A DNA stretch of 64,000 bases. Source: Planctomycetota bacterium. Its GTDB lineage: Bacteria > Planctomycetota > MHYJ01 > WSZJ01. The notes under the pieces were generated by a model. The model searched no databases. It was not told the origin of the DNA and was given only the letters and a program-made list of their open reading frames with translations. Location of the stretch: NCBI GenBank assembly GCA_038060895.1, contig JBBTCT010000007.1:100023-164022 (forward strand). Direction: 5' to 3'. The position numbers and the translations under genes were made by a program. This document shows positions 1-64,000 of the stretch, piece by piece (within the stretch, counting starts at the first letter, position 1; each line of letters opens with the position of its first letter).

Positions 1-363
1 ACCCGCCCGCTGCTCTTCCGTGTCCGCCGCCGCGCGCGTGTCCGCCAGCACCAGTGCGCTCACCCGCGCACGATGACGCTTCCACAGTTCAAACGCCACG
101 TACCCGCCCATCGACAGCCCGCAGAACGCCGCACGCCGGATCCCCAGCGCGTCCAGCGTCTCCACCACGTCGTCCGCCATCTCCGCCATCGAAGCCGAAG
201 CGGCCACCGATGAGCCGCCAAATCCGCGCAGGCTCACCGCCACCAGGAGATTCCGCTCCCGCAGCCGCGCGAAATTCGGATACCACATCGAAGACGAAAG
301 CGGAAATCCGTGAAGCAGCACCAGCACGGGTCCTTCACCGGCGGCCTTGAACAGCAGCTTCAT
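1..363 (-). CDS. alpha/beta-fold hydrolase (PcaD-like), runs off the window at its 3' end
   Basis: Not in the ORF track. Manual minus-strand translation from ATG 363 gives MKLLFKAAGEGPVLVLLHGFPLSSSMW...SLRGFGGS...CGLSMGGYVA, with the HGF oxyanion and GxSxGG nucleophile motifs. Upstream RBS GAGGGG. Confidence 0.9.
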   Translation of the reverse strand, partial: MKLLFKAAGEGPVLVLLHGFPLSSSMWYPNFARLRERNLLVAVSLRGFGGSSVAASASMAEMADDVVETLDALGIRRAAFCGLSMGGYVAFELWKRHRARVSALVLADTRAAADTEEQRAG

Positions 364-402
364 TCGTGACCCCTCTCATCAGGCCGGAACATGGGCCGTC
401 CC

Positions 403-557
403 ATCGCCGGGCGTGGCGGGTCGGGAAGCGCCGCGTCGGGCGGCGCGCAAAGTTCACGCGACCCTCGATCGACGTGCTGCGGCCGCGCTTGCGCCGCAAC
501 CCCGCCAAATCACGGCGCCGCCCGACGCGCGCTTCCCGACCCGCCACGCCCGGCGAT
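403..557. repeat. long inverted repeat (arms ~403-446 and ~515-557) directly 3' of tRNA-Leu
   Basis: atcgccgggcgtggcgggtcgggaagcgccgcgtcgggcggcgc is the reverse complement, with one indel, of gcgccgcccgacgcgcgcttcccgacccgccacgcccggcgat. Confidence 0.9.
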
Positions 558-640
558 AGCGGAGGAGGGAATTGAACCCTCATGAGTGTGACCTCGACGG
601 ATTTTGAATCCGTTGCGTCTGCCAGTTCCGCCACTCCGCC
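557..640 (-). tRNA. tRNA-Leu(CAA)
   Basis: Reverse complement reads GGCGGAGTGGCGGAACTGGCAGACGCAACGGATTCAAAATCCGT...GGTTCAATTCCCTCCTCCGCTA. Anticodon loop TTCAAAA, long variable arm, no encoded CCA. Confidence 0.95.
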
Positions 641-740
641 TCGCGGACGGGAGCGGAAGGGGCGTCCTGAACCCCGGGGCGGCGCACCTGGCGCGCCGCA
701 CCCGGGATTCAGGACGCCCCTTCCGCTCCCGTCCGCGAGG
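639..740. repeat. long inverted repeat directly 5' of tRNA-Leu
   Basis: cctcgcggacgggagcggaaggggcgtcctgaa (639-671) pairs perfectly with ttcaggacgccccttccgctcccgtccgcgagg (708-740); the stem continues imperfectly inward. Confidence 0.92.
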
Positions 741-827
741 AGAATAGCGCGAAAGAGACATTGTACCAAGCTCGAGGGGCGGGAACCGGGGGGTGGGCGT
801 TGCGTCGTGCGACCGCCACCGCGCCAC

Positions 828-1646
828 CTAACGGTTCGGCCGGCTGGCGCCGATAGTTCCTACTGAGCGCTCACACTTTGGAGGCGAAGCGGGATTTCCT
901 GAGCTCCTCCCTTGCCCGAAGCCGGGGACGGAACTCCGGGGCGCGGGACGACACGTGCCGCGGTTTGGGGCCCTGACTTCGCAGCCGTAGTTTCGACCGT
1001 AACCGCAGCCACGCTCGTACCTGATGGAAAATCGTCGCGTGGTCGCCCGCGGCATCTGCCGGCTCCTCAGACCCCAGGTAACGGACTCGACCCCGCGCGC
1101 CGCTTGCGACGCCCGGGCCCTTCCTTCGGCCTCGCGCCGCGCCGCCTGCAGCTGGTCCCGGTCGGCGGCCAGCTCCTGCGCCTCGGACGCCGTTACCCAC
1201 CTGCCCTCGAACTTGATCATTCCGCGGGCGATCAGCAGATCCTCCCCGCGCAGCCACCGGTCCCCGACTTTTTCGTATCCGAGTCGCTCGCGCGCCTCGG
1301 GGTGATTCGAGTCCACAGCGATCACCGCTTCCAGCTCAATGCGTTCGCACCTTGAAAGCCCCGCTTCGGCGCACCAGTCGGCCAGCGCCAGGTGCCCGTT
1401 CACGTCACGCCTGGCGAGCGTAGCGGCCCTCGAAGCGTATTCGTCGGCTGGAGACACGGCGGATTCCACCTTCTCCACGTCCGCGAGAGGAATCTTCACC
1501 GTTCCGTTCTCAAGGCGAATCACAAGCCGGTCTCCCGACACGCTCGTGACTCCTTCCAGGCGCCCTCCGCTCTTCAGGATGACGACGTCTGCGAAGGCCG
1601 AAGCGCCGGCCAGGCAGAAGAGGCACGCGGCGATGGCGGGTTTCAT
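828..1646 (-). CDS. secreted hypothetical protein (D-x-x-x-LK-x-G-x-x-x-EG N-terminal domain plus helical region)
   Basis: Signal peptide ending ASAFA-D; motifs LADWC, HPEARERLGY, RGMIKFEGRW; paralogous to 4935-6014. Confidence 0.75.
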   Translation of the reverse strand: MKPAIAACLFCLAGASAFADVVILKSGGRLEGVTSVSGDRLVIRLENGTVKIPLADVEKVESAVSPADEYASRAATLARRDVNGHLALADWCAEAGLSRCERIELEAVIAVDSNHPEARERLGYEKVGDRWLRGEDLLIARGMIKFEGRWVTASEAQELAADRDQLQAARREAEGRARASQAARGVESVTWGLRSRQMPRATTRRFSIRYERGCGYGRNYGCEVRAPNRGTCRPAPRSSVPGFGQGRSSGNPASPPKCERSVGTIGASRPNR

Positions 1647-1912
1647 GGAACTGGCTCCAATACCGGGATGGGGACCGGGCTCTCGCGGGATCGTAACTGC
1701 AACGATCGGAGCGGGCAGGGATTTCTGCGCGTGCCGCGGCCGGGGCAGCGGGCCGGTGCGATGGTAAAACGCCTAAAGTCAAGCAAGATCTGAAGCTGCC
1801 CGGCGCATTCAGGAATATCTCTGACGCACCGCGGCAATTCCCAACTTCCCTCTCCCGGCAGTCGCCGGATTCAGCTACAATGGCCCTCCCGCGTATAGAG
1901 GGAGTGAGAGGC

Positions 1913-2554
1913 ATGAAAGCTCTGAAAGCCAAGCCCGCGAAGTCCACTTCGAAGTCTTCGAAGGAACCCGAATTCAAGGCGGTCCTCAAGGACCCTGCGG
2001 TTCGCGAAGTATTCCTGCCCGGCAACGGCGTGGGCATTTTCGCGCCGCACGGGGGCGGGATCGAGCCCGGGACCGAGGAAATCGCACGGGCGGTGGCCCA
2101 GGCGACCGGCGCGACGTTGTACGTGCTGTCGGCGAAGAGGCCGACAGGAAACACGGCGCTTCATGTGACCGTGACACGCATGCTCACCGGCATCTCCCCG
2201 AAACTCGACCAGGCCATCGCGGCGACGCGGGTGGCGATCTCGATTCACGGGCACGGCCGCACGAAGGACGGCGGACCGGTCTACGTGAGCGGCCTCGCCG
2301 TGGAGGCCGTGGAACTCTGCGCCGGGGCGATGCGGCACGCGCTGCGGGGCGCGTACGAGGTCGTGGACGAGCACGACCGGATCCCCGACGACCTCGCCGG
2401 GCTGGACAAGGACAACATCATCAACCGCGTGCCGAAGAAGGGCGTGCAGATCGAGCTTCCTCGCGCGCTGCGCGACGAAGCGGTTCCGGCCATCCGGGGT
2501 GCGGCGGCGCAGCTGGTTACGGCACTGATCGAAGTGGTGCGCGAACTCGGATAG
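1913..2554 (+). CDS. poly-gamma-glutamate hydrolase family protein (YjqB/DUF867)
   Basis: Motifs APHGGGIEPGT, LHVT, ISIHG, NIINR and GVQIELPR. RBS GGAG upstream of ATG 1913. Confidence 0.85.
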   Translation: MKALKAKPAKSTSKSSKEPEFKAVLKDPAVREVFLPGNGVGIFAPHGGGIEPGTEEIARAVAQATGATLYVLSAKRPTGNTALHVTVTRMLTGISPKLDQAIAATRVAISIHGHGRTKDGGPVYVSGLAVEAVELCAGAMRHALRGAYEVVDEHDRIPDDLAGLDKDNIINRVPKKGVQIELPRALRDEAVPAIRGAAAQLVTALIEVVRELG

Positions 2555-2580
2555 CTGCGGACTCAAGCTTGATCTCACCG

Positions 2581-2608
2581 GCGGGGTGAAAACCCCGCCG
2601 TTTTTTTT
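2581..2608 (+). terminator. intrinsic terminator
   Basis: gcggggt-gaaa-accccgc stem followed by a T8 tract. Confidence 0.8.
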
Positions 2609-2617
2609 GGAAGTGCA

Positions 2618-4927
2618 CTAACCGACGAGCTTCTTGAGCGCCGCTTCCGCCGCCTCGCGAACCAGGGCTTCCGGATCGTTCAGCAGCTCACGAAGCTGGG
2701 GAAGGGTGGGCGCGGCGAGGTCGCGACGGCAATTGCCGATTCCGGCGCACGCCGCGGCCCTCACGCCCGCGTCGGGATCCTTGAGAAGCACGGAGAGCGG
2801 TTCCAGCGGGTCGGGGTCTCGCGAGCCGACCTTCCCCAGCGCGGCCGCCGCGTGGATGCGGGTTGCCGCCTCCGGGTGCTTCGAAGCCTCGGCGAGTGCG
2901 GGGATGGCGACTTCGCGGAAGAGCGGGCCGATGGTCGACATCATGGTCGTGATGTTGCTGGTGAGCGCGCGGAGTGCTGCGGCGATGACGCGGCCGTCCT
3001 TGTCTTTCACGAGGGCGGCGATTTTCGCGACGGCGGCGCTCTGGTCGGCGCAGCCGTCGAGGTACGGCATCACGCAGGTGGCCCGGACTTCGCCGTCGGT
3101 GTCCGCGAGCGCGGCCTCGCAGGCCCTGGAAGTGTCGGAGTCGTGCGCCCCGATCCCGGAGAGGGCGGCGGCGGCGGCTCGCCGCAACGGAACGTCCGGG
3201 TCGCGAAGCAACAGGCAGAGTGCGGGAATGGCCGCGGCGCCCACCTGGCCCGTGGCGCCGAGTTTTTCGGCGCCCAGAAGGCGCATCGCGGTGTCGGTGC
3301 CCTCCACCAGCGCGACCAGCGCAGGCACCCCGGCGGCGCCCATGCCGCTCAACGCGTCGGCGGCCGCCAGGCGGACGTCCTTGTCCCCGTCGGCGAGAAG
3401 CGCAGCGACCGCTGCGGCCGCGGGCGCGCCAATCGCCTTCAGCGCTTCGGTCGCCGCGAGGCGGTGGCCTGGAGATGGCGGATTGCGGAAGACTTCCAGG
3501 ACCGCAGGGACGACCGCGACGCCCGAGGCGCCCAGGGCGCGGATGGCGGCGGCCCGCGTGAACGGATCCGGCGATCCCAGCGCCTCGACCGCCTGCGGCG
3601 ACGCGCCTGCCCCGAGTCGTCCGAAGGCGTCGGCCGCGGCAGCCCTCACTTCGGCGTCCTCGTCCTTGAACGCACGGACGAGAGAAGCGGCGGCCGGGGC
3701 GGCGGCGGCGCCCGCTTCGCCCAGCGCGGCGCATGCGCGGCGTCGCGCGGCGGGGGAAGGGAGAGCGAGGGCGCCCTCGATGAAATCGATGGCGGGGGTG
3801 CCTATGCGGCCGAGAGCCCACACGGCCTTGCCCGCCACGAATTCGTCCTCTTCTCCGAGGATTTCCGCGAGGGCGGACGAGGCGGCTGCCGCGGCGGGGC
3901 CGATGACGCCCAGTGCGGTGGCGGCGGCGGCGCGGGATTTCGGATCGGCGTCGGCGAGCCCTTCGGTCAAGGCAGGGACGGCCGCTTCACCAAATCCCCC
4001 CATCGCCTTGTAAGCGCGGGCGCGGATCGCGGGGCGCGCGCCCTTGAGGTTTTTGCGGACGGGCTCGAGAGCCGAGGGGCCTACTTTTGCGAGGGACTCA
4101 GCCGCGACTTCGGCGACGGCCTCGTTCGAGTCCGACAGAAGCACGGCGAGCGCTTCGGCGGCCGGCGCCGCGCCGGCGCCCATGCGCCAGAGGCCCCGGA
4201 CGCCGGCAAGCCGGAGCGCCAGGTCGGGATCGCCGATGGCTTCAATGAACGGTTCGAGGGGAGGCTGGACGGCGGGAAGCATGGCCGCCAGAGCCACGAG
4301 CGCGCGCACCCGGATCGGGCGACCGGTTTCCCGGCAGGCCGCGACGATGTCCGGCACCGCCGGCTGGCCGATCGCGCCGAGAGCCTGCACCGCCATTTCA
4401 CGGACACGGCTCGAATCGTCGGCCAGAGACAGGACGAGAGCGGCGGAAGCGGGAGCGGCGTACGCGGCGAGGGCCCGGAGCGCGTCGGCGGCGGCGACGC
4501 GGACGACGGGGTCTTCGTCGGCGAGGGCCAGCGCCAGCGCCGGGACGCCCGCGGCCCCTTGCGCCCCCATCACGGCGAAGGATGTCGCCGCGGCGGCGCG
4601 CACGTCGGCGTGCTTATGGTGAAGCAATTCGAGCAAGGTAGGGATGGCGCCCGGTCCGATGCGGCCGAGGGCCACGATGGCCGCGCCCTGCTCCTGTCTG
4701 TTCGGGGACTCAAGGACAACGGCCCACTGGGCGATGTCCTTGCCCTGGTAGGAATTCAGCGCCGGGAACTTCGTTTCGTTCGGGGACCGTTCTCCCCCGG
4801 CCGGAACCGCGGCGGCGCCCTGCCCCGGGGGCGGAAGCGGCGCGGGTGCCGGAGTTTTTTTTTCGCAGCCGGTCGCGAGGAGCGTGAGCCCGGCAACCGC
4901 CGCAGCAAGCCTCTTCATCAACCGCAT
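2618..4927 (-). CDS. HEAT/PBS-lyase repeat lipoprotein
   Basis: Lipobox LLATGC and many LxDxDxxVRxxAAxALG repeats. Confidence 0.85.
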   Translation of the reverse strand: MRLMKRLAAAVAGLTLLATGCEKKTPAPAPLPPPGQGAAAVPAGGERSPNETKFPALNSYQGKDIAQWAVVLESPNRQEQGAAIVALGRIGPGAIPTLLELLHHKHADVRAAAATSFAVMGAQGAAGVPALALALADEDPVVRVAAADALRALAAYAAPASAALVLSLADDSSRVREMAVQALGAIGQPAVPDIVAACRETGRPIRVRALVALAAMLPAVQPPLEPFIEAIGDPDLALRLAGVRGLWRMGAGAAPAAEALAVLLSDSNEAVAEVAAESLAKVGPSALEPVRKNLKGARPAIRARAYKAMGGFGEAAVPALTEGLADADPKSRAAAATALGVIGPAAAAASSALAEILGEEDEFVAGKAVWALGRIGTPAIDFIEGALALPSPAARRRACAALGEAGAAAAPAAASLVRAFKDEDAEVRAAAADAFGRLGAGASPQAVEALGSPDPFTRAAAIRALGASGVAVVPAVLEVFRNPPSPGHRLAATEALKAIGAPAAAAVAALLADGDKDVRLAAADALSGMGAAGVPALVALVEGTDTAMRLLGAEKLGATGQVGAAAIPALCLLLRDPDVPLRRAAAAALSGIGAHDSDTSRACEAALADTDGEVRATCVMPYLDGCADQSAAVAKIAALVKDKDGRVIAAALRALTSNITTMMSTIGPLFREVAIPALAEASKHPEAATRIHAAAALGKVGSRDPDPLEPLSVLLKDPDAGVRAAACAGIGNCRRDLAAPTLPQLRELLNDPEALVREAAEAALKKLVG

Positions 4928-4934
4928 TGTAGAC

Positions 4935-6014
4935 TCACCGGACCGGCTTCGCCTTCTCCCACGCACCCTTCGCCTTCTCTTCCTCGCTCTTCGCCGCGGC
5001 AGCCAGCTGCTCCAGCTCCTGCAGCCCCGCCAACGCCTCCGCTTCCGCCGCCGCCGCCGCCTTCGCGTCCTTCTCCGCCTTCGCTTCCCCGGCCTCGGCA
5101 GCGCTGATGGCCGCTCCGAGCGACGCCGCGAGCTTCTCCAGGTCCGCCACTCGCCGTTCGGCCTGCGACAGGTCGAACTCCGCCATCGCGAACGCCTTCT
5201 TCGCCCGGCGCAGGTCCAGGTCCGCCTGCCCCGCCACGTTCGGCTCCTCGCGCTGCGCCCGCAGCCGCTCCTGGTCGTAGAACCACTGCGCCCGCTCGAC
5301 CGCCCGCTCCGCGCTGTCCCGCGAACGGTCCGCCGCCTTCACGTCCGCTTCCGCACCCGGGATCGCCGCTTCCGTGTCCGCATGTTCGCGCGTCCGCGCG
5401 ACGATCGCCCGCGCAGCCGCATCCCGCGACGCTTCCGCCCGCTCCCTGGCATGGCGCTCGCGCAAAGCAGCCGCGCGCCCCGCCGCAAGGCGCTCGTCCA
5501 TCTTCTTGCGGATCTGCTGCGAAAGCCGCCAGGAATACTCCAGCGGATGCGTCCAGCGGCCCTCGAAGCGCACCCACCCGCGCCCCTGGTAGTACGTGTC
5601 CGGGTCCTGCCACTCCCCAGCAACCAGGTGCCAATCGCGCGAGGCCAGCTCGTCCGAGGCGGCCTTGAAGTCCGGGTCGAGCGTGGCCGCCGCGATGAAA
5701 TGCCGGATCGCGTCCTTCTCGAGTTTCACCGACTCCAGCCACTCCGCGAGCTCGAACTGCGACTTCGCGTCCTTCTCGTCGAGATCCTTCATCCGCTCCG
5801 CGTATTCCTGCTCCGGCGTGAGCTTCTCTTCGATCGACGCAATCTTGTCTTTCTCCAGCGTGATCGCCCCCATGCGGAGCTTCACCTTCACGACGTTCCC
5901 GTCGTCCGAAATCACGTCGCCCTCGATGACGCGGCCATCCTTCAGCGTGATCAGGTCGGCCCGCGCCCTTCCAGCGGCGAGGACAAGTGCGGCCAGAACG
6001 AGTGCCCGTTTCAT
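4935..6014 (-). CDS. secreted hypothetical protein with long coiled coil, paralog of 828-1646
   Basis: Signal peptide MKRALVLAALVLAAGRARA-D; motifs DLITLKDGRVIEG, FELAEW, RGWVRFEGRW; Ala/Glu/Arg-rich C-terminus. Confidence 0.8.
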   Translation of the reverse strand: MKRALVLAALVLAAGRARADLITLKDGRVIEGDVISDDGNVVKVKLRMGAITLEKDKIASIEEKLTPEQEYAERMKDLDEKDAKSQFELAEWLESVKLEKDAIRHFIAAATLDPDFKAASDELASRDWHLVAGEWQDPDTYYQGRGWVRFEGRWTHPLEYSWRLSQQIRKKMDERLAAGRAAALRERHARERAEASRDAAARAIVARTREHADTEAAIPGAEADVKAADRSRDSAERAVERAQWFYDQERLRAQREEPNVAGQADLDLRRAKKAFAMAEFDLSQAERRVADLEKLAASLGAAISAAEAGEAKAEKDAKAAAAAEAEALAGLQELEQLAAAAKSEEEKAKGAWEKAKPVR

Positions 6015-6112
6015 GGCGAATGTCCCGAAAAGTGGACGCGACAGCGGTCCCCCGCAGTATAAAGCAATCGCCGTGCCCCGAATCCGGCTTACGCCTCTTC
6101 CAGGAGCCCGCC

Positions 6113-9100
6113 ATGCGCCCGATCGCAACGCTCGCCCTCCTCACTCTCGCTCTTCAAGCGACGGCCCAGACCCAGGGCCTGTTCCGCTTCCCTTCCACTC
6201 ACGGCGATCGCGTCGTCTTCTCGTGCGAGGGGGATCTCTGGGAAGCGCCCCTTGCCGGGGGCGAAGCGCGGAGGCTGACGAGCGCGCCGGGGAAGGAGCA
6301 GCACGCGACGTACTCCGCGGACGGAAAGTGGATCGCATTCACGGCGGACTACGACGGGAGCTCCGACGTCTACGTGATGCCGGCGCGCGGCGGCGAGCCT
6401 CGCCGGCTGACGTGGAGCCCGGACGCGGAGCGCGTCATAGGGTGGGATCACGAAGGTCGCGTCCTGTTCCGCTCGCGCGGCGAGCTGCCGTTCGGGATGT
6501 GGACCGCGTGGCGGGTCGCCCCCGCCGGCGGGGATCCCGTGAAAATCCCGCTTGGCGAGGCCATCCAGGTTTCGTTCGCGGCGGACGGGCGGTGCGCGTT
6601 CGTGATGTGGATGTGGGAGAATCAGCACTGGAAGCGCTACTCCGGCGGGCTCGCTTCGGACATCTGGGTCGGCGACCTCGAAAATAAAACATACACGCGT
6701 CTGACCGACTGGAAGGGGAACGACGCCTACCCAATGTGGCAGGGTGACCGCATCTACTACCTGACGGACCGCGACGGCGTGCAGAACATCTGGTCCTCGA
6801 AGCCGGACGGCGCCGACCGGAAGCCGCACACGAAACATGCAGGCTACGACGTCCGGTTTCCGACCCTTGGCGACGGGAAAATCGCCTACCAGCTCGGCGG
6901 AGACATCCGTGTCTTCGACTGCGCCTCCGGCGAAGACCGCGCCGTGGACGTCAGGCTTCCTTCCGACCGCCTCCAGGCGCGCGCCCGGCTCGCGGAGCCT
7001 GCCTCGAACATCGGGCGCATCGGCCTCTCGCCCGACGGAACGCGGCTCGTCGCCGCGGCGCGCGGCGAGATCTTCTCGATCCCCTTCAAGGAGGGACGAC
7101 TCGTCAACCTCACCGGCACGCCGGGCATCCGCGAGCGCGCCGCCACCTGGTCGCCGGACGGCAAGCGCGTCGCGTGCCTGTCCGACGCGACGGGGGAATA
7201 CGAAATCTGGCTGCTGGACCCGACACAGGAAAAGCCCGCGGCGCAGCTCACGAAAAACGGAAAGGGCTGGAAGCTGCCGCCCGTGTGGTCGCCGGACTCC
7301 ACGCAGCTGGCCTGGGCGGACATGGAAGGGCGGCTCTGGCGCGTGGACGTTGCAACGGGCGCGTCGAAACAGATCGACGCGTGCGGAACCTGGGAGATCT
7401 CTGCTTACTCCTGGTCCCCCGATTCGCGCTTCCTCGCCTACGACTTCCCTTCCGATACGTGGAATTCGGTGATCAAGATTCACGACACGAAGGAGGGCCG
7501 CACGGAAGCCGTGACCGACGCGCGCTGGAACTCGACCAGTCCTTCCTGGGACCCGGAGGGAAAGTTCCTCGCGTTCCTTTCCGCGCGCACCATCAATCCG
7601 AAATCCGGGGACTACACCTTTGAGTACAACTTCGGGATCGACGAAACCGTGAAGCCGTACCTGCTGCGCCTCACGGCCGGCGCGCGCGCGCCGTTCGAGC
7701 CCAGGGAACGCGGCCTGGTGACCGAAACGAAGGAGGAGAATGACGACGACGAAGACGACGGCAAGAAGAAGAAAAAGAAGAAGAGCGACGACAAACCCGA
7801 GCCGCCCGCGGCCGTCGTCATGGAGTGGGACGGACTCCTGGAGCGCTGCGTCGTAGCCCCGGTCCCCGCGGGAATCTGCCGCGACCTCGTTTTCGCGAAG
7901 GGCCGGCTCTTCTGGATCGCGTCGCGCAACAAGGGATGGGCCTCGGGCGACGAAGAAGAAGCCACTTCGCTGGTCGTTCTCGAACTCGAGTCAAAGAAGA
8001 AAATCGTCCTCGCGAAGGGCGCGACGGAATTTTCGCTCTCCGGCAACGGCGAGCGGGCCGTCGTCCGGGTCGCCGACGCTTTCACGCGCATCGACCGCGG
8101 CGCCGATTCGCTGCCGGCCGGTCCCGACACGACGTTCCGCACGGCGGGCTGGACGGTGCCGATTGACCCGGCGCAGGAATGGCGCCAGATCTGGAACGAA
8201 GTCTGGCGGCTGGAAAGGGATTTCTTCTACGACCCGCAGCATCACCGGGTGGACTGGGAAGCCGCGCGGAAGAAGTACGAACCGCTGCTCCCGCGCGTGT
8301 CGAGTCGCGAGGAACTGAACGACCTCGTCGGCGAAATGCTCGCGGAACTTTCAAATTCCCACGCCTACATTTCAGGCGGGGACGATCGCTCGGTCAAGCC
8401 GGTGCGCGTCGGCTCACTGGGCGCGAAGTTCGCGCCGGACGCGGCGGCAGGTCGCTACCGCGTGACCCGGATTTTCCGTGGCGACGTCTTCGACCCGAAG
8501 CGCACTTCGCCGCTCCTCGCAGCGGGGGTGAAAGAAGGCGAGTACCTGTTTGCCATCGACGGCACACCGGTGAAGGCGGGCGAAGGCTGGCAGCGCCTGC
8601 TCGTCGACAAACCCGAGAAGCCCGTGCTGCTGCGCTTCGGAACGAAGCCCGACGGATCGGACGCGCGGGACGTCTATGTCGTCGCGCTCGGCGGCGACGG
8701 TGCGCTCGTGTACGCGGACTGGGTCGAAGGAAACCGGCGCTACGTCGAAGAGAAGTCCGGCGGCAAGGTCGGCTACCTCCACGTTCCGGACATGGGAGGC
8801 CGCGGGCTCGTCGAGTTCGGGCGGCAGTTCCCGTGGCAGTCGCAGAAGGACGCGCTGGTCGTGGATGTCCGGTGGAATTCCGGCGGCAACACCCACGGCA
8901 TGATCCTCGAGCGTCTCCGCCGTTCCACGACGCACTTTGACAAACCGCGGCACTTCCGTCCCGAGCCGGTCTACTGGAGATCGGTGCGCGGCCACCTCGT
9001 CGCGCTCATGAACCACAACACTGCTTCCGACGGGGAGAATTTCATCCACGCCTGGCAGCACGACAACCTCGGCCCCGTGATCGGGACGCGCTCGTGGGGA

Positions 9101-9367
9101 GGCCTGGTCGGATACCGCGGCGACAAGGACCTCGTGGACGGTGGATTCAACGCGCAGCCCGAGTTCGCGCACTTCGGGTGGGACGGGAAATGGGTCGTGG
9201 AAGGCGACGGCGCGATCCCGGGAATTGACGTGACCAATGATCCCGGGGCACTGGCGGCGGGGCGCGACCCGCAACTCGACCGGGGAATCGAGGAAGCCCT
9301 GTCCCGGATCGCAAAGGAACCCAGGACGCCGCCGATCGCCCCTGAACCGCCCGACCGGTCGAAATAA
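6113..9367 (+). CDS. tricorn-type S41 family peptidase
   Basis: Signal peptide, PD40-like propeller repeats (WSPDG), PDZ region, VGYLHVPDM, DVRWNSGG, catalytic ASDGE, GTRSWGG. Confidence 0.93.
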   Translation: MRPIATLALLTLALQATAQTQGLFRFPSTHGDRVVFSCEGDLWEAPLAGGEARRLTSAPGKEQHATYSADGKWIAFTADYDGSSDVYVMPARGGEPRRLTWSPDAERVIGWDHEGRVLFRSRGELPFGMWTAWRVAPAGGDPVKIPLGEAIQVSFAADGRCAFVMWMWENQHWKRYSGGLASDIWVGDLENKTYTRLTDWKGNDAYPMWQGDRIYYLTDRDGVQNIWSSKPDGADRKPHTKHAGYDVRFPTLGDGKIAYQLGGDIRVFDCASGEDRAVDVRLPSDRLQARARLAEPASNIGRIGLSPDGTRLVAAARGEIFSIPFKEGRLVNLTGTPGIRERAATWSPDGKRVACLSDATGEYEIWLLDPTQEKPAAQLTKNGKGWKLPPVWSPDSTQLAWADMEGRLWRVDVATGASKQIDACGTWEISAYSWSPDSRFLAYDFPSDTWNSVIKIHDTKEGRTEAVTDARWNSTSPSWDPEGKFLAFLSARTINPKSGDYTFEYNFGIDETVKPYLLRLTAGARAPFEPRERGLVTETKEENDDDEDDGKKKKKKKSDDKPEPPAAVVMEWDGLLERCVVAPVPAGICRDLVFAKGRLFWIASRNKGWASGDEEEATSLVVLELESKKKIVLAKGATEFSLSGNGERAVVRVADAFTRIDRGADSLPAGPDTTFRTAGWTVPIDPAQEWRQIWNEVWRLERDFFYDPQHHRVDWEAARKKYEPLLPRVSSREELNDLVGEMLAELSNSHAYISGGDDRSVKPVRVGSLGAKFAPDAAAGRYRVTRIFRGDVFDPKRTSPLLAAGVKEGEYLFAIDGTPVKAGEGWQRLLVDKPEKPVLLRFGTKPDGSDARDVYVVALGGDGALVYADWVEGNRRYVEEKSGGKVGYLHVPDMGGRGLVEFGRQFPWQSQKDALVVDVRWNSGGNTHGMILERLRRSTTHFDKPRHFRPEPVYWRSVRGHLVALMNHNTASDGENFIHAWQHDNLGPVIGTRSWGGLVGYRGDKDLVDGGFNAQPEFAHFGWDGKWVVEGDGAIPGIDVTNDPGALAAGRDPQLDRGIEEALSRIAKEPRTPPIAPEPPDRSK

Positions 9368-9398
9368 AAACGGGGCCGGGAAAATTTCCCGGCCCCGT
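9366..9398 (-). terminator. intrinsic terminator between convergent genes
   Basis: acggggccgggaaa/tttcccggccccgt stem; the A-tract at 9366-9370 is a U-tract on the minus strand. Confidence 0.75.
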
Positions 9399-9415
9399 GA
9401 AGTAAGTCCTGGGGA

Positions 9416-10432
9416 CTACTTCGGCTCTTCCGGCGGCGCTTCCGGCGGCTTCTCGCCCGGTGTGAATTTCTGCTTCGTGATGAAGTCGTACCCGATGTCG
9501 ATCACGTCCTCGTCGATCTTCCAGCCGTACGTCGTGCGGATGAATTTCTCCCGGATGATCAGCGCGATTTTCGAGGCTTCGTCCATGTCGCCCTGCAGGT
9601 AGTAGGACCACGCCTGGAGGTACATGCAGGTCCCGCGCGGCTCCAGGGCGAACTCCGGCAGGTTGTCGAACAACTTCTGCGCGCCCTCGATCGTCTCCTT
9701 GTACTTCTTGTCCTTGAAATCGCACCAGACGAGCCCGAGCTCGGAGTTCATCCGGCACTTCATTTCCCTCGAGGTCTGGCCGATCGTGTAGGCCTTCCGA
9801 GCGTCCGCGATGTCGCCGGTGCGCAAGCACGCTTCGCCGTAGATGTACTGCAGCTGCGTGTCAGCCTTGCCCCCATCCTCTGCGAGCTTCTTCTCAAGAC
9901 CCTTGCGGTGATTACCGTCCATGACCGCCTGGAGGACCGGCAGCAATTCCAGATAGGTGCAACGCCCCACGTAGGAATCCACCAGGTCGCCGTTGTCGGG
10001 GTCCACGAAAAGAACCGCCGGCGCCTGCTTGACCCCCGCATCCGCGAGGTGCTTTGCGCCCGCCACCTGCGCTTCCGCCATGGTTCCCTTCCAGCACCCG
10101 AACTGCTCGTTCAGGATGCGGAACGTATCCGCCTGCTCGAAGAACTTGCTCAGGAGTCTTGAAGTGTGAGGAGCATCGACGCCGTTCTTGCCGGTCTCCA
10201 TCACGAACATGATTGCGTAGCCGCTCTTCTTGGCTGCGATGTCGCGGGCGCCCTGCCAGGTCTTCGACCACTCGGTCGAAGAGACGATTGGAGGCGGGCC
10301 GGGCGGCTCCGCGGGATCTTTGGGATCCCCTTCCTTAGGCGGATCAGCCGGCGGGTCCGCCGGAGGCGTTCCCTGGGCGAAAACTGCGCCGGCCAGGAGG
10401 CCGGAAAGCACGAACGAGGCGATGGATTTCAC
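9416..10432 (-). CDS. secreted thioredoxin-like fold plus TPR protein, no CxxC
   Basis: GTG start with GGAG RBS, signal peptide, Pro-rich linker, Trx-like segment (GVKQAPAVLFVDP), TPR-like helices. Confidence 0.65.
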   Translation of the reverse strand: MKSIASFVLSGLLAGAVFAQGTPPADPPADPPKEGDPKDPAEPPGPPPIVSSTEWSKTWQGARDIAAKKSGYAIMFVMETGKNGVDAPHTSRLLSKFFEQADTFRILNEQFGCWKGTMAEAQVAGAKHLADAGVKQAPAVLFVDPDNGDLVDSYVGRCTYLELLPVLQAVMDGNHRKGLEKKLAEDGGKADTQLQYIYGEACLRTGDIADARKAYTIGQTSREMKCRMNSELGLVWCDFKDKKYKETIEGAQKLFDNLPEFALEPRGTCMYLQAWSYYLQGDMDEASKIALIIREKFIRTTYGWKIDEDVIDIGYDFITKQKFTPGEKPPEAPPEEPK

Positions 10433-10659
10433 GGCTTTCAGCTCCGAAAAGTGGGGTCCCCTGCGCGACAGCGATGGGTAGTCTAGCAAGTGATACGGGC
10501 CGCTTCGACAAACATTAAGAAAATTTACTTTGGCACGCAACAGCTGCAATCCGACCTTCGGCAACGGTCCGGCCCCCGCGGATTCTTGTTTCCCGCCGGC
10601 GCGGCAAGCCGAAATTTCTTCGAAGTGCCCCCACTCCACCCTATCCTACCCCTCCCCCC

Positions 10660-11106
10660 ATGCCCCCCTCACGCGCCCCCAACGGGGTCTACCGGAAGAA
10701 CATCCCCATCCGCTTCGCCGACGTCGACTTCGCCCGCATCCTCTACTTCCCCCGCCAGTTCCATTTCCTTCACATCACCATGGAAGACTTCTTCCGCGAA
10801 GTCCTCGACATCCCGTACGCCGTCATGCTGAAAATCGACCGCATCGGCTTCCCGACCGTCCACCTCGACGCCGACTTCCTGGCTCCGCAGGAATTCGGCG
10901 ACGAGGTCGAAGTCGCCATGCGCGTTGTTGAAATCGGGAAGAGCAAAGTTGTGTTTGGCTACGAGGTCCTGAATAAGGGCGCCGTCGCCGCACGCTGCAC
11001 CCAGACGACCGTGGCGGTCGATCCCGAAAAGTGGAAGAGCATCGAGCTGCCGGCAAAGTACCGGGCGGCTCTTGAACAAGTGAAAGCCCTCGCGGGCGGA
11101 GGCTAA
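10660..11106 (+). CDS. acyl-CoA thioesterase (4-hydroxybenzoyl-CoA thioesterase/hotdog family)
   Basis: IRFADVDFARILYFPR motif; PTVHLDADFLAP. Confidence 0.9.
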   Translation: MPPSRAPNGVYRKNIPIRFADVDFARILYFPRQFHFLHITMEDFFREVLDIPYAVMLKIDRIGFPTVHLDADFLAPQEFGDEVEVAMRVVEIGKSKVVFGYEVLNKGAVAARCTQTTVAVDPEKWKSIELPAKYRAALEQVKALAGGG

Positions 11107-11108
11107 AC

Positions 11109-11711
11109 GTGGCACGACAGGTGGTTGAGATCCGGGAAGAAGTCCTGACGTTCGACACGGCGGACCAGGAGAAGTGGGTCGGCGGCGACAAGTGGCTCGT
11201 GCCCGAGGAATTCCGGGACGACCCGAAATTCGCGAAGTCGTCGAGGTCGTACTTCCTCGAGATGACGGCGGTGCACCACTACAGATGCGGCGGGTGGCAG
11301 AGCCTCTCGGCCCTGTGGTTCGAGCTGTGGACGAAGTCGGCGAACCGCAAGCCGTGGGTCGAGCGGGGATCCGCCGCGATGGAAGCGTTCATCGGTCCGG
11401 AGCTGGAAGGGTTCCGCAAGAGCATGGGCCCCAACGTGGAGAAGTTCGCGAAGGCGCCGGACCTGGTGATCTGGAAGGAAACACCGAGGAAACTGCTTTT
11501 CCTTTCAATCAAACAGAAGAACGAGACGGTGTCTCCGAACGAGTTCGCGGGCCTGGCGCTGATCAAGGCGCACCTGGGAGCGGACGCGAGGATCATCCGG
11601 TTCTGCGAGCTCGGGGATTTCCGGGATCCGCGGAAGTGGAGGATCGTGTGTCCGTCGCTGCCGGTGAATGCGGGGTTTGACCGGCATGACGTACAGAAGG
11701 TCGAGGAGTAG
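11109..11711 (+). CDS. hypothetical protein with degenerate VRR-NUC/PD-(D/E)xK-like segment
   Basis: APDLVIW...LLFLSIKQKNETVSPNE resembles the VRR-NUC pattern PDL..W..FxEVK..D.LS..Q. Starts 2 nt after the thioesterase stop. Confidence 0.55.
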   Translation: MARQVVEIREEVLTFDTADQEKWVGGDKWLVPEEFRDDPKFAKSSRSYFLEMTAVHHYRCGGWQSLSALWFELWTKSANRKPWVERGSAAMEAFIGPELEGFRKSMGPNVEKFAKAPDLVIWKETPRKLLFLSIKQKNETVSPNEFAGLALIKAHLGADARIIRFCELGDFRDPRKWRIVCPSLPVNAGFDRHDVQKVEE

Positions 11712-11729
11712 AAGACAAGGGCGAAGGAT

Positions 11730-11809
11730 AAATCCCAACCCCAACCCCGACTCCAAATCCCGAGATGACTTTTGGGAGTTGGAGTTGGGATTTGTCGTGG
11801 ACGTTTTCC
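11730..11809. repeat. palindromic element of degenerate hexamers (CCAACC/GGTTGG), related to 61028-61150
   Basis: aaatcccaaccccaaccccgactccaaatcc ... ttgggagttggagttgggatttgtcgtggacgttttcc. Confidence 0.8.
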
Positions 11810-11838
11810 ACCGCAGGAGGAACGGGAGCCCCTTTCAA

Positions 11839-13383
11839 ATGCTCGATCCCATCCCGGACCAGTTCAACCTCGCCGATTACTTCCTCGACCACAACATCCG
11901 CGACGGACGTGGAGACAAGGTCGCGGTGTATTACCGCGACGAGAAGTGGACCTACGCGCAGATCCAGGAGGGGGCCTGCCGCGCCGCTGGGGCGTTCCGC
12001 TCGCTCGGGGTGAGGCAGGAAGACCGCGTCCTGCTGATCCTCCCGGACTGCCCGGCGTTCGTCACGGCGCTGTTCGGCGTCCACAAGGCGGGCGCCGTCC
12101 TCGCGATGGTCAACCCACTCCTTCCCATCGAGGACTTCGTCTACTACTTCAACTACACGCGCGCCGTCACCGCGGTCGTCCACCACTCGCTGGTCGAAGG
12201 GCTCACGAAGCTTCGCCCCCAGTTGAAGTACGTGAAGAACCTCCTCGTCGCGGGCGGCGACCCCGGGCCCTTCCTCTCCTACGAACAGACCTGCGTCCTG
12301 CAGCCGGCCCGGTGCGAGAACGCGCCGACCCACAAGGACGACCCCGCGGTGTGGCTCTTCACGAGCGGCTCCACCGGGAAGCCGAAGGCATGCGTCCACC
12401 TCCAGCACGATTTCGCGTGGAACACGGAACGCTACGCGAAGCAGATCCTCGGGATGCGCGAGACCGACCGGACCCTCGGCGTGCCGAAGCTGTTCTTCGG
12501 CTACGCGACCGGGACGAATCTCTGGTTTCCGTTCTCGGTCGGCGGATCGACGGTGCTCTTCGAGGAACGCGCTTCGCCCGAGGTTTTGTTTTCGCTCATC
12601 GCGAAACACCGCCCCACCGTCCTTACCAACGTCCCCACCACGATCAACAAGATGCTCGAGGATCCCGCCGGCAAGGACGCCGACCTCTCCTGCCTGCGCA
12701 TCACTGTTTCGGCGGGCGAGGCCCTCCCGCCTGAGCTCTACGACCGCTGGCTGAAACGCTTCAAGGTGGACATCCTCGACGGCATCGGCAGCGCGGAGAT
12801 GTTCCACATCTACATCTCGGGCCGGATCGGCGGCGTCCGGCCCGGAAGCCTCGGCCAGCTCGTCCCCGGCTACGACGCCAAGGTCTGCGGCCCCGGCGGC
12901 AGCGCCCTCCCCGACGGCGAAATCGGCACTCTCTGGATCCATGGCGACAGCGCGATGACCGGCTTTTTCCAGGACGACGAAAAGTCCCGCGCGCTCCTTC
13001 ACGGCAACTGGTACTGCACCGGCGACCAGTTCCGCCGCGACAAGGACGGCTACTTCTGGTACGAGGGCCGGGCCGACGACATGCTGAAAATCGGCGGCAT
13101 CTGGGTGAGCCCGCTCGAGGTCGAAAACTGCCTGCTCGCGCACCCGGCGGTGAAGGAGTGCTGCGTGGTCGGGTGCAAGGACGAAGCGGGGCTCGTGCTG
13201 CCGAAGGCGTTCGTGGTGCCGAAGGAGGGGCAGAAGAAGGACGAGCCCCTGAAGACGGCGCTCATCGAGCACGTGAAGGCGAAGCTGGCGAGATACAAAG
13301 CGCCGCGGTTCGTGGAGTGGATGGACTCGCTGCCGCGGAACGACCGCGGGAAGGTCGAGAGGAAGAAGCTGGCGGGCGGATGA
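11839..13383 (+). CDS. benzoate-CoA ligase family protein
   Basis: Motifs WLFTSGSTGKPK, PKLFFGYATG, SAGEALP, DGIGSAEMFHIY, GRADDMLK, PRNDRGK. Confidence 0.92.
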   Translation: MLDPIPDQFNLADYFLDHNIRDGRGDKVAVYYRDEKWTYAQIQEGACRAAGAFRSLGVRQEDRVLLILPDCPAFVTALFGVHKAGAVLAMVNPLLPIEDFVYYFNYTRAVTAVVHHSLVEGLTKLRPQLKYVKNLLVAGGDPGPFLSYEQTCVLQPARCENAPTHKDDPAVWLFTSGSTGKPKACVHLQHDFAWNTERYAKQILGMRETDRTLGVPKLFFGYATGTNLWFPFSVGGSTVLFEERASPEVLFSLIAKHRPTVLTNVPTTINKMLEDPAGKDADLSCLRITVSAGEALPPELYDRWLKRFKVDILDGIGSAEMFHIYISGRIGGVRPGSLGQLVPGYDAKVCGPGGSALPDGEIGTLWIHGDSAMTGFFQDDEKSRALLHGNWYCTGDQFRRDKDGYFWYEGRADDMLKIGGIWVSPLEVENCLLAHPAVKECCVVGCKDEAGLVLPKAFVVPKEGQKKDEPLKTALIEHVKAKLARYKAPRFVEWMDSLPRNDRGKVERKKLAGG

Positions 13384-13384
13384 G

Positions 13385-13620
13385 TTAAGCGGGGTCCGAA
13401 GCGAATCGAAGGACTTCCAGGACCTGCGCGGGATCACATCCGTAGATTCCTGAACCCCAGGCGGCGTTGACTTCAGTGGCCGCCCAGCCTCGACCGCGGA
13501 TGACGCCGACGTCCAGGGCGACCGCGCGTGGCAAATCGACGCGAGAGTCCGCGAGGATGCTTGAGACGAACGAGCGGACTTCGGCCGCTTCCGGATCCGG
13601 GCATCGACCGTAAATCTTGG
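13385..13620 (-). pseudogene. C-terminal remnant of a DUF4343-type ATP-grasp protein
   Basis: AVALDVGVIRGRGWAATEVNAAWGSGIYGCDP matches the family C-terminus as I recall it. No plausible N-terminal part; homology stops at a short hexamer repeat (~13620-13645). Confidence 0.6.
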
Positions 13621-13703
13621 AGTGAGAATGAGCGTGGGCGTGGATGAAGACTATCGGTTCCTGGGCCGATTGGTTCCCCGAATTCGTGGTTACAATTACC
13701 CGG

Positions 13704-13892
13704 GTGAAGCGCCCCAACTCCACCCGGACAATCCAGACATCCGAGAGAATCGCTCTCTCCGACCTGGAACCGGGCTGGGAAAAGTGGGTCGCTCTTTCTC
13801 CCGGCGAGCGTCTCAAGCGGTCACGGCTCATGCGACGTCGGCTGATAAATCCACGAGCGGCCCACGATGACAGATCTCTTCCGAAGCTTTGA
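13704..13892 (+). CDS. small hypothetical protein, putative partner of a nucleotidyltransferase
   Basis: TACAAT 7 nt before GTG 13704; WxxLSPxERL motif; overlaps the start of the NTase remnant. Confidence 0.5.
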   Translation: MKRPNSTRTIQTSERIALSDLEPGWEKWVALSPGERLKRSRLMRRRLINPRAAHDDRSLPKL

Positions 13893-13965
13893 CCGCGAGC
13901 GGGTCTCGTATCTGCTGATCGGTGGACAGGCATCGGTGGCCTACGGAGCGGCATACTCCCTTGAC
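13867..13965 (+). pseudogene. truncated nucleotidyltransferase (N-terminal ~33 codons)
   Basis: LFRSFDRERVSYLLIGGQASVAYGA is a typical NTase N-terminus; the sequence then runs out of frame into the GNAT gene. Confidence 0.6.
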
Positions 13966-14473
13966 GATCCTCGAAACGTCGCGTCTCGCGCTTCGAGCCC
14001 TCACCCTCGACGACACGGATGCGCTGCACGCGGTCCTCGGCGACCCGGTCGCGATGGCGCACTACCCGAAGCCCTTCACGCGCCAGATGACGATCGAGTG
14101 GATTGAATGGAGCCTGCGCAACTACGCGAAACACGGGTTCGGCCTGTGGGCGGTGACGCTGAAGGACAGCGAGAGGCTGATCGGGGACTGCGGGATCACG
14201 ATGCAGCAGGTCGATGGGGTGCCGCGGGAGGAAATCGGGTATCACATCCTGAGGGAATTGTGGGGGCAGGGGTACGCGACGGAAGCGGCGGCCGGAGTGA
14301 GAGACTACGGCTTCGGTCGACTTAAACTGACGCAACTCATTTCGTGGATGACAGTTGCGAACACGGCTTCCCGTCGCGTCGCGGAGAAGATCGGGATGAA
14401 ACTGGAGAAACAGACCGTCAACAAGTACGGCAACGCCCAGGTCGTCTACAGCCTCGGGGCACCCTCCGCCTAA
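13961..14473 (+). CDS. GNAT N-acetyltransferase (RimJ/RimL type)
   Basis: Motifs ILETSRLALR, LIGDCG, EIGY, WGQGYATEAA, NTASRRVAEKIGM; TTG start inferred. Confidence 0.9.
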   Translation: MTILETSRLALRALTLDDTDALHAVLGDPVAMAHYPKPFTRQMTIEWIEWSLRNYAKHGFGLWAVTLKDSERLIGDCGITMQQVDGVPREEIGYHILRELWGQGYATEAAAGVRDYGFGRLKLTQLISWMTVANTASRRVAEKIGMKLEKQTVNKYGNAQVVYSLGAPSA

Positions 14474-14517
14474 GCAAAACTATTGCATTCAGCCACCCTC
14501 CCGTACAATTTCACCTA

Positions 14518-15258
14518 ATGTCCCTTTCGCTGACTGACCTGACGTGGCGGGAAGCCGACGACCTCTTCCATAAGAAGCCCCTCGCCCTCCTCCCCATCGG
14601 GGCGGTGGAAGCGCACGGGCCGCATCTTCCGCTCTACACAGACGTGCTCCTTTCGATGGAGCTGTGCGACAGGCTGGCGAAAGCGATATCCCCGAAGCCG
14701 GTTGTGATCCTGCCGCCGGTCAATTACGCCGTGACGAACTACGCGGCGGAATTCGCGGGAACGATTTCGCTGTCGCCGAACACGGCCAAGGAACTGCTCT
14801 CCGACATCTTCCGGTCGCTCGGGCGGCATGGGATCGAGTTCGTCGCTTTGATCAACTCACACCTCGAGCCGGCCCACATCAACGTCCTGGAAGAAGTCGC
14901 GCAGGACTTCCTCGAGCGCCCGCACGTCATCTTCACCAACCATTGCCGCAAGCCGCTCGCCCAGAGGCTGAGCCCCGAATTCCAGAGCGGAGACTGCCAC
15001 GCCGGGAGTTACGAAACGTCGCTGCTGCTGGCCAGCAAGTCGCGCGACCTCGTCAAGAAGGACAAGATGAAGACGCTTCCCCCCATCAAGCTCGGGCTCG
15101 TGAAGCAGATGAAGCAGGGCGTCGCGACCTTCGGGGCGATGGGCGCGAACGACGCGTATTTCGGCGAGCCTGCCGTGTCGTCCCCGGAACACGGCGAGAT
15201 CCTCTGGCAGACGCTCGTAGAGATCTGGCAGGAAGCGATCAAGTCGGAAATGGGTTAG
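14518..15258 (+). CDS. creatininase/amidohydrolase family protein
   Basis: Motifs LPIGAVEAHGPHLPLYTD, INSH, HAGSYETS. Confidence 0.9.
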   Translation: MSLSLTDLTWREADDLFHKKPLALLPIGAVEAHGPHLPLYTDVLLSMELCDRLAKAISPKPVVILPPVNYAVTNYAAEFAGTISLSPNTAKELLSDIFRSLGRHGIEFVALINSHLEPAHINVLEEVAQDFLERPHVIFTNHCRKPLAQRLSPEFQSGDCHAGSYETSLLLASKSRDLVKKDKMKTLPPIKLGLVKQMKQGVATFGAMGANDAYFGEPAVSSPEHGEILWQTLVEIWQEAIKSEMG

Positions 15259-15277
15259 CGACCGCTCCGGCGCTTCT

Positions 15278-16063
15278 ATGGCTGCCACCACGCTCAACGG
15301 CGAAGTTGCCCTGGTGACAGGAGCCGGCCGCGGCATCGGTCGCGCGGTCGCACTGCGGCTCGCGGCAGCGGGAGCCAAGGTCGGACTCATGGCTCGCTCG
15401 ACCTCGGAAATCGGCGAGGTCGCGGCGGAGGTCCGGGCGGCCGGAGGTGAAGCGTTCGAAGTTCCCGGAGACGTACTCGTCGCCGAGGACGTGGCGCGCG
15501 TGGTCGCCGAGATCGCTTCGCATGCCGGCGGCCTCACGATCGTCGTGAACAATGCCGGAACCGGAAAGAGCGCGCCTTTTGCGAAGACGTCGCGGGCGCT
15601 GTGGGACGAGATGATCGCTCTGGACCTCACCAGCGCGTTTACCGTCACCCAGACCGCCCTCCCCCACCTCCTCGCGGCAGGCCACGGGAGGATCGTCAAC
15701 GTCGCTTCCGCCGCAGGCCTCAAGGGCTACCCGTACATCGTCGCGTATTGCGCGGCGAAGCACGGTCTCGTCGGATTCACGCGCTCGCTCGCCGTCGAGC
15801 TCGCCGGCAAACGGATCACGGTGAACGCCGTCTGCCCCGGCTACGTGGACAGCGCGATGACCAGCATCAACATCGAGATCATGAGCCAGAAGACGAAGCG
15901 GCCCGCGGACAAGATCCGGAGCGAAATCGAGGCCATGTCGCCGCAGCACAGGCTTTTCTCCCCCGAAGAAGTCGCGGAGACCGTGGCGCACCTGTGCTCG
16001 CCGGGAGCGAAAGGAATCACGGGGCAGGCCATCGCCATCTGCGGCGGCGAGCTCGCATGCTGA
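15278..16063 (+). CDS. SDR family oxidoreductase (3-hydroxyacyl-CoA dehydrogenase-like)
   Basis: Motifs TGAGRGIG, NNAG, YCAAKHG, NAVCPG. Confidence 0.93.
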   Translation: MAATTLNGEVALVTGAGRGIGRAVALRLAAAGAKVGLMARSTSEIGEVAAEVRAAGGEAFEVPGDVLVAEDVARVVAEIASHAGGLTIVVNNAGTGKSAPFAKTSRALWDEMIALDLTSAFTVTQTALPHLLAAGHGRIVNVASAAGLKGYPYIVAYCAAKHGLVGFTRSLAVELAGKRITVNAVCPGYVDSAMTSINIEIMSQKTKRPADKIRSEIEAMSPQHRLFSPEEVAETVAHLCSPGAKGITGQAIAICGGELAC

Positions 16064-16106
16064 GCTGGCGCTAGCCGCAGCGGCGCGCCAGGGCTACGCT
16101 TTGCGC

Positions 16107-16745
16107 ATGTCCTCACACCCGGTCCGCGACGATCAGCTTCCAAAAGGTGCAGGCACCGCCGGCGCGGTCCCGGTCACGCCGTCCGCCAGCGTCATCGTGC
16201 TTCGCGGCGAGCCGATCGAAGTCCTGCTCATGCGCCGCTCGCGAGGATCGAGTTTTGTTCCGGACAACTGGGTCTTCCCCGGCGGAATCGTGGAAACGGC
16301 GGACCGGGGCGCCGACGACCTGGCGACGGCGAAGACGTGCGCGGCCCGGGAGTTGCACGAAGAAGCGGGCGTCCGGGTTCTGCCGGAGGAGCTGGTCTTG
16401 ACCGCGCGCTGGATCACGCCGGAAGGGGTGCCGAAGCGGTTCGATACCTGGTTCTTTCTCGCAACGATGCCCGGCGGCCAGGAGCCCCGTCCCGACGCGG
16501 TCGAAGGAATTGAACTGCGCTGGCTCGCGCCGGCGGCCGCGCTGGACGCCAATCTCCGTGGCGAACTGGCGATGGTGTTCCCGACGATGAAGAACCTGGA
16601 AGCGCTTCTCCCCTGGAAATCGATCCCCGGGCTCCTCGTGGAGCGCCGCGGCGCTTCGATTGCAACGACACGCCCTGTGATCGTGGTCGAGAACGGGCAG
16701 AAGAAAGTCGTGCTGCCGAACGAGTGCGCAGAAGGTAGTAAGTAG
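16107..16745 (+). CDS. NUDIX hydrolase (NUDT19-like)
   Basis: VFPGG...AARELHEEAG Nudix box; WITP..KRFDTWFF. Confidence 0.88.
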   Translation: MSSHPVRDDQLPKGAGTAGAVPVTPSASVIVLRGEPIEVLLMRRSRGSSFVPDNWVFPGGIVETADRGADDLATAKTCAARELHEEAGVRVLPEELVLTARWITPEGVPKRFDTWFFLATMPGGQEPRPDAVEGIELRWLAPAAALDANLRGELAMVFPTMKNLEALLPWKSIPGLLVERRGASIATTRPVIVVENGQKKVVLPNECAEGSK

Positions 16746-16795
16746 GGAAAGCCTTTCCATCGCGAGCTGTTCCTACCCACTACCCCCTGCCCCCC

Positions 16796-17734
16796 TCACC
16801 CCTTCCGCCCGACCATCGTCAGGTTGTTCCCGAGATTCGTGAGGTCGAGAGCCGCGTTGACCAGGGGAACGGCGACGCGCGACGCGAGCCACTGGATCGG
16901 GCCGTTGGTCCCGGTGCCCTCTGTGCCGGCGTTCGTCTGCTGCTGGAAGCGGTCGAGGGGCGTGCGTTCGTCGCGGCCGCGGCCGAGAAGGGACGAGAAG
17001 AAGCCGGTGCCGACGCCTGTGGTGCGGGTGCGCAGCACCTTCAGCCCGTGGGAGCGGAACAGCCTGGCGAGGGAATGGCGCGAGAAAAAGTGCAGGTGAT
17101 TGGGAGGCTCGAGGTCCCACCAGCGCTCCCCGGTGACAAGCCAGGGCAGGCCGCGCGAGTGCGGGATCGAAAGGACCGCCAGGATTCCGCCCGGTTTGAG
17201 CAGCCGGACCAGGCGCCCCGTGATCCCGACCGGATCCTCGAGGTGTTCGAAGCAGACGATCGAGACGATGGCGTCGAAACTCTCCTGGGGGTACCCCGCG
17301 GTTTCGAGGGGGCCTACATGAAGCGGGAGGCGCCAGTGCGTGGCGGCGTCGGCGACCCAGCCTGCGAGGTCGAGCCCGACGGCGTCGTACCCGGCCGCAA
17401 GCGCTTCCATGACGAAAAGCCCCGACCCGCAGCCGAAGTCGAGGATTCGCGCGCCTGGAGGGAGCCACTTCTGGAGGAACGCGAGGTTCTTGCGCATGAG
17501 AGCGCGGTGGATGAATTCCTCGTGCTTGAACCTGTCCAGGAGCGACGGTTCGTTCAGGTAGTCCGCCGCGCCTCCGCCGTCCGCCCAGAGATGGTCGCAC
17601 CGGCGGCAACGACGGACGTCGAACCCCTTGTGAACAAGGAGGGAGCGCGTGTCATCCGAGTGGCAGATCGGACAGCCCACGCCGGTAATCTGCAAAAGAG
17701 CGGGGCCTGACGTCAACGGTGAAACGCGGGTCAA
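16796..17734 (-). CDS. class I SAM-dependent methyltransferase with N-terminal Zn ribbon
   Basis: CPIC...CRRC, LDFGCGSG, FEHLEDP, PPNHLHFFS; start uncertain. Confidence 0.85.
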   Translation of the reverse strand: MTRVSPLTSGPALLQITGVGCPICHSDDTRSLLVHKGFDVRRCRRCDHLWADGGGAADYLNEPSLLDRFKHEEFIHRALMRKNLAFLQKWLPPGARILDFGCGSGLFVMEALAAGYDAVGLDLAGWVADAATHWRLPLHVGPLETAGYPQESFDAIVSIVCFEHLEDPVGITGRLVRLLKPGGILAVLSIPHSRGLPWLVTGERWWDLEPPNHLHFFSRHSLARLFRSHGLKVLRTRTTGVGTGFFSSLLGRGRDERTPLDRFQQQTNAGTEGTGTNGPIQWLASRVAVPLVNAALDLTNLGNNLTMVGRKG

Positions 17735-17773
17735 AAGCTGCCTCCCCGCCCGGGGCCGTCATACAATCCCGCC

Positions 17774-18193
17774 ATGAGCTTTCTCTTCCCCGTCAACCCC
17801 GCCACTCTCGGGAAGCCGTCGGGTTACAACAACGGGATGATGGCGCCGGCCGGGGCCAGCGCGCTTGAAATCGCGGGGCAGGTCGCGTGGGACAATGCGC
17901 ACCGGATCGTAACGAAGGACTTCGTCGGCCAGTGGGACCAGACGCTCCGGAATTTTCTCGACGTCGTGAAGCACGCGGGCGGCGGGCCGGAGCACGTGGC
18001 CGAGATGACGATCTTCATCATCGACAAGCAGTCCTACCTCGACAACACGAAGAAACTCGGCGAGGTCTGGCGCGCCCTCATGGGGAAAAATTACCCCGCC
18101 ATGGCCTGCGTTGTTGTCGCAGGGCTCGTCGAGGAAGGCGCGCAGGTCGAAATCAAAGGGACGGCGTACCTCCCCGGGAAAGGACGCTCGTGA
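17774..18193 (+). CDS. RidA/YjgF family protein
   Basis: Motifs PSGYNNG, IAGQVAWD, YPAM, LVEEGAQVEI. Confidence 0.9.
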   Translation: MSFLFPVNPATLGKPSGYNNGMMAPAGASALEIAGQVAWDNAHRIVTKDFVGQWDQTLRNFLDVVKHAGGGPEHVAEMTIFIIDKQSYLDNTKKLGEVWRALMGKNYPAMACVVVAGLVEEGAQVEIKGTAYLPGKGRS

Positions 18194-18978
18194 AACCAAA
18201 GTCCTTCAAGTGGTCGGTCGCCGAAGGCGTCGGGCGGATCTTGCTCGACCGGCCCGCGACGCTGAATTCGCTGACTTTCGAAGTGTACGGCGAGCTGCGC
18301 GACCTCTTCCGGCACGTCGCGACGCAGCGGGAAGTGCGCGTCGTGACGATCACGGGAAGCGGCAAGGGCTTCTGCAGCGGCGGGGACCGCGAGGAGATCA
18401 TCGCGCAGCTCTTCGGGAAGACGTCGGAAGAGGTCTACAAATTCGCTCGGATGACCTGCGACCTCGTCGAGGCGATGCGCGGATGCCCGAAGCCGGTGAT
18501 AGCGTCGATCAACGGCGCCTGCGTCGGTGCAGGGGCGATCATCGCTATGGCGAGCGATTTCCGGTACGCGGTCCCGGAGGCGAAGTTCGGGTTCGTGTTC
18601 ACGAAGGTCGGGATCAGCGGCGCGGACATGGGGGCGACGTTCCTGCTGCCGCGGATCGTCGGCTGGACGAAGGCGACGGAACTGCTGATGACGGGCGACG
18701 TGTTTCCGGCCGAGGAAGCACTTCGCATCGGCTTCCTCAACGCGATCGTCCCCGCCGCCGATCTCGAAAAGAAGACATCGGAGGTCGCGGCGAAGCTCGC
18801 TGCCGGACCTGCGTTCGGCCTGGCCACGACAAAGACCCTCCTCAACAACCAGCTGGGCGCTTCCCTCGCCGACGCCCTCGAGGCCGAGGCGCAGGCCCAG
18901 GCCCTCTGCATGCTGCACCCCGATTTCAAGACCGCGTACGAGGCGGCCCGGGCGAAGAAGGAGCCGCGCTTCCAATGA
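18190..18978 (+). CDS. enoyl-CoA hydratase/isomerase family protein
   Basis: Motifs FCSGGD, PKPVIASINGACVGAG, GADMGATFLLPRIVG; GTGA overlap with the RidA stop. Confidence 0.92.
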   Translation: MKPKSFKWSVAEGVGRILLDRPATLNSLTFEVYGELRDLFRHVATQREVRVVTITGSGKGFCSGGDREEIIAQLFGKTSEEVYKFARMTCDLVEAMRGCPKPVIASINGACVGAGAIIAMASDFRYAVPEAKFGFVFTKVGISGADMGATFLLPRIVGWTKATELLMTGDVFPAEEALRIGFLNAIVPAADLEKKTSEVAAKLAAGPAFGLATTKTLLNNQLGASLADALEAEAQAQALCMLHPDFKTAYEAARAKKEPRFQ

Positions 18979-20180
18979 GCGGCGACCGCAAGAGCCAGCC
19001 CTACCGCACGCAGTCCTTCAAGCCGCCGCCGGACCCGATCCCGACCTACGCTCCCGCGGGCGGCCCCTGGGACGCTCTTCCGTTCTTCGATTCCGGGCAC
19101 CGGCAGCTGGCGGACGGGATCGAAGAGTTCGTGAAGCGGGAGATTGCGCCGTTGTCGCCGATGGACGAGGCGGCGACGGAGGACAACGCGCGGGAGTACG
19201 TGCTGCGGCTGGCGAACGGGCGATGGCTGCAGCATGCGGTGCGCGGCGAGATCCGGGCGTGCGCGCTGATCCGTTACCACCTGGCGCGGGCATCGGCGCT
19301 GGCGGACGCGATGTTTGCGATGCAGGGTCTGGGGGCGATCCCGATCCTGGTCGGGGGAAGCGAGGAGCAGAAGAAAACGTGGCTGCCGCGGATTGCGGAA
19401 GGGTCGATTGCGGCGTTCGCGCTGACGGAGGAAGGTGCCGGAAGCGACCCGGCGGGGATGCAGCTCAAGGCGGCGCGGGTGGACGACTTTTACCGGCTGG
19501 ACGGCGAGAAGACGTTCATTTCGAACGCGGGGATCGCGGACGTCACGGTCGTTTTCGCGCGCACGGCGCCCGGCGACAAGGACGCGTTCAGCGCGTTCAT
19601 CGTGAAGGGTGGGACGAAGCGGATGAAGTCGAAGCCGATCGAGGTGATCTCGCCGCACCCGATCGGGAGGCTGATCTTCGACAGCGTGGACGTGAAGGAA
19701 GCGGACCGGCTGGGGGCCGAGGGGGACGGCCTGCGGATCGCGTTTGCGACGCTCGATCGCTTTCGCCCGACGGTGGGGGCGGCAGCGTGCGGGATGGCGC
19801 GAAGGGCGCTTGAAGAATCGGTCGCGCGAGCGAAGGCGCGCCAGCAGTTCGGCAAGGCGCTTGCGGCGTTCCAGGGGATCCAGTTCATGCTCGCCGACAT
19901 GGCAACCGATCTCTCGGCCGCGGAACTTCTCGTCGCGCGCGCCGCCTGGGAAGCGGACCGCGGCGCGCCCGGCCTCAAGCTTGCGGCGGCGATGTCAAAA
20001 CTCTTCGCCGCCGACCACGCCCACGGCGTCATCGACCGCGCCGTGCAGATCCACGGGGGGCTCGGGGTGACGAAGGGCAGCGTCGTCGAGCGGCTGTACC
20101 GCGACGTTCGAGCGCTTCGAATCTACGAGGGAACCAGCGAGATTCAGCGCCTCGTCATTGCGCGCGAACTCACGCGGTAG
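18975..20180 (+). CDS. acyl-CoA dehydrogenase
   Basis: Motifs FALTEEGAGSD, GEKTFISNAG, RQQFGK, QIHGG, IYEGTSEIQR; ATGA overlap. Confidence 0.93.
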   Translation: MSGDRKSQPYRTQSFKPPPDPIPTYAPAGGPWDALPFFDSGHRQLADGIEEFVKREIAPLSPMDEAATEDNAREYVLRLANGRWLQHAVRGEIRACALIRYHLARASALADAMFAMQGLGAIPILVGGSEEQKKTWLPRIAEGSIAAFALTEEGAGSDPAGMQLKAARVDDFYRLDGEKTFISNAGIADVTVVFARTAPGDKDAFSAFIVKGGTKRMKSKPIEVISPHPIGRLIFDSVDVKEADRLGAEGDGLRIAFATLDRFRPTVGAAACGMARRALEESVARAKARQQFGKALAAFQGIQFMLADMATDLSAAELLVARAAWEADRGAPGLKLAAAMSKLFAADHAHGVIDRAVQIHGGLGVTKGSVVERLYRDVRALRIYEGTSEIQRLVIARELTR

Positions 20181-20199
20181 GCCGCCCGCAACAGCCTCA

Positions 20200-20811
20200 T
20201 CAGGCGCCGCGCAGTGCGATCAGCTCGAACCTGGATTCGGTGTGCTTCGGATCCAGCTTCAGGGCGTTCTCAAAGTCGCGAATGGCGCCTTCAAGGTCGC
20301 CGAGATGGCACAGGGCAATGCCGCGGTTGTGCCGTGCGCTGACATAGGCCGCGTCCGTCGCGATGGCCCGGCTGAAGTCCCGGATCGCGCCCGCGTAGTC
20401 CGCTTCCTTGAAGCGGATCAGCCCGCGGTTGTTCCAGGCCAGGGCCAGCCTGGAGTCGGCGGTCAGGGCGGCCTCGTAGTCCCTGGCGGCGCCCTCGAGG
20501 TCACCCAGTTCCTCCCGGGCCACGCCGCGATTGTTCATCGCGAGGGCGAAATCTGGGTCCAACCGGATCGCTTCGGTGAAGTCCGTGATGCACCCGGGGA
20601 GGTCCCCGCGCCGGAGACGGTCGATGCCGGCGTTATAGAAGGCGCCGGCGAGGCCTGCGGTGATGACCGCGGTATCGTTCATGTCGGGAAGGGGCTCTCC
20701 GGGAACACGGAGCGCGGGGGCCGGGTGAATGGCGCGGGAAGGCGCATGTGGCTCGGCCTGGGTGCCGGGGACGAGTCCTGAGATGTCGTAGTGGTTCATA
20801 GCAGGTTCCAT
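20200..20811 (-). CDS. TPR repeat protein
   Basis: Four TPR units of the form AxNNRG...GAIxDFxxAIxLDP. Confidence 0.85.
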   Translation of the reverse strand: MEPAMNHYDISGLVPGTQAEPHAPSRAIHPAPALRVPGEPLPDMNDTAVITAGLAGAFYNAGIDRLRRGDLPGCITDFTEAIRLDPDFALAMNNRGVAREELGDLEGAARDYEAALTADSRLALAWNNRGLIRFKEADYAGAIRDFSRAIATDAAYVSARHNRGIALCHLGDLEGAIRDFENALKLDPKHTESRFELIALRGA

Positions 20812-21096
20812 GCCTCAACGGGGCCTCGGAAATAGCGCTCGTTTCAAACGATACGACCGCAATCCTCATGCCGTCGGCGCCCGGGGGCCTCTCGGGGCGA
20901 TTTGGAGGCCGGGCCGCGTGTCGCGCCGGTGGCTTGCGCGAAATACCCCCGGCAGGCACGGGATTTCCCGATAATCCAGAATTCACGCGGCGGGGACATT
21001 TGCGCCGCAACGGTGGAAATCGCGGACGGCGACCGCCGGGGGTAATGTCACTCCCCGGTTGTCCGGCTTCTGCGCCTCTGGCAGACTTGCCGGCTC

Positions 21097-21771
21097 ATGG
21101 ACCCCATGTCACACCCCGCGATCATGATCGGGACCGGCGCCGTTCTCGGACTGGCGCACGCGTTCGACCCGGATCACATCGCCGCAATGACGGCGTTCGT
21201 GGGAAGCGCGCCCTCGGTGCGAAACGCGATTGGATACGCGGGACGGTGGGCGGCAGGGCACGGGCTGATGGTGCTCGCGGTCGGCGTGATCGCGATGAAC
21301 CTCAAGATCGGCGAAGGGTTCATGGGACCGTGGGGAGAGCGCATCGTCGGCGCGACGCTGATCCTGATTGCGCTCTGGTCCTTCCGCCGCGCCTTCAGGC
21401 TGCACATGCACGTCCACGAGCACGCCGACGGAACCATGCACGCCCACGCCCACTCGCACGCCGGCGGACCGGCCCACGTCCACCGCCATGCGCCGACCTT
21501 CATGGGCCTGCTTCACGGCCTCGCCGGATCGGGCGCCGTCGTAGTGGCCATCCCCACGGCCTTCGCGGGCTCAGAAGCGATGGCCTTCTTGTTCCTTGCC
21601 GCCTTCGGCGTTGGCGTGACGGTCTCGATGCTCTGCTACGCGATCAGTGTCGCGGCAATGGTCCGGCGGAGAAGCGCGCCGAGCCTGGGATTCCAGAAGA
21701 CGATCAGCATCGTCGCCGGCTCGTTCAACCTGGTTGTGGGCATCCTGTGGATTGCCGGCGTGACCGGGTAA
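21097..21771 (+). CDS. nickel/cobalt transporter-like membrane protein (UreH/NiCoT-related)
   Basis: Motifs HAFDPDHIAA, WAAGH, His-rich loop HMHVHEH..HAHAHSH, GLLHGLAGS. Confidence 0.85.
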   Translation: MDPMSHPAIMIGTGAVLGLAHAFDPDHIAAMTAFVGSAPSVRNAIGYAGRWAAGHGLMVLAVGVIAMNLKIGEGFMGPWGERIVGATLILIALWSFRRAFRLHMHVHEHADGTMHAHAHSHAGGPAHVHRHAPTFMGLLHGLAGSGAVVVAIPTAFAGSEAMAFLFLAAFGVGVTVSMLCYAISVAAMVRRRSAPSLGFQKTISIVAGSFNLVVGILWIAGVTG

Positions 21772-21811
21772 ATTGTCCGGCGTTCTTATGTCGTCGCGTA
21801 GCATGCCCGTC

Positions 21812-23239
21812 ATGGCCTCCTACCCGTCGCTGTTTGCGCCCTTCCCCATCAACGGCGTCACGCTCCCGAACCGGATCGTGCTCCCCGCGATGGTGACGCG
21901 CCTTTCCGGCGAGGACGGGGTCATCAACGCCGACATCATGGACCGGTACGTGAGGTTCGCGAAGGGCGAGCCCGGGCTGATCGTGGTGGAAGCAATGGCG
22001 GTGCACACGGCGAAGAGCGGGCCGCTTCTGCGCATCGGCACGGACGAGTTCAAGCCGGGGCTGACGGAGCTGGCGAAGCGCGTTCACGGCGCCGGGCCCG
22101 CGAAGGTTGTTCCGCAAATCATCCACTTCCTCAAGATTGCCCGCAGCGGCTGGCGGCAGCTCGTCAGCGACCTGACGAAGGACGACATCCGGGAGATTGT
22201 GGTCGCGTACGGCGCGGCGGCGCGACGGGCGCGCGAATGCGGTTACGACGGCGTCGAGCTGCACATGGCGCACGCGTACACGCTCTCGAGCTTCCTCTCG
22301 GCGAAGAATCTGCGGCGCGACGAGTACGGCGGATCGCTTGCGAACCGGATGCGGCTCGCGGGAGAGGTGATCCAGGAAGTCCGTCGCACGGTCGGTCGCG
22401 ACTTTCTTCTCGGCGTGCGCTTCGACGGCGAAGAGTGCATCAAGGGCGGGTACAGCGTGCCGGATTCGCAGGCGATCGCGCTTCGGTTGGCGCAGCTCAC
22501 GGTTGATTACGTGTCGATCAGCGCGGGCGGGAAGTTCGAGGATGCGATCCACAAGCCGGGGGCGCCGCTGTATCCGTACACGGGGTACTCGGGCGACCGG
22601 TGCATGCCGGGCGCGGACTACCCCGACGGCCTGAACGTGTACATCGCCGCGGGAATCCGCGAGTGGCTGCGGCAGCACGGATTCCAGACTCCGGTGGTCG
22701 CTACCGGAAAGATTTCGAGCCCCGCGTTTGCGGAGCGGATCCTGAAGGAAGGCAAGGCCGACCTCATCGGCATGGCGCGCCCGCTTCTCGCCGACCCCGA
22801 CTGGCCGAAAAAGGTGCGCGAAGGGCGCGAGAGCACTGTGATCCGTTGCGTCTACGGCAACATCTGCAAGAACCTCGACGAGAACTTCAAGAAGGTGGTC
22901 TGCGTCCTCTGGCCGCAGGGCAGCCTGCAGGCGCCGGAGAGCTCCGACCGACAGCCGCCGACCTGGCCGGCGGACGCGACCCTGACCGCGCAGTACAAGG
23001 ACGGGCGCGTCTTCCTGAAGTGGCCCGCGGCGACGGACAACCAGGCGGTGCAGGGGTACTCGATCTACAGGCGGGCGAAGGACGAGCCTGAGCGACACAT
23101 CGGGTCGAACAAGGCGCACGGGTTCACGGATCCTGACGTCTCGCCCGGAACGACCTACCACTACCGCGTGCAGCCTTACGACCTCGGCGGAAACCGGGGC
23201 GAATTCACGGGCGAGGCGGCGGTTGAAGTTCCCGGGTAG
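21812..23239 (+). CDS. NADH:flavin oxidoreductase (OYE family) with C-terminal fibronectin-III-like domain
   Basis: Motifs NRIVLPAM, DGVELHMAHAY, RRDEYGGSLANR, ADLIGMARPLLADP; C-terminal LKWPAATDN..GYSIYR..FTD..PGTTYHYRVQPYD.GN. Confidence 0.88.
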   Translation: MASYPSLFAPFPINGVTLPNRIVLPAMVTRLSGEDGVINADIMDRYVRFAKGEPGLIVVEAMAVHTAKSGPLLRIGTDEFKPGLTELAKRVHGAGPAKVVPQIIHFLKIARSGWRQLVSDLTKDDIREIVVAYGAAARRARECGYDGVELHMAHAYTLSSFLSAKNLRRDEYGGSLANRMRLAGEVIQEVRRTVGRDFLLGVRFDGEECIKGGYSVPDSQAIALRLAQLTVDYVSISAGGKFEDAIHKPGAPLYPYTGYSGDRCMPGADYPDGLNVYIAAGIREWLRQHGFQTPVVATGKISSPAFAERILKEGKADLIGMARPLLADPDWPKKVREGRESTVIRCVYGNICKNLDENFKKVVCVLWPQGSLQAPESSDRQPPTWPADATLTAQYKDGRVFLKWPAATDNQAVQGYSIYRRAKDEPERHIGSNKAHGFTDPDVSPGTTYHYRVQPYDLGGNRGEFTGEAAVEVPG

Positions 23240-23250
23240 CGGCGGACCGC

Positions 23251-24528
23251 TTACTTCAACCGGTCGAGCATGCTGCCTGCCCGGTCGCGCACGACGTTGG
23301 TCGAACCTTCGCGCTCCGCTGCGTACAGGGCATCCCGGAATTCGGCAACCGCCTGGGCGGCGACCACAATCTCAATCGCCTTGTGAGCCACCGCGGGACT
23401 GTCGAGCATCGCCTGCGACAGCCAGGCGCGGTCGGAAGCGCTGAAGGGACGCGTCAACAGCCTCCCTTCGAGCATTCTCAGAAAGGCCCTCGTCAGCGAT
23501 CTTTCAACAGCTGAGCGCAGGCCGGTCTTCTCGGCGGCCCGCAGATCGGTTTTTTCAGCCTCCATACGGACGCGCCGCGCAATCGCCCACCGTCGACACT
23601 CCGCTGAACCGGTTTCGATTTTGTGATCGAGAAATGCTCCCTCCTTTTCCCCGGGGTGCCATTCGACGCCTCTATAAATGGCGTCCGCGACGCCCCGCTG
23701 GCCTTCGGTCGAAAGAAGAGCCTCGAGCATTGGGAGTTTCTTTTCCGAGCCGATGTGAAGAAGGGCATCGACCGCCTGGATCCGGCGATCCTCCGTTTCT
23801 GACGGGTCGTTCACAACGGCGGTGGCCATCGCGAGAAAGTCAGCTGCGGTCAGGTCTGCGCGACAAAGCCGGAAGATCGCGGAGGAGCGAACACGCAGCA
23901 GAGCCGAACGGATCTGATCCCACTCCGCCGTGCGGGTCGGCGATTCGTATTCCGCGGCGATCCAGATTTCAATCGGTTCCTGCCAAATCATGCGTATTCC
24001 TCCCCAACAACGGTAGTCGACGAGCGGATCGCGGTCGGAAGTGGAATGCGTCCACATTCCGCAGTCTTCGAATAGCCCGACCCAGGCCGAAGCTCGCCGC
24101 CTGCGGCTCGTGGGCTCCGGAAGCAGGTTGAGGTCAAGAAACTCGGGAGGGGTCGTCATCGCAAGGGCCGCTGCCGTGACCACGTCCGGATCCGGATCAC
24201 TCAAAAACGGGCTCAATTGCCCGCGACTGGCTCCCATGGATCTCGCGAGAAACAGCAGCCCGGCGGCCACTGAACGGTTCGCTTCAGTGCGCGCCCGGAG
24301 AAGGACCTGCTCCGGGTGCGACATGCCCTCTTCCTGAAATTTTGAAACCTCTTCAAGCCAGGAGTACAGCGACAACTCTCGAACGCGCGGAGCCGCGATG
24401 AACTCCCCAAGGGCGCGGTGGCCGTCCAGTTCCCGCGCGGCGGCGATGTCGCTGCGACGCGGCACGGGCCGGAGGGCTCCCGACACCAGAAGTCCACCGA
24501 TCCCGATCAGGAGGAGAAGGCGCACCAT
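23251..24528 (-). CDS. hypothetical membrane-anchored protein with HEAT-like repeats
   Basis: Hydrophobic N-terminus, FLSDPDPDVVTAAALA; TACAAT 6 nt before the ATG. Confidence 0.6.
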   Translation of the reverse strand: MVRLLLLIGIGGLLVSGALRPVPRRSDIAAARELDGHRALGEFIAAPRVRELSLYSWLEEVSKFQEEGMSHPEQVLLRARTEANRSVAAGLLFLARSMGASRGQLSPFLSDPDPDVVTAAALAMTTPPEFLDLNLLPEPTSRRRRASAWVGLFEDCGMWTHSTSDRDPLVDYRCWGGIRMIWQEPIEIWIAAEYESPTRTAEWDQIRSALLRVRSSAIFRLCRADLTAADFLAMATAVVNDPSETEDRRIQAVDALLHIGSEKKLPMLEALLSTEGQRGVADAIYRGVEWHPGEKEGAFLDHKIETGSAECRRWAIARRVRMEAEKTDLRAAEKTGLRSAVERSLTRAFLRMLEGRLLTRPFSASDRAWLSQAMLDSPAVAHKAIEIVVAAQAVAEFRDALYAAEREGSTNVVRDRAGSMLDRLK

Positions 24529-24578
24529 GCGAGGATTGTATCGCGCTGAGACGACCCAATTGCGCTGCGACTGCGACG

Positions 24579-25157
24579 CTACTTCTTTGCCGCCTCTTCC
24601 ATTTCCGCCATCCTCCCGCGCAGCTTCACGGCAACTTCCCAGCGTTTCGCTCTCGGGTTGTGCAGCGTCACGAGGGTGCGGATCTTGAGGCGCCCGACGC
24701 GCTTGCGGACGCCCTCGAGCAGATCCTCGCTGTCGGGGATCTGCATGGTGATGCGCGGGCCCTGCTCGGCGAGGCCCATCATGGCGGCGAAGGCGCGGAA
24801 GACGTCGGACTCGGTGAGCATGCCGACGACGGTGTCGTTTTTCACGACGGGAAGACCGGAGATCTTCTGCTTGAGCATGAGCAGCGCGGCGCTTTCGAAC
24901 GTGTCGTCGGGCGACACGGTGTAGGGCCCGGGCGTCATCACGTCCTCGATGATTTTCTTCGACGTCGAACGGTCTCCCTTGTGCCGGCCGAGTTCACTCT
25001 CCAGATCGCTCTTCGTGATGATCCCGACGAGCGTCCCGCTCTCGACGACAGGCAGGCGGCGGATGTGGTGCTTCTGCATGAATTCGAGCGCGACCGGGGC
25101 CGGCATGCGGGCCTGAATCGTGACGGCGGGGGAAGACATCCATTCGCGGACGAACAT
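24579..25157 (-). CDS. CBS-domain protein (AcuB-like)
   Basis: Motifs MFVREWMSS, IRRLPVV..LVGIITKSD, ISGLPVV..VGMLTESD. Confidence 0.9.
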   Translation of the reverse strand: MFVREWMSSPAVTIQARMPAPVALEFMQKHHIRRLPVVESGTLVGIITKSDLESELGRHKGDRSTSKKIIEDVMTPGPYTVSPDDTFESAALLMLKQKISGLPVVKNDTVVGMLTESDVFRAFAAMMGLAEQGPRITMQIPDSEDLLEGVRKRVGRLKIRTLVTLHNPRAKRWEVAVKLRGRMAEMEEAAKK

Positions 25158-25367
25158 GGGAACTCCTCGGGGTGGGTGGAAGAGAGGGCATTGAAGGCAA
25201 AGGCGGCGAAACGAAAAACAAAAAACGAAAAGCGAAAACAAAACTCGGGCGTTTCCGGACCGTAGCAATGCTGCGGGAAGTAACGGTTCTCGTACAGCCT
25301 CTCACTCGCAGAGAGTGCGGCCCGGAACTTGCGCCATCGGGGAGCAGGCATTAACTCCGCCTTAACC

Positions 25368-25820
25368 ATGAGACGCCTCCTGACTCTTCGCTCCCCCGCT
25401 CTTTCGCGAGCCGTCGCCGCGACTTTTGTGGCGATGTACGCGCTGTTCGCGTCAGGGGCGGCGTTCGGGGCGCTGGACCTGGCTTGCCTGGAACTGGCAG
25501 CACCCCCGTGCAGCCCGGCTCCGGAGGCAGGAAAGAGCGGCTGCGGCTGCGGCCACGCAACCGACGACGGAGCAGGATGCTGCTGCTGTTCCAGGAAGGA
25601 AGCGTCCGCTCCGGAGACCGGCTTTTCATTCACGGCCGCGGCGCAGTGCTCCAATCCCGATTCCGGTTCGGCCGGCAGCATGACGCGCGTGTCGCCTCAC
25701 GTCGCCGCTGAAGCGGCCGAGGCTCCTTCCGTTCAACTCGCCCCGGCCTTCACGCCGCGGGTCCTTTCGCTTCAGTCCCATAAGTCCGCTCCGCCCGACA
25801 AGGTTCCGCTGGCGCACTGA
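25368..25820 (+). CDS. Cys-rich putative leader protein ahead of the metal-uptake genes
   Basis: Signal-like N-terminus, CGCGH..CCCC cluster, Pro-rich end APPDKVP. Confidence 0.55.
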   Translation: MRRLLTLRSPALSRAVAATFVAMYALFASGAAFGALDLACLELAAPPCSPAPEAGKSGCGCGHATDDGAGCCCCSRKEASAPETGFSFTAAAQCSNPDSGSAGSMTRVSPHVAAEAAEAPSVQLAPAFTPRVLSLQSHKSAPPDKVPLAH

Positions 25821-25927
25821 TTTGTCGCGCCGGGCAAGGGCCGCGTGGCCCCTGCTCCCCCATCTACGGAACTTCGCGGCGCCGCCGCTCGACGGCGCGT
25901 CCGCGTCCCCTTCAGCGGAGCACCTCC

Positions 25928-26881
25928 ATGAAATCGTCGTGCCTGCTCGTGCTCGCACTCGCCTCGTTGCCGGCCGCGGCCGACCATGCCGCCGGATCCA
26001 CATCCAGCGACGGCGGACAGATGACGATGTCTCCGGACACGCTCGCTTCCGGGAAGCTGTTTGTCGCGCTTCGCCTGGACGCAGCCGACTTCGAACACGT
26101 TTCCGATGAAGAATTGCACGAAGCCGGCGAAGCGGGTCACAGCCGGCACGGGCTCGACTGGGCCGGCACGGCGGCGCTCGAAGGCGGGTTCGGGATTCTC
26201 GACCGCCTGATGGTCGGCGTCACCATTCCTGTCCGGAGGACGGACGACTTTCGTGAAGCCCCGCACCATGAGGAAGAAGTGGAGGAAGGAGAAGGGTCCA
26301 TTCGCAGCGTCGATCCGGACGGGCTCGGCGACGTCCAGATCTGGGCGCAGCTGAAGATCCTCGACGGGTCGTTCAAGCTCGGCGTACGGCTAGGCCTGGA
26401 GCTTCCGACCGGAGACACGAACGATCGCGGACCCCATGGGGACTATCTCGAGCCGAGTCATCAGGCGGGAAGCGGCTCCCTGGACTTCCTGGGCGGGATC
26501 GCGGCAGGCTATTCCCTCGAGTCCGTCGGAATCCAGGCGGCGCTCACGGGGAAGGTCAACACGCGCGGCGTCCGTGATTTCGAGATGGGCGACACCGTGA
26601 TGCTGTCCGTCGGGGGAAGCTGGCGCTTCTATGGAGAACCCCGAACATTCAGCCTCTCCGTGACCGCGGACGCCTGGGGCCAGTGGTACGGTCGCAACCG
26701 CCACCACGGCCGGGGCGACCCGGACTCGGGTGGATTCCAGTGGTATGCCGCACCGGGCCTCCGGCTCAACGCGGGCCCGTTCTTCGCCCAGCTCGCGGTC
26801 CCGATCCAGATCTACAATGGCGTCAACGAAGAACCCGACCAGCGGCTCCGCGGGGTCCTGACCGCCGGGCTGAACTTCTGA
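25928..26881 (+). CDS. His-rich outer-membrane beta-barrel transporter-like protein
   Basis: Signal peptide, GLGDV, LELPTG, QAGSGSLD, terminal Phe (GLNF). Confidence 0.75.
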   Translation: MKSSCLLVLALASLPAAADHAAGSTSSDGGQMTMSPDTLASGKLFVALRLDAADFEHVSDEELHEAGEAGHSRHGLDWAGTAALEGGFGILDRLMVGVTIPVRRTDDFREAPHHEEEVEEGEGSIRSVDPDGLGDVQIWAQLKILDGSFKLGVRLGLELPTGDTNDRGPHGDYLEPSHQAGSGSLDFLGGIAAGYSLESVGIQAALTGKVNTRGVRDFEMGDTVMLSVGGSWRFYGEPRTFSLSVTADAWGQWYGRNRHHGRGDPDSGGFQWYAAPGLRLNAGPFFAQLAVPIQIYNGVNEEPDQRLRGVLTAGLNF

Positions 26882-26897
26882 GGTCAAAAGGAAAACC

Positions 26898-27713
26898 ATG
26901 AATCACTTCAAGGCAGCAGTCATTGCAGCATTCATCCTGCCGCTCGTGGCGCGCGCCGAAGAGGCGCCCGTCGCGGGCGAGCCGGTGACGGTGTTCGTGA
27001 CGGACAAGGACGGCAAGCAGGTGGACACGGAGGGGATGACGGCGACGCTCACGGTGACGATCAAGGGCGCCGGGACGCGGACGGCGGCGCTGACGGCTCG
27101 CAACGCAACGGACCCCGCGGCGAAATCGCCGCCGGCCGAGCATGGCGGGCAGGTCGTTACGACCGCCGACGGATGGCGTGTCGAGTTCGTCCCGGCGTGG
27201 TCGCCCGGCAAGGCGCCGGACGCGCCGTGCTTCGAGGGAACGATCGCGCTCAAGGCGTGGGCATGCCCGATGGCCTGCGTCGATCCCTCGGACAAGGCCG
27301 GCAAGTGCTCGAAGTGCGGGATGGACTTCGAGCTCCTGTCTGTCGACTTCACCGCCAGCGTGTCGATCCGGGGAAAGGACTTCGCGCACGTCGCAAAGGG
27401 CTATGCTGTGCCGACTCCCCTTCCGGCCACCTATGCTGAGGCTGCGACCGAAGCGAAAGACCAGTCCGGATGGGCGTTGAAGAAGAGTTCGGCCGCGCTC
27501 CCACGAGTACGCCGCATACGACGGCTGTTGGAGGGCCTCGTGGAGCTCGCTTCGGCCGGCCAGAAGGACGCTGTGCGTGCGAAAGCGAAAGTGATCTGGA
27601 AGGCGTGCGACGAGGCGGAGAAGGCTCTCGTCGCCGGGCAGGATGCTTCGGAATCTCTCGAGCTCATCAACAAGAAAGTTTCCTCGCTGCCCGCGGAGGG
27701 CGGCGCAAAGTAG
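26898..27713 (+). CDS. exported protein with heavy-metal-binding domain
   Basis: Signal peptide; WACPMAC...GKCSKCGM motif. Confidence 0.75.
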   Translation: MNHFKAAVIAAFILPLVARAEEAPVAGEPVTVFVTDKDGKQVDTEGMTATLTVTIKGAGTRTAALTARNATDPAAKSPPAEHGGQVVTTADGWRVEFVPAWSPGKAPDAPCFEGTIALKAWACPMACVDPSDKAGKCSKCGMDFELLSVDFTASVSIRGKDFAHVAKGYAVPTPLPATYAEAATEAKDQSGWALKKSSAALPRVRRIRRLLEGLVELASAGQKDAVRAKAKVIWKACDEAEKALVAGQDASESLELINKKVSSLPAEGGAK

Positions 27714-27739
27714 ACCGGTTCCCCTTCGGAGAATTCCCG

Positions 27740-27856
27740 ATGGCCCTGAAGAAATCGTCCTCATGCTGCTGCGGCAGCTCCAGCTGCGGAAGCAGCCCGA
27801 TGAAATCCACGGCCCGCAAGCCGGTGAAGAAGTCGAAGGCCAAGGCGAAGAAGTAG
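27740..27856 (+). CDS. 38-aa Cys-cluster, Lys-rich small protein
   Basis: RBS GGAG upstream; MALKKSSSCCCGSSSCGSSPMKSTARKPVKKSKAKAKK; native-looking codons. Confidence 0.6.
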   Translation: MALKKSSSCCCGSSSCGSSPMKSTARKPVKKSKAKAKK

Positions 27857-27968
27857 GTTCATTCCTCCCGCCCTCCGCGACCAGCGGAGTGCGGTTTTCC
27901 TGTGCCGAGCCCAGCGAATTGAGAATTGCTTCCCGGACCGGTGCGGTTTTCAGGTACAAGTGGGCCCG

Positions 27969-28310
27969 ATGCGATTCCGTTCGACTCTCAACGCTGCTGT
28001 CTTCGCACTGCTGGCCGTCGCGACCTTCGTCGCCGGCACGGCCGGCCCGCTTCACGAGATCGAGGCGCTTCACGGCCACGAGCATTGCGAAAGCGAAGAC
28101 GGCCAGCCGACAGTCGGACACGTCTGCCACGACGAAGACGATTGCACGGTCTGCGGCCTGCTCTCGCTTCCCTCCTCTGCTGAACCATGTTCTTCACCGG
28201 CGATTGCATCCGAAGCGCCGGCCACTGCTGGTTTCGTACTTTTGGAACGCGCCGTCGCCGCAACGCTCGACCTCAACTCTCCAGCGCGCGCGCCCCCTCC
28301 CCGGGCGTAG
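27969..28310 (+). CDS. DUF2946-like leader protein (CxxC plus C-terminal RAPP)
   Basis: Signal-like N-terminus, His-rich, CTVC, ends ARAPPPRA; directly upstream of an outer-membrane receptor gene. Confidence 0.75.
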   Translation: MRFRSTLNAAVFALLAVATFVAGTAGPLHEIEALHGHEHCESEDGQPTVGHVCHDEDDCTVCGLLSLPSSAEPCSSPAIASEAPATAGFVLLERAVAATLDLNSPARAPPPRA

Positions 28311-28391
28311 GTCCGATTCGCGCCGTCTTACGCCGCAGCATCATGGGATGCCTCCGCGGCCATTCTTCAATCGCACACGGGGAGAGACTCC

Positions 28392-29717
28392 ATGCGCATC
28401 GTGCTTGTCATGACGGCGCTTCTGGCGCCGCTGGCAGCCTGGGGACAGTCGGAAGAGTTGCAGAAGATCAGGGAAGAGCTGGAGATTTCGAAGAAGAGGA
28501 TCGATGAGCTGGAGAAGAAGGAAGCAGGGAAACCCGCAGACAAGTCTGTGACGCGGTCGAACGAGCCTTGGGCTGTGTCGCTAGGGAGCGGCGCGACGGC
28601 GCGGCTGATCGACGTGTCGCTGGACATCCTGGCGCTTGGAGGGACATCGACGGCCAGGGATGCGGAGCTGGACCTCCTGAACCCGGGGCATCACGACCCT
28701 GCCGGCCGGGGATTCACGCTTCAGAACGTCGAACTCACGCTTTCCGGCGCGGTTGACCCGTACTTCAACGCGGAAGCGCACATCACTTATGTGGTGAGCG
28801 ATTCTGGCGAGTCCGAGATCGAGCTGGAAGAAGCGTTTTTCACGACCACTTCCCTGCCCGGGGGCTTTCAGATCCGGGGCGGGCACAGTTTCCTGGAATT
28901 CGGACGCCAGAATCGGCAACACCCGCATGCGTGGCATTTCGTGGACCAGCCGGTCGTGTTCAGCCGGTTTTTCGGGGCTGACGGCCTGCGGTCGACGGGA
29001 GCCCAAGCGTCCTGGCTCGCGCCGACGCCCTTCTATCTCGAAGCGATTGCGGGCATCTACAACTCCTTCGGGGAGACGATGTTCTCGTTCAACCAGGATG
29101 AGGCGGAGGTCGTTCCGTCGTTCCTCGGGAGGCGGGATGTGCGCACCTGGCGGGACCTGGCGTATCTCGGCCGCTTGACGTCGACGCTCGACATCGGGGA
29201 GTCGATCGCGACCTCGTTCGGGGTTTCGTACATCCACGGGCCGAACGCCACGGGTAAGCACGCGGACACGGAAATCTACGGAGCCGACTTCTATATCCGT
29301 TGGAAACCGGTCCAGAACGAGCGCGGCTGGCCTTTCGTGCAGTTCCAGGCGGAATTCCTGATGCGCCGGTACGAACGGGGCAGCTTCGACGACGGAGCCG
29401 GATCGGAATTCGCCCATGAGTGGTTCCAGGACTGGGGGTACTACGCGCAGGCGGTCGTGGGGTTCGCTCCGGGCTGGACGGCCGGGCTTCGTTTCGACCG
29501 CGCCGACGGGGAACTCAACGCGCTCAATCCGCTCCACGACTCCCGCTACCGCATTTCGCCGGCGCTTACGTGGTACCCGACCGAGTTCAGCAAGATCCGG
29601 CTTCAGTACAACTACGACCACGCAAGGCACATCCGGACCGGGCACGGCAACGACGAACACTCGATCTGGCTCCAGGTCGAAGTCCTGATCGGCAAACACG
29701 GAGCCCACAAGTTCTGA
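28392..29717 (+). CDS. outer-membrane beta-barrel metal (Zn-type) receptor/porin
   Basis: Signal peptide plus short coiled coil; GAVDPYF, LEEAF, FGRQNRQHPHAW, PTEFSKIRLQY, ends GKHGAHKF. Confidence 0.8.
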   Translation: MRIVLVMTALLAPLAAWGQSEELQKIREELEISKKRIDELEKKEAGKPADKSVTRSNEPWAVSLGSGATARLIDVSLDILALGGTSTARDAELDLLNPGHHDPAGRGFTLQNVELTLSGAVDPYFNAEAHITYVVSDSGESEIELEEAFFTTTSLPGGFQIRGGHSFLEFGRQNRQHPHAWHFVDQPVVFSRFFGADGLRSTGAQASWLAPTPFYLEAIAGIYNSFGETMFSFNQDEAEVVPSFLGRRDVRTWRDLAYLGRLTSTLDIGESIATSFGVSYIHGPNATGKHADTEIYGADFYIRWKPVQNERGWPFVQFQAEFLMRRYERGSFDDGAGSEFAHEWFQDWGYYAQAVVGFAPGWTAGLRFDRADGELNALNPLHDSRYRISPALTWYPTEFSKIRLQYNYDHARHIRTGHGNDEHSIWLQVEVLIGKHGAHKF

Positions 29718-29745
29718 ACCCCTTCACCTCCTCGAGAAAGGAAAC

Positions 29746-29779
29746 GCGCGAAGGCCCGGCCCTCCGCGGGCCTTCGCGC
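29746..29779. other. intergenic hairpin overlapping the translation-initiation region of the ZnuA-like gene
   Basis: gcgcgaaggcccg ... cgggccttcgcgc. Confidence 0.6.
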
Positions 29780-29785
29780 TCCTTC

Positions 29786-30772
29786 ATGAAAACACTTCTG
29801 CTCGCCTTGATGGCCGTGTCCGTCGCCGCGGCCGACGACAAGCTCGATGTCGTCACCACAATCCCGTCACTCGGCTCCGTTGCCCGTGAAGTCGGTGGCG
29901 ACCGCGTGTCCGTCAGCTCGCTCGCCCGTCCCGGCGAAGATCCCCACTTCGTGGACGCGAAACAGTCCTTGATGGTCAAAATGCGTGGAGCCGATCTCTT
30001 CATCGTCAACGGACTCGAACTCGAAATCGGCTGGGTCCCCCTCCTCCTCGAAGGATGCCGGAACGGGAAAATTCAGCCCGGAAGCGCCGGGTATCTCGAC
30101 GCGTCGGCTTTCGTGCGGGTCATCGACGTGCCGAAAGGCCCCGTTGACCGGTCCATGGGGGATGTCCACCCCATGGGAAATCCGCACTTCAGCCTCGACC
30201 CGCTCGCGCTCCGCGGCATCGCCGGCGGGCTCGCAGTGAAGCTGTCCGCGCTGGACCCCGGAGGAAAGGAGGTCTACGAAAGAAACCGTAAGGCCTACGA
30301 GCGGAAGATCGATGAAGCGCTTTTCGGCGCCGAACTGGTGGACGAGGCCGGAGGCTCGAAGCTGGCCCAGGTTGCCGCGGACGGCAAACTCGACGAGTTC
30401 CTGGCGGAACAGAAGCTGGCGGACCAGGTGGGCGGCTGGCTGAAGGTCATGGCCGACGCGAAGGGGAAGGAAGTGATCGCCTACCACGCGAGCATGAACT
30501 ACTTCTGGAACCGGTTCGGCCTGAAGCTCGCAGGCACCATCGAAGAGAAACCGGGCATTTCTCCCTCGAGCAGCCAGGTGAATTCCATCATCGAACTCGC
30601 CCGCGCACGGAAGATCCGGGCCGTCGTGACCCAGCCGTTCTTCAGCGACAGCGCCCCGAACCTGATCGCGGAGAAATCGGGCGCGAAGGTCGTCAAGGTC
30701 GACATCGAAGGCGATGACGCCATCGCCATCATCGACCACGTGGTGACGGAGGTCGCGGGCGCACTCAAATGA
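29786..30772 (+). CDS. metal ABC transporter substrate-binding protein (ZnuA/TroA family)
   Basis: Motifs EDPHFV, NGLELE, GDVHPMGNPH, YH, IEEKPGI. Confidence 0.92.
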   Translation: MKTLLLALMAVSVAAADDKLDVVTTIPSLGSVAREVGGDRVSVSSLARPGEDPHFVDAKQSLMVKMRGADLFIVNGLELEIGWVPLLLEGCRNGKIQPGSAGYLDASAFVRVIDVPKGPVDRSMGDVHPMGNPHFSLDPLALRGIAGGLAVKLSALDPGGKEVYERNRKAYERKIDEALFGAELVDEAGGSKLAQVAADGKLDEFLAEQKLADQVGGWLKVMADAKGKEVIAYHASMNYFWNRFGLKLAGTIEEKPGISPSSSQVNSIIELARARKIRAVVTQPFFSDSAPNLIAEKSGAKVVKVDIEGDDAIAIIDHVVTEVAGALK

Positions 30773-32223
30773 TCGAACTCAGCAAGATCGACGTGCTCCT
30801 CTGGCCATTCCTCGCGTGCCTCGTGCTCGTGGGAATCCACGGCTACCTGGGCATCCACGTCCTGGCGCGCAAGGTCATCTTCGTGGACCTCGCCATGGCC
30901 CAGATCGCCGCGCTGGGCGGCACCGTCGCATTCCTTTACGGGCACGAGATCGGCACGCCGACGGGGTACTTCCTCTCGCTCGGCTTCACCCTCGCGGGCG
31001 CGGGAGTGTTCGCGCTCACCCGGACGCGACACGAAAGCGTGCCGCAGGAAGCGGTCATTGGCCTCGTGTACGCGATCGCGACCGCGGTCGCCGTCCTCCT
31101 CGCAGACCGGGCGGCGCACGGCGGTGAACATCTGAAGGCTCTTCTCTCCGGCAGCATCGTCTGGGTCACGTGGAAGCAGGTCGCCAAAACGGCTGCTATC
31201 TACGCTGCGGTCGGGGCATTCCACTACGCTTACCGCGCTAAATTCCTGAAGATTTCCTTCGATCCCGAAGGCGCCGCAGCCGAAGGCATCAACGTCCGCC
31301 TCTGGGACTTCCTCTTTTACCTCTCGTTCGGCTTCGTCATCACCTCCTCGGTCTCCATCGCAGGAGTCCTTCTGGTCTTCTGCTACCTCATCGCGCCCGC
31401 CGTCGTCGCGACCCTTTTCGCTCAGTCCGTACGCGGCCGCCTCCTCATGGGCTGGTGTGTCGGCACGCTCGTCTCCGCCCTCGGGCTTCTCTTTTCCTGG
31501 GACCGCCCCAGCGGGCCCACCATCATCGGCTTCTTCGCTGCCTTCCTTGCCCTCGCGGCCGTCGGCAAGGCCGTGTTCCTGGCGCAAAGCCGCGCCCGCG
31601 CGCTGGCCATCGCCGGATGCGGAGCCGCACTTCTCACTCTCGCCGGCTTCTTCGTCGTCCACTTCCTCAAGTCCACCGGCAACGATCCCGAGCACACCCA
31701 TCTCCCGCCCCGCCACGCCGCCGGCGACACTCCCGAGGAGCTTCACCTGAGCCTCAACGACGTTCACTCCGACGTCCGCGCGGCGGCGGCACGGACGCTG
31801 GGAGAGAAGGGACGGCGGGAAGCGGTGCCGATGCTTCGCAATCTTCTCCGTGATCCGGACGCGCACGTGCGCGAAGAGGCCGCGAAGGCGCTCGGAGTTC
31901 TGCAGGCGAAGGAAGCCATTCCGGATCTGAAGCGCCTCGCGGAGACGCCGGATGAACACGAGTACGTTCCGCTGGAGGCGGCACGGGCGCTGGCGGAGAT
32001 GGGGGAGGTTTCCGGGATCGAAGGACTGCTGGTCCTGGCGTCGGAAGCATCGACCGGTCTGGTAAAGCGCCTGGCAATGAAGTTTCTGAAGCAGCTCCTG
32101 CCTCAAGCGAATGCGCCGGCTGACGGGAAGAAAGGGCTGCCTGAACTGAAGGGCTGGTGGGAGACGTATCGGGGGGCGACGGAGTTCGACGACAGTTCGA
32201 GATCGTGGAGGAAGAAATCATGA
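30769..32223 (+). CDS. metal ABC transporter permease (ZnuB/ABC-3) fused to C-terminal HEAT repeats
   Basis: Motifs YLGIHVLARKVIFVDLAMAQ, EAVIG, GVLLVFCYLIAPA; then DVRAAAARTLG..DPDAHVREEAAKALG. Confidence 0.88.
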   Translation: MIELSKIDVLLWPFLACLVLVGIHGYLGIHVLARKVIFVDLAMAQIAALGGTVAFLYGHEIGTPTGYFLSLGFTLAGAGVFALTRTRHESVPQEAVIGLVYAIATAVAVLLADRAAHGGEHLKALLSGSIVWVTWKQVAKTAAIYAAVGAFHYAYRAKFLKISFDPEGAAAEGINVRLWDFLFYLSFGFVITSSVSIAGVLLVFCYLIAPAVVATLFAQSVRGRLLMGWCVGTLVSALGLLFSWDRPSGPTIIGFFAAFLALAAVGKAVFLAQSRARALAIAGCGAALLTLAGFFVVHFLKSTGNDPEHTHLPPRHAAGDTPEELHLSLNDVHSDVRAAAARTLGEKGRREAVPMLRNLLRDPDAHVREEAAKALGVLQAKEAIPDLKRLAETPDEHEYVPLEAARALAEMGEVSGIEGLLVLASEASTGLVKRLAMKFLKQLLPQANAPADGKKGLPELKGWWETYRGATEFDDSSRSWRKKS

Positions 32224-32729
32224 AACGACGGCTGCTCTGGGCTTTTGCGGCGCTGGCGGGTTGCGGCCCGGTGCGCTACGAAAACGACCCTGTCCCGGTG
32301 GCGGAGACAGCGTGGGTGACCCTTCCAGAAATCCAGGCCACGCATCCCGAAATCGACAAGGCTGTCCTCGCGGCGCGAATCCGGACGGCCGCAAGCGAGG
32401 CGGTCGCCCTGGAGGGGTTGACGCTGGCGCCGGATGAAGCCTCAGCGGACCTGGTGCTGGAAGCCGTGGTCGAGCAGTTCTGGCTCGGCGACGACGCCGT
32501 GCGGATTCTCGGTTGGAAGGCGGTTCGATCGGGGGTCGCCAGTCCCGAGCATCGAATGCTGGTGAAGATCCGTGCGCGAGGGCAACCGGAGAACAGCGCA
32601 ACGCTCGCCGACGCGATTGAGACCGGTGGATTCGCAAGGGACAACGTCGAAGCACGACGCACGGATGCGCTGGTGGATCGGATTGCCAGGTCGATCCGCG
32701 AGATCGCCCGGGACTACCGCAAACGTTGA
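32220..32729 (+). CDS. hypothetical lipoprotein
   Basis: Lipobox LAGC; paralog of the next gene. Confidence 0.75.
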   Translation: MKRRLLWAFAALAGCGPVRYENDPVPVAETAWVTLPEIQATHPEIDKAVLAARIRTAASEAVALEGLTLAPDEASADLVLEAVVEQFWLGDDAVRILGWKAVRSGVASPEHRMLVKIRARGQPENSATLADAIETGGFARDNVEARRTDALVDRIARSIREIARDYRKR

Positions 32730-32787
32730 GGCGCCTGATACCCTCACGAGACGCGCCGTCGGCAAGCCGCGACAAGAAGGAGGGAAC

Positions 32788-33293
32788 GTGAAGCAGTTTC
32801 TGTCCGCGTTGTCGGCGCTGGCCCTCGCGGGATGCGGCGGGCTGCGCTTCGAGCACGATCCGGTTCCGGCGGCAGGATCCGTCTGGGTTTCAGAGCCGGT
32901 CGTCCGATCGACGCACAAGGAGATCGACCGGCGCGCCCTGGCCGAGACCATTCGCCTCGCGGCGGCGCAGGCGGTCGATGCGGCGGGGTTCGGTCACGGA
33001 GGGGACGAAATGTCGGCCGACGTCGTGATCAAAGTCACGATCGAAGACTTCTGGATCGGGGACGAAGCCGTGCGGGAACTCGGCTGGAAAGTCGATCTCC
33101 ACGGCGAGGACAACCCGTCCTTCAAGGCGAAGGCGACGATCCGGGTAAAGGGGCAGCCTCTTAACTCGACGGAGTTTTCCGACGTGGTGTCCGCAGGCGG
33201 CCGCGCGAACGAGTCGGTCATCGACCAGCGGCGGCGCGCCCTGATTGACGCCATCGCAAAGTTTCACGTCGAGATCGCCGAGGAGTACCGCAA

Positions 33294-33297
<4 letters not shown>
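32788..33297 (+). CDS. hypothetical lipoprotein, tandem paralog
   Basis: RBS AGGAGG, GTG start, lipobox LAGC; shares DPVP, EID, FW.GD.AVR.LGWK and GQP.NS with the previous gene. Confidence 0.75.
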
Positions 33298-33988
<691 letters not shown>

Positions 33989-33992
<4 letters not shown>

Positions 33993-35248
33993 TCCTCGGC
34001 GGCCTCTTCCTCATCGTGCGGCGCAACCTCGCGCAGCACGCGCTCTCCACGGCCGTGACGGCGCTCGCCTCCGCGCTCGGCTGCGGCCTGGTCATCGCCG
34101 TCTTCTCGGTCCGGCAGCAGGCGCACGACGCCTTCGTCGGCGGCCCCATCGGCTTCGACGCGGTCCTCGGCGCGCGCGGGTCGCAGCTTCAGCTCGTCCT
34201 GAACACCGTCTTTCACCTCGACACCTCCCCGGGAAACATCCCGTGGTCGATGTACGAAACCGTGCGACAGGACCCGCAGGTCGCGCTCGCGATCCCCTAC
34301 GCCGTCGGCGACAACTACAGGGGCTGGCGCATCGTCGGGACCACGCCGGAACTCTTCACGGAATTCGAGTGCCGCAAGGGCCGGCGCCTCACCACGGAAC
34401 CCGGGGGACGCGTGTTCGACCCGAAACTCCGTGAAGCGGTGATCGGAAGCGCAGTGGCGGACGGCGCGCGGATGTCGGTGGGGACGATGTTCCATCCGGA
34501 GCACGGTGTGACCGAGGGGGACCACGACCACGTTGAGGAGTACGTCGTCGTGGGGGTGCTGGAGCCGACGAATTCGCCGTCGGACCGGGTGATCTGGATC
34601 CCGATCGAGGGGATTTTCCGGATGGGCGGGCATGTGCTTCACGGAAAGGGCGAAGCGTTCCATGCGAAGCCGGGAGAAGCGATCCCGGACGAGGTGAAAG
34701 AAGTCAGCGCGGTGATGCTGAAATTCCGGATGCCGATGGCGGGGATGCGGCTGGACCAGCAGTACAACCGGCAGGGATCGTCGGCGACGTTGGCATGGCC
34801 GATCGCGAAGTCGCTGTCGGAATTCTTCGACAAGATGGGCTGGCTCGACAAGGTGCTGGCGCTGGTCGCGTACCTCGTGATGTTCGTGGCGGCGGGGTCG
34901 ATCCTCGCGGCGCTCTACAACACGATGAACGAGCGGAAGCGGGACTTCGCGATCCTGAGGTCGCTCGGCGCGAAGCGGCGGGTGGTGTTCACGGCGATCG
35001 TGCTGGAGTCCGCTTCGATTGGTGCGATCGGCGCGGTGCTGGGTCTGATGGTGAGTCTCGGCATTCTCGCCGCCGCGGCCCTGGTCGTGCGCTCGCAGAC
35101 CGGCGTGGTGCTCGACATCTGGAAGTTCCACCCGGCCGCGGCGCTGGCGCCGGCCGGGATGCTGGCGCTGGCGGCGGCCGCGGGGGTGATTCCCGCCCTG
35201 AAGGCCTACCGGACGCCCGTCGCGGAAAACCTGGCGCCGCAGTCGTAG
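33989..35248 (+). CDS. ABC transporter permease (MacB/FtsX, ZrgC-like)
   Basis: Motifs GARGSQLQLVLN, AIPYAVGDNY, HG..DHDH loop, ERKRDFAILRSLGA. Confidence 0.9.
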
Positions 35249-35252
35249 TAAG

Positions 35253-35990
35253 ATGGTGCGCGTGAATCCGAAGAGCCGCCGTTCGGACGGGAAAATCGCC
35301 CTCGTGATGGTCCTCATCGTCGTCGCGACGTTCGCGGTCGCCGCATGGCGGATCAAGGGCGCACTTCAGTCCCGCCGCCCCCCGCCGGCCGCTGTGCCCG
35401 TGCGCGGCGCGGCGATCGATGCACCTGTCGGGCCTGCAGTGGCGCCTAAAGCCGGCGGCGAAGAAGAATTCCCCGCCGGCGGGACGCCTCCAGGCGATGG
35501 CGCAGGACCGCGCGGCCACATCCCCGCCAATCACAACAGCGCCAGGGAACCCGCCGTCGAAAGGACGTCCGAGGCGGAAGCCGAGTACCCGACCGTTCTC
35601 TACAGCACACTCGCTTCGTTCACCTACGTGATACCGCAGAAGCGGAAAGAGGGAGACACCACGAAACGCCCGGAGCAGGTTCCCGAAACAATCCGCGCGC
35701 TGAACGGCAGGCAGGTCTGCGTCGTGGGCTACATGCTCCCGACCGTCTGGGACGAGGACCGCATCACCGAGTTCCTGCTCATGCGCAACATTCCCCAGTG
35801 CTGCTTCGGGCTGGCGCCCGCCGTGAACGAATGGATCGTCGTCACCATGGACGAGGAAGCGGGCGCCCCGGAGCACAAGCTGACACCGACGGCCGTCGAG
35901 GGCGTTCTGGAGGTTGGCGAGCTGGAGGTCGATGGCTGGGTGCAGAGCGTTTACCGCATGAAGGCCCACTCGGTCCTGCAGACTGAGTAG
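35253..35990 (+). CDS. DUF3299 domain protein (ZrgD-like)
   Basis: LNGRQVCVVGYMLP..EFLL..CCFG..P..NEWI motif; N-terminal TM helix. Confidence 0.85.
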   Translation: MVRVNPKSRRSDGKIALVMVLIVVATFAVAAWRIKGALQSRRPPPAAVPVRGAAIDAPVGPAVAPKAGGEEEFPAGGTPPGDGAGPRGHIPANHNSAREPAVERTSEAEAEYPTVLYSTLASFTYVIPQKRKEGDTTKRPEQVPETIRALNGRQVCVVGYMLPTVWDEDRITEFLLMRNIPQCCFGLAPAVNEWIVVTMDEEAGAPEHKLTPTAVEGVLEVGELEVDGWVQSVYRMKAHSVLQTE

Positions 35991-36057
35991 AGCGCGAAGC
36001 AGGACGGGGCGGATCAGGCTCCGTCCGCCCGATCCGCCCCGTCCTGCTTCGCGCTCT
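35989..36057. repeat. perfect 27-bp inverted repeat at the end of the metal-uptake operon
   Basis: agagcgcgaagcaggacggggcggatc / gatccgccccgtcctgcttcgcgctct; no U-tract. Confidence 0.88.
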
Positions 36058-36112
36058 CCTCAACGACGACCAAATTGTGCGTCCACCGCGCTCCCCGGGG
36101 ATAATCGAGGCA

Positions 36113-36898
36113 ATGCCCGCAGCCGATCCCGCTTCAGAGCCCCCCGCCTCCCAGCGCCGCACTCTCCCTTTCTGGTCGATCAACAAGATCTACTGGCTGC
36201 TCTACATCCTGCCGCTCGCGGCGTGGTTCGCGATGGATGGGTCGGAGATGTTCTTCTTCGACAAGGATCCGAAGCACCCCGAGCGGGTGTGGTTCAAGCT
36301 CGGCGTATATCTCCTGCTCGTCAACATGATCAGCCTCCTGGTCTGGCGGGAGGACAAGCGGCGGGCGGAAAGGGGCGACTGGCGCGTCTCGGAGAAGACG
36401 CTGGTTTACCTGTGCACGCTCGGAGGCCTCCCGGGCGCGCTCCTCTCCATGCGCATGTACCGGCACAAATCGCGGAAGTGGTCGCTCCAGCTCAGGCTGT
36501 TCTTCTGGTCCGCCCTCCTGGTCGTGTTCGCATTCCTCGTCCTTCCCCACTCGTGGTCCTATGCCAACGACGCGCGCTGGGGCATCTGCCTTTTCTCGCT
36601 GTTCTGGTGGAACCTCTCGATCGCCGGGGGCATCGTCCGCGTCCACCGCGATAACGGCCGCGTCCTCTGGCGGTATCTCGGACTGCTCTTCGGAATCGCC
36701 GTCGTGTGCGTGGGGCTGGCCGCGGGTGGCGTGTACTTCTGGGAGGGACGCAAGCACGATCCATGGAACATGGCGAGCGCGGCGATCATCACGGGAGGGC
36801 TCGTGCTGTCGATCTTCAACGAAGTGTGGCTGTCGCTTCGCGGCCTGCGCGGGAAACTCCCCGGATGGGACCCGATCGCGCCGGCGGGCGTAAAATAA
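36113..36898 (+). CDS. DUF1294 domain membrane protein, extended
   Basis: DKRRA..WRVSEKTL..GGLPGA..RHKSRK motif plus extra TM helices. Confidence 0.82.
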   Translation: MPAADPASEPPASQRRTLPFWSINKIYWLLYILPLAAWFAMDGSEMFFFDKDPKHPERVWFKLGVYLLLVNMISLLVWREDKRRAERGDWRVSEKTLVYLCTLGGLPGALLSMRMYRHKSRKWSLQLRLFFWSALLVVFAFLVLPHSWSYANDARWGICLFSLFWWNLSIAGGIVRVHRDNGRVLWRYLGLLFGIAVVCVGLAAGGVYFWEGRKHDPWNMASAAIITGGLVLSIFNEVWLSLRGLRGKLPGWDPIAPAGVK

Positions 36899-36902
36899 AA
36901 AC

Positions 36903-37274
36903 ATGGTGAAGAAAAAGGCGAAGCCGGCCGGGGGCGCTGCGGTCGCGAATGCGGTCGCAGCCGAGATGCGGAAGCGCGACCGGCGGGCGTGGACGATCGT
37001 CGAGTACGCCGGCGCGGACTGGGCGCACGGCTTCTGCAAGGGAGACCGGTGCGGGGCCTGGAAAACGTCGGCTGGAAAACTCGCGAAGGTGAAACCGCCG
37101 GATCTGCTCGAGGTCCCCTATGCGCAGTTCTGTGTTGAGGGGACGCGGGTCCTCGTCGAGTCGGCCCTCAGGCACGGGTCCGGGCAAGGAGAGACCTTCG
37201 AGGTGTGCAAAACCAGGAGTGTGGTGTCTCTCTCTGCCACGAGCGACGGGGTCAAGTGGCGAGTCGGGAGGTGA
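36903..37274 (+). CDS. hypothetical protein
   Basis: ORF 4 nt downstream of the DUF1294 gene; native codon usage. Confidence 0.65.
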   Translation: MVKKKAKPAGGAAVANAVAAEMRKRDRRAWTIVEYAGADWAHGFCKGDRCGAWKTSAGKLAKVKPPDLLEVPYAQFCVEGTRVLVESALRHGSGQGETFEVCKTRSVVSLSATSDGVKWRVGR

Positions 37275-37318
37275 TGGCAGGGGTGCGGCCAGGTCGTTTT
37301 TGTTCGTGCGCGGCGCGA

Positions 37319-39028
37319 CTACTTTCCCTCCGCCTCCCGCAATTTCAACTGCGGCACCCCGCGATCCGGCTCCAGCACCCACACTTCCCTCCCCGGAAAC
37401 GCCTGCACCAGCCGCTCGTCCTTCGCATCGTCCCGCATCCGCGCCCAGATGATCCGCTGCGACGGGATATCCGAGGAGTTGTACACCCACTCAAAGTTGA
37501 TGTTGTGAAGCGGCGCGTACTTCAGGAACACGAGGTGGTTCCCGGGGCGCTGTTCCAGCTCCTTGATGATCTTCACGCGCTCATCGGCCCACGCGGGGCG
37601 GGATCGCGACGGAAGAATGAGTCCGCCGAAAGTGAGGAACACCGGACTGGAAAGCAGGCCCGCAGCGGCCATCCAGAGCGCGGCGCGGCGATTCTTCAGA
37701 CAGCAGGCCAGCCGCCGGGCGCAGGCCGTCGTGAACAGGAAGAACGCGGCGGCCGCGGGGGCGACGTAGTGCGGCTGCGTCCAGCAGGTGCAGAGCGTTG
37801 CCAGCAGGCCGAATACGACGACGAGTGAGAGTCGCCCCATCCGACGCGAGCGCAGCAGCATGAAGAAGCCGGGAACGAGCGCCATGTAGGCGCCCGGAAA
37901 GTAGTTCCAGAGCAGGAAGCACTTGAACGCCGCGACCGCGAGAAAACCCTTCGGGCTCCGCTGCTTCTCGAAAATCCCTCGGCTCCAGCCGCCGTGGTAC
38001 GACGTGATCTGCGGATGCTCGTTCCAGCGCGCGGGCGGCGCTTGCTGAAACAGGAAGACGGGCGCGGCGGCGTACTGCTGCTCGTAGAGAATGTACGGCA
38101 TCGTCGTGGCGCTTCCCGTCACCGCCGCGTTGATGCGCGCCACGGCGGCGGCGGTCACGAGCAGGACGGCGGCGACCGGCGTCACGACGCGGAGCAGGAA
38201 GCGCTTCCGGCCGGCGGGATCGTTCAGGAACTTTGCGATGAGTCCTGCGGCGACCGGGAGCGAGGCGACGACGCCCTCCCAGGGGCGGGTGATGGCGAGA
38301 ATGGCGAGGCCCGCGGCGAGGGCGAGGGAGGCGGGGATGGCGGCGCGGCGGTCGAGGCGGCGCCAGGCGCCCAGGACGAGCGCGCCGCCGAGGAAGGCGA
38401 GGCCGCCGCCCCAGAAGGACTGGGTCCATGTGAAGGGCTTGAAGATATGGAACGCGGGGTGGAGGGCGGCCATGAGGCCGGCGACGAGGCCCCAGCGGGG
38501 GCCGAGCCAGGCGCGGGCGGCCCACGCGACGGCGGCGCAGGCGGCGGCGAAAGCGAGCCAGACGCCGGTGATGGGGGCATCGAAGAGGACCTGGCCGGCG
38601 GCGAGGGAGAGGGCCTGGCCCGGCGGGTATTTCGCGGAGTAGGTCGGCTGGAGGAGAATGTGAAACGTCTCGAAATGGCGCCATTCGGGAGGGACGGGGT
38701 TCGCGGCGCGGCCGTGCGCAAACGTATCGGCCTGCATCAGGTACGCGAACTCGTCGTGGATGTACGGGGTGGGCAGGTGGCGTGCGGTGAGCGCACCGGA
38801 CATCAGCAGCGCGACGAGCGCGGCGACGAGCGGCGCGCCCCACTTCGGACGCGCGACCGCGTGCGCCAGGGAGCGCAGCCAGCAGGTCTTCGGCCGGAGC
38901 GATCCGCCGAGCAGCATCATCGCGGGCACCAGGGCCACGAGCGCGAGCGCCCACGACAGGACCGCGCGCGAAGCGGGTCCTTCCGCCCCCCGGAAAACTT
39001 CCTGTGATTCCCAGAGTCCGCCGGTCAT
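37319..39028 (-). CDS. polytopic membrane protein, GT-C glycosyltransferase-like
   Basis: Motifs HDEFAYLMQADTFAHGR, KYPPG, TRPWEG; many TM helices. Confidence 0.75.
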   Translation of the reverse strand: MTGGLWESQEVFRGAEGPASRAVLSWALALVALVPAMMLLGGSLRPKTCWLRSLAHAVARPKWGAPLVAALVALLMSGALTARHLPTPYIHDEFAYLMQADTFAHGRAANPVPPEWRHFETFHILLQPTYSAKYPPGQALSLAAGQVLFDAPITGVWLAFAAACAAVAWAARAWLGPRWGLVAGLMAALHPAFHIFKPFTWTQSFWGGGLAFLGGALVLGAWRRLDRRAAIPASLALAAGLAILAITRPWEGVVASLPVAAGLIAKFLNDPAGRKRFLLRVVTPVAAVLLVTAAAVARINAAVTGSATTMPYILYEQQYAAAPVFLFQQAPPARWNEHPQITSYHGGWSRGIFEKQRSPKGFLAVAAFKCFLLWNYFPGAYMALVPGFFMLLRSRRMGRLSLVVVFGLLATLCTCWTQPHYVAPAAAAFFLFTTACARRLACCLKNRRAALWMAAAGLLSSPVFLTFGGLILPSRSRPAWADERVKIIKELEQRPGNHLVFLKYAPLHNINFEWVYNSSDIPSQRIIWARMRDDAKDERLVQAFPGREVWVLEPDRGVPQLKLREAEGK

Positions 39029-40929
39029 GGGCCCACGCGCTCGTACCAGCCGGTATGCAGGAGCCGGAGCTGCCCGGCGAGGACGGCCTGCGCCACGGCG
39101 TCCTGCACTTCGATCGGCGCGGACCAGACGAGGAGCCGGCGGCAGTCGCGTTCACGCATCGTGTCGATGAGCGCGGACGCGTTGCGGGGCGCGGCGAATT
39201 CGATGCGACGACGGAAGTCCGCCCGGGCGAGCGTGGCGACGGGCCATCCTGCGGTCAGGCACATCACGGGACTGTTCTCGTCGTACCGCCCCTGCCACCG
39301 GACCGCTTCCTCCGGCCCGCCGGGCGCCCCGACCAGCCGCACGAGGACGATGCGACGCGCGTCGCGCTGCTCCCAGGAACCATTCAGGTAGGCCTTCAGG
39401 AAGACTTCGTCGACCTTCGCTCCCCCGTCCGGCGAACGGCCCCAGAACGCGGCCGGGACCGAAGTGCGGACCAGGTCCGCCCCGCTGGCGTAGGCGACGA
39501 TCACGAAAGCAATCCAGGGGCGAGGGAGGCGTGAAGCGACGGCTCCGAGCGCGGCGGCAGGAAGGGCTGCGGCCCACAGGACGAAGCGCGAGTTGAAGGC
39601 GTCGTGCTCGACGAGGAGGAGCGTAAGCAGGATTCCCGCGGCGAAGGCAACGGCCGCGGCCCGCCACGGCTTCTCACGGATGACGAGCCATCCGAGCGCG
39701 AGCGGCCCCAGGAGCGCGATCGCAAATCCCCATCCGGTGCGGTCCGCCGTCGGCGTGATCAGCGGGTCGAACTTCACGTAGCGCGACCCGAAGATCTCCA
39801 TCGTGCTCGCCGCCATGTTCCGGAACGACGGCCCGCTGCTCATGGAGACGGGCATGCTTCCGACGTGCTGCGAGCCGCCAGTCGCGCTGGGAACGATCGG
39901 GAAAAAAGGGTTTCCGAACGCGCGCACGTTGGCGGCGAACCAGCAGAACCCGCCGATGGCGGCGATGAACAGAAGCGCGATCGCGGTGACACGGCAGTGC
40001 GGCGGCGCAACCGGAACTTCGGCAACCGGCGCGGGAGCTTCCGCGCGTTTCGCCCGCTTCCACGCCAGGAAGGCGAGGAATCCCAGCGCCGGAATCGTGA
40101 ACAGGACCGTCGGCTTGATCCCTGCACCCACGAGCAGCGCCAGCGAAGCGGCAAAGACAGCGCGGTCGAGCCTCTTCGGCCACGCCAGCTCGGCCGCGGC
40201 CGCCAGCACGAAGGCGCCTGCCGCGGCGTCGTTCAGGGCGGAGCATGACTGCACGAGGACGATCGGCGCGCACGCCCAGATCAGCCCGGCCAGAAGCGCC
40301 CCGGCGCGCGTCGCACCGAGCGAACGCGACAAGGCGGCCGTGGCCGCGGCGCCCAGGAAGGCCGCTTCCAGCCCAGCGCCTTCCACCATGACGTCGTGGT
40401 GCGGGATGACGACCCACCAGGACTGGAGAACCTGCATGCTCGCCGGGAAATAGATGCGGAGGTCGAGCATGTCCGGCCGCGCGACGCTGCCTGTCTGGAC
40501 CCAGGACACCAGCCGCGGCAGGTGATAGGCGTGCTCGTCCACGGTGTAGGGCACGAAGAGCCAGGCGTTGGCGAGATGCCGGACGACGAGCAGCAGGGCG
40601 AAGGCGCCGAGAAGCAGGGCGACGGCTGCGGATTCGGAGCGCAGGTCCCGGACGACGGCGGCGGTTGCCTGCGCGGCCTCCCGAAGCGCCCGCGCGCCGC
40701 CCAGCGCGAACCCGAGGGCGCCCGCCGAAAGACCCGCGATCATCATCGGCACCGGCGTCAGTGCGCCGAAGATGCCCAGTCCGAGAGCAAGGAGGATGGC
40801 GACGGCCGCGTGAATGACGCCCGTGGCAGCGACCGCCGCGGCCCGCGAATCAGCGGGTAGGCGGCGCTGAAGCGCGATCGCGAGAATCCACAGCCCGGCG
40901 TGTGCGGCGATGAGGAGCGCGAAGCTCAC
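39025..40929 (-). CDS. polytopic membrane protein, GT-C glycosyltransferase-like
   Basis: Motifs DEHAYHLPR, YFP, ND, GIKPT, NVRAFGNPFFP; 4-nt overlap with the next gene. Confidence 0.72.
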   Translation of the reverse strand: MSFALLIAAHAGLWILAIALQRRLPADSRAAAVAATGVIHAAVAILLALGLGIFGALTPVPMMIAGLSAGALGFALGGARALREAAQATAAVVRDLRSESAAVALLLGAFALLLVVRHLANAWLFVPYTVDEHAYHLPRLVSWVQTGSVARPDMLDLRIYFPASMQVLQSWWVVIPHHDVMVEGAGLEAAFLGAAATAALSRSLGATRAGALLAGLIWACAPIVLVQSCSALNDAAAGAFVLAAAAELAWPKRLDRAVFAASLALLVGAGIKPTVLFTIPALGFLAFLAWKRAKRAEAPAPVAEVPVAPPHCRVTAIALLFIAAIGGFCWFAANVRAFGNPFFPIVPSATGGSQHVGSMPVSMSSGPSFRNMAASTMEIFGSRYVKFDPLITPTADRTGWGFAIALLGPLALGWLVIREKPWRAAAVAFAAGILLTLLLVEHDAFNSRFVLWAAALPAAALGAVASRLPRPWIAFVIVAYASGADLVRTSVPAAFWGRSPDGGAKVDEVFLKAYLNGSWEQRDARRIVLVRLVGAPGGPEEAVRWQGRYDENSPVMCLTAGWPVATLARADFRRRIEFAAPRNASALIDTMRERDCRRLLVWSAPIEVQDAVAQAVLAGQLRLLHTGWYERVGP

Positions 40930-40971
40930 GCGGGAATTCTGCCACGAGCGCGCGCGGAACGCCCTTCGTTC

Positions 40972-41310
40972 TTACTCGGGCTCGTCGTCGCGAAGCGCCA
41001 GCGGCGGACCGAGGATCTCGCCCAGCACGAAAAGCCGCTGGACATCCCGGCCGGTTCTTTCGGCCTCCTGCACGGTCGTCAACGTGGGAAGCATTTCCTC
41101 GACCGTCGGCGCCGCCGGGCGCGGGCGGGCGGGTCCCTCGACCGGAACGTCGCTCCCGCGACGCTTTTTTTTCTTCTTTTTCTTCTTCTTCGGCTCCGAG
41201 GGGATCGTCATGGCCATGGGAATCCCCGCCGCCAGCGCCTGTTCCTGCTGCGCACGGCGCTGCCGCTCCTGCGCCTCGGAAACCAGCTTGAGGATGAGAT
41301 CGAGCAGCAT
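40972..41310 (-). CDS. hypothetical protein with C-terminal EILGPP motif (YqfB-like)
   Basis: RBS GAGG; poly-Lys tract; ends FVLGEILGPPLALR. Confidence 0.6.
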   Translation of the reverse strand: MLLDLILKLVSEAQERQRRAQQEQALAAGIPMAMTIPSEPKKKKKKKKKRRGSDVPVEGPARPRPAAPTVEEMLPTLTTVQEAERTGRDVQRLFVLGEILGPPLALRDDEPE

Positions 41311-41312
41311 GG

Positions 41313-41759
41313 TCAGGGCCTCATTCCGGAGCACGGGCCGAAGATCTCGCGCCAGGCCAGCGCTTCCTGCAGCTCGGCATGGCTTGCAGGCGCAAATCCT
41401 GCGGCCGCGCGGACGGCTGCGGAAGATAGCGCTCCGCGCGGTTTCTCCAGTTCAGCCGCCTGTTGCGAACCCGAAACGCCGCGGTGTTCCGCGTCCCACG
41501 CGCCGGGGCGGGCGGGACCCTCCTGGGGGGACTCCTCGGGAGGAGCGGCGGGCGCGGAGGCCCTGGCCCCCGGCGAGGCCGCACGGGCACGGGCCGTCTG
41601 GATCGCTTCGTCCACGAGGCGGAGCTGCTCCTGGGTCGCTTCTATCTCGCTCGCCTGCCGCTTCTTCTTCGTCATGGAATACAGCACGCTGCCGCCGATG
41701 ACGACGGCCCAGAAGAGCAGCGAGAAGAAGCCTTCGAGTTCGTTGCCGGTGCTGGCCAT
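41313..41759 (-). CDS. membrane-anchored hypothetical protein with C-terminal EIFGP motif (YqfB-like)
   Basis: N-terminal TM helix; LQEALAWREIFGP; follows floA. Confidence 0.65.
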   Translation of the reverse strand: MASTGNELEGFFSLLFWAVVIGGSVLYSMTKKKRQASEIEATQEQLRLVDEAIQTARARAASPGARASAPAAPPEESPQEGPARPGAWDAEHRGVSGSQQAAELEKPRGALSSAAVRAAAGFAPASHAELQEALAWREIFGPCSGMRP

Positions 41760-41813
41760 GGTTTTGAATCCTGACCGGCGCGGACCCCGGATGGCCGGGG
41801 CCCGCGCCGGTGA

Positions 41814-42830
41814 CTATGTCTTTCCCTGCTGTCCGCCGATGCCCTTGCGCATGTCGGTATCGGCCTGAACGTTTTTCATCTTGTAGTAGTCCATCACTCC
41901 AAGATGGCCGGCCCTGAACGCCGCCGCGATCGCATTCGGGATTTCCGCTTCGGCCTCGATCACCTTGGCCCGGTTCTCAACGGCCTTCGCCTGCATTTCC
42001 TGCTCCGTCGCAACGGCCATAGCGCGGCGCTTTTCAGCCTCCGCCTGGGCAACCTTCTTGTCGGACTCGGCCTGGTCGGTCCTCAACTTTGCCCCGATGT
42101 TGTCCCCGACGTCGATGTCCGCGATATCGATCGAGAGGATCTCGAAAGCGGTCCCCGCGTCGAGGCCCTTCTGCAGCACCGTCTTCGAAATGTGGTCCGG
42201 ATTTTCCATGACCGCCTGGTGAGTTTCCGACGAGCCGATCGAGGTCACGATGCCCTCGCCGACGCGCGCGATAATGGTCTCTTCCGTTGCGCCTCCGATG
42301 ATGCGGTCGAGATTCGTGCGCACCGTCACCCGCGCCTTCACCTTGAGCTCGATTCCGTTCTTGGCGACCGCACTCACGGTCTCCCGGCCCTTCCGGGGAT
42401 CGGGGCAGTCGATGACCTTCGGGAGCACCGACGTGTGCACCGCCTCCAGCACATCCCGTCCCGCCAGGTCAATCGCCGTCGCACGGTCGAACGTCAGCGG
42501 TATCGCCGCCTTGTTTGCGGCGATCAGCGCCCGCACGACGCGCTCAACGTGCCCGCCCGCGAGATAGTGCGCTTCCAGCTTGTCCGTCGTAATCGGCAGC
42601 CCCGCCTTGGACGCCGTGATCCGGTTGATCACGATCACCCGCGGGTCCACTTTCCGAAGCCGCATCCCGATCAGGTCCCACAGCCCGACGTGGGCTCCGG
42701 ACATCATCGCCTGGATGTAGAGCAGGCCGAAGTTGGCCACGATGATGAAAAAGACGAGCAGCACCAGCGCCCCGGCCATGCCGAGGACGAGGTGAAGCGG
42801 CTCCATTTCGGCCAGGAGCAGGGTGTTCAT
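41814..42830 (-). CDS. floA: flotillin-like protein FloA (YqfA family)
   Basis: Motifs [63 protein letters not shown]. Confidence 0.95.
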
Positions 42831-43276
42831 ACGATTCTCCTTTCAACGGGCGCCACGACGACGCGATTCCCCTCCACCGACACGACGCGGATCTGCACGC
42901 CGCGGTCGACGGGTTCGCCGTTCGTCAGGACGTCCATGCGTTGTCCATTCAGCAGTGCAACTCCGGTGGGGCGAAGAGGCGTCGCGGCCGTCCCTTCCAT
43001 GCCGGGGTGGAGCCCCGGGGTCGGGATCGAGCCGTCTCCGTCCAGTCGCGCCCGGAGGGTCAGGTTTCGAGCCGCCCGCACGAGGGCCGCGGGGACCAGC
43101 ACGACGGCAATGACAAAAAGGCTGAGGCCGGTGGGCCATCCCTCGGCCCGCCAGGCCCAGATGATCGATCCTGTGAGCCCGCCGATCCCGAGCAGGCCCA
43201 TCAGGGCGCTCGGGAAAACGAGCTCGCTCAGGATCAACAGCATCGAGAGCCCGTACACGGCCAGGATGTTGGTCAT
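42827..43276 (-). CDS. short NfeD family protein
   Basis: TM helices plus OB domain: TPLRPTG..DV..GE..G..V..VEG. Confidence 0.88.
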
Positions 43277-43288
43277 CGCTCTGCTCCT

Positions 43289-44686
43289 CTACACCCGTCT
43301 CACGACAACGCTCGGACCTTCCGCCTTCACGACCGTGATCTTCGTCCCGGCCTCGACGAACTCGCCTTCCGCGACGACGTCGAGCGTCATCCCGTCTACT
43401 TCCACCTTGCCGGAGGGGCGAAGCGGCGTCATCGCAATGCCTTCCCGCCCGATGAGAACCACCGCCGCCGGTGCTTCCGCAGGCGGAACTTCCGACTTCA
43501 GGATGAGCTGTTTGAACATCGGCGTGTTGGGAAGGAAGCGGACGATGGCGGCGAAACCGATGACGGCCCCGCCGGTGGATGCGGTGAGCGTGAGGAAGTT
43601 GCCGGCCAGCGAGTTCCACTGGTACGGGTTCGAGGGGAAGACGAAATTCTGGAGCGCGAGGATGAGCCCGGCTCCCATCAGGAGCAGGCCGGAAGCGCCC
43701 ACGACGGCGAAGCCCGGCGTCAGGAACTCGACGATGAGGAGGATGGCGCCGATCGCGAAGAGAAGGATCTCGGTCGCCTGGGCGGTGCCGACGAGGTAGT
43801 GCCCGAAGAAAACCGTGCCGAAGCAGGCGGTCGCCAGAAGCGCGGGGATGCCGACCCCGACCGTCTTGCATTCGATCCAGATGAAGATGAAGCCGAGCGC
43901 GATCAGGATCCCGGTGACAATCCCCATCGTGACGATGGCGACGAAGGACTCGCCCCAGGCTTCCGAGATTCGCGAGATGGAGCCCGGCACGACTCCGAGG
44001 GAGACGCAGGCCTTCTCAACGGAGTCGGCCGTCGAGTGCGAAATCCCCAGCTCACGCGCTTCCCGAGCCGTGAGGTTCAGCAGCTTCCCTTTCAGCTTGA
44101 GCTGCCGAAGGACCTTGACCTTCGCGCCCCGCTGCTCCATCTCCGCGAACTCCAGTCCGTTGACGAGCTTCGGCGCGCCGTTGACCTCGACTTCGCGCAC
44201 TTCAAGATCCGGATCGACCATTCCCATCGCGATGAGAGCCGGCAACCCGTGCTTCTCCGCCTTCGCGCGGAATTGTGCGGCGACCCAGGACACGATTTTC
44301 TCGCTCGACATCACGCCGTCGCTTCCGACCGGCTGCGCACTTCCGATGGTCGCCGACGGTTCCATGACGATCCGGCCGCACGCAATGGAGATGAGCGCTC
44401 CCGCGGACTGAGCGCCGCCGAAGTTGCCTCCCTTGACGTACGCCGCCGTCGCGATTTCGGACCGCTCGATGCGTTCGGCGATATCCAGTGCGGAATCAAG
44501 GCGTCCCCCGGGCGTGTTGATTTCAAACACGACCAGCGACGATCCGTCCGCTTTCGCGGCTTCGAGCGAGCGTTTCACGAGATACACCGTTGAAGGACCG
44601 ATTTCGCCTTCAATGGCGACGACGGTCACGCGGGGCTCGGCGGCCGCAGCGGCCGCGAGTGCAAGGGTCAGCAGGAATGTGCGCAT
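43289..44686 (-). CDS. nfeD: long NfeD family protein (ClpP-class domain, TM region, OB domain; YqeZ-like)
   Basis: Motifs INTPGG, SAGALI, TIGSAQP, LLNLTA, TPLRPSGK. Confidence 0.9.
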   Translation of the reverse strand: MRTFLLTLALAAAAAAEPRVTVVAIEGEIGPSTVYLVKRSLEAAKADGSSLVVFEINTPGGRLDSALDIAERIERSEIATAAYVKGGNFGGAQSAGALISIACGRIVMEPSATIGSAQPVGSDGVMSSEKIVSWVAAQFRAKAEKHGLPALIAMGMVDPDLEVREVEVNGAPKLVNGLEFAEMEQRGAKVKVLRQLKLKGKLLNLTAREARELGISHSTADSVEKACVSLGVVPGSISRISEAWGESFVAIVTMGIVTGILIALGFIFIWIECKTVGVGIPALLATACFGTVFFGHYLVGTAQATEILLFAIGAILLIVEFLTPGFAVVGASGLLLMGAGLILALQNFVFPSNPYQWNSLAGNFLTLTASTGGAVIGFAAIVRFLPNTPMFKQLILKSEVPPAEAPAAVVLIGREGIAMTPLRPSGKVEVDGMTLDVVAEGEFVEAGTKITVVKAEGPSVVVRRV

Positions 44687-44898
44687 AGGGAATCTCCGAC
44701 GGGTAGAACCTGAGAGCGCAAACAGGGGGCCGAGGATCTCTTCCGAAGCGATCGTAGCCGGGAAAAGAGCAAAGCCAAAGGCCAAAACGGGTTACGGATG
44801 CTGCCCGCGCGACGGGAGGCGAGCGAAGGAGCGTGCACGGGAGAACGGTGCGGGTACGGGGGTGTACGGGAGAAGAAAGGCGGACGGACCGTTCTTCG

Positions 44899-46212
44899 TC
44901 ACTCCCCCGCCAGTCGGTCCAGCACCACCTTCAACGTCTCCACTTCACTTCCTCGCCCCTCAAACCGCACCCTGCCATCCGGATCCACAAGGAACACCCG
45001 CGGCAGATCCTGCACCTTGAAGCCCCTGGACAGGTCTCCGTCCTCCAGCGCGACACCGAAGGAAAGTCCGAGATTCGATGCAATGCGGCGGACCGACGCT
45101 TCGGATTGAAGCGCATCCACGCGCGTCACTGCTGCACCGCCCGCGCGCGTCCGACCTCTCAGCAATTCCGAGATCGCCGCGAGTTCGGCCTCGCAGCGCG
45201 GCGCCCAGGTCGCCCAGAAGTACACGAGCTGCCACTTCCCCGCCTCCGGCGCCTCTCCGATCCACGCCGGTGCCTTGAGAGCGGGCGCCGACTGCCCGAG
45301 CATCGGCCAGTCGCGCCTGGCCTCGAGGGCGCGGGTCCGCGCCAGGGTCCCCCAGCGGTTCCCCGCATCGGCGCCCGCCTTCTCCCACAGTTCGACCGCC
45401 CGGTCTCGCTCGCCGTCCCGCCACGCTTCCTGGGCCGCAATCATCGGCGCGGCGTCCGCCGCGGCGTCCGCGGCCTCCTCCACCGTCAGCGACGCCCCCG
45501 GGGTCCCCAGCATCGTGAACTTCAGGTCGCGCCGCTCAGTCCCGTCCTTCGTCGCCACCGTCCAGGCCGCCGTCCCCTCGATTCCCTTCGCGCGGCCCAG
45601 ATGCATCGTCAGCGTCGCGCGCCCGGGCTCAAACGCGATGCGCGCGCCACCTTGCTCGGCCGTCGAAAACGTGAAGGTCCCGGACACGCTGCTGCCGCTT
45701 CGCGTAAACGCGCCCTTCCACGAAAGCGCCCCCAACGTTCCTGTGCGCTCCCACGCCGTTTCCTCTCCCTCCGGCAGAACTTCGATCTCGTCGAGCGCGC
45801 GCAATACCGATTCCTCAATCGACGGGTCCCGGGGCGAAGGCGCGCCGCCGCCGCGATCGTCCAGCCACAGAAACGTGACGTCGAGTTCCCTCCCGGGGAG
45901 CATCGAGATCAGCCTTTCCCCCTCCTGCCTCATCCGATCCTGTCCGTTGACCGTGTAGGCGGTCGGACGCGCGGGAGCGTGGTCGGTTTCCACGGAGAGA
46001 AGCGTCCGCCCGTTTTCGCGCGCGCAGCCGGTCACCCGTTGCGTCCCCGCGCGGGTCCACAAGAAGCGCTCCACCGTCGAGCCGCGACGCACGGTGGTCT
46101 CGCTGCGGAACTGCGCTGAAAACAGCACGCCTTCGCCGGCGCCCGTCGAATACCGCAGGGGATCCGCGGAAGCGGCGATGCCGGCCAGGGCGAGGACGAA
46201 AAGCGGTCTCAC
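44899..46212 (-). CDS. secreted protein with C-terminal TlpA/redoxin-like domain (AxxC)
   Basis: Signal peptide; GQSAPAL..W..GKWQLVYFWATWAPRC..LPRVFLVDPDGRVR. Confidence 0.72.
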   Translation of the reverse strand: MRPLFVLALAGIAASADPLRYSTGAGEGVLFSAQFRSETTVRRGSTVERFLWTRAGTQRVTGCARENGRTLLSVETDHAPARPTAYTVNGQDRMRQEGERLISMLPGRELDVTFLWLDDRGGGAPSPRDPSIEESVLRALDEIEVLPEGEETAWERTGTLGALSWKGAFTRSGSSVSGTFTFSTAEQGGARIAFEPGRATLTMHLGRAKGIEGTAAWTVATKDGTERRDLKFTMLGTPGASLTVEEAADAAADAAPMIAAQEAWRDGERDRAVELWEKAGADAGNRWGTLARTRALEARRDWPMLGQSAPALKAPAWIGEAPEAGKWQLVYFWATWAPRCEAELAAISELLRGRTRAGGAAVTRVDALQSEASVRRIASNLGLSFGVALEDGDLSRGFKVQDLPRVFLVDPDGRVRFEGRGSEVETLKVVLDRLAGE

Positions 46213-46284
46213 GCCCGGGATGATAGCAACGTCCGCCCCGAACGACGACCGCGCCGGGAGGGCCGGTGTCGTACACTGGCCGCC

Positions 46285-47871
46285 ATGCGACGCTTCTCTG
46301 GCGCCCTCGCGTTCCTGCTGCTCGTCACTCCGGTCTTCGCGGATACCGCAGGGGAGCTCGCCCGCCGGACTCGCGACTTCGCTTCCCGCGGATGGGGAAC
46401 CCGGGGCCACCTTCGGGTTTCTGACGCCGCAGAGGCGGAGGAGTTTCTGGCGTCGCTCGAGGCACGCTTCGAGGGCAAGGAACTCGCGCCGGCGGATCTT
46501 CTCGACCTCCGTCTCATGCGTCACCGCCTCCAGGGGCTTCACGAAGAATGGCGCGTACTCGACCTCAAGCACCGGGACGTGCGCTCGTGGCTGCCGGAGG
46601 CCGGCGAAATCCCCTCCTCGATGGAGGACCCCGAAAGGCGCCGGGTGGCCGTGCCTGAGTTTCTCATGAAGCTCGAGGACTCCTGCGCCAACGCGCGCAA
46701 GGCTCTCGAGAACATCGACCGCGAGGACGCACGCGTCAACGAGGACCGGCTGGACCAGCTCCTCAAGGCCATGGACGCACAAAAAACAAAATTTGGTGCG
46801 CAGGCGATCAAAGTCAAGACACCGAAAATGGAAGAACTCCGCCGCTTCCTTTCGGACCGGAAGAAAAACGGCCCCGAGCGCTCCGCTTCACGCGCCCGGG
46901 ACCTCCGCTGGCTCGAGTACACGGGGTACTTCCGCTGGGAAGTCGGAATTGACGATGGGCCCGAGGAAATCCTGCAGCTCGGGAAGCGGCTGTACCGGAG
47001 GACGGAGGAAGAACTCGCGGCGGTCGCGAAACAAATCAACCCCTCGCGCACCTGGCGTGAGATTGCGGACGACCTGCGCCTCGACCACCCGGAGGCGGAT
47101 CAGCTGCTCGAAGTCTGCCGCACCGAAATGGAGCGGGCGATCGCCTTCGTGAGGAAAAAGGGGTTCGTGACGCTGCCTGAGTGGGCGACGCACGTCCGCG
47201 CCGACTGGGGCGGCCCGGACGACCGCACACCGTACGGACACTACAACCCGTGCGACCCCTCGGACCCCGAGCTGAACGGGGTGTACGTCGTTACCCCGGT
47301 CACGCGCCTCAGGGGAGAAGAACGGGAGCAGGTCCTCCGCGGGAACAACCGCGCCTGGATCCGCGTCGTGTCGCTTCACGAGGCCATTCCCGGCCACCAC
47401 CTGCAATTCGCGATCGCCGCCCGTCGCACGCGGGAGATCCCGAAGATGTTCTACAACCCCGCCTACGTAGAGGGCTGGGGGCTGTACTGCGAGGAACTGA
47501 TGTTCCGGCACGGCTACTACAACGACCGCACCCGCCTCTCCCAGCTCAAGATGCGGCTCTGGCGCTGCGCGCGGATCATGATCGACGTCGGGTGCAATTT
47601 CGGCGGCATGACGAAGGAGGAAGGCATCCGCCTGCTCGTCGACGGGGTCGGCATCGAGCGCCCGAGCGCCACAATGGAAGTCGACCGCTACCTCGCTTCC
47701 CCCGGGTACTACTCCGGCTACATCGTGGGACGCGACCGCTTCGAGCGCCTGCTGGCCTCCGAACGGTCCCGCCTCGGCGCGAAATTCGACGAGCGCCGGT
47801 TTCACGACCGGCTGCTGTCGTTCGGGCCGATCCCTTTCAGCGCGCTGGAAGAAGCGATGTCGCAGCGGTAG
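46285..47871 (+). CDS. DUF885 family protein
   Basis: Motifs HEAIPGHHLQ, EGWGLYCE, LWRCAR, FHDRLL.GP. Confidence 0.9.
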   Translation: MRRFSGALAFLLLVTPVFADTAGELARRTRDFASRGWGTRGHLRVSDAAEAEEFLASLEARFEGKELAPADLLDLRLMRHRLQGLHEEWRVLDLKHRDVRSWLPEAGEIPSSMEDPERRRVAVPEFLMKLEDSCANARKALENIDREDARVNEDRLDQLLKAMDAQKTKFGAQAIKVKTPKMEELRRFLSDRKKNGPERSASRARDLRWLEYTGYFRWEVGIDDGPEEILQLGKRLYRRTEEELAAVAKQINPSRTWREIADDLRLDHPEADQLLEVCRTEMERAIAFVRKKGFVTLPEWATHVRADWGGPDDRTPYGHYNPCDPSDPELNGVYVVTPVTRLRGEEREQVLRGNNRAWIRVVSLHEAIPGHHLQFAIAARRTREIPKMFYNPAYVEGWGLYCEELMFRHGYYNDRTRLSQLKMRLWRCARIMIDVGCNFGGMTKEEGIRLLVDGVGIERPSATMEVDRYLASPGYYSGYIVGRDRFERLLASERSRLGAKFDERRFHDRLLSFGPIPFSALEEAMSQR

Positions 47872-47935
47872 TGCCGCGAGCAGCCCCGGATTCCGATTCC
47901 TTCTCATCGCACGAAACCGCATTTATCATTCCCCC

Positions 47936-48286
47936 ATGCCCAAAATTGAAACGCTGGAGCACCTGGTAGATTCGGCGTATTACCCGCGCGACGACAGGCA
48001 ACTCGCGGCGGCGCGGACGGCGATTGAGAAAGGGCTGTCGAAAAAGCTCCGCTCGAAGAAGATCCCGCCGCGCGTGAAGACGGATGCGCGCTGGCTGGCG
48101 AGCGTTCTCCTGGAAAAACGGTGGCGGAAGAAGAAGGGCGTGGACGCGATCGTCGCTGCCGGCCTGCTCTACCTGCTGAACGGGAAGGACTCGATCCCCG
48201 ACAAGCTTCCCTACACCGGCTACTTCGACGACTCGCTCGTGCTCGAAGTGGTGATTCGCTCGATCCAGGTCGGCGTGGCGAAGTAA
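47936..48286 (+). CDS. DUF1232/YkvA family protein
   Basis: LLYLL..DSIPD..GYFDD motif. Confidence 0.8.
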   Translation: MPKIETLEHLVDSAYYPRDDRQLAAARTAIEKGLSKKLRSKKIPPRVKTDARWLASVLLEKRWRKKKGVDAIVAAGLLYLLNGKDSIPDKLPYTGYFDDSLVLEVVIRSIQVGVAK

Positions 48287-48293
48287 CGCCGGA

Positions 48294-49322
48294 ATGAAGG
48301 CCATCGCCTTCCAAAGGCACGGCGGCCCTGAAGTCCTCGAGGCGATGGACCTCCCCGACCCGTCGCCGGGGCAAGGCGAAGTGCGCGTCGCGATTCGCGC
48401 CGCGGCGCTCAACCATCTCGACATCTGGGTGCGCAACGGGCTCGGCGCCGTGATCCCGATGCCCCACGTCGGCGGCTCGGACGGCGCTGGCGTCGTGGAC
48501 GCGGTCGGCCCCGGCGTGGAGTCAGTCGCCCCCGGCGATCCCGTGATGATCTCCCCCGGGCTCTCCTGCGGCGCCTGCCCCGAGTGCCTCTCAAGTCGCG
48601 AGTCGCGATGCCCGGCCTTCCGAATCGTCGGGTTCCAGACCCAGGGCACCTACGCGACTCACTGCGTCGTCCCGGCCCGTAACTGCCTCCCGATCCCCCC
48701 GGGCCTCCCCTTCCCCGAGGCCGCAGCCATTCCGCTCACCTTCCTCACCGCATACCACATGCTCTTCACGCGTGGCCAGCTCCGCCCCGGCGAAACCGTC
48801 CACGTCCCCGGCTGCGCCAGCGGCGTCGGCACGGCCGCCATCCAGCTCGCCGCCGCCGCGGGCGCCCGCGTCATCGCCGCGGGAGGCGGCTCGGAAAAGG
48901 TCGCGCTCGCGAAAAGGCTCGGGGCCTGGGAAGCGCTGGACAGCTCTTCAAATAAAAACATCGGCGACGAAGTCCGCCGCCTCACTGCCGGCCGCGGCGC
49001 CGACCTCGTCGTCGATCACCTCGGCGGCGACTACACCCCCTCCGCCGCCGCCCTCTGCGCCCGCGGCGGACGCGTCGTCGTCTGCGGCGCCACCGCGGGC
49101 CCCCAGTTCACCCTGCCGCTTCGCGCCCTCTACGTCCCCGAAATCTCCATTCTTGGCGCCTACATGGGCTCGCGCTGGGAACTCGTCGAGGCCCTTCGGC
49201 TCGTCGCGCACGGCAGGGCCCGCCCCGTCATCGACCGCACTTTCCCCCTCGCACGGGCAGCCGACGCCCAGCGCCGCATGGAGACCCGCCAGAACCTCGG
49301 CAAGATCGTCCTCGTCCCATGA
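48294..49322 (+). CDS. zinc-binding MDR dehydrogenase / quinone oxidoreductase-like
   Basis: Motifs HGGPEVL, LNHLD, CGACPEC..C, ASGVG, GKIVL. Confidence 0.92.
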   Translation: MKAIAFQRHGGPEVLEAMDLPDPSPGQGEVRVAIRAAALNHLDIWVRNGLGAVIPMPHVGGSDGAGVVDAVGPGVESVAPGDPVMISPGLSCGACPECLSSRESRCPAFRIVGFQTQGTYATHCVVPARNCLPIPPGLPFPEAAAIPLTFLTAYHMLFTRGQLRPGETVHVPGCASGVGTAAIQLAAAAGARVIAAGGGSEKVALAKRLGAWEALDSSSNKNIGDEVRRLTAGRGADLVVDHLGGDYTPSAAALCARGGRVVVCGATAGPQFTLPLRALYVPEISILGAYMGSRWELVEALRLVAHGRARPVIDRTFPLARAADAQRRMETRQNLGKIVLVP

Positions 49323-49744
49323 TGCCGATCCCCCCGGTCCCCCCACGCCCCGACGGCCCCCGCAAAGCCTCACTTCACATGCGCAAGGGCGAGCAGATCT
49401 TCCGCGTCGCCACCACAGACTGGGCCGAGAATAACGGAGGGTTCCTCTGCTGGCGCGTCGTCGCCAAGAAGCGCCTCGACGGCCGGGTCGAAGCGATGCA
49501 CTTCATCGCGCGCAGGGACGCCGCCGACCTCCTCTCCGCCCACGTGGTCCTGCCGGAGGCCAAGTTCGGCGATTTCCTCGCGAAGATCGAAGAAGCGATC
49601 CAGCAGTTCGCGCCGGGACTGAAGATGCGCTCGGGTGACCTGTCGGAATTCGACCAGGTCGAGTTCGGGACCTACTTCATCCACGACCCGGAGGCGGAGG
49701 CGAGGCTGCGGCAAAAAGGGTTGCTGCCGCCGACGAAGGAATGA
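49319..49744 (+). CDS. hypothetical protein
   Basis: ATGA overlap with the upstream gene; native codon usage. Confidence 0.7.
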   Translation: MMPIPPVPPRPDGPRKASLHMRKGEQIFRVATTDWAENNGGFLCWRVVAKKRLDGRVEAMHFIARRDAADLLSAHVVLPEAKFGDFLAKIEEAIQQFAPGLKMRSGDLSEFDQVEFGTYFIHDPEAEARLRQKGLLPPTKE

Positions 49745-49867
49745 CGTTCCCGCCAATGCCCCGACCGCAGGGCGCGCCGTTCACGCAGGACGTCGCTTCG
49801 CATCCCGAATAAAAAGGGGCCGCTCGAAGTGAGCGGCCCCTGGACAGGCAGGAGGACGGAGGTAGGC

Positions 49868-51559
49868 CTACGACGCGCGGAAGAAGCGGCTGCAACCGGC
49901 AAGGACGATGAGCAACCCGGCCGCTGCGAGGGCAAGCGCGAGGGTTTCGGAGAATCCCGAAGTTGCGACTCGGGCGAGGGCGCTGGAACCGATGGAGGCA
50001 GAAGCGACTGCGCCCACGGCGTGATAAGTCCGGGACGCCGCCTGACCGGCTGCGGCGCTTTCCAGCGTCGAGGACCGCCAGCGCTGAAGGGCGACGACGG
50101 GCGCCGCTGATTCCGAGCCCCAGGCGGCGGTGGCAATCCAGCAACGGCGACCGTGGTGAGTTGAGCCGCCCCTGACGCCGAACTCGAAGTCATCTCCAAT
50201 CCGGAACGACTGCGGCAGGCTGAAAGGCCCGGTGAGTCCGCCAAGATCTGTGAATTGAATCCGCCAGTAATACACGGTATTCCGAAGCAGGGAAACGTTG
50301 ATGGTCAGGTCAAGGCAGCGGGCGTCGGTAACGACGGACGGGCTGATCCCGACGGGACCCGAGTCAAAATCGAGCGACAGGAAGAGCGGGTCGATGGAAA
50401 CCTGGAATCGAAGCCCGACCGCGTTGTCGGGGGCCACATTGGCGTCGCGGTAAACGGCGCTGAAATTCGGCTGCTGATCGATCACCGGATTAACGAACCC
50501 CGGGTCGCCGGTTTGGGCAGAGTCGAAAGACTCGTTCACGAAGAGCGAGTCGGGCGCGAGCGGAGCCAGGTTGACCTCGACGTTGAACGGAATTGTGGCG
50601 GTGAATCCCGCGGAATTCCCGGTCCCGTCTAGAGATCGGACCCTCCAGGTGTAGCTGCCTGCGGGCAGCGGCTGGAGCAGGGTTGAGACGCCAACAGGGA
50701 TGGTCAGCGGAAGGCCGGGCGGCAGGATGGGGACGATGTTGACCTCGTAAGAGACCGTGCCCGGGCCGCACGGACCGGTGTCCGTGGAGTCCGTCCAGTC
50801 GAAAAGCACGGGGGAAACCACCGTGGAGGCAGCTGCGGGAATAATCTGCGAAGGGGTCGTTGGAGCCGCCGCGTCCGCGACCGGGCAGATGATGTTGATG
50901 TTGTCAACGAACCAGCCTGAGCAGGACGTTTCGAATCCGGCAGCCGCGTCGAGCTCAACACGGAAGCGGAGGCGGAAGGTCAGTGCGCCGAGGGTGCTGA
51001 TGTTGAAAGTATGAACGTGATCGTTGTTCCAGTTACCGGGCATTCCTGCCACGAACGGAAACCCACCACAACTTTCTTCCGCATCAACGCCATCGGAATA
51101 CGTCAACTGCACCGACTTGAGCACGACGCCGCCAGCATCAAGCCACTCCACAAACCTGCGGTGCGCGTTGGGTTTGGCGCACGAATCCATCTCGTAAAAG
51201 TCCTGAATCGTCATCGTCACGCCCGCAAGCGAAGTCAGCGTGATCAACGGGCCCGTGGCGGAATTGCCCGTACTGGTGGCGGTGCCATAGTCCATGTCGA
51301 CGCCGTTATTGAAGTTCAGCGCATTGGCGCCTGCAAATACAGTCGGCTGAGGCACCGGGCTGCCAAGTCCGCCGCAGGAAAAGAGGCCAAAGCTCGTGGC
51401 CGGAGCGCCGTCCACCGCCCACGCACATCCTCCCACCGCCGGGTCGAAGGTCCATCCAACCGCACCGGTTTCAAACCCCTCGAAGTAAATCGTGGACTGG
51501 GCCGCGCAAGGAGCCGAGATTGCCAACGTCAGCAAGAATGCGATCTTCCAACTTGTCAT
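49868..51559 (-). CDS. secreted beta-rich protein with CFI-box-CTERM-like sorting region
   Basis: Signal peptide; FEGFE.G..GW and GWFVDNI (MAM-like); YTWRVR and YYWRI (FN3/Ig-like); C-terminal RCWIATAAWGS..V..L..WR plus TM helix. Confidence 0.78.
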   Translation of the reverse strand: MTSWKIAFLLTLAISAPCAAQSTIYFEGFETGAVGWTFDPAVGGCAWAVDGAPATSFGLFSCGGLGSPVPQPTVFAGANALNFNNGVDMDYGTATSTGNSATGPLITLTSLAGVTMTIQDFYEMDSCAKPNAHRRFVEWLDAGGVVLKSVQLTYSDGVDAEESCGGFPFVAGMPGNWNNDHVHTFNISTLGALTFRLRFRVELDAAAGFETSCSGWFVDNINIICPVADAAAPTTPSQIIPAAASTVVSPVLFDWTDSTDTGPCGPGTVSYEVNIVPILPPGLPLTIPVGVSTLLQPLPAGSYTWRVRSLDGTGNSAGFTATIPFNVEVNLAPLAPDSLFVNESFDSAQTGDPGFVNPVIDQQPNFSAVYRDANVAPDNAVGLRFQVSIDPLFLSLDFDSGPVGISPSVVTDARCLDLTINVSLLRNTVYYWRIQFTDLGGLTGPFSLPQSFRIGDDFEFGVRGGSTHHGRRCWIATAAWGSESAAPVVALQRWRSSTLESAAAGQAASRTYHAVGAVASASIGSSALARVATSGFSETLALALAAAGLLIVLAGCSRFFRAS

Positions 51560-51787
51560 GCTGGTTCCCCTCATCGCGATTGAAGTCGACTGAATCATGC
51601 CCCGAGTCATGGCCTCCCCCGCCCCGGCCGACTCGAACCGCAGGATTCTAGAGTTGTCAGGCTCAGGTTCAAGCGAAATCTTACGCCCGTGACAACGTCC
51701 GATACGTTCGTGCACTTTTGAATCTTCCGCGAATCCGCGCAGGCGGGATATCTACCGTTCCTTGCCATTTCTGCTAAAACTTCCGCC

Positions 51788-52696
51788 GTGGCCACCCCCT
51801 GTCCCCCGCCCGAGTCTTTCAAGGAGCCGCTCCCATTCCCCATCCACTGGGTCTCCGACCCGGAGTCCGGAGAGCGCCTCCGCGAACGAGTCCTCGCACG
51901 GCAGGAGCCCTGGGGGCTCGACATCGAGACGACCCTGACCGGGCAGCACCATTGCGAGGTCGCCCTGATCCAGATCTCGGACGGGAAAGAAGCCTGGCTC
52001 ATCGACTCTCTGGCGTTTGAGTTCAAGCCCATCATCGAGGCGCTCTACGCGTCTCCGCTTCATGTCCTCGTCGTCCACGGCGGGATCGGCGACCTGGCGG
52101 TCCTGAAGCGCGTCATCGGGATCGTCGCCGAAAACGTCTTCGACACGCTGGTGGCAGCGCAGGTCCTGGCGTTCCCGAGTCCGAACCTTCGCGAACTCGC
52201 CAGGGAGTGCCTGATGGTGCACATGACTAAGGGCAGCCAGCAGTCGAACTGGCGCGCAAGGCCGCTCTCACCCGGCCAGTTCAAATACGGCGCCCTGGAT
52301 GCGTGGGTGCTGCCGGGAATCGCCCGCGTCCTCGCCGCGCGCGTCGCTGCGGCCGGAAGGACCGACGCGGTGCGCGACGGGATCAAGGCCATGCTGGAAG
52401 CGGTGAAAGCTTACGAGCCGCCAAACGGGCATCCCTTCGAAGTGGGATTCGCGCGGCGGAATCGCGACAAAAAAACCCGGGCGCGCCTGCGCGTGCTCCT
52501 GGACTGGCGGACGGAAATGGCCAACAAGGGGCACATCGCCCTTCTCATGAGCGTCGGCAACCGGATGCTCGGGACAATCGCCGAAAAGAATCCCGCCACC
52601 GAACACGAGCTTCGAGCGGCCGGGTGGCCGCCATCGCTTCTCCGCCGGTACGGCGATAAAGTCCTCAAACTCCTCTCCGCTTCCGACGCCGTTTGA
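51788..52696 (+). CDS. rnd: ribonuclease D-like 3'-5' exonuclease with HRDC domain
   Basis: Motifs GLDIET, ALIQI, DL, FDTLVAA, SNWRARPLS..YGALD; HRDC-like C-terminus. Confidence 0.82.
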   Translation: MATPCPPPESFKEPLPFPIHWVSDPESGERLRERVLARQEPWGLDIETTLTGQHHCEVALIQISDGKEAWLIDSLAFEFKPIIEALYASPLHVLVVHGGIGDLAVLKRVIGIVAENVFDTLVAAQVLAFPSPNLRELARECLMVHMTKGSQQSNWRARPLSPGQFKYGALDAWVLPGIARVLAARVAAAGRTDAVRDGIKAMLEAVKAYEPPNGHPFEVGFARRNRDKKTRARLRVLLDWRTEMANKGHIALLMSVGNRMLGTIAEKNPATEHELRAAGWPPSLLRRYGDKVLKLLSASDAV

Positions 52697-52721
52697 CACG
52701 CTTCCGTTCGACCTGTAGGAT
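52693..52721 (+). promoter_or_regulatory. sigma70-type promoter of tRNA-Val
   Basis: TTGACA-N17-TAGGAT. Confidence 0.8.
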
Positions 52722-52735
52722 TCCGCGCCGTTCCG

Positions 52736-52809
52736 GGGCGGCTAGTTCAGCTGGCTAGAACGCCTGCTCGACACGCAGGAGGTCAGAGGTTCGAATCCTC
52801 TGCCGCCCA
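52736..52809 (+). tRNA. tRNA-Val(GAC)
   Basis: GGGCGGC/GCCGCCC acceptor stem, anticodon arm CCTGC-TCGACAC-GCAGG, T arm GGTTCGAATCC; no encoded CCA. Confidence 0.92.
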
Positions 52810-52812
52810 TCC

Positions 52813-52939
52813 GGAGATGAAATCAGGGTGGAAAGACGGGTTCAGGTACGGCGGCAGGGCGCGGAAGTGGTTCTAACTGAGCGGTTTCCTGCGCCCCGCC
52901 GCCGCCCCGCACCCGTCCTTCCACCCTGATTTCATCTCC
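52813..52939. repeat. long inverted repeat directly 3' of tRNA-Val
   Basis: ggagatgaaatcagggtggaaagacggg (52813-52840) pairs with cccgtccttccaccctgatttcatctcc (52912-52939), one mismatch; the stem continues imperfectly inward. Confidence 0.9.
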
Positions 52940-53097
52940 CCATGCTAAAAAGTGCCCGGCGTGCGTGTTCCGCGGCAAAGTCCCCATAGGTTCGCCTCAA
53001 TGGCAATCTGCACATATTCCTTGCAATGTAATCGCAATTGCATTTAATCGCCGCCCCATTGATCGCCTATTAGGCGCCCAATCACTCTCAAGGAGGC

Positions 53098-53541
53098 ATG
53101 ATGGCGGCGAACGTGCTCGATTTCGACAAGGTCAAGGAGTTCCTCGGCAAGCATCTGACAAACATCTCCGAAGCCTCAAAGGTGAAGTTTCGCGAGATCC
53201 AGAAGGCCGTGAAAAGTGAATTCGGCCAGGGGCTCTTCATGCCGAAGCTATCAGAATTGATCAAGTCAGTCCGTCCGGATCTCTCGAAGCCGGCGCGCAA
53301 GAAGGCAAAGCGGGGGCGGAAAGCCGGGAAGCGCGGGCCGGGACGGCCGCCGGGCGTGCGGCGCGCTTCGGGGTCGGGCACGTTCCTCGTGAAGCTGGGG
53401 CGCAAGCTGTCGCTGGCGAAGTCGAAGGACCGGGTGCAGGCGATCATCGACAAGATGGTGGCGGGCGGTCAGAGCCTCGGAAGGCTGAAAGTGTTCGCGC
53501 TGTCCCGGGTCGGTGTTTCGACGCGAGTCACGATCGAGTAA
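53098..53541 (+). CDS. basic hypothetical protein with AT-hook-like motif
   Basis: RBS AAGGAGG; KKAKRGRKAGKRGPGRPPG. Confidence 0.8.
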   Translation: MMAANVLDFDKVKEFLGKHLTNISEASKVKFREIQKAVKSEFGQGLFMPKLSELIKSVRPDLSKPARKKAKRGRKAGKRGPGRPPGVRRASGSGTFLVKLGRKLSLAKSKDRVQAIIDKMVAGGQSLGRLKVFALSRVGVSTRVTIE

Positions 53542-53556
53542 GCGGAGCAAATCGAA

Positions 53557-53588
53557 GCGGGGTCCCGGTCATTCGGGGCCCCGTTTTT
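53557..53588 (+). terminator. intrinsic terminator
   Basis: gcggggtcccg/cggggccccgt stem followed by a T-tract. Confidence 0.75.
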
Positions 53589-53620
53589 GTTGGCAGGCAC
53601 GTGCGGGGCGACTCGCAACC

Positions 53621-53649
53621 TTGACGCTTCGATTTCCCCCCGCTATCCT
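53621..53649 (+). promoter_or_regulatory. sigma70-type promoter of tRNA-Ala
   Basis: TTGACG-N17-TATCCT. Confidence 0.75.
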
Positions 53650-53674
53650 CCCGCCTCCTTCGGCGCTCCCGGAC

Positions 53675-53747
<73 letters not shown>

Positions 53748-53854
53748 TTCAGGTGCGCCGAAGGGGGATGGATCGTTCGGCGGGCCCCGGTCGATTCGTA
53801 CCCTCGGCCCCTGGCCCGGCACGGTTTTCTTGCGATTCTGACGGATGAAAGGAA

Positions 53855-53884
53855 TTGACTCCGGGCTGTCGCGCGGGGTACAAA
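53855..53884 (+). promoter_or_regulatory. candidate promoter of the coiled-coil/actin-like operon
   Basis: TTGACT-N18-TACAAA, about 30 nt upstream of ATG 53916. Confidence 0.45.
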
Positions 53885-53915
53885 AGTTCTTCCTATCCCC
53901 GGGAGATCCCAAGGT

Positions 53916-54734
53916 ATGTGGATCGTCAAGAACGTCCTGCGCGGCTCGATCATGATCGAAGACCTCAAGGTCAAGATCCCCGCCAAGGACTATTTCGACC
54001 TCGACAAAATCGGCCGGGAACGGGCCGAGCAGTCCCGCCAGCTCAAGCTGGCGATGGAGGAAGGGTACCTCCAGAACGTGAAGAAATCCGAGCCCGGCTC
54101 CAACGAAGCGGTGCTGGTGAAGGAAGAGACGCGGAGCGAGATCAAGACTCGGATCGAGGAACTCCGCCAGGTCATCCTGAAGTCGCCCGACAAGGACACG
54201 GTGATCAAGGCGCTCAACGAGCTCCGGACCGTGCTCGCGGGCTCGAAGGACGTCGAGCAGATCCGCTCCGATTTCGACGACCTGAAAAAGATGATCCAGA
54301 CGATGGACGGCGACAACGGCTGGCTCAAGAAGGAATTCGACAAGCTCCGCGCGACCTTCTTCGACAAGGAGAAGGACGAAAAGACCCTGATGAAGCGGGA
54401 AGTTCTGGAGCTGCGCAAGGCGGTGCTCGACGAGCGCCAGCGGTCCCAGGTCGTCCTCACCCAGTTCAACGAGTTCCGTGACACGCTTCTCAAGGAGTTC
54501 AAAGGCCTTCTCAGCGGCATGATCGCCGCAGGCCCGAGAATGTCGATGGGCGAAGGCGGAGACAGCGGGGCAGCGGAACGGGTGCGCCTCACCGAAGTTG
54601 AAATCAAGGCGCGCCTCAAGCTGCTCGAGTCCAAGGAAAACGAACTCACGGCAAACTTCGAGAAGATCGGCAAGGAAACCCAGGGCACGGGCGACGCTGG
54701 CGGAATGGCCGACCTGCTCGGCGGAATCGACTAA
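53916..54734 (+). CDS. coiled-coil protein with small N-terminal globular domain
   Basis: RBS AAGG; E/K/L heptad-rich body; strongly biased codons; no signal peptide or TM helix. Confidence 0.85.
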   Translation: MWIVKNVLRGSIMIEDLKVKIPAKDYFDLDKIGRERAEQSRQLKLAMEEGYLQNVKKSEPGSNEAVLVKEETRSEIKTRIEELRQVILKSPDKDTVIKALNELRTVLAGSKDVEQIRSDFDDLKKMIQTMDGDNGWLKKEFDKLRATFFDKEKDEKTLMKREVLELRKAVLDERQRSQVVLTQFNEFRDTLLKEFKGLLSGMIAAGPRMSMGEGGDSGAAERVRLTEVEIKARLKLLESKENELTANFEKIGKETQGTGDAGGMADLLGGID

Positions 54735-54812
54735 CTCACAAGGGGCCTCGCGGGGCGGCACGGCCGCTTCGCCGGGCACATTGATCACCATCTGGTAGAA
54801 AGGGGCACGGGA

Positions 54813-55910
54813 ATGTGCGCTAAGGGAGTTGACATCGGGACGTGCTTCCTCGTGGGAGCGGAGCTCAAGGACGGCAAGGAAGTCTTCACGATGGAACGTG
54901 ACGCGTTCTTCTCGATGCCCAACGAGGACTTCGCGGAAGACATGCTCACGAAGGCGGGCGCCTTCTACATCATCAAGGGCGAGCAGATCTACGTCGTCGG
55001 CGAAGACGCTCTCAAGTTCTCGATGGTGACAGGAAACCAGAAGGACTATCGCCGCCCGATGGCCAAGGGCGTGTTGAACCCCGGCGAAGAAGAGGCCATC
55101 AGCATGATGGAAGTTCTTCTCGAAGCCGTGGTGGGCAAGCCGAGTTACCCGGGCGAAGTCATCTGCGCGACGATGCCCGCGAACCCGGTCGATGCGGACT
55201 TTGACGTGACCTTCCACCGCATGGTTCTCGAGCGGTTCCTCAAGAAGCTCGGGTACGACGTCAAGTGCATCAACGAAGCGATGTGCATCATCTACAGCGA
55301 AAACCCGACCGTGACGATCAACAACGAGGTGCTGCCCTTCACGGGCATCGCGATCTCGTGGGGCGCGGGCATGGTGAACCTCGCGGCGTCCTGGCGCGCG
55401 AAGAAGCTTCTCGAGTTCAGCTGCGGCCGTTCGGGCGACTGGATCGACCGGCAGGTTGCGAAGGTGAGGAGCGTGCCGGTGTCGAAGGTGCAGAGCCACA
55501 AGGAGAAGTACCTGAACTTCGACCGCATCGACCCGACGGACCAGATCATGGTCGCGCTCGAGATTTACTACGAGGACCTGATCCGCTACGTCATCACCAG
55601 CATCGGCCAGCAGTTGAAGGCGGCCAATGCGACGATCGACGAGCCGGTCGAGATCGTGATCGCGGGCGGCACGAGCAAGCCCCCGGGGTTCGTGGACCGG
55701 TTCAAGTCCGTTCTTCGCGAACTCGGCCTGCCGATTCCGGTGAAGGGCGTGCGTCATGCGAAGGACCCGCTGAAGGCGGTTGCGGCGGGCGCTCTGATTG
55801 CGGCGATTTCGGAAGAGAAGAAGCGCAAGGCGAATGCAGCGGCGGGCGGCGACGCTCCTGCGGCGGCGCCGGCGGCTGGCAAGAAGGGCGGAGTGCCGCT
55901 GATCAGCTAG
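54813..55910 (+). CDS. volA: actin-like ATPase, volactin-like
   Basis: Phosphate-1 GVDIGT, connect-1 INEA, phosphate-2 ISWGAG, GDWID, adenosine IAGGT, connect-2 AVAAGA. Colinear with haloarchaeal volactin as I recall it (YVVG.DAL.F, RRPM..G.L, PA.P.D, IYSE, FTG). Confidence 0.85.
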   Translation: MCAKGVDIGTCFLVGAELKDGKEVFTMERDAFFSMPNEDFAEDMLTKAGAFYIIKGEQIYVVGEDALKFSMVTGNQKDYRRPMAKGVLNPGEEEAISMMEVLLEAVVGKPSYPGEVICATMPANPVDADFDVTFHRMVLERFLKKLGYDVKCINEAMCIIYSENPTVTINNEVLPFTGIAISWGAGMVNLAASWRAKKLLEFSCGRSGDWIDRQVAKVRSVPVSKVQSHKEKYLNFDRIDPTDQIMVALEIYYEDLIRYVITSIGQQLKAANATIDEPVEIVIAGGTSKPPGFVDRFKSVLRELGLPIPVKGVRHAKDPLKAVAAGALIAAISEEKKRKANAAAGGDAPAAAPAAGKKGGVPLIS

Positions 55911-55929
55911 TTTGGATACGAGTTATCGG

Positions 55930-55963
55930 AGCCGGGGGCGAGAAATCGTCCCCGGCTTTTTTT
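55930..55963 (+). terminator. intrinsic terminator
   Basis: agccgggggcga/tcgtccccggct stem followed by a T-tract. Confidence 0.85.
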
Positions 55964-55970
55964 GTAATCG

Positions 55971-56161
55971 TGCGGAGGCTGGCGAAGGCTGGCATAGGCT
56001 GCGGACGCTGGCGGAGGCTAACGACCATTGGAGCGAAGCCACCCCAGCGATAATGGCGGGCGGGCCGAGCACGGGCCCACAACGGCTCAGCGCAGCGCGT
56101 TGTTGCAACTAAGCCTCCGCCAGCCTCTGCCAGCGTTCGCCAGCCTTCGCCAGCCTCCGTA
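55971..56161. repeat. palindromic element with arms of about five degenerate 10-mers
   Basis: (ggctggcgaa)-like units at 55971-56020 and (ttcgccagcc)-like units at 56111-56161. Confidence 0.85.
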
Positions 56162-56173
56162 CAATGCGGGCAG

Positions 56174-57178
56174 ATGCGCCGCCGAATCATCGCCTCTCTT
56201 TCCGTGATCCTGGCTCTCGCCCTCCTCGCCTTCCTCGCTTCCCGCCTCGACTGGCCCGCAACCCGGGCGGTGCTCACGCGCAGCGGCCCCGCCGGCCTCG
56301 CCGCGTTCGCCGCATGGTCCTTCCTCACCCTCCTTCTCCAGGCCACCGGATGGCACTGCCTGCTCCGCTCCCGGGGATGGCCGATTCCCTTCCACGCCAC
56401 GCTCACTTCGTTCCTCATGGGCAACTCCCTCGCCTACCTCGCCCCCTCGATGTACCTCGGCGGCGAACCTCTCCGCATCTGGCACATCAGCCGCCGCTTC
56501 GGCCTCCCGTCGCGCGAAGTCGCCGCGACCGTCATCTCGAACAAGTTCGCGGAGTTCGCCGGGTTCATGGTGGCGGTCCTCGTCTGCACCGCGACCATGG
56601 TGTGGCGCTTCGACCTGTCGTCATCCTTGAAGTGGGGAGCGACGACGGTGGCGGCTGGCCTGCTGGTGGCGTTCGTCGTCGTGCTTGCCGCGTTCGTCGG
56701 CCGCTGGCCGCTGGCATCCGGGATGCTGCGAATCCTCGGAAAGCGCGGGGAACGCGTGCGCCGGTGGGCGGAAGACACGGAAGGCCAGGTCCAGGAGACC
56801 TTCCGTCACCACGGCGGCGCGTTCGGAGCGGCAATCCTCCTGACCGGCGGACCTCTCGCGATGGTCGTGCTCAAGCCGCTCATCTTCTTTCACTTCACGG
56901 GCCACCAGACGAGCTTTCCTGACCTCGCACTCATCTTCGTCATGACCCAGATCGTCCTCGCCTTCCACGTCACGCCCGGTGGCCTGGGTGTCTTCGAAGG
57001 GGGCGTGATCTGGACGTTTTCGCTGATCGGCATCAGCGCGCCGGAAGCCGCGGCCTACGCGGCGACGCAGCGGCTGACGGACGCGGTCATTGTCGGGCTC
57101 GGAGTCGCGCTCGCGGCCAGGGAAGGCGCGACCGGCTTTTTCAGGGGCAGGCAACCCGCCGAAGAAAAGCCGGCCTAG
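56174..57178 (+). CDS. lysylphosphatidylglycerol synthase TM / flippase-like protein (UPF0104)
   Basis: Motifs W..LL, P..LGGEPLR, TPGGLGVFEG; multiple TM helices. Confidence 0.88.
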   Translation: MRRRIIASLSVILALALLAFLASRLDWPATRAVLTRSGPAGLAAFAAWSFLTLLLQATGWHCLLRSRGWPIPFHATLTSFLMGNSLAYLAPSMYLGGEPLRIWHISRRFGLPSREVAATVISNKFAEFAGFMVAVLVCTATMVWRFDLSSSLKWGATTVAAGLLVAFVVVLAAFVGRWPLASGMLRILGKRGERVRRWAEDTEGQVQETFRHHGGAFGAAILLTGGPLAMVVLKPLIFFHFTGHQTSFPDLALIFVMTQIVLAFHVTPGGLGVFEGGVIWTFSLIGISAPEAAAYAATQRLTDAVIVGLGVALAAREGATGFFRGRQPAEEKPA

Positions 57179-58167
57179 ATTCCCTTCCCGATGTAGGCCT
57201 TCCGCGTGGCGATCAAGGCTGCGACTCCGAGAACGAAGACCGGGATGATCACGATCCCGATCCACGCTCCCCAGAGGGGCGGCGCCGTTTCGAGCGAACC
57301 CTGGAAGAAGGCCGGAACCGGTTCCATGAGCCGGAGAGAGGCGGCGCGGACGAATTTCGACATCACCCAGAGGTTAACGGGAGTTCGGCCGACAAAAACT
57401 TCGAAGATGACGCCGTAGACCATCGCGAGGATGTAGGGACGGTTGAAGACGACGCCGATGGAGAAAAAGAAGGTCGCGTACTGCAGGACACCGAGAGCCG
57501 TTGCGAGAAGCGCAGTGCCGAGGTCGCGCGGAAGCGCCGTGTGGCGCCGGCTCGGCATTTCCTTTTTGACCTCGTTGAATTTCTGAATCTGCCCTGCTCC
57601 GGGCGGCGCGGACTCGACGCCGCCCGGCGGGCGGTTTTCACCCGGTTTGCGCGCGGCATCGCCGGTCCTCGCCGGGGGAGTCGGCTCATACGTCGTGACC
57701 GTGTAAGGTTTCACCTGGGCCAGCGCCATCGGCCACGCCACGAGCACCGGCACCTCCGCGAGAATCATCAGAGGAATCAGCATCCCCAGCCACTTCCCTG
57801 CCACGATCAGCGGGCGTGGCGTCGGGCGTGCGAAGAGGTACAGGACGGTCCCGTCCTCGACGTCCGACGAAAATGCGGGGATGGCGCCGAGGAGGGCGAT
57901 GAACAGGATCGCGCCCTGCAGGTAGATCTGGTCGAAGAGCTGGAGGAAGGGGTGGACCATCGCGCCCTTCTCGAGGAAGACGAAAATCGAAAGAAGGCCG
58001 GGGAAGGCCGCGCCCGAGAGCAGGATGACCCACTTGCGCGGCCCTGTCAGGAACTGGCGCGCGGAGATCCGCGCGGCCCAGAGGAGGCCACCGAGAGGGT
58101 TCAGTGCCGACGCGGGGGGCGCTGGCGGCGCGGCGGGCACGGCGATGGGGGCCGGGTAGCTGCTCAT
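57175..58167 (-). CDS. ABC-2 type transporter permease
   Basis: DVEDGTVLYLFARPTPR..GKW motif; TM helices; TAATG overlap. Confidence 0.85.
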   Translation of the reverse strand: MSSYPAPIAVPAAPPAPPASALNPLGGLLWAARISARQFLTGPRKWVILLSGAAFPGLLSIFVFLEKGAMVHPFLQLFDQIYLQGAILFIALLGAIPAFSSDVEDGTVLYLFARPTPRPLIVAGKWLGMLIPLMILAEVPVLVAWPMALAQVKPYTVTTYEPTPPARTGDAARKPGENRPPGGVESAPPGAGQIQKFNEVKKEMPSRRHTALPRDLGTALLATALGVLQYATFFFSIGVVFNRPYILAMVYGVIFEVFVGRTPVNLWVMSKFVRAASLRLMEPVPAFFQGSLETAPPLWGAWIGIVIIPVFVLGVAALIATRKAYIGKGI

Positions 58168-59090
58168 TAATGTTCCGTGAGGTAGCGAAAAACGGCGTCG
58201 AGGTTGTCGTCGGGGCTGCGGAGCTCCTCGACGGGGATGCCGGACTCGAGAACGAGTTGAGGAAGGCGGCCGTAGAACTCTTCGGGCTTCGGCGTGCGGA
58301 CCGTGACCGCGCCGTCGCCGATGGACATTTCCGAGACGTCCTTGTCGCGCGCCAGGAGCGCCGCGAGATCGCGGGCGCGCGGCGTGCGCATCTCGATCGA
58401 ATGCGGGTGGCGGTCGATCATGCCGCGGATCTCGTGGACGTTGCCCGCCGCCATCACGCGGCCCTTGTGCATCATCACGATGTTGGGCGTCATCGCCTCT
58501 ACCTCGTGCAGGACGTGGCTCGAGATGATCACGGATCGCCCCTCGCGTCCCACTTCCTTGACCAGGTCGATGATGTCCCGCCGGATCAGCGGGTCCGCGC
58601 CATTCAGCGGCTCGTCGAGCACCAGCAGTTCCGGGTCGTGCGCCAGCGCCTGCGCGAGCTTCAGTCGCTGCCGCATTCCTTTCGAATAACCATAAATCTT
58701 CCGGTCCGCGAACTCGGCGCCCTTCACCCGGTCCAGCGCGGCACCTGCGCGGCGCCGGCGTTCCGAAGCGCCCAGGCCGTGGATTCCCAGAAGCGCTTCC
58801 ACGAACTCGCGCCCGGTCATGAATTCGAAGAAGTTGTCGTGGTCGGGGCAGTAGCCGACGCGGCGGAAGAGCGAAGGGTCGCCGAAGGCGTGGGCGCCGA
58901 AGACGAGGGCGGCGCCGCGCGAGGGGGGCATGGAGCCGGTCACGAGGCGAAGCATGGTGGTTTTGCCGGCGCCATTGGGCCCGAGGAGGCCGACGACCCC
59001 CGGATTCACGGCGAGGGTGACGTCGCGAAGAGCGACGACCTGGCCGTACCAGCGGGTCACGCCGCGGAAATCGAGGAGAAGGCCGCTCAT
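58167..59090 (-). CDS. ABC transporter ATP-binding protein
   Basis: Motifs GPNGAGKTT, YSKGMRQR, LDEPLNG, SSH. Confidence 0.93.
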   Translation of the reverse strand: MSGLLLDFRGVTRWYGQVVALRDVTLAVNPGVVGLLGPNGAGKTTMLRLVTGSMPPSRGAALVFGAHAFGDPSLFRRVGYCPDHDNFFEFMTGREFVEALLGIHGLGASERRRRAGAALDRVKGAEFADRKIYGYSKGMRQRLKLAQALAHDPELLVLDEPLNGADPLIRRDIIDLVKEVGREGRSVIISSHVLHEVEAMTPNIVMMHKGRVMAAGNVHEIRGMIDRHPHSIEMRTPRARDLAALLARDKDVSEMSIGDGAVTVRTPKPEEFYGRLPQLVLESGIPVEELRSPDDNLDAVFRYLTEH

Positions 59091-59968
59091 GAGCGCCGCT
59101 CCGCGTTGGCGATGCGCCAGATGACGATCGAGAGGCCGATAATGAAGACTCCGGCAAGGATGCCCGCGGAATACCAGGCGCTGTACGGCGTCTCAAGCGA
59201 CTGCTTCATCGCTTCGTCCATCCCATCCAGTTTCATCTGGGTCGGCGCCGCGGGCAGGATTTCCTTCGCAACGCGGAAGACGTTGCTCGAGATCGAGAGG
59301 AGGTAGCCCCACTTGAGCTTCGCGGCGGCGGAGAGAATCGAGGAGACCGACTCGAGGACGAGGTAGAGGACCACCCACCCGGTGCCGGCGAGAAAGGTCC
59401 GCTTCGTGCAGGAGCTGAACGCCATCACCACGGCGATTCCCGGCAGGGCTGCGATCGGGGCGCAGGCCATGAGGCCGAGGAAGAGTTTGCACGAGTAGGC
59501 CGTGGTCGCGAGGTCGCCGAGGCTGTACAGCCCGAGTCCGGCGGCGAGCATCGGGGCGAGAAGGAGAGGAAGGAAGAGGAACACGGCTGCGGTCATCGCC
59601 TTGCCGAGCACGTAATCGGTGCGATGAATCGACTTCGAGAAATACATCAGCAGCGCGTTGTGCTTGACGTCGTTGGCGATCAGGCCGCTTCCGACGACGG
59701 GCATGATGAGGAGAAAGGTCCATGTCATGGAGCTGCTGAGGGCGGCGCTGACCACGAAGGCGGGGTCAGAGAGGGCGGGCATCATCATGCCGATGAAGGC
59801 GTTGGGAAGGGAGAAGAGCATGGCGATGCCGCCGCAGATGAGCAGGGCGACGGGGCTGCGGCGCCAGGTGTTGATGACGCCGGTCCAGGTGATGGCGAGG
59901 AAGCGGAAAGGCCGGGGCTGGAGGGTCCCGGTCCACGGCTGGTAGGTCTGGTCGAAGAGGCCGCTCAT
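59087..59968 (-). CDS. ABC-2 type transporter permease
   Basis: LIAND..NALLMYFSK..R.DYVLGK motif; TM helices. Confidence 0.85.
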   Translation of the reverse strand: MSGLFDQTYQPWTGTLQPRPFRFLAITWTGVINTWRRSPVALLICGGIAMLFSLPNAFIGMMMPALSDPAFVVSAALSSSMTWTFLLIMPVVGSGLIANDVKHNALLMYFSKSIHRTDYVLGKAMTAAVFLFLPLLLAPMLAAGLGLYSLGDLATTAYSCKLFLGLMACAPIAALPGIAVVMAFSSCTKRTFLAGTGWVVLYLVLESVSSILSAAAKLKWGYLLSISSNVFRVAKEILPAAPTQMKLDGMDEAMKQSLETPYSAWYSAGILAGVFIIGLSIVIWRIANAERRS

Positions 59969-60957
59969 TTATCGGCGGCCTCGATGAGACCGGCGAAGAC
60001 GTCCTCCAGGTTTTTCTCGGCGGGCGCCATGTGGCGGACCTGGGTGCCGGTGGAAGCGGCGGCGCGGAGGACGGGCTGGGTTTCCTTGAGATCGGAGAGG
60101 GGGATGAGGAGGCGGTCCGTCTCCATGGTGTCGCGTGGGGCCATTCCCAGGGAGCGGAGAGCTTCGCGGAAACGGATTCCATCGCCGCGGAAGCGGATCT
60201 CGAGGGCCTTCTCGGCGTTACCGACGATGTCGCGGATCGGGCCGGAGGCGACGAGGCGGCCGCGGTGGAGGACGATGAGCTCGTCGCAGACGGTCTCGAC
60301 GTCGTGGAGGATGTGGCTGGAGAGAACGACGTTGATGCCCTTCTTCCGGGAGATCTCGCGGATGAGGGCGAGCATCTCGTCGCGGCCTCGCGGATCGAGG
60401 CCGTTGGTGGGTTCGTCGAGAAAAAGCAGCCTGGGGTGGTGGACGAGGGCTTGCGCAAGCTTGACGCGCTGCAGCATGCCCGTCGAATAGGTGTCGATGT
60501 CGCGATAACGCGCTTCGCCGAGGTCGAGCGCGTGAAGGACGTCGTGCGAACGGGCGAGCGCGTCTCCTGCGGACATCCCGACGAGCCGGCCGGCGAACGC
60601 GACGTACTGGACGGCGTTCATGCGCGGAATCATGCAGTCGCTTTCGGGCATGAAGCCGGTGATCTGGCGGATGCGCAGGGCCTGGCTGCGGGAGTCGAGA
60701 CCGAGGGCGGAAGCGCGGCCGGAGGTAGGGTCGATGAGTCCGAGGAGGATTTTGATCAGGGTGGACTTGCCGGAGCCGTTAGGGCCGAGGAGGCCGATGG
60801 CGCGCGCCCTGGGCGGCTGCACGAGATCCTCTCCGCCGACCAGGCCGGCGACGTGGGGAGATTCCGCTGCCGCGACGGAGAGAGAAACGCTCTGCAGCGC
60901 CTGGACGCGGCCGTAGGTTTTGACGAGGGAATCGACGGCGAGGAGGGATTCGGGCAT
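59965..60957 (-). CDS. ABC transporter ATP-binding protein
   Basis: Motifs GPNGSGKST, YSTGMLQR, LDEPTNGLDP, SSH. Confidence 0.93.
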   Translation of the reverse strand: MPESLLAVDSLVKTYGRVQALQSVSLSVAAAESPHVAGLVGGEDLVQPPRARAIGLLGPNGSGKSTLIKILLGLIDPTSGRASALGLDSRSQALRIRQITGFMPESDCMIPRMNAVQYVAFAGRLVGMSAGDALARSHDVLHALDLGEARYRDIDTYSTGMLQRVKLAQALVHHPRLLFLDEPTNGLDPRGRDEMLALIREISRKKGINVVLSSHILHDVETVCDELIVLHRGRLVASGPIRDIVGNAEKALEIRFRGDGIRFREALRSLGMAPRDTMETDRLLIPLSDLKETQPVLRAAASTGTQVRHMAPAEKNLEDVFAGLIEAADK

Positions 60958-61027
60958 GGAGTGGTGGCGTACCGTATCCGAGGTTGGGGATGGAGCAAAG
61001 AGGTAGAGGGGTGGGCGAAGCTTTAGG

Positions 61028-61150
61028 GGAAAAACGGCCACGGCAAATCCGAATTCCAACCCCAACCCCAAATCCCAAAGAGCCCCGTTTCAAAGACGTT
61101 ATGGGGTTGGAGTTGGGGTTGGGATTTGGAGTTGCCCTGGACGTTTTTCC
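61028..61150. repeat. palindromic element of degenerate hexamers, related to 11730-11809
   Basis: ggaaaaacggccacggcaaatccgaattccaaccccaacccca ... tggggttggagttggggttgggatttggagttgccctggacgtttttcc. Confidence 0.85.
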
Positions 61151-61152
61151 GC

Positions 61153-62889
61153 CTACATTTCCTCGGGCGCCTCGATCCCGAGCAGCGCCAACCCGCTCCG
61201 AAGCACCTGCCTCGCGCTCGCGATGAGCAGGATCCTCGCGGCGGTCAGCGCCGCGTCGTCCGAGATGATCCGCTGCTGTTTCCAGAAGCGGTTGACCTCG
61301 CCCGACAAATCAATGAGGAAACGGCTCACGATCGACGGCTCATACCGGGTTGCCGCATCCAGAACGATCTGCGGGTAACGCCCGATCTGGCGCGCAACTC
61401 CCTTGTCGTCGTCAGTCGCGAGCAGCCTGAAATCCACGTCTCCGCTGACGGGCTTTCCGTACTTCCGCAGCGCGCTCGACAGCCGCGCAAACGTGTACTG
61501 CAGGTATGGCCCCGTCTCCCCCTTGAACGCCATCGTCTCGGGGTCGAAATCCAGCATCTGCTTCAGGTTGAAATCGATGTCCTTCGAGCGCGTCCGCGAC
61601 AGGTCGTTGTAGATCACGGCGCCGATGCCGACCGCGAGCGCGATCCGCGCCTTCTTCGCGTCGTCCCACTCCCGGGTGGCGATGATCTCGTTCACGCGGT
61701 CGATCGCCGACTGCAGCACGTCCTGCAGGAGCACGATCGTCCCCTTGCGCGTCGCCATCTTCTCCCGCTGCCCCTCGGCGTTAACGATGCGCATCAGCCC
61801 GAAGTCGACGTGTACGGGTTCCGCGTCCAGGCCCAGAAGCGACGCGACTTTGAACAGCTGTTTAAAGTGAAGCTTCTGGTCAGCGGCGACGACGTAGATG
61901 ATTTTCTTCGCGCCGTAGTGCCGGCGCCGGTACAGGATCGCCGCGAGGTCGCGCGTCCCGTAAAGCGAAGCGTCGTCCGCCTTCCTCAGCAGGAAGGGCT
62001 CCTTGATTCCGTGCGCGGTCAGGTCCACGACGTAGGCGCCCTCGCTCTGCGACGTCAGGTTCTTCGCCTCGAGCTCCTTGATCGCGGCGTCCATCTTGTC
62101 CACGTAGTCCGATTCGCCGCTCCAGGAGTCGAAGTCGACGCCGAGAAGCGCGTACACGCGCTTGAACTCCGTGAGCGAAATGTCGCGGAAGTGCTGCCAG
62201 AGCGACTTCGCCTCGGCGTCGCCCGTCTCGAGCTTCCGGAACCAGTCGCGCGCCTCCTGCTGGTACGCGGGGTCCAGTTTCGATGCCTCCGTGTACTTCA
62301 CCAGCAGGTCCTTCAGGAACTCGACGCCCTTCAGTTTCAGCTCGGCCTCGTCGCCCCACTTTTTCCACGCCGAGATCAGCTTCCCGAAATTCGTCCCCCA
62401 GTCGCCGAGGTGATTGACGCCGATGACCTTGTACCCGCACGCCTGCCACAGCCGGCGGATCCCGTTCCCGATGACCGTGCTCCGCAGATGCGCGATCCCG
62501 AGCGGCTTCGCAATATTCGGGCTCGAGAAGTCGATCACCACCGATTCGCCCTTCCCCGTCTCGTTCCGCCCGTACGCCTCCCCCGCCGCATGCGCCGCGA
62601 CGAGCACAGACTTCGCCAGCGCCCCCGGGTCCGCGAAAAAATTCACGTAAGGCCCCTTCGTCTCGACCTTGAGGATCGAAGCGGGCCTGGCGACCTTCGC
62701 CGCGACCTGCGTCGCCACGGCGGGCGGCGCCGCATTGCCGAAGCGGTCCCGGATCGTGAAGCACGGGAACGCGAAATCGCCCATGGCGGAGTCGGGCGGC
62801 GATTCCAGGAGCTTTTCGGCCTCCGCGGCGGAGAGGCCGGGGACGGCAGCGGCGATGGAAGCGGCGACTTCGGAGCGGATTTCGTTCAT
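61153..62889 (-). CDS. argS: arginine--tRNA ligase
   Basis: Motifs DFSSPNIAK..HLRST, NHLGDWGT, Y.TRDLA, KMATRKG, GETGPYLQY, terminal APEEM. Confidence 0.97.
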   Translation of the reverse strand: MNEIRSEVAASIAAAVPGLSAAEAEKLLESPPDSAMGDFAFPCFTIRDRFGNAAPPAVATQVAAKVARPASILKVETKGPYVNFFADPGALAKSVLVAAHAAGEAYGRNETGKGESVVIDFSSPNIAKPLGIAHLRSTVIGNGIRRLWQACGYKVIGVNHLGDWGTNFGKLISAWKKWGDEAELKLKGVEFLKDLLVKYTEASKLDPAYQQEARDWFRKLETGDAEAKSLWQHFRDISLTEFKRVYALLGVDFDSWSGESDYVDKMDAAIKELEAKNLTSQSEGAYVVDLTAHGIKEPFLLRKADDASLYGTRDLAAILYRRRHYGAKKIIYVVAADQKLHFKQLFKVASLLGLDAEPVHVDFGLMRIVNAEGQREKMATRKGTIVLLQDVLQSAIDRVNEIIATREWDDAKKARIALAVGIGAVIYNDLSRTRSKDIDFNLKQMLDFDPETMAFKGETGPYLQYTFARLSSALRKYGKPVSGDVDFRLLATDDDKGVARQIGRYPQIVLDAATRYEPSIVSRFLIDLSGEVNRFWKQQRIISDDAALTAARILLIASARQVLRSGLALLGIEAPEEM

Positions 62890-62937
62890 GGGGGCGCAAA
62901 GGTAATGAAAGAGCAGAGCTTTCGCCAGCGTCTGCCA

Positions 62938-62970
62938 GTCCACCCTGAGCGAGCGAAGCGAGTCGAAGGG
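62938..62970. repeat. REP-like short element
   Basis: gtccaccctgagcgagcgaagcgagtcgaaggg resembles the widespread CACCCTGAGC...GTCGAAGGG extragenic motif; single copy in this window. Confidence 0.45.
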
Positions 62971-62977
62971 CCTCGCC

Positions 62978-63745
62978 TCAGTCCCGCACGCGCTCCGTCT
63001 TGCGCATTCTTACCGTCGCCAGCCGCTTCCCCCATCGGCGCAGCGCCTGCGGGATGAACGTGCGCGTGGGGCGTTCCTCCTCCGGGCCGGCTGCGTTCTT
63101 GTGATTCGTGCAGTGGAGCGTGCGCCAGAGGCCGAGGCGGTCGACGAGCTCGACCTTTTCGGGGCTGAGGTTCGTCATCTTCAGGAAGTTGTCCATCTTG
63201 AGGTCGCTGCGCCAGCCGACGCGCCAGAAGAGCGGGGCGAGAGCGAGCTCGACGTCGTTGATGAAGACGTTTGGAGCCATGAAGTGATTTACGAAGACGA
63301 GGCGGCCGCCGCGGCGGCAGACGCGCTTCATTTCCTGGACGACCGCCCGCGGGTCCGGGACGGTGGTGATGAAATACGCGGCGAGGACGGCGTCGAAGGA
63401 GTCGTCGGGAAAGTCGAGTTTGGTCGCGTCCATCTTCATGAGACGGACGTGGTTCCATTCGGCCTTCTGCTTGCGGATCTTGGCCTCGTCGAGCATGCCC
63501 TGCGAGAGGTCGATGCCGGTGAAATGAACGCTGTCCGGGAAGAGCGGAATGCACGCCCCGGTGCCGACGCCGACTTCCAGGATGCGCTCGCCGGGGCGGG
63601 AGGCGATGGCTGCGACGGCGCGGCGTCGGCCTTCGGCGAAGAAGCGCTCGAAGACGAAGTCGTACACGCCGGCGTAGAAATTGTAAACGGACTCGATGTA
63701 GGCGGTGCCTACCATGAAACCCCCGGTTGAGCCGTGAGGGGCCAT
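62978..63745 (-). CDS. class I SAM methyltransferase, PmtA (phospholipid N-methyltransferase)-like; start may be 63715
   Basis: Motifs Y..YA.VYD..F, LEVGVGTG, GIDLS..ML, MDA..L.F.D.SFD, VNHF. Confidence 0.85.
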   Translation of the reverse strand: MAPHGSTGGFMVGTAYIESVYNFYAGVYDFVFERFFAEGRRRAVAAIASRPGERILEVGVGTGACIPLFPDSVHFTGIDLSQGMLDEAKIRKQKAEWNHVRLMKMDATKLDFPDDSFDAVLAAYFITTVPDPRAVVQEMKRVCRRGGRLVFVNHFMAPNVFINDVELALAPLFWRVGWRSDLKMDNFLKMTNLSPEKVELVDRLGLWRTLHCTNHKNAAGPEEERPTRTFIPQALRRWGKRLATVRMRKTERVRD

Positions 63746-63790
63746 TTTGCCGTTTTTGCAGCGCCTACCGCAACGAACAATTTCGGCAAA

Positions 63791-64000
63791 TCAGCGCCTT
63801 GGCCGGGGCGGCCGGGTGGTCTGGGACCGGTAGGTCGCGATGACCCGGTCGAGGATCTCGTCGATCCCGACAGTGGGCTTGTACCCGATGAACTTCTCGG
63901 CTTTTTCGATCGACGGCACGCGGCGCATCATGTCTTCGAATCCTTCCTCGTACGCCTTCTCGTAGGTGATGTGCTCGATCTTCGCATTGCCGCCGGTCTT
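63791..64000 (-). CDS. NAD-dependent nucleotide-sugar epimerase/dehydratase, C-terminal part only
   Basis: Manual translation: KTGGNAKIEHITYEKAYEEGFEDMMRRVPSIEKAEKFIGYKPTVGIDEILDRVI. Confidence 0.85.
   Translation of the reverse strand, partial: KTGGNAKIEHITYEKAYEEGFEDMMRRVPSIEKAEKFIGYKPTVGIDEILDRVIATYRSQTTRPPRPRR

Follow-up and report, generated by a model that had tools for sequence, protein, structure and literature searches.

Which kind of actin is encoded beside a second, helical protein on a planctomycete chromosome, and what might the two proteins do together? The question is raised by two adjacent genes in a 64,000-nt stretch of DNA, referred to here as the window, from a Planctomycetota MAG (genome 86.5% complete), a host in line with the planctomycete-like bacterium of the original prediction.

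A two-gene locus encoding a Volactin-family protein

The partner gene (53916-54734, + strand, 272 aa) and the actin-like gene (54813-55910, + strand, 365 aa), both from the ORF list and both with ATG starts, lie 78 nt apart, as the prediction had described. The spacer between them (54735..54812, + strand), which measures 78–81 nt at same-genus loci and 12–123 nt across other families, carries a purine-rich GAAAGGGG 8–15 nt 5′ of the actin ATG, and a terminator scan found no terminator-like site on its + strand. A 704-aa antisense ORF (53643-55757, − strand) that overlaps the two-gene stretch was set aside as the usual high-GC artefact.

About 30 nt 5′ of the partner ATG, inspection by eye located the predicted candidate promoter, TTGACT-N18-TACAAA (53855..53884, + strand), whose TTGAC and TACAA cores are identical in 7/7 same-genus sequences while the more distal upstream DNA diverges. 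A consensus scanner did not call this site; its sole sigma-70-like match upstream (53621-53649) precedes tRNA-Ala (53675-53747) and not the pair. The anticipated strong terminator was also found (55928..55966, + strand), with a 14-bp stem (9 G-C pairs) and T-run at 55928-55959, 18 nt past the actin stop, and a 4-nt loop. The GC3 of the two genes (0.864 and 0.869) lies within the 0.73–0.89 of seven neighbour genes, as expected from the host-like codons noted earlier. The context is chromosomal, with housekeeping-type neighbours comprising an RNase D-like exonuclease and an LPG_synthase_TM protein, both identified by family scan, two tRNAs and, as judged from translations alone, ABC-transporter-like genes; none of the neighbours tested is an mre, fts, mam, plasmid or phage gene, which agrees with the earlier description of the locus.

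Expression of the pair is only hinted at, because contigs from RNA libraries may derive from DNA. Small shares (0.07–0.16) of the stretch are contained in 24 metatranscriptome runs from 14 studies, and contigs of four of these runs were aligned to the window. Those of X3, X4 and X6 cover parts of both genes and X1 provides a single 393-nt stretch that matches the window exactly, within the actin gene; in these four runs, positions 54572-54733 are uncovered and no contig bridges the two genes.

The 365-aa protein is a member of the Volactin family. It matches Pfam Volactin (PF25216) with 250.8 bits (cut-off 35) and an E-value of 3e-74 over residues 3-331, an alignment that covers model positions 2-321 of 321 and hence its full length. 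Rival models scored below cut-off or went unmatched, upholding the proposed choice of volactin over MreB, FtsA or MamK: Pfam salactin reached 16.5 bits (cut-off 27.1), the best NCBIfam models were MamK (28.5 bits) and salactin (22.6 bits), each with a cut-off of 400, and the Pfam scan gave no MreB_Mbl (PF06723), FtsA, Actin or Hsp70 match at E <= 0.1. The assignment is not new, because Pfam tags such proteins and the name volactin already stands on one NCBI record.

All five motifs quoted in the prediction (RRPM, PANPVD, IYSE, ISWGAG and GDWID) are present in the translation. Their claimed likeness to volactin stands for four of them, since PANPVD (PADPID in haloarchaeal members), IYSE, ISWGAGM (ISFGAGM) and GDWID (GDW(I/V)D) are common to haloarchaeal proteins of the family and are not found in this genome's MreB, whereas RPM is not diagnostic of volactin because it also occurs in that MreB. 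The nucleotide-binding motifs are intact, with D7-G9-T10, G184-A185-G186 and G285-G286 invariant in an alignment of 18 sequences from the protein's own clade (type A; alignment A2). D7, G9, T10, G184, G186, G285 and G286 are furthermore invariant over type A, type B, archaeal and phage members and MreB, and belong to the DxGT, GxG and GG motifs, which we take to be phosphate 1, phosphate 2 and adenosine, respectively. After about residue 335 the protein ends in an Ala/Pro/Lys-rich tail.

Volactin clades and their upstream partners

A volactin relative is present in 125 of 401 sampled Planctomycetota genomes, so that a family which the searched literature treats as haloarchaeal is common in one bacterial phylum; the papers searched contain no description of bacterial volactins. 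In our tree the planctomycete relatives form two clades, type A, which includes the window protein (support 100), and type B (support 97). The archaeal rows have a support of 87, and the tree favours no branching order among these three groups. All 64 volactin-family rows are set off by a branch about 10 long from MreB, the only outgroup in a tree built without MamK, ParM, FtsA, salactin or HVO_2015 rows. Ten HSPs running into a stop codon (L055, L075, L006, L076, L062, L080, L002, L008, L073 and L065) were left out, as were 13 loci that duplicated others or were nearly identical to them (L001, L028, L014-L017, L019-L021, L029, L030, L057 and L079).

The window's genus carries type A only, in a single copy per genome. 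Most differences between relatives and the window fall at third codon positions, as do 34 of the 38 listed for the actin gene. Of the 26 type-A genomes in the sample, 19 contain at least two volactin matches and thus carry type B as well. Several of the most-sampled families gave no match (f17, 0/20; f26, 0/23; f18, 0/12), and volactin therefore cannot be the general division machinery of the phylum. Nor is the window actin a substitute MreB, because the genome has a separate one (G000:C9:116770-117753, 443 bits); FtsZ was not detected in the host genome. In a plasmid collection, the window actin matched five haloarchaeal megaplasmid records only.

The upstream partner is conserved throughout type A. 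It lies immediately 5′ of the actin gene at 7/7 same-genus loci, one of which ends at a contig edge, and at 21/22 loci of 12 further families, where the gap measures 12–123 nt; in this second set locus L041 runs off its contig end, and the exception, L039, has no adjacent partner, its genome (G278) carrying a divergent copy on another contig. Among the 401 genomes, which as relatives are not independent samples, the partner was matched in 26/26 with a type-A actin, compared with 3/375 of the others. A long-branch row inside the type-A clade (L056, genome G063) has no partner match, and counting it as type A gives a co-occurrence of 26/27. Additionally, a metagenome search with a subset of four partner sequences returned three short contigs, of which only L082 extends beyond the partner; here a distant partner relative is followed by a volactin-like N-terminus (E 6.6e-5), compared with E 22 for the N-terminus of this genome's MreB against the same background. 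The partner has probably been inherited strictly together with the type-A actin clade. In many other families a TPR-like gene stands 5′ of the partner; with sub-threshold TPR matches and, for a single query, no hit in this 86.5% complete genome, it was rejected as a member of the unit in this host.

In an alignment of 22 partner sequences (A1), the protein consists of a conserved N-terminal domain of about 57 aa (W2 N6 D28 L29 D30 R34 ... K57), a helical middle that is expanded in the window's genus, and a conserved C-terminal helix with an acidic tail (...ADLLGGID); both ends are conserved over deep divergence. The prediction of a soluble coiled-coil protein holds for solubility, in that neither the window partner nor the other type-A partners collected show a TM-like segment, and for coiled-coil in part, because it is only around residues 110-148 that heptad periodicity is stronger than in 95% of shuffles. 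Pfam and NCBIfam scans of the partner gave no family over cut-off, DNA-binding families included, and PF23600 (DUF7139) matched 0/22 partners. An exhaustive profile search finds 275 representative clusters at E <= 1e-3, compared with 14 proteins in a word-index search using the partner profile, and one protein-atlas match (0.82) is at chance level by that tool's calibration. The type-A partner belongs to a family without a Pfam model, apparently not yet in print.

The expectation that the upstream gene would be conserved beside homologues was thus borne out within type A, and beyond it the partners differ. Type B, which is far commoner than type A (at least 2,325 clusters at E <= 1e-30), has partners of 128-799 aa with a conserved C-terminal module, ESN...VxVK...LxKLKxLxGG, unlike that of type A. 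Several closed planctomycete genomes are among those that carry type B and its partner. Each planctomycete clade hence has its own conserved upstream partner family, neither with a Pfam model. A partner gene upstream on the same strand is the general layout of type A, type B and haloarchaeal volactins. Neither these partner families nor the division into clades nor the layout across domains appears to have been published.

A proposed filament with an adaptor, and competing explanations

We consider it probable that the two genes form a chromosomal module, equipped with a promoter and a terminator of its own, and encode a Volactin-family actin and its adaptor or regulator. By homology with Haloferax volactin, the type-A actin would most likely form ATP-dependent, dynamic cytoplasmic filaments. 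The partner, soluble and largely helical, would bind them through one of its conserved ends, which could be the N-terminal domain of about 57 aa or the acidic, amphipathic peptide at the C-terminus. The opposite end would contact a target in the cell, and the variable helical stretch in between may serve as a spacer or dimeriser. We infer a role in shape or internal organisation rather than in general division. The volactins of Planctomycetota, a phylum of unusual cell biology, are a concrete and testable candidate for a cytoskeleton based on neither MreB nor FtsZ.

Not every actin-fold protein forms filaments, and the ASKHA superfamily includes members that do not. The window protein could accordingly be a non-polymerising ATPase, chaperone or kinase-like enzyme, with the partner as its cofactor or substrate. 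The searched literature holds no polymerisation data for any bacterial member, and single-sequence and profile searches of solved structures returned no meaningful relative for either protein: marginal matches to EutJ (E 0.046), FtsA (0.077) and actin (0.6) for the actin-like protein, and generic helical bundles only for the partner. We nevertheless regard such an enzyme as unlikely, given the full-length match to a family whose founder forms filaments in vivo, the lack of any sugar-kinase or Hsp70 match in the Pfam scan, and a conserved paired adaptor, which is typical of cytomotive actins.

Alternatively, the pair could be a DNA-segregation cassette resembling ParMRC, in which the actin pushes or pulls DNA. 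The partner would then be an adaptor in the manner of ParR, its N-terminal domain binding a centromere and its C-terminal peptide the filament. An actin and a small adaptor in two genes would suit this reading. In ParMRC, parM precedes parR and parC has two sets of iterons; here, two inverted arrays, in each of which a 10-nt unit is repeated about five times, are found just downstream of the pair (55972-56019 and 56112-56159). Also, PMC10869688 likens volactin dynamics to those of ParM and reports that the related salactin aids DNA partitioning. The array, however, is a dispersed element with 44 matches on many contigs of its own genome, compared with 3 for a reversed-pattern control, and at exact match it occurs only at loci of this genome and at 0 related pair-bearing loci, so its reading as a centromere was rejected. 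No repeat array lies 5′ of the partner, the adaptor gene comes first in reversal of the parM-parR order, the context is chromosomal with one copy per genome in this genus, and the partner matches no DNA-binding family over cut-off. Segregation is therefore an improbable function for the pair.

It is very hard to credit that the partner resembles alpha-helical pore-forming toxins, or is some other unrelated helical protein, and is paired with the actin without functional meaning: an NCBI record of a partial homologue (P0131) is named 'alpha-helical pore-forming toxin family protein', NCBIfam NheC gives 23 bits and Pfam Bacillus_HBL matches 1/22 members (E 0.0093), but these scores are far under cut-off (23 versus 420 bits), the matches are confined to residues 68-144, a genus-specific helical insert absent from the partners of other families, the partner has no TM-like segment, and its strict adjacency to and co-occurrence with the actin clade in 13 families argue against chance.

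The reading of the pair as filament and adaptor could be extended to an old cassette of volactin and upstream partner common to haloarchaea and Planctomycetota, a proposal that we regard as speculative and rather doubtful. In such a cassette the partner would dock on the filament by a short, amphipathic peptide at its C-terminus. The remainder would have been swapped between lineages, so that haloarchaea have a 4-TM DUF7139 membrane anchor, type B has long helical proteins and type A an MWIVKN-domain protein. Against the reading of filament and adaptor stands the weak homology between the partner tails of type A, type B and archaea (hhalign P 0.0064, 0.03 and 0.13; HMM E 0.086–7), with P 0.13 for the tail comparison with the archaeal DUF7139 proteins. 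If the proposal is true, the filaments would organise shape or internal membranes in planctomycetes without FtsZ.

Comparison with known actin systems

MreB shares the actin fold and the RPMxxG motif with the window actin; the MreB of this genome is encoded elsewhere, has 19% identity to it and joins the tree by a very long branch. Saltatorellin, a MamK-like actin of Saltatorellota for which filaments in E. coli are reported in the preprint 10.1101/817700, is, like the window actin, a non-MreB actin homologue from a planctomycete-related lineage. The best NCBIfam match of the window actin is likewise MamK, far below cut-off, and the name saltatorellin is absent among the 120 type-B matches listed.

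ParM/ParR of plasmid R1 and other actin-plus-adaptor pairs resemble the window pair in proposed mechanism only, with an adaptor gene beside an actin-like ATPase and, in the adaptor, a conserved terminal peptide as a possible docking site for the filament, as suggested for the window partner. No sequence relation to ParM/ParR was detected, and the window pair differs in its opposite gene order and in having no locus-specific centromere. Type B belongs to the same Pfam family and phylum as type A and also has an upstream partner; it shares 33–44% identity with the window's type A and forms a separate clade.

Volactin of Haloferax volcanii (VolA, HVO_2015) belongs to the same Pfam family, which the window actin matches over its full length. 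Our haloarchaeal comparison used megaplasmid copies from Haloarcula, Natrinema and Halogeometricum in place of HVO_2015 itself. These proteins score 437–466 bits on the PF25216 model and share nucleotide-binding and family motifs, as well as a same-strand gene directly upstream, with the window actin, which differs in its bacterial host, its separate clade and a 7-residue insertion after IYSENP. Identity is only 38–40%, so function may differ from that of archaeal volactins, and the disk-shape role of Haloferax volactin cannot be transferred to the window protein. According to PMC10869688, volactin forms dynamic filaments in vivo with tips contacting the membrane, and its authors suspected binding factors as yet unknown. 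The haloarchaeal upstream partner is a 4-TM DUF7139 protein (PF23600), whereas that of the window is soluble and helical, and the comparison suggests that the DUF7139 neighbour might be the volactin-binding factor suspected in Haloferax.

Gene pair, signals and surroundings

The pair consists of two open frames on the forward strand, encoding a partner protein of 272 aa (53916–54734) and an actin of 365 aa (54813–55910), which are separated by a 78-nt spacer and followed by a terminator-like stem-loop with a 14-bp G+C-rich stem and a T-run (55928–55959, +), in line with the original prediction of a two-gene unit. The predicted host-like codon bias also held, with GC3 values of 0.864 and 0.869 lying inside the 0.73–0.89 range of seven neighbours; the window corresponds to G000:C7:100023-164022 of a 5.4-Mb MAG with an estimated completeness of 86.5%. 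An antisense open frame of 704 aa (53643–55757, −) covers both genes, and is read as a by-product of high G+C content together with the strong third-position bias that the coding strand shows.

A candidate for the predicted promoter, read by eye as TTGACT-N18-TACAAA (53855–53884, +), has TTGAC and TACAA cores that are invariant among seven same-genus sequences aligned over the 200 nt 5′ of the partner ATG, while DNA further 5′ is unrelated in several of them. We take this retention of the cores against upstream divergence as the footprint of a dedicated promoter, and the motif as the pair's candidate promoter; a promoter scanner reported none before the partner gene, its sole upstream candidate preceding tRNA-Ala (53675–53747). 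Between tRNA-Ala and tRNA-Val (52736–52809), also upstream of the pair, lies an ORF for a 147-aa basic, Lys/Arg-rich protein with a GRKAGKRGPGRPPG stretch (53098–53541, +), which matched no Pfam or NCBIfam family.

The stretch that separates the actin terminator from the next gene contains a ~92-nt core framed by two inverted arrays (55972–56019 and 56112–56159) of about five copies of a 10-nt unit, GCGGAGGCTG in one orientation and its complement in the other. Their position directly downstream of the pair prompted the idea of a ParMRC-like segregation cassette, but the two-unit pattern has 44 matches on many contigs of the same genome versus 3 for a control, marking the unit as a dispersed REP/MITE-like element. 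Related loci lack it when an exact match is required, and the idea of a centromere was rejected.

Family assignment and distribution of the actin

Residues 3–331 of the actin match the Pfam Volactin model (PF25216) at model positions 2–321 of 321, scoring 250.8 bits where the cut-off is 35, and rival actin-fold models remain under their cut-offs: Pfam Salactin gives 16.5 bits (cut-off 27.1), NCBIfam MamK and salactin give 28.5 and 22.6 (cut-off 400 for each), and the Pfam MreB, FtsA, Actin and Hsp70 models show no match at E ≤ 0.1. This confirms the proposed likeness to volactin, the Haloferax volcanii actin. Elsewhere the genome encodes a separate, typical MreB (443 bits), while tubulin/FtsZ was not found in this 86.5%-complete MAG; no sequence relative of the actin was found among solved structures.

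A tblastn search of a plasmid collection returned five records, each of them a megaplasmid of a haloarchaeon (Haloarcula, Natrinema, Halogeometricum), whose copies share 38–40% identity with the window actin over 87–91% of the query; three of the encoded proteins, scanned with the Volactin model, score 437–466 bits. In alignment, these haloarchaeal proteins have the phosphate-1, phosphate-2 and adenosine motifs in common with it. The motifs on which the volactin likeness was first based are mostly family features: PANPVD/PADPID, IYSE, ISxGAGM (the ISWGAG-type variant) and GDWID are common to the window actin and haloarchaeal copies and absent from the genome's MreB, whereas the RPM part of RRPM also occurs in that MreB.

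Close relatives come from MAGs assigned to Planctomycetota, Planctomycetia or Brocadiia, and 22 of 41 related genomes exceed the Volactin cut-off. Across an even sample of the phylum, 125 of 401 genomes match the window actin at E ≤ 1e-20 (69 of 243 in the better-quality subset), with several of the most-sampled families lacking a match (f17 0/20, f26 0/23, f18 0/12). Matches fall into two identity tiers, type A (49–100%; 26 genomes across 13 families of the 401-genome sample), to which the window actin belongs, and type B (33–44%). A 7-residue insertion after IYSENP is a type A feature. A maximum-likelihood tree of 65 rows recovers a type-A clade of 26 rows (SH-aLRT support 100), including the long-branch row L056, labelled B by identity alone, as well as type-B (97) and archaeal (87) clades; the MreB branch is so long that the tree fixes no order among the three. 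The family is thus known, and the clade of the window actin is new to it.

The window's genus has a single copy. Of the 26 genomes with type A, 19 give at least two matches and hence carry type B as well. Searching for type B yields at least 2,325 clusters at E ≤ 1e-30, which makes it very abundant. In family f5 genomes (L002–L013), type-B genes stand in tandem ~1.5 kb apart, for example at L012 1501–2487 and 3011–3958, where one partner gene precedes both; the tree places each copy in a clade of its own, which makes the duplication an old one. Type-B actins of family f66 (L065, L066, L070, L071) lie inside open frames of ~700–950 aa, no separate upstream partner being detected at these loci; they may be actins fused to an N-terminal extension. 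Outside Planctomycetota the family looks sporadic: a single Bdellovibrionales MAG has a copy and is the one genome of 151 in its phylum over the cut-off, and two uncultured huge phages (485 and 595 kb) carry copies at 30–33% identity (L061 3001–3933 in LR745208; match H7 in LR756511), the LR745208 copy scoring 221 bits on the Volactin model and branching at the base of type B.

The partner protein and its linkage to the actin

The partner gene is conserved beside type-A actins. It lies directly 5′ of the actin in all seven same-genus loci (80–93% identity; one ends at a contig edge) and upstream in 21 of 22 type-A loci of other families (20 whole; L041 ends at a contig edge), with gaps of 12–123 nt. 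The exception is L039, which lacks an adjacent partner; in its genome (G278) a divergent copy lies on a different contig. Among the 401 genomes, 26/26 with type A have a partner match versus 3/375 others; counting L056 (genome G063, no partner match) as type A makes this 26/27. Related genomes are not independent samples, but the type-A genomes span 13 families. Two of the three partner-only cases are N-terminal fragments; the third ends at a contig edge and belongs to a family whose other members all have the pair. Metagenome contig L082 encodes a distant partner relative and, 45 nt further on, an ORF of which 55 residues are visible; these match the N-terminal part of a volactin-family profile (E 6.6e-5; the genome's MreB N-terminus gives E 22 against the same decoy background). 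In many other families (L034–L037, L045, L047), a ~240–270-aa protein with sub-threshold TPR matches is encoded directly 5′ of the partner, so the unit may comprise three genes there; one query did not find this gene in the window's genome.

The partner exceeds no Pfam or NCBIfam cut-off, its sub-threshold matches being coiled-coil families, and no TM-like segment was found. The predicted coiled coil stands for part of the protein: heptad periodicity exceeds shuffles solely at about residues 110–148. An alignment of 22 sequences reveals three parts: a conserved N-terminal domain of ~57 residues, in which W2, N6, D28, L29, D30, R34, A46, G50, L52 and K57 never vary; a helical middle that differs between members and is larger in the window's genus (whole protein 272 aa versus mostly 184–212 aa elsewhere); and, at the C-terminus, a conserved helix (ELxKNFExxG) that leads into an acidic tail with ADLLSxL at its end. 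When 1.84 billion representatives were searched exhaustively with a profile, the cluster counts were 275 (E ≤ 1e-3), 95 (≤ 1e-10) and 30 (≤ 1e-30), mostly full-length matches of 170–240 aa, and 15 distant members inspected among 146 retrieved sequences retain both ends.

Parallel partners and comparison with haloarchaeal volactin

A gene on the same strand (128–799 aa) precedes the type-B actins too, and its product ends in a conserved module, ESN...VxVK...GxVxxxLxKLKxLxGG. A profile of 13 such tails recovers seven further frames outside its training set (E 3e-14 to 4e-6; L054 and L079 are one place fetched twice) and has no match in phage locus L061. Directly upstream of three haloarchaeal volactins, on the same strand, lies a gene for a ~300-aa DUF7139 (PF23600) protein (L058 2920–3828, L059 2977–3900, L060 2797–3696) that shows three or four TM-like segments and, within its acidic tail, the motif VDxAVxGL(R/K)xLxGG. 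The type-B tail profile gives E 0.086–7 against type-A partners and 0.65 against DUF7139; hhalign aligns type-A and type-B tails in the expected register (P 0.0064), with P 0.03 for type B versus archaeal and 0.13 for type A versus archaeal tails. Homology of the three tails is thus a lead only.

In the available parts of the volactin literature, including PMC10869688, PMC12050087 and PMC12186497, we found no description of bacterial volactins, and the accessible part of the salactin paper does not mention planctomycetes; DUF7139 was not mentioned in the literature searched. Work on planctomycete actin homologues, as partly available, covers a Uabimicrobium lokiactin homologue and saltatorellin (10.1101/817700), and the search also surfaced MamK/Mad28 work. 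Among the matches listed, 120/120 homologues are tagged PF25216 in databases, and one NCBI record is already titled 'disk-shape morphogenesis protein volactin [Planctomycetota bacterium]'. What appears undescribed is the partner family, the strictness with which it is paired with the actin, and the existence of parallel partners for type-B and haloarchaeal volactins.

The original reading of the locus is supported and the finding is real, with a function proposed by homology. The actin most likely forms ATP-dependent filaments, and the partner would be an adaptor or regulator of the filament, a role that fits strict co-inheritance and two conserved ends joined by a variable helical spacer; one end might contact the filament while the other holds a target. 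According to the available part of PMC10869688, the filaments of Haloferax volactin are dynamic, extend across the cytoplasm and touch the membrane with their tips, and its authors suspect as yet unidentified volactin-binding factors; DUF7139 is a candidate membrane anchor for these filament tips.
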